DNA of 11,686 nt from a virus (IMGVR_UViG_3300047564_003701:1-11686); one strand, 5' to 3'; positions 1-11,686 are shown, numbered from the stretch's first letter. The notes: generated by a model from the sequence alone, not told the origin. Made by a program: numbers and translations.

Positions 1-27
1 GTTTAATTTTTTGAGTGTGTTTACATA

Positions 28-101
28 TGGTAGGGGCACAGAGAATCGAACTCTGATTTACGGGTTAAAAGCCCGCTACTTTACCATTAAGTTATACCCC
101 C
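28..101 (-). tRNA. trnK: tRNA-Lys(UUU)
   Basis: Cloverleaf GGGGGUA/UGCCCCU acceptor (G1-U72), anticodon loop CU-UUU-AA, T loop UUCGAUU, encoded CCA. Confidence 0.95.
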
Positions 102-139
102 AAAGGTTTAGGACCTTTGTCAGATTTGTCACTTTCCAT
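92..139 (-). CDS. putative 15-aa mini-ORF MESDKSDKGPKPLGV overlapping the 5' end of tRNA-Lys
   Basis: Strong SD AGGAGA 5 nt before ATG (139); stop TAA at 94-92 lies inside the tRNA-Lys gene. Too short for homology support. Confidence 0.35.
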   Translation of the reverse strand: MESDKSDKGPKPLGV

Positions 140-233
140 AACATTCTCCTATTTTAAATTTTTGTCAATATAATAAATTAAAACTACAAGCATGAGTAAA
201 ACTGCAACCGCCCCATTTTGATTTCTCCTTAAG

Positions 234-307
234 TGGTGCCCAGAACAAGAATTGAACTTGTAATAATCGCTTATCAAGCGACCGTTATACCATTTAACTA
301 TCCGGGC
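234..307 (-). tRNA. trnI: tRNA-Ile(GAU)
   Basis: Acceptor GCCCGGA/UCUGGGC, A73, anticodon loop UU-GAU-AA, T arm ACAAG-UUCAAUU-CUUGU, CCA. Confidence 0.95.
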
Positions 308-383
308 ATATTGAATTTGTTAAAGTAGTGCCGCCATCGTTATCGACACCATTCACCTGGATTAACTAGCCCGGGCAGGACTC

Positions 384-493
384 GGTAAGTCACTTGGGAT
401 ACTCATCCAGTTAGCAACCATACTGCACCGATCTTCCGATCGGTCGGGAGTTGAACCCGTCCCCTTCTACTATTTCGGTAGTTCGAACTTACC
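384..493 (-). ncRNA. YrlA-like bacterial/phage Y RNA candidate (circularly permuted tRNA mimic), 110 nt
   Basis: Terminal helix 5'GGUAAGUUCGAA / 3' strand AGUGACUUACC with bulged C9; internal T arm (459-445), GGAA-closed acceptor-like hairpin (444-427), D arm with GG loop (425-408). Manual folding only. Confidence 0.7.
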
Positions 494-534
494 TAGATAG
501 CGTGACATTCTCTTGCTGACACTTTAACAAAACT

Positions 535-624
535 TGGTGGAAGCGGTGAGATTCGAACTCACGGACCCTTTCGAGCCGTCTGTTTTCAAGACAGGTGCAA
601 TAAACCGGACTCTGCCACACTTCC
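535..624 (-). tRNA. trnS: tRNA-Ser(UGA)
   Basis: Acceptor GGAAGUG/CGCUUCC, anticodon loop CU-UGA-AA, long variable arm, T loop UUCGAAU, CCA; discriminator A. Confidence 0.95.
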
Positions 625-632
625 TTAATCTT

Positions 633-713
633 TGGTGCCCCTAATCGGATTCGAACCGATAGTTATGACACTCCTTTTGAGAGAGCCGCCTTTACCTATT
701 TGGCCATAGGGGC
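633..713 (-). tRNA. trnL: tRNA-Leu(CAA)
   Basis: Acceptor GCCCCUA/UAGGGGC, A73, anticodon loop CU-CAA-AA, 9-nt variable region, CCA. Confidence 0.9.
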
Positions 714-717
714 AATC

Positions 718-795
718 TGGAGTGAGGAGTCGGATTCGAACCGACGGCTTTACAGTTTTGCAGACTGTTGCATTGGGCCTCTCTGCCATCCTCAC
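718..795 (-). tRNA. trnC: tRNA-Cys(GCA)
   Basis: Acceptor GUGAGGA/UCCUCAC, U73 (Cys identity), anticodon loop CU-GCA-AA, CCA. Confidence 0.95.
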
Positions 796-801
796 ATCAT
801 T

Positions 802-876
802 TGGCGTACCCCGAGGGATTCGAACCCCCACTAGCAGTTTTGGAGACTGTCGTGCTGCCGTTAACACTAGGGATAC
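802..876 (-). tRNA. trnW: tRNA-Trp(CCA)
   Basis: Acceptor GUAUCCC/GGGGUAC, G73, anticodon loop CU-CCA-AA, CCA end. Confidence 0.95.
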
Positions 877-882
877 ATTTAT

Positions 883-974
883 TGGTGCCTCCGGCGGGAG
901 TCGAACCCACATTGGCCAATTATCTGTTGCACACGGGATATAAATCCGCTGTTTTACCATTAAACTACAGAGGC
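883..974 (-). tRNA. trnI: tRNA-Ile(UAU) with long variable region
   Basis: Acceptor GCCUCUG/CGGAGGC, A73, anticodon loop UU-UAU-AU, 22-nt variable region, T arm GUGGG-UUCGACU-CCCGC, CCA. Confidence 0.85.
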
Positions 975-982
975 ATAAAATC

Positions 983-1057
983 TGGTACACCGTAGGGGAA
1001 TCGAACCCCTCTTTCCGCCTTGAAAGGGCAGCGTCCTAACCGATAGACGAACGGTGC
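983..1057 (-). tRNA. trnE: tRNA-Glu(UUC)
   Basis: Acceptor GCACCGU/ACGGUGU, anticodon loop CU-UUC-AA, T arm AGGGG-UUCGAUU-CCCCU, CCA. Confidence 0.95.
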
Positions 1058-1062
1058 ATATC

Positions 1063-1139
1063 TGGCTCCCCGAGCAGGGCTCGAACCTGCGACACCTTGA
1101 TTAACAGTCAAGTGCTTCTACCAACTGAGCTATCAGGGA
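1063..1139 (-). tRNA. trnN: tRNA-Asn(GUU)
   Basis: Acceptor UCCCUGA/UCGGGGA, G73, anticodon loop CU-GUU-AA, CCA; one extra A in the D arm. Confidence 0.95.
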
Positions 1140-1147
1140 ATAAACTT

Positions 1148-1222
1148 TGGCGGTCCCAGGGGGTAACGATCCCCCTCCTTCGGCGTGACAAGCCGGTATG
1201 CGTCCATGAACACCTTGAGACC
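1148..1222 (-). tRNA. trnD: tRNA-Asp(GUC), atypical T loop
   Basis: Acceptor GGUCUCA/UGGGACC, G73, anticodon loop UU-GUC-AC, T arm GGGGG-AUCGUUA-CCCCC, CCA. Confidence 0.9.
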
Positions 1223-1227
1223 TAAAT

Positions 1228-1430
1228 TCGTGTAAGGCTACTTGTTTTCCACTCAAACCCCTTACTGAGCTGTTACTCTGTCCATCTCCATTTATTCGCT
1301 GTCTGTGTGCAGTTGAGCTTCTGCCTATCAGAGTCTGTAAGGGTAGTTTCCATCCTCACGCTTACGGTTTTCTGCCACCGGATCTCTCACGCTAATCAAA
1401 CGCTACTTTAAGGAAAGTAGTAACCGGAAC
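1228..1430 (-). ncRNA. unidentified ~200-nt structured RNA between tRNA-Tyr and tRNA-Asp
   Basis: No credible ORF; several helices: CUACUUU/AAAGUAG, CGGU/ACCG, and nested GUAAG/CUUAC, CCCUUAC/GUAAGGG, ACUCUG/CAGAGU, GCAG/CUGC. Confidence 0.6.
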
Positions 1431-1519
1431 TGGTGGAAGTGGTAGGATTCGAACCTACAATGTTTCTTATGTGGCGGATTTACAGTCCGTTGCCTTCAAC
1501 CAATTCAGCACACACTTCC
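1431..1519 (-). tRNA. trnY: tRNA-Tyr(GUA)
   Basis: G1-C72, A73, anticodon loop CU-GUA-AA, long variable region, T loop UUCGAAU, CCA. Confidence 0.93.
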
Positions 1520-1528
1520 ATTTAAGCA

Positions 1529-1556
1529 ATTATACACTCTTCCGCTATGCTGTCAA
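1529..1556 (-). promoter_or_regulatory. sigma70-type promoter directly upstream of tRNA-Tyr
   Basis: TTGACA (1556-1551), 16-nt spacer, TATAAT (1534-1529); the predicted start lies just upstream of tRNA-Tyr position 1 (1519). Confidence 0.75.
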
Positions 1557-1757
1557 CCGCTGTTCAGGCGGAGGTAAAGAGTGTGTATTAAAATGTTCTC
1601 CGCTATGCTTTTTGACCACTTCGTAGGTAGAAAGAAGAACACTTTAATACGCTACCATTTTTTTATCCACACAAGGATAAGCCATCCGGTAGGCCGCCCG
1701 TTTACGTGTTTATTAGAGTGTGTCGCCGGGACCTCGTTTCCCATTCACACTTGAGTC

Positions 1758-1931
1758 TTAGTCTTCGTAGACAGGACTCTTTTTTTGAGCTTCGTACAAT
1801 GCACGAGCTCTTTCAAACTTATCTTGAATAAGTTTGCGTGTCTGTTCATCACTTAAAGTATAAGCAGACACGTAAGCCTGTTCAACAACTTTTCTCTTTA
1901 ACACATTTTTATCTATTTCTTTTCTTTCCAT
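1758..1931 (-). CDS. 57-aa hypothetical protein (MERKEIDKNVLKRKVVEQAY...KKSPVYED), first ORF after the attenuator
   Basis: SD AAGGA 4 nt before ATG; open frame of 57 codons; below the ORF-track length cut-off. Confidence 0.6.
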   Translation of the reverse strand: MERKEIDKNVLKRKVVEQAYVSAYTLSDEQTRKLIQDKFERARALYEAQKKSPVYED

Positions 1932-1945
1932 CTTTTCCTTTACAT

Positions 1946-1978
1946 AAACAAAAACCCCAGGGTTTCTAGTCCTGGGGT
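1946..1978 (-). terminator. intrinsic terminator of the putative attenuator
   Basis: ACCCCAGG-9 nt loop-CCUGGGGU followed by UUUUGUUU; the 5' arm can alternatively pair with GGGGUCC at 2028-2022. Confidence 0.8.
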
Positions 1979-2003
1979 CCTTTGAAGTTCGAGTTATTTT
2001 TAG

Positions 2004-2144
2004 TTAACTCATGATCTCCGTGGACCCCGACTGTAGCTCTGGTGTACGATCATTATTAAAGAGACTAATCGCAGACCAAGAGGCGGATATACCAACCTGT
2101 TTGGCTATACAATAATGTCTTAATGATGATCCTACTGTTTTCAT
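2004..2144 (-). CDS. putative 46-aa attenuator leader peptide MKTVGSSLRHYCIAKQVGISASWSAISLFNNDRTPELQSGSTEIMS
   Basis: First ORF after the promoter at 2196-2224; AAGGA at 2162-2158 (13-nt spacing, long); stop sits within the antiterminator hairpin, 25 nt before the terminator stem. Confidence 0.65.
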   Translation of the reverse strand: MKTVGSSLRHYCIAKQVGISASWSAISLFNNDRTPELQSGSTEIMS

Positions 2145-2195
2145 TTGCTTCGTCTTTTCCTTAAAAATTCTGCGTTTTCTCTAACGCATAGTCCT

Positions 2196-2224
2196 ATTGT
2201 ATAGTTATTTAGTCTCGCTGTCAA
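2196..2224 (-). promoter_or_regulatory. sigma70 promoter of the leader/tRNA operon
   Basis: TTGACA (2224-2219), 17-nt spacer containing CTAAATA, TACAAT (2201-2196). Confidence 0.75.
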
Positions 2225-2291
2225 CCACTTTTGGTAAGATTGATTTTCAAGATCAGTTGCTTCTTTAGCAAGACAAATTAACTATGCTTTG

Positions 2292-2320
2292 ATTGTATTG
2301 TCTGTTTATTTATATGTCAA
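2292..2320 (-). promoter_or_regulatory. sigma70 promoter with embedded T4-late-like TATAAATA
   Basis: TTGACA (2320-2315), 17-nt spacer beginning TATAAATA (2314-2307), TACAAT (2297-2292). Confidence 0.7.
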
Positions 2321-2349
2321 TGAAAAAATGCCCAGATTATGTGGCGTTT

Positions 2350-2592
2350 TTACAACACTTTATCAGATTCGATTAGTAAGTGCTTGCCAACTTCGAACAT
2401 ACCTACTCCGCCTACTAGATCCAAACAACTAGCGTGTATCTGTGCTTCGCCTTCTTCGTCCATTGAGCAGGCCACGAACTCTTTGATCTTCCCTTCTTCA
2501 ATCTGTTGTTGCATTTCTGCTAACACTTCTAACATAGAAATTTTACGCTCTTCATCTTTTTTAGCTTTCGGATCTAATGCAATTACCTTCAT
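2350..2592 (-). CDS. hypothetical protein, 80 aa (MKVIALDPK...)
   Basis: Track ORF 2350..2637; start moved to ATG 2592 because TAAGGA precedes it and the longer start overlaps the clpP-like gene. Confidence 0.75.
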   Translation of the reverse strand: MKVIALDPKAKKDEERKISMLEVLAEMQQQIEEGKIKEFVACSMDEEGEAQIHASCLDLVGGVGMFEVGKHLLIESDKVL

Positions 2593-2600
2593 ATTTTTCC

Positions 2601-3161
2601 TTATGTCAAATGATCTGCCACGCCCAGCTCGACACATTCTTCTGCAGTGAGATATACATCAGATGCGGGCAACAATTTTGATTTGATTCTACTAGGCGGC
2701 ATTCCTGTGGCCTGTTTGAGGATATCGATCATTCGCTGATTACAGAGTTCGCCGTCTCTCATAGTGGCCTTTAGATCGTGATGTTTTCCCGATACACTGT
2801 CAGAATATTGATGACACATAAAACTACAATTTTTTGCAGCATATCTCTCGCCATTATGTCCTGCGGCAAATATAAGGAACGCGGCACTCATAGCAGATCC
2901 TATAGCGATCGTTCTTACCGGATGTTGGCTATTTTTGATCATATCAATCAGAGCAAACGCACCGTAAAGATCTCCGCCCATAGAATTGATATACAGGGTT
3001 AGGATCTTTTCTTTCGGATCTTGATTTTCGTAGAGTATCCATTTGACGCAGTTTGCGATATTTTCTTCATCGATTTCTCCGTAGAGATAAAAGATGCTGT
3101 TTTCTAGAAGTTTTACCGCAATACGATCATCGGCGTTGAAATCGTCGAATTTTTTGGACAC
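2601..3161 (-). CDS. clpP: ATP-dependent Clp protease proteolytic subunit (ClpP-like, peptidase S14)
   Basis: Motifs LYINSMGG, GSAMSAA (catalytic Ser), FMCHQ (His), SDVYLTAEEC...GVADH (Asp). GTG start at 3161 after AGGGGA; ATG 3194 is an alternative start. Confidence 0.9.
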   Translation of the reverse strand: MSKKFDDFNADDRIAVKLLENSIFYLYGEIDEENIANCVKWILYENQDPKEKILTLYINSMGGDLYGAFALIDMIKNSQHPVRTIAIGSAMSAAFLIFAAGHNGERYAAKNCSFMCHQYSDSVSGKHHDLKATMRDGELCNQRMIDILKQATGMPPSRIKSKLLPASDVYLTAEECVELGVADHLT

Positions 3162-3201
3162 ATTAATTCCCCTGGATTCACTATTACTTATCATTTGTTT
3201 T

Positions 3202-3220
3202 ATTATAGTGTCTGTTTATT
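3202..3220 (-). promoter_or_regulatory. -10 box TATAAT with an upstream AATAAACAGACA box (no -35 consensus)
   Basis: Same 12-nt box at identical spacing to the -10 as in the 2292-2320 promoter. Confidence 0.4.
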
Positions 3221-3485
3221 GCCAGGTGTTAGTTTCGCTGTTCCAATGTCTAGTATCGTAGATAGTAAAGCCTATAGCGTATCCTAAAATGCCCAAACAA
3301 AATCTCAGCCCTGCGTGATCTTGTTTGGTAGTAAATTCAAAATCCAAATCTACAAGCATACCGTCGTGGTAAGTATGCTCTATTTCCCAGGTCATATTTT
3401 TGGTTATTTTACCAAAAACGCAGCCCAGATTTTTAAAACGGTCTCTGCTCCAGGGATTTCGGATTTCTAACCGTAATTTTATCAT
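3216..3485 (-). CDS. hypothetical protein, 89 aa
   Basis: ORF in co-oriented cluster; ATGA overlap with upstream gene. Confidence 0.75.
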   Translation of the reverse strand: MIKLRLEIRNPWSRDRFKNLGCVFGKITKNMTWEIEHTYHDGMLVDLDFEFTTKQDHAGLRFCLGILGYAIGFTIYDTRHWNSETNTWQ

Positions 3486-3670
3486 TCTGGCAAGGGGCTA
3501 AACCGACTTAGAAAACTTTCTTTGAAACAACTGTATTCCTGAACTTCTTCGTTCTTTAATTTTTCAGCCCTATAATAAACCCAATCATTGCCGTCTATAG
3601 TTGGCGCTGCTAACACTATAAACTTTTCGCCGTTGCTTGTCCACCATCTGCTGCCTGATTTTATCTCCAT
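3482..3670 (-). CDS. hypothetical protein, 62 aa
   Basis: SD AAGGAG upstream; 4-nt overlap with downstream gene. Confidence 0.75.
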   Translation of the reverse strand: MEIKSGSRWWTSNGEKFIVLAAPTIDGNDWVYYRAEKLKNEEVQEYSCFKESFLSRFSPLPE

Positions 3671-3681
3671 ATACGCTCTCC

Positions 3682-4086
3682 TTATGTTTTGAAAACTTCT
3701 GTGGCCTCCGTGTCCACATTCTCTACCATATGTATCATAAAACGATAAGCATCCCAGGCTTTTTTGACACTGTCGTTAGCTGAAAGAGCAGTTGGAAAAA
3801 TATCAACCCACACAGAAGTTTCTGGTTGCATATGCCGATGAAGACCTTGCTTTCGAGGTTGTAGGAGTCGATTAGTATCCCATAGATCCTGTGCAACAGA
3901 TAGACATTCTTCAAAGTTCAGCCCTAGCAGATAGTTAGGTTCTCCGCAATAAACTGATATCACATTGTCTAGTTGTTCGCGACTATGAATGCTAGTAGCT
4001 GTGATAATAAATGCTACATCATCGATGCTAACATCACCGCTGACAATATCTCGAACACAACGACCCAAACTAAATCCGATTTTCAT
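3682..4086 (-). CDS. hypothetical protein, 134 aa (MKIGFSLGRCVRDIV...)
   Basis: Long ORF with ATGA overlap with upstream gene. Confidence 0.8.
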   Translation of the reverse strand: MKIGFSLGRCVRDIVSGDVSIDDVAFIITATSIHSREQLDNVISVYCGEPNYLLGLNFEECLSVAQDLWDTNRLLQPRKQGLHRHMQPETSVWVDIFPTALSANDSVKKAWDAYRFMIHMVENVDTEATEVFKT

Positions 4087-4277
4087 TCTTCAACCTTGAA
4101 ATGATTTTTTAACATATACGAAATATGATTACGACTATCTCGTTCCCAGATCTTAACATTGTCAATGCAGTCTTTAATAATAACTTCGGCCAGCATTTCC
4201 ATACGATGTTGACAGTCCGCTGAGATGTGTTTATGTAATCCATGATCGCGCATCAGTTCAGCAATTCGTTCGTTCAT
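4083..4277 (-). CDS. hypothetical protein, 64 aa (MNERIAELM...)
   Basis: ATGA overlaps at both ends; typical small phage ORF. Confidence 0.75.
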   Translation of the reverse strand: MNERIAELMRDHGLHKHISADCQHRMEMLAEVIIKDCIDNVKIWERDSRNHISYMLKNHFKVEE

Positions 4278-4723
4278 AGTTCAAGCCCGTTGTCTTTGGC
4301 GTACTTTTCATATTTGGCCTGTCGCTCTGCTTCATGCGTATCGCAGAGTGTGCGGATCCAACCACCACTACGATGCTTACCAGACTGACCACATTCTTCG
4401 CAGGTATGACTTGCCCAGGATTCTGCCATACGTACCATACCTTGGATTTTTTCGTCACCGCCATCGTAATAGAAACGAAGTCCGCCAAACTTTTCTTTGA
4501 CCTGCACAGCGATTACCTGTTCAACAACAGGGTGGTTTTCGTGATTTTTATTTTGCCAATCAATGTGATGTTGGATGTTGCCGCAGAGGCTGTCCAATAT
4601 CTGATACCAACCATCGCCGCACTCAAATCCCCAACACATTAGAGTTTCTTTCATATCCCCGTGTCTGTTCTTAAAGATCAAAGGATACTTTTTACATAGT
4701 TGTTCGTCTAGTTCTTCACGCAT
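4274..4723 (-). CDS. conserved phage hypothetical protein, 149 aa, with QVKEKFGGLRFY and CEECG motifs (possible metal binding)
   Basis: SD GAGGT; Cys-rich motifs CWGFECGDGW and CEECG...C; function unknown. Confidence 0.8.
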   Translation of the reverse strand: MREELDEQLCKKYPLIFKNRHGDMKETLMCWGFECGDGWYQILDSLCGNIQHHIDWQNKNHENHPVVEQVIAVQVKEKFGGLRFYYDGGDEKIQGMVRMAESWASHTCEECGQSGKHRSGGWIRTLCDTHEAERQAKYEKYAKDNGLEL

Positions 4724-4810
4724 TATACTACCTCGAAATTATCATACTTCATTGAAGTTTTGCTCGGCCTCTTGGCATAGGATACTTTCTATGTTCGTTA
4801 ATGATATACT

Positions 4811-4839
4811 ATTATAGCATCAACCGTAGCAGCAGTCAA
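4811..4839 (-). promoter_or_regulatory. sigma70 promoter with extended -10
   Basis: TTGACT (4839-4834), 17-nt spacer ending TGC, TATAAT (4816-4811). Confidence 0.75.
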
Positions 4840-4847
4840 TGACTATT

Positions 4848-5075
4848 TCATTGTCCCCATCTCAAAAGGAACAAAGTCATCTGTTTTTTATTTTTGAACT
4901 GCATCATATCGAAACTAATCCTACGACCACAGTTGTGTTCTTCGCACCATTTTTGGATAGGATCCATATCCTGTTCGCTGATACCAACTTCCCAACCTCT
5001 AGGTTGTACTTCAACTCTAGCAGCCAAAGTATTTCTACGGGCAGTTTCGACCCAAAAAATTCTTTTCAAGACCAT
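4848..5075 (-). CDS. hypothetical protein, 75 aa, W-C...F...F-L-L-R-W family
   Basis: IQKWCEEH...FKNKKQMTLFLLRW; 10-nt overlap with upstream gene. Confidence 0.8.
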   Translation of the reverse strand: MVLKRIFWVETARRNTLAARVEVQPRGWEVGISEQDMDPIQKWCEEHNCGRRISFDMMQFKNKKQMTLFLLRWGQ

Positions 5076-5332
5076 TTCATTGCAAAGATACTAGCATCTT
5101 GTTCATTTTGAAAATACCAAGCACGGCAATCAGATTCTCTAATATCTCGAAACTTACTTTGACAATGTTGCATACACCAAGTTAATTTTTCAGCGAAATC
5201 GTCATCTTTAGATAATCTTACCACATGATAGGACTGTAGAATTTCCATAAGTCTATCGTGTTCTAAAAGAATAGATCCTACTTGTTTGTGGGCCATATTA
5301 GCAAACGATTTAGGAGAATCTTTATTTGCCAT
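5066..5332 (-). CDS. hypothetical protein, 88 aa, same family
   Basis: LTWCMQHC...WYFQNEQDASIFAMKW. Confidence 0.8.
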   Translation of the reverse strand: MANKDSPKSFANMAHKQVGSILLEHDRLMEILQSYHVVRLSKDDDFAEKLTWCMQHCQSKFRDIRESDCRAWYFQNEQDASIFAMKWS

Positions 5333-5606
5333 ATCTCAACAACCATTCTGTCAGTGCAGGACCCATAAACTTTGCCTTTATCACGTACTTATGTCCCATA
5401 ATGGCAAAATCCTGCATTTGATGATATATAGGAACCTCGTAGGCATTTTTCATGACCCATTGCCCTTGCTCGCTGTGTTCCCATTCGTATAAAGGTCGGG
5501 CAGCATACAAGTCTGGATCGTCTACGTCGCCCATTGTGAATTCGTGAACAGTAACTTCACGAATTTCTTCTACTCTATCTCCTACGATTTTATACTTTAT
5601 TTCCAT
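5322..5606 (-). CDS. hypothetical protein, 94 aa, probable divergent family member
   Basis: GQWVMKN...ALTEWLLRYG; coupled overlaps on both sides. Confidence 0.8.
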   Translation of the reverse strand: MEIKYKIVGDRVEEIREVTVHEFTMGDVDDPDLYAARPLYEWEHSEQGQWVMKNAYEVPIYHQMQDFAIMGHKYVIKAKFMGPALTEWLLRYGK

Positions 5607-5857
5607 TTTAAAATGAAGTTAACAGCATCTCCACTGTTTTCAAATATAAATTCACTGCCTTTTCGTTCGTAAGGATTTTTACAATTTTCTTCAACCCATT
5701 CAAGTACATCGACAGAGTGTTCTCGACTGTGAAATCTAGGCAGTAACACTCGGGTCCACCCTATTCCGACTAACATACCCCAAAGTATTTCTTTGTCAAT
5801 TTCGCTTTGCATCTGTGAGCCTAGCTCGTCTAAGATTTCTTTTTCTAAATTCGACAC
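5597..5857 (-). CDS. hypothetical protein, 86 aa, same family
   Basis: GTG start after AAAGGA; LEWVEENC...FIFENSGDAVNFILKW. Confidence 0.8.
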   Translation of the reverse strand: MSNLEKEILDELGSQMQSEIDKEILWGMLVGIGWTRVLLPRFHSREHSVDVLEWVEENCKNPYERKGSEFIFENSGDAVNFILKWK

Positions 5858-6240
5858 TGTAAATCCTTTTCAAACACGCCCCATCCTAAACGAGTTTTTG
5901 GTGCGTTCTTTTTGGATTGTATGCACAGATATCCTTCGTCGTCAATAGATACTTTCCAATGATAGTATTTTTCGTTATAGAGGTAATCTTTTAACTGTGC
6001 TATTAATACTGCAGGCATTTTTAAATCTAAATTTACCTGAGTAATAGGTCCGGTCTTGCCTTTAAGTATTTCTTGTAATTTTAGTTTTTCGAGAGTATCT
6101 TGATTGAGAGGTGTCCACGAAACTCTGTCATACAGAGCTCCGTCGTTATCAATGAGACCAATACTTAATGCTTGATCCCTTACCTTGATAAAGTCGTACT
6201 CGCGAATCATGACTTTTCGTCTAAGAGTTCTTATCGCCAT
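5845..6240 (-). CDS. hypothetical protein, 131 aa
   Basis: ORF overlaps neighbours on both sides; alternative ATG at 6210. Confidence 0.75.
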   Translation of the reverse strand: MAIRTLRRKVMIREYDFIKVRDQALSIGLIDNDGALYDRVSWTPLNQDTLEKLKLQEILKGKTGPITQVNLDLKMPAVLIAQLKDYLYNEKYYHWKVSIDDEGYLCIQSKKNAPKTRLGWGVFEKDLQCRI

Positions 6241-6611
6241 TTTAATACAAATACCATTCTATCACATTCATCACGAAACCAAAACTTGCGATTGTTTTTA
6301 TACCAACGCTGTGCAGGTTCTGGGGCATTGTCTTCTCCCCATATCGGGTATTCACCAGATCCGAAAGTTTCTAAACACCATTGCTCCATTTCCAACCAAG
6401 AACCACCTACGGGCTCTGCTGTGTAATAGCGACTACCGTAGACCGTACCTTCGCTAAGTTTAATATCTTCTACTGGACGACTATATAAATCATCCCATAG
6501 TCTTTGAAAAGCCTTAGAAGAAAAACCTGCTCGGCGGCCGGTAATTATTGGCATTCCCTTGCCTTTATGCTGTGTCATTTTTTTAATTAGTTCTTTCTGC
6601 CAATGATACAT
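6231..6611 (-). CDS. hypothetical protein, 126 aa, same family
   Basis: EMEQWCLETFG...RWY...FWFRDECDRMVFVLKW; TAATG coupling with upstream gene. Confidence 0.8.
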   Translation of the reverse strand: MYHWQKELIKKMTQHKGKGMPIITGRRAGFSSKAFQRLWDDLYSRPVEDIKLSEGTVYGSRYYTAEPVGGSWLEMEQWCLETFGSGEYPIWGEDNAPEPAQRWYKNNRKFWFRDECDRMVFVLKWR

Positions 6612-6850
6612 TACATCCAGCGTAGAGTAAAAAGCAAGTAATCTCTTTCTTCCTTGAACCAGAAATGAGTACTTCCAAACATAGAATCAACTCGCCAACG
6701 ATTATCGCCTAAGACAAGAGATTGCCCCCAACCTCCTTTACCAAGGGTCGTTTTACACCAACGGATCATATCCTCTTGTTGATGATATCGATCGTTACCA
6801 AAAGATATTTTGGTAATTAACTCCAGGTCCTGTGTTTCTCTGCTACCCAT
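6611..6850 (-). CDS. hypothetical protein, ~79 aa, same family
   Basis: DMIRWCKTTLG...RW...FWFKEERDYLLFTLRW; start uncertain (34-nt overlap). Confidence 0.75.
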   Translation of the reverse strand: MGSRETQDLELITKISFGNDRYHQQEDMIRWCKTTLGKGGWGQSLVLGDNRWRVDSMFGSTHFWFKEERDYLLFTLRWM

Positions 6851-7143
6851 TCTGCACCATCATACTCTTGAATAAGCCATTCAACGTCACCGGGGATTTC
6901 TACAATCTTAAGATTGGAGTGGGGGCCGTTCGCTCCCATACCTAACTGTTTTACAACTTTTATAAGATAAGAATCATCACGAGGAATTTCACGATCATGA
7001 AAATCGGAATCCGTGATACAGGCCAAGCGACGATATTCATCAATGGCTCTGGGGCTCAAACCAAATCCGCCATAGCAGTCATTGATTACTATATATCGAA
7101 CACCAGTTTTAAGATCTTCTAAAAACTTTTGTTTATCGTTCAT
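6817..7143 (-). CDS. conserved phage hypothetical protein, 108 aa (INDCYGGFGLS...EYDGAEWVAEKHRTW)
   Basis: ATGA overlap with the phosphoesterase gene; function unknown. Confidence 0.85.
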   Translation of the reverse strand: MNDKQKFLEDLKTGVRYIVINDCYGGFGLSPRAIDEYRRLACITDSDFHDREIPRDDSYLIKVVKQLGMGANGPHSNLKIVEIPGDVEWLIQEYDGAEWVAEKHRTWS

Positions 7144-7943
7144 ATCTCCACCGTCATATTAGGATTCCAACCAGTATCTTCACTCCAGCCACTAGACTGT
7201 TCATAACCTCTAGGATTGCAGACAACACGGCATTCACCCACTGTATAGTCAAATGGATGATGTGTGTGGCCATGTGTCCACAGTTTGATCTGAGGATTAT
7301 CTAACATAATATCTGTCAGGTCGCTGTGATACGCACCGTTCATTATATGATCACTTTTATAAGCCTCGTGGCAGCTCTGATACGAAGGTGTATGATGCCC
7401 TACCACTACAACTTTCTTGTCACTGTGTTGTTTGACTATCAGTTCTATGTACTGTTTCGTTTCTCTATGACGTTGTACCGTAGTGGCAGGCTTCAGTTTA
7501 GTATAGCCAAGACTATCGTCGGTGATAGTTCTAAAATCATTTAACATATCGCGCACAGCGTGAAGAGTTAACGGATCACCTTTATTCATATCAGTCCACA
7601 GAGTACCCCCGACGAATACCACATCGTTGATAATTTTAGTATCACGCTCTAAGAAATAAACGTTATCGTGAACTGCACAGGCAGCACGAAGCTTGTCTAG
7701 ACTCTTAGACCAATATCCGCTATAGAATTCGTGATTACCTGCGATATAGATCACGTGAGGGAACTGAAAACTTACTCTCTTTAAAAAATCTCTAAAACGG
7801 ATTCCAAGCTCACTTTCTGGCAGAAGAATTTTTTCAGCCAGCATAATATCACCGCCGAGTATTAAGACGTCAGCATTGTTTTCATTTTTTATGAAATAAT
7901 CCGAAAACTCTAAATGTAGATCGGAAACAATTTGGATTTTCAT
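7140..7943 (-). CDS. calcineurin-like metallophosphoesterase
   Basis: Motifs SDLH, GGDI, AGNHE, VGHH, HGHTH in canonical order. Confidence 0.92.
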   Translation of the reverse strand: MKIQIVSDLHLEFSDYFIKNENNADVLILGGDIMLAEKILLPESELGIRFRDFLKRVSFQFPHVIYIAGNHEFYSGYWSKSLDKLRAACAVHDNVYFLERDTKIINDVVFVGGTLWTDMNKGDPLTLHAVRDMLNDFRTITDDSLGYTKLKPATTVQRHRETKQYIELIVKQHSDKKVVVVGHHTPSYQSCHEAYKSDHIMNGAYHSDLTDIMLDNPQIKLWTHGHTHHPFDYTVGECRVVCNPRGYEQSSGWSEDTGWNPNMTVEI

Positions 7944-7970
7944 ACGCTCTCTTCTGAATAATATATGTAT

Positions 7971-7999
7971 ATTATATAGCCAGTTTAAAACTGTGTCAA
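7971..7999 (-). promoter_or_regulatory. perfect-consensus sigma70 promoter for the phosphoesterase/small-ORF cluster
   Basis: TTGACA (7999-7994), 17-nt spacer containing the inverted repeat CAGTT-TTA-AACTG, TATAAT (7976-7971). Confidence 0.8.
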
Positions 8000-8036
8000 C
8001 TGTGTAAATATAGATATAGTTTCATTAGGAGCGAAA

Positions 8037-8255
8037 TTGTTAACAATAGACTACGAATGGCGTATACTTCCTGACCGGATCATTTTGGACGAAGAGCTTC
8101 CAATCGATCGTTTAGGATGGAAGGGCGGAGACTACTTCAAATTAGTCAATATCAACGGCACCGCCATGCTTATTAAACAAGATCCTCTTGTGAAATTCAT
8201 AAAAGAAGGCGAATCAGCAGGAGCGACAAATGGACTTTCTAAAACTAGTAGGTGA
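8037..8255 (+). CDS. hypothetical protein, 72 aa; weak resemblance to AbrB/MazE swapped-hairpin proteins
   Basis: SD AGGAG 5 nt before TTG; DRLGWKGGDYFKLVNING resembles the AbrB-type LGL..GD.V pattern; TAAATA at 8005-8010 upstream. Confidence 0.7.
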   Translation: MLTIDYEWRILPDRIILDEELPIDRLGWKGGDYFKLVNINGTAMLIKQDPLVKFIKEGESAGATNGLSKTSR

Positions 8256-8505
8256 GCTTGGTTTTCCTATAGCCGCTGCTCTAGCAGCCGGTTATTTTGT
8301 GTTTCTAACTCTTAAGTTTATTTTGGCTGGCGTTACCAGTTCTGTGAACGGAATGGGCGGAATCATCAAAGGATTAGATTCTCGAGTTGATACAATGACA
8401 AATCAACTGCAAAGAATCGATGTTAAGGTCAGTCACGCATTGGGCTTACAACCGGACTACGATCGAATAGCTAGAGCAGAACAAGCTGATCAGAGGAAAG
8501 ACTGA
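8230..8505 (+). CDS. membrane protein, 91 aa: N-terminal TM (GFPIAAALAAGYF) plus coiled-coil-like tail
   Basis: Hydrophobic stretch at residues ~10-34; paralogous N-terminus to 8645..9004. Confidence 0.85.
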   Translation: MDFLKLVGELGFPIAAALAAGYFVFLTLKFILAGVTSSVNGMGGIIKGLDSRVDTMTNQLQRIDVKVSHALGLQPDYDRIARAEQADQRKD

Positions 8506-8645
8506 TGCTATTTGAAGCATTTTTAGTTTTCTATCTTCTAGAAATTCTAGTTTTGGCAATCGCTGTGTTTTATTATGTTTATGAACCCAAGAAACAACAG
8601 AGAAAAATTTATGATCCTTGGGGATTTTGGAAGGAGTTAAGATAA
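8505..8645 (+). CDS. 46-aa single-TM membrane peptide MLFEAFLVFYLLEILVLAIAVFYYVYEPKKQQRKIYDPWGFWKELR
   Basis: SD GAGGA; TGATG overlap upstream and TAATG overlap downstream; exactly fills the gap; missing from the track. Confidence 0.7.
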   Translation: MLFEAFLVFYLLEILVLAIAVFYYVYEPKKQQRKIYDPWGFWKELR

Positions 8646-9004
8646 TGGACATAGTCGAAATGGTGAATAGGTATGGTTTCCCCGTTATTGCTGCTGCAGG
8701 TATGGGATATTTTATCTATTTTGTTTGGAAGTGGGTTACCACAGAAATTAAACCTGTTATCGGACAGGCCAACGGTACATTGATTGCATTAATCGATCGA
8801 ATCAGGATGTTGGATAACGATCTAATCAGACTGAATCAAAAGATAGAAACAGTGATGGAGCTTCGAGGAAAAACTATTGAATACGAAAGAATCATTGCAG
8901 AAAAAGAAATCAATAAAACGATCGAACCTCCTCAACCTACAAAAACTCTACCTCACAGAAAGTTTACCAAAGAAGAAATCAACGATGCTGCAGGGGACGA
9001 TTAA
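8645..9004 (+). CDS. membrane protein, 119 aa: N-terminal TM (GFPVIAAAGMGYF) plus coiled-coil
   Basis: Start moved from track 8618 to ATG 8645 (SD AAGGAG, TAATG coupling). Confidence 0.85.
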   Translation: MDIVEMVNRYGFPVIAAAGMGYFIYFVWKWVTTEIKPVIGQANGTLIALIDRIRMLDNDLIRLNQKIETVMELRGKTIEYERIIAEKEINKTIEPPQPTKTLPHRKFTKEEINDAAGDD

Positions 9005-9729
9005 GTTCTTAAAGCTATAAATTCCGCTTCAGGAATCCTGGTTTTGGTATTTTTGCTGCCCAATAACACAACTATCCTTCTACCAAAACTTGTATCTAGC
9101 ATCATTACAATACATCCGCCGGCTGCTCTTATGTAGCCGGTTTTGCTGACGATAAAATCATGACGCTTACCTATGATAGGATTGGTGTTTCTGAAAACTA
9201 CGAATTTCTTTTTGTGTTTGATCTTAACTTCGCTCATTTTACTAGCGGCTGTGATTTCGGGATATAGTTCTGCAGCTCTGACCATTTTAATTAGATCGTA
9301 GGCAGTACTCGAATTCATTACCCCGAGACCGGTTGGATCAATAAAGCGTGTATCTAACATCCCGAGATTACGAGCCTTTTCATTCATGGCCTTTATACAG
9401 GCTAATCTACCTCCGGGGTATTTTTGACATAGAGTCTCCGATGCTCTGTTATCAGAATGTACAATAGCCAGTTGTAATAACTCACGTCTTGTATAAGGCT
9501 TTATGTATTCATCTAGATTTTGGTGAGCATCGAGAACAACCATAGCGGTCATAAGTTTTGTGATGCTAGCGATACTGCGATGTTCATACATATTTTCACT
9601 TTGCAGTATTTCACCTTCACCGTCGGCGACTAGCCAAGAAGTTGCGGTAATTTTGTGATCGTTGGCAAGTACTAATAACGGCGTTGAGAATAAAATAAAA
9701 AATAATATTGATCTGATCATGGTCTGCAT
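9001..9729 (-). CDS. serine D-alanyl-D-alanine carboxypeptidase/endopeptidase (peptidase S11, PBP7/PbpG-like)
   Basis: SITK (SxxK), SDN (SxN) and KTG motifs; signal-peptide-like N-terminus; alternative ATG at 9720. Confidence 0.9.
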   Translation of the reverse strand: MQTMIRSILFFILFSTPLLVLANDHKITATSWLVADGEGEILQSENMYEHRSIASITKLMTAMVVLDAHQNLDEYIKPYTRRELLQLAIVHSDNRASETLCQKYPGGRLACIKAMNEKARNLGMLDTRFIDPTGLGVMNSSTAYDLIKMVRAAELYPEITAASKMSEVKIKHKKKFVVFRNTNPIIGKRHDFIVSKTGYIRAAGGCIVMMLDTSFGRRIVVLLGSKNTKTRIPEAEFIALRT

Positions 9730-9926
9730 AAGTTAAATGGTTTAATGCCGTTAGTACTAAATTGGCTGATCCATTGTTCTGTTTCGCTGCCTTTACCCAT
9801 CATATAAAAAGGAGTAAAGTACAATTGTAACATAGAATACACATATAGATCAACCCACCAAAAACATATATCTTCATTTAGATGTTGCACGGAATACACC
9901 ATCCCAATCTGTAGGTAAACGGGCAT
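9717..9926 (-). CDS. possible small aromatic-rich hypothetical protein (start uncertain)
   Basis: Only frame filling the cyclase-peptidase gap; overlaps both neighbours. Confidence 0.35.
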   Translation of the reverse strand: MPVYLQIGMVYSVQHLNEDICFWWVDLYVYSMLQLYFTPFYMMGKGSETEQWISQFSTNGIKPFNLCRP

Positions 9927-11685
9927 TACGCATTTCTTCTATTCTTTCTAACCACAATTCGTAATAGTGATCCATACCACTGCCAAATTTGCCTTTCAGT
10001 GTTTCAATAAGTGCAATGGCCTTATCCCATTGTTGCTTACGATAATACTCTAACATTAGATCGTGCAACTCTCTATCGTGTTTCCATTCTGCCATTTGAT
10101 TTTCTGCAGGGTTGAAAAATACTGTGTAGATCGTTACACCTTCTTTTTTACCTTTGACTGCGATGCAGTCGAGTTCAATTGTAAAGTAATCTTCTCCAAC
10201 TCTTTCTGCCGTAACTGGTCCAAGTACAATGAGTACTCCATAGTTCTTACTCTGTCCCTCCAAGCGACTAGCAAGATTAACTGAATCACCAAGACAGGTA
10301 TAGTCAAAGCGTTGCTCAGATCCCATGTTACCGACCACAACCACACCGGTGTTGATACCAATACCCATACCAAAAGGAGGTGTGCCTTCAGAGGTGATTT
10401 CTTTGTTGAATTCATCTAAGCTCCCTAACATTTCTAATGCGGCTTTGACAGCATCTTTACAATGCTTAGTTTCGTCTAGCGGTGCATTCCAGAAAGCCAT
10501 CTGTGCATCGCCAATGTACTTGTCTAGGGTGCCACCCGTTTCTAGAATAGTACGTGTCATCGCAGTCATATAACGATTCATAATCTTTGTTAAACCTTGT
10601 ACGTCTTTACCGTAATATTCTGAGATACTGGTAAAGCCGCGAACATCGGTAAACATAATACTCAGTTCTTTTTCTTCGCCACCCAGTTTTAATAGACTAG
10701 GATCTTTGATCAGTTTAGCAACAAGGTCGGGACTGAGGTAACTTTGGAACTGCTTTCTGATCTGTTGCTTTTGTAAAAACTCACTTATAAATTTAACGCC
10801 ATAAGCGTGAAGCATGACAACAGTGAGCCCAAATACAGGTAAAGTGCTGTCGAAGAGCCAAAGATTAGATGAATACAGATATTGAGAAACACCAAAGATG
10901 CCCCCAATAATAACAACACCGCTAAAAATTCCAACATAAGTCCACCTTGTTAAAAATAATAATGCTATACCTGCTAATAATAAAACGACTAACTCTAAAT
11001 CATCTGCGTAACTAGGACGTTGTATATTGGTCTTGGTCATCATAGTACCTATCACCGCACCTTGCAGATAATGCGGCCATACTTCGCCTGCAGCAGTACC
11101 TACGGGATTTGCAAGGCCAGCGGCACTGAGTCCAACAATCACTATACCGTTATTAAAACTTTTAGGCAAAGATACAAGACTATGTTCAGTAGGCTGACTA
11201 GACCAGTCTATCCATATTCTAGCTAGGTTGTCTGTTTCGATTTTTCCTAGTTTAGGAATTCTTAATGCTTCAACTCCTGTGTCTCCTATCTTTACCTGTA
11301 TTCGATCTTCAGAAGCAGCTCTTAGTGTTTCTAATCCTAGGCTAGGATGAACGTGTTCACCTGCTGCTATCACCAATGGCATTCTACGAACAACACCATC
11401 TATTTCAGGAAAAGTATTAACTATACCTATACCTATAGCTAATTCGTTGATAGAGTCAACACTGTTTATCAATCCCGGATATTGTACTACTTTTCCGGAA
11501 GGATCCTGGCCAACTATTTGAACACTGCTGCCGAAATCAGTATTCCTACTTTTAGTATGTCCTAATGAAGGTATAACCACAGGATGTTTTTTCATCGATT
11601 GTGCTAATACCGAATCTTGATTGAATCGATCTCGTTCTGGCATTAAAACGTTGAACACTACCAATCCTGCTTCACGTTTATATAG
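9874..11685 (-). CDS. CHASE2-type sensor, ~3 TM, class III adenylate/guanylate cyclase; 5' end outside window
   Basis: Frame open to the window edge (LYKREAGLVVFNVLMPE...). Cyclase motifs MFTDVRGFT, DKYIGDA, GINTG..VGNMGS..RFDYT..GDSVNLASRLE; the Lys and Asp specificity residues indicate ATP. CHASE2-like motifs include DGVVRRMPL and HPSLGLE. Confidence 0.92.
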   Translation of the reverse strand, partial: LYKREAGLVVFNVLMPERDRFNQDSVLAQSMKKHPVVIPSLGHTKSRNTDFGSSVQIVGQDPSGKVVQYPGLINSVDSINELAIGIGIVNTFPEIDGVVRRMPLVIAAGEHVHPSLGLETLRAASEDRIQVKIGDTGVEALRIPKLGKIETDNLARIWIDWSSQPTEHSLVSLPKSFNNGIVIVGLSAAGLANPVGTAAGEVWPHYLQGAVIGTMMTKTNIQRPSYADDLELVVLLLAGIALLFLTRWTYVGIFSGVVIIGGIFGVSQYLYSSNLWLFDSTLPVFGLTVVMLHAYGVKFISEFLQKQQIRKQFQSYLSPDLVAKLIKDPSLLKLGGEEKELSIMFTDVRGFTSISEYYGKDVQGLTKIMNRYMTAMTRTILETGGTLDKYIGDAQMAFWNAPLDETKHCKDAVKAALEMLGSLDEFNKEITSEGTPPFGMGIGINTGVVVVGNMGSEQRFDYTCLGDSVNLASRLEGQSKNYGVLIVLGPVTAERVGEDYFTIELDCIAVKGKKEGVTIYTVFFNPAENQMAEWKHDRELHDLMLEYYRKQQWDKAIALIETLKGKFGSGMDHYYELWLERIEEMRNARLPTDWDGVFRATSK

Positions 11686-11686
11686 A

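Follow-up and report, generated by a model that had tools for sequence, protein, structure and literature searches.

A putative ribosome-mediated attenuator with an all-20-amino-acid leader at the head of a phage tRNA array

The stretch of DNA analyzed here (the window, 11,686 nucleotides) covers the initial 11.7 kb of a viral contig from IMG/VR, 75.7 kb long and rated 21% complete. The source is an uncultured lake phage. Every feature of the switch and of the tRNA array lies on the minus strand, as an earlier note on this stretch had placed them. In minus-strand order the region opens with the end of a 95-aa ORF, followed by two near-consensus sigma-70 promoters. From there the features are:

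2292..2320, minus strand: tandem promoter further upstream, TTGACA-17-TACAAT, 11/12 matches
2196..2224, minus strand: leader promoter, TTGACA-17-TACAAT, 11/12 matches, transcription start near 2189
2171..2188, minus strand: hairpin at the 5′ end of the transcript, from sequence and folding
2154..2162, minus strand: purine-rich Shine-Dalgarno-like stretch AAGGAAAAG, poorly spaced to the ATG, read from the sequence
2004..2144, minus strand: leader ORF of 46 codons plus TAA (2006-2004), ATG at 2144
2044..2135, minus strand: Domain I, a long irregular hairpin over leader codons 4-34, from folding
2040..2078, minus strand: alternative local hairpin UGGUCUGCGAUUA / UAAUGAUCGUACACCA, from sequence and RNAalifold
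2022..2028, minus strand: element A, GGGGUCC, 5′ strand of the antiterminator, leader codons 39-41, from sequence and folding
1984..2019, minus strand: inner antiterminator, P2 GGAG/CUUC, UC/GA, P3 GAGUUA/UAACUC, from folding
1971..1980, minus strand: element B, GGACCCCAGG, common to both helices; 1980-1974 pair with A and 1978-1971 pair with C
1946..1961, minus strand: element C, CCUGGGGU (1961-1954), which supplies the 3′ terminator arm, and the U-tract tail UUUUUGUUU, from sequence
1758..1931, minus strand: gene for a 57-aa protein (57 codons) of unknown function, first behind the switch, with a good Shine-Dalgarno site
1529..1556, minus strand: extra perfect promoter, TTGACA-16-TATAAT, 12/12 matches, 9 nt before tRNA-Tyr
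28..1519, minus strand: tRNA array, 11 tRNAs visible, truncated by the contig end, the presumed regulated cargo

The leader of the window encodes 20/20 amino acids, with C, W, H, Y, F, P and D each present once. It contains ATA twice as well as AGA, CTA and TTA, uses 34 distinct codons and covers 25/25 decoding families, a count that separates both boxes of Leu, Ser, Arg and Gly, and ATA from ATY. Element A (GGGGTCC, 2028-2022) is complementary to GGACCCC at 1980-1974. The inner pairs are formed by GGAG 2019-2016 with CTTC 1987-1984 and by GAGTTA 2010-2005 with TAACTC 1996-1991. The terminator (1978-1954) consists of ACCCCAGG (1978-1971), a 9-nt loop and CCTGGGGT (1961-1954), followed by T5GT3. 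Its 8-bp stem is G+C-rich, and the hairpin alone is worth -14.2 kcal/mol. A simple terminator scanner missed it solely through a loop limit of 8.

The earlier note had claimed the promoter, the 46-codon leader, the terminator, the complementarity of A and B and a list of base pairs, and all of these held. So did its description of the leader as containing all 20 amino acids, seven single residues, two AUA codons and AGA, CUA and UUA. The hairpin it gave as 11 of 12 bp at 2078-2040 exists, with 12/13 pairs including two G-U. The 57-codon gene at 1931-1758 and the 12/12 promoter at 1556-1529 were not mentioned there.

Relatives of the element were collected in several searches. A search with the 57-aa protein gave five syntenic loci, all of which share the leader and A, B and C and differ in the sequence of the inner hairpins. 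A terminator pattern found >119 viral contigs, from which 88 distinct full-length members were taken (the 88 homologues below). This pattern fixed B and C, so part of the B/C invariance in that set was imposed; a second search with Domain I as anchor remedied this and added further members with variant A, B and C. In all, viral contigs supplied ∼110 distinct homologues. A profile of 36 leader peptides was then compared with 1.84 billion proteins and gave 169 cluster representatives at ≤50% identity, 115 of which were usable. The median pairwise identity of the leaders is 33%, which makes this a deeply diverged family.

Searches of public collections gave little. GenBank phage records contained no DNA match and no meaningful peptide match, and no cultured phage there has the element. 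Rfam at permissive thresholds returned only tRNAs and sub-threshold noise. Neither the leader nor the 57-aa protein had a significant match in Pfam or PHROGs, and an ESM Atlas search with the 57-aa protein gave no match.

A same-strand tRNA array lies 215-1200 nt behind the switch in 79/79 loci with enough sequence, and the arrays of relatives hold up to 27 tRNAs within 3.5 kb. Homologues of the 57-aa protein begin 47-51 nt past B in about two thirds of the loci; the gene is missing in one third. A consensus promoter between the switch and the tRNAs was found in 26/79 loci, the window included, and in 53/79 there is none. We infer from sequence alone that the promoter at 1556-1529 can drive the tRNAs of the window independently, and how much of their expression depends on the switch is likewise a matter of inference.

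At the upstream end, TTGACA-17-TAnAAT stands immediately 5′ of the leader in 88/88 homologues. The second upstream promoter is also present in homologous loci L003, L005 and L006. Homologues with a long UTR have the 5′ hairpin, in differing pairing registers, and keep AAGGAAA or AAAGAGAAA as the Shine-Dalgarno-like stretch. The hairpin is missing from 30/88 homologues, which are leaderless or near-leaderless, with a -10 box 6-10 nt before the ATG. These 30 members point to use of the ATG, since the arrangement otherwise makes no sense. A leaderless mini-ORF, ATG-NNN-TAG, at the transcript start was also considered and was dropped, as only 13 homologues have one.

The leader ATG is invariant among homologues, and leader length ranges from 41 to 55 codons across the family. 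Frame 0 contains no in-frame stop in the 88 homologues, compared with 298 and 364 in the other two frames; counted as lineage-specific stops, the other frames have 112 and 106. The distance from the ATG to a GATCG motif is divisible by 3 in 87/88 members, in nine length classes, so indels are in frame. Both anchors came from a frame-blind nucleotide alignment. This comparison shows that selection holds the leader ORF open, and translation in vivo is inferred from it. Some caution is needed, because the Shine-Dalgarno-like stretch is either badly spaced or missing, and because a stable hairpin takes up most of the ORF; both leave the efficiency of translation uncertain.

The constraint on the leader is not that of an ordinary protein. 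Entropy by codon position is 1.18, 1.12 and 1.16 bits, so third positions are no freer than first or second positions. In the adjacent 57-aa gene of the same loci, the values are 1.26, 1.10 and 1.51 bits, and a conserved residue uses up to six synonymous codons. Conserved leader residues are each tied to one codon (GAT 81/81, ACA 72/72, AAT 53/53). As variability is equal over the codon positions, the constraint is on leader nucleotides and not on the protein. The conserved peptide motifs YWSAI and NDRTPE overlap RNA helix arms. Purifying selection on amino acids should give an excess of third-position change and residues fixed in place, and the leader shows neither. A non-coding small RNA should lack any reading-frame constraint, and this is not met either; frame 0 is open in all members. 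We also considered the peptide (IAKQVG...NDRTPE) as a truncated helix-turn-helix. We dropped this idea because what is conserved is the nucleotide sequence, in the places where arms of RNA helices lie.

Completeness of the amino acid set recurs across the family. All 20 amino acids are present in 78/88 leaders of the first contig-homologue set (the remainder have 18-19), in 21/24 leaders of the independent anchor-derived set and in 81/115 representatives at ≤50% identity; 109/115 of the latter have at least 19. The chance of finding all 20 in a 46-residue stretch is 1.5-2.8%, and independent, identically distributed draws from the representatives' own pooled composition would give ∼5 complete leaders in 115. 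Overall, 70-89% of leaders are complete where 1.5-3% are expected by chance. Completeness is not absolute, since Cys is absent from 12/115 representatives.

The rare residues are kept while their positions change. Among the 88 contig homologues, Cys is never absent. A single Cys is present in 70/88, and the residue occupies 31 column configurations; a single His is present in 74/88, with 19 configurations. Column shuffling leaves 16±3.4 complete leaders, compared with the 78 observed. Since Cys and His change position freely, the leader is incompatible with a folded functional peptide. Selection therefore acts on having one of everything, which suits a sensor and not a folded peptide. Single Cys and His codons that relocate under a rule of "keep at least one" are an unusually clean case of selection on composition, not sequence.

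The same holds for codons. All 25 decoding families are present in 45/88 leaders and 24 families in another 24 leaders, compared with 0.06% and 0.4% of random phage-gene windows. Leaders use 35.3 distinct codons, and random windows use 28.0±2.8. The zone of ∼36 codons in which a stall would leave A free is complete in 42/88 leaders, against 0.3% by chance. Glu and Val are frequently found only in the final codons, where a stall should favor termination. These comparisons show selection for completeness in amino acids and codons, and in our reading it maintains the leader as a sample of all 20 amino acids and almost all isoacceptor families.

Behind these codons lie two mutually exclusive helices that have a covarying base in common, with the stop codon inside the antiterminator. 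This arrangement is shown by the sequence together with its comparison. Unconstrained folding of the window picks the long A:B hairpin (-31.3 kcal/mol, z -2.98; whole RNA z -4.07), and A:B is also picked in 82/88 homologues. An antiterminator clearly stronger than the terminator, which the earlier note had implied, was not found: the two states are near-isoenergetic, with a mean difference of 0.7 kcal/mol over the 88 homologues. The folding model thus predicts a balanced switch that would be decided kinetically, without a dominant antiterminator, and naked RNA may terminate appreciably.

RNAalifold on whole-RNA MAFFT or gapless alignments found only the terminator or nothing, as indels misregister the helices. 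We therefore used a covariance-model alignment for A, B and C and per-sequence folding for P3. Over 97 members of the covariance-model alignment, A:B is paired at 98.5%, with 4/7 pairs changed on both sides, and B:C at 99.7%, with 4/8 pairs changed on both sides. For both helices, 0/500 shuffles reached the observed values, and slid controls were far lower.

As the seventh base of B, most members have C and the remainder U, and wobble intermediates occur. This base forms GC 69, AU 16 and GU 1 with its partner in A, and CG 75, UA 12 and UG 5 with its partner in C. The U form is found in at least six leader subfamilies. One natural triple variant of A, B and C reads AGGGUCC / GGACCCU / CCUAGGGU. 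Another A:B pair, outside the terminator, changes from C-G to U-A in L141 and L143.

The apical hairpin P3 is formed by 37 distinct complementary arm pairs among the 88 homologues, and in 71/88 the leader stop codon lies inside its 5′ arm or loop. The stop is 15-18 nt past A and 22-26 nt ahead of B. GGGGUCC itself is kept at the nucleotide level though its frame differs among homologues (GS, GVQ or GP).

Three comparative checks had been named beforehand in the earlier note, and all were positive: leader length is conserved with the frame open, amino-acid completeness recurs in all three sets, and the terminator base that belongs to both helices covaries with both partners. Its reading of an "any-codon" translation-stress sensor is supported by comparison to this extent, while the direction and the trigger of the switch remain inference.

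One alternative takes the unit for an ordinary small gene, or for a small RNA with two functions, in which GGGGUCC only extends the 3′ structure and regulates nothing. A strong promoter, an ORF and a terminator do make a self-contained unit, phage tRNA regions are rich in small ORFs, and the window has a separate tRNA promoter. Against this, the leader lacks the amino-acid-level selection signature that the neighboring gene has, and its residues wander in position. An element that competes with the unit's own terminator is conserved and covaries with that terminator, and the stop codon is placed within the competing hairpin in 71/88 homologues. Most relatives, moreover, have no other promoter ahead of the tRNAs. 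We consider this alternative very unlikely.

Further structure is found within the leader. In 74/88 homologues the predicted fold of the ORF region is more stable than the folds of shuffled sequences (mean z -3.4). In Domain I, 77% of cells pair on an unfitted alignment, compared with 31-49% in slid controls, and the apical helix reaches 85%. This pairing support is only moderate and comes from an alignment of 22 sequences. The local hairpin at 2078-2040 is made of the two most conserved stretches of the leader. Its arms are almost invariant, so covariation gives no test, and the sole synonymous variation in the helix, CGT/CGC, exchanges G-U and G-C. It is a possible pause hairpin; roles in pausing or timing for this hairpin and for Domain I are inferred.

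These conserved structures raise a second alternative, in which the A:B/B:C switch is real but is set by a trans-acting factor that acts on Domain I or on the local hairpin. Candidates for the factor are proteins, among them the 57-aa product, and RNAs, among them tRNAs. The ORF would then be translated only in a secondary role, perhaps to deliver or remove the factor. In favor of this, nucleotide conservation goes beyond pairing, both in the Domain I loops and bulges and in the two arms of 2078-2040, a conserved small protein is encoded downstream in about two thirds of the loci, and with balanced thermodynamics a small input could tip the switch. However, such a factor leaves unexplained the open frame and the in-frame indels, the Cys and His codons that are relocated yet kept, and the maximal codon diversity. 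The 57-aa gene is missing from one third of the loci, and there is no match to the T-box or to another Rfam family. The dual constraint of pairing and codon set accounts for the nucleotide conservation without a ligand. For these reasons we regard control by a trans-acting factor as unlikely.

A T-box riboswitch was considered separately and was rejected. There was no match to Rfam RF00230 up to E 10, and the internal loops of the antiterminator are without the UGGN motif. A T-box-like reading of UGGU/ACCA is unsupported.

Our preferred reading is that the element, which heads the phage tRNA array, is a ribosome-mediated attenuator and senses shortage of any aminoacyl-tRNA. We consider this likely, with a probability of roughly 0.68, in the absence of RNA or experimental data. 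The locus has several of the parts by which attenuators are recognized: an intrinsic terminator before the genes, an antiterminator that uses the 5′ arm of the terminator, and an ORF so placed that the position of a ribosome on it would select the helix. A match of regulatory codons to the product is also present, in the form of completeness ahead of tRNA arrays and not as a run of a single codon.

In the proposed mechanism, host RNA polymerase would start at the strong sigma-70-type promoter and a ribosome would translate the 46-codon leader. When decoding is smooth, the ribosome would pass A and stop at the TAA within P3. There it would keep A:B melted while the polymerase makes C. B would then pair with C, the terminator would form, and transcription would end at ∼1950. 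With a stall at any one hungry codon among about the first 35, or with no ribosome loaded, A:B would form first. This would pre-empt the terminator, and transcription would continue through the 57-aa gene and on into the tRNAs. The outcome would be negative feedback on aminoacyl-tRNA supply.

The direction of this switch, from stall to read-through, rests on geometry and analogy and is inferred. With a ribosome on the stop codon, A is just beyond the standard footprint, and occlusion of A:B would have to work via sterics, not by direct covering. A footprint model cannot settle the outcome for a ribosome at this position. The natural trigger is inferred as well and may be starvation, host shut-off or anticodon nucleases.

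The same anatomy is compatible with a third alternative, an attenuator that reports overall translation capacity and not the supply of individual tRNAs. Its signals would be ribosome availability, ribosome-polymerase coupling, host shut-off or translation inhibitors. The parts are identical to those of the main explanation, and read-through is also expected where the leader is not translated. Besides starvation, many translation inhibitors elicit a response from the whiB7 uORF (PMC10274678). The pyrBI attenuator is known to sense coupling. However, a capacity sensor requires no set composition, yet 20 amino acids and ∼25 decoding families are kept at a median identity of 33%. We judge it unlikely for this reason.

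The attenuator reading, with sensing of individual aminoacyl-tRNAs, can be compared with known systems. Like the trpL, hisL, pheL, leuL, thrL and ilv leaders of enterobacteria, the phage element has a promoter-proximal short ORF and a terminator whose 5′ arm can alternatively pair with a segment in or near the end of the ORF. In the enterobacterial attenuators the position of the ribosome picks the helix; read-through follows a stall and termination follows complete translation, and the same is proposed here. In those leaders one to three regulatory amino acids are repeated in runs, and the genes under control encode the enzymes that make these amino acids. In contrast, the phage leader has each amino acid about once and precedes tRNA genes. 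Its stop codon lies inside the antiterminator hairpin, whereas in classical leaders the stop is just before region 2. Also unlike in classical leaders, no separate 1:2 anti-antiterminator that overlaps A was found, and an untranslated phage leader is therefore predicted to read through and not to superattenuate.

The best functional analogue of an "any-codon" sensor is the whiB7 (wblC) uORF of mycobacteria and other Actinobacteria. In this uORF a single Trp codon is enough for Trp sensing (Poulton et al. 2023, PMC10274678). Loss of its start codon gives constitutive read-through, and read-through is induced by shortage of many amino acids, tRNAs or synthetases (PMC10274678). The content of the uORF varies; it is Ala-enriched, lacks several amino acids in M. 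tuberculosis and lacks Cys in M. smegmatis (PMC10274678). Like the phage leader, it is a long uORF of mixed composition tied to a terminator/antiterminator pair. The sequences are unrelated, and the cargo is a bacterial drug-resistance transcription factor, whereas that of the phage is a viral tRNA array. Unlike in whiB7, completeness itself is under selection in the phage leader.

T-box riboswitches likewise make a terminator/antiterminator decision that reports tRNA charging. They work without translation, by direct binding of one uncharged tRNA at a specifier codon and at the T-box bulge, and control synthetase and amino-acid genes in Firmicutes; the phage element instead has a selected ORF. 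The pyrBI and pyrE leaders of E. coli contain an ORF of similar length (∼44 codons), and the distance between ribosome and polymerase decides termination. There, a close ribosome prevents the terminator and the signal is UTP-dependent polymerase pausing. In contrast, a ribosome at the end of the phage leader is predicted to promote termination, and the signal would be decoding.

Leader-peptide attenuation is a textbook mechanism for amino-acid-making genes, and with whiB7 it also covers a stress regulator. To our knowledge there is no known case among tRNA genes, nor a described leader under selection for the complete amino-acid alphabet. In the literature that we searched, no account of phage tRNA genes controlled by a leader peptide turned up. 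If the reading is correct, large phages would set their tRNA arrays by demand, with a ribosome making the measurement directly. This would give a simple account of how phages deploy tRNAs against codon mismatch, host shut-off and tRNA-targeting defenses.

A bolder reading is possible but more tentative, in which the element is the sensor of an inducible counter-defense and homeostasis circuit that surveys the whole tRNA pool. In such a circuit, loss of any one host tRNA species would stall the leader ribosome, and the stall would turn on a near-complete phage tRNA set, a small protein and non-coding RNAs. The loss might come from starvation, phage-induced host shut-off, anticodon nucleases or other tRNA-cleaving defenses.

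The leader element is ∼240 nt long and self-contained, and its signals are a standard sigma-70 promoter and an intrinsic terminator. Because it is small and uses standard signals, the hypothesis is directly testable in E. coli or in a cell-free system. A further possible use of the element is as a compact, general-purpose reporter for shortage of aminoacyl-tRNAs.

Elsewhere in the window, one 596-aa protein has a distant link (37% identity) to the Melnitz and HTVC008M myophages.

We compared codon use in the family's leader ORFs with that in the long genes of the phages. The leaders are enriched in codons that are rare in the long genes: GGG (2.5% in leaders versus 0.5%), TCC (1.9% versus 0.3%), GCG (2.0% versus 0.4%) and GAG (3.5% versus 1.1%). 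Common codons are shunned, and GAA and GTT each make up only 0.4% of leader codons, versus 5.0% and 2.4%, respectively, in the long genes. The preference for rare codons could heighten the sensitivity of the leader to tRNA shortage. Alternatively, it may be a mere by-product of G+C-rich stems. The codon ATA occurs twice in the leader of the window and is present in 72 of the 88 distinct full-length leaders. The array includes two tRNA-Ile genes:

883-974, (-) strand: tRNA-Ile with anticodon UAU, 92 nt, with a long extra arm (predicted by ARAGORN)
234-307: normal tRNA-Ile(GAU)

The start of the leader mRNA differs between lineages. In 30 of the 88 relatives (L004, L056, L072, L064, L008 and about 25 others), the 5' hairpin and the purine-rich stretch are absent, and 6-10 nt separate the -10 box from the leader ATG downstream. 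The leader mRNA there would therefore be leaderless or carry a UTR of 3-4 nt. Judging from promoter positions, UTR length would thus depend on lineage, with 40-60 nt in others. The window also has a one-codon mini-ORF at or adjoining the predicted start of the transcript from the promoter at 2224:

2186-2194, (-) strand: ATG-CGT-TAG

ATG-NNN-TAG is found at the matching place in 13 homologues with a long UTR and is absent from the remainder.

Several homologous loci carry altered forms of the leader or switch. In L144 (7871-7922, (+) strand), a deletion joins the region preceding element A straight to the 3' arm of the terminator; the inner antiterminator helices P2 and P3 and element B are gone. 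L134 has the conserved AATGATCGTACACCAGAG motif, with no A/B/C switch after it. In the leader ORFs of L134, L136 and L145, no start codon could be identified. These four loci may represent natural decay of the leader or switch. The 5' part of the L129 leader is nearly identical to that of L107-type members (compared with L107 and L079), and its switch is the variant form AGGUCC / GGACCCU / CCUAGGGU. This combination suggests modular exchange, and the ORF hairpin and the terminator possibly move as separate modules.

Two features follow the terminator:

1758-1931, (-) strand: gene for a 57-aa protein, directly downstream of the terminator, with a strong ribosome-binding site
1529-1556, (-) strand: perfect (12/12) sigma-70 promoter, ending 9 nt upstream of the mature 5' end of tRNA-Tyr

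Homologues of the 57-aa protein (50-62 aa, motif EQAY..LT.EQ..KLIQDKFERAR) hold the same position in about two-thirds of related loci and show a normal pattern of protein evolution. The protein has no match in protein families, the Atlas or phage records, and its function is unknown. From its position behind the switch, we infer that the gene would share regulation with the tRNAs. A minority of relatives likewise have a promoter 7-21 nt upstream of the first tRNA; in some lineages, therefore, the array appears to be uncoupled in part from the switch.

Two proteins provide the only links to cultured phages seen for the window:

2601-3194, (-) strand: ClpP-type head maturation protease, 197 aa
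9874-11664, (-) strand: 596-aa protein, 37% identical to Melnitz and HTVC008M proteins

The matches of the 596-aa protein come from Melnitz, a Methylophilales phage, and HTVC008M, a Pelagibacter phage, and are annotated as adenylate/guanylate cyclase.
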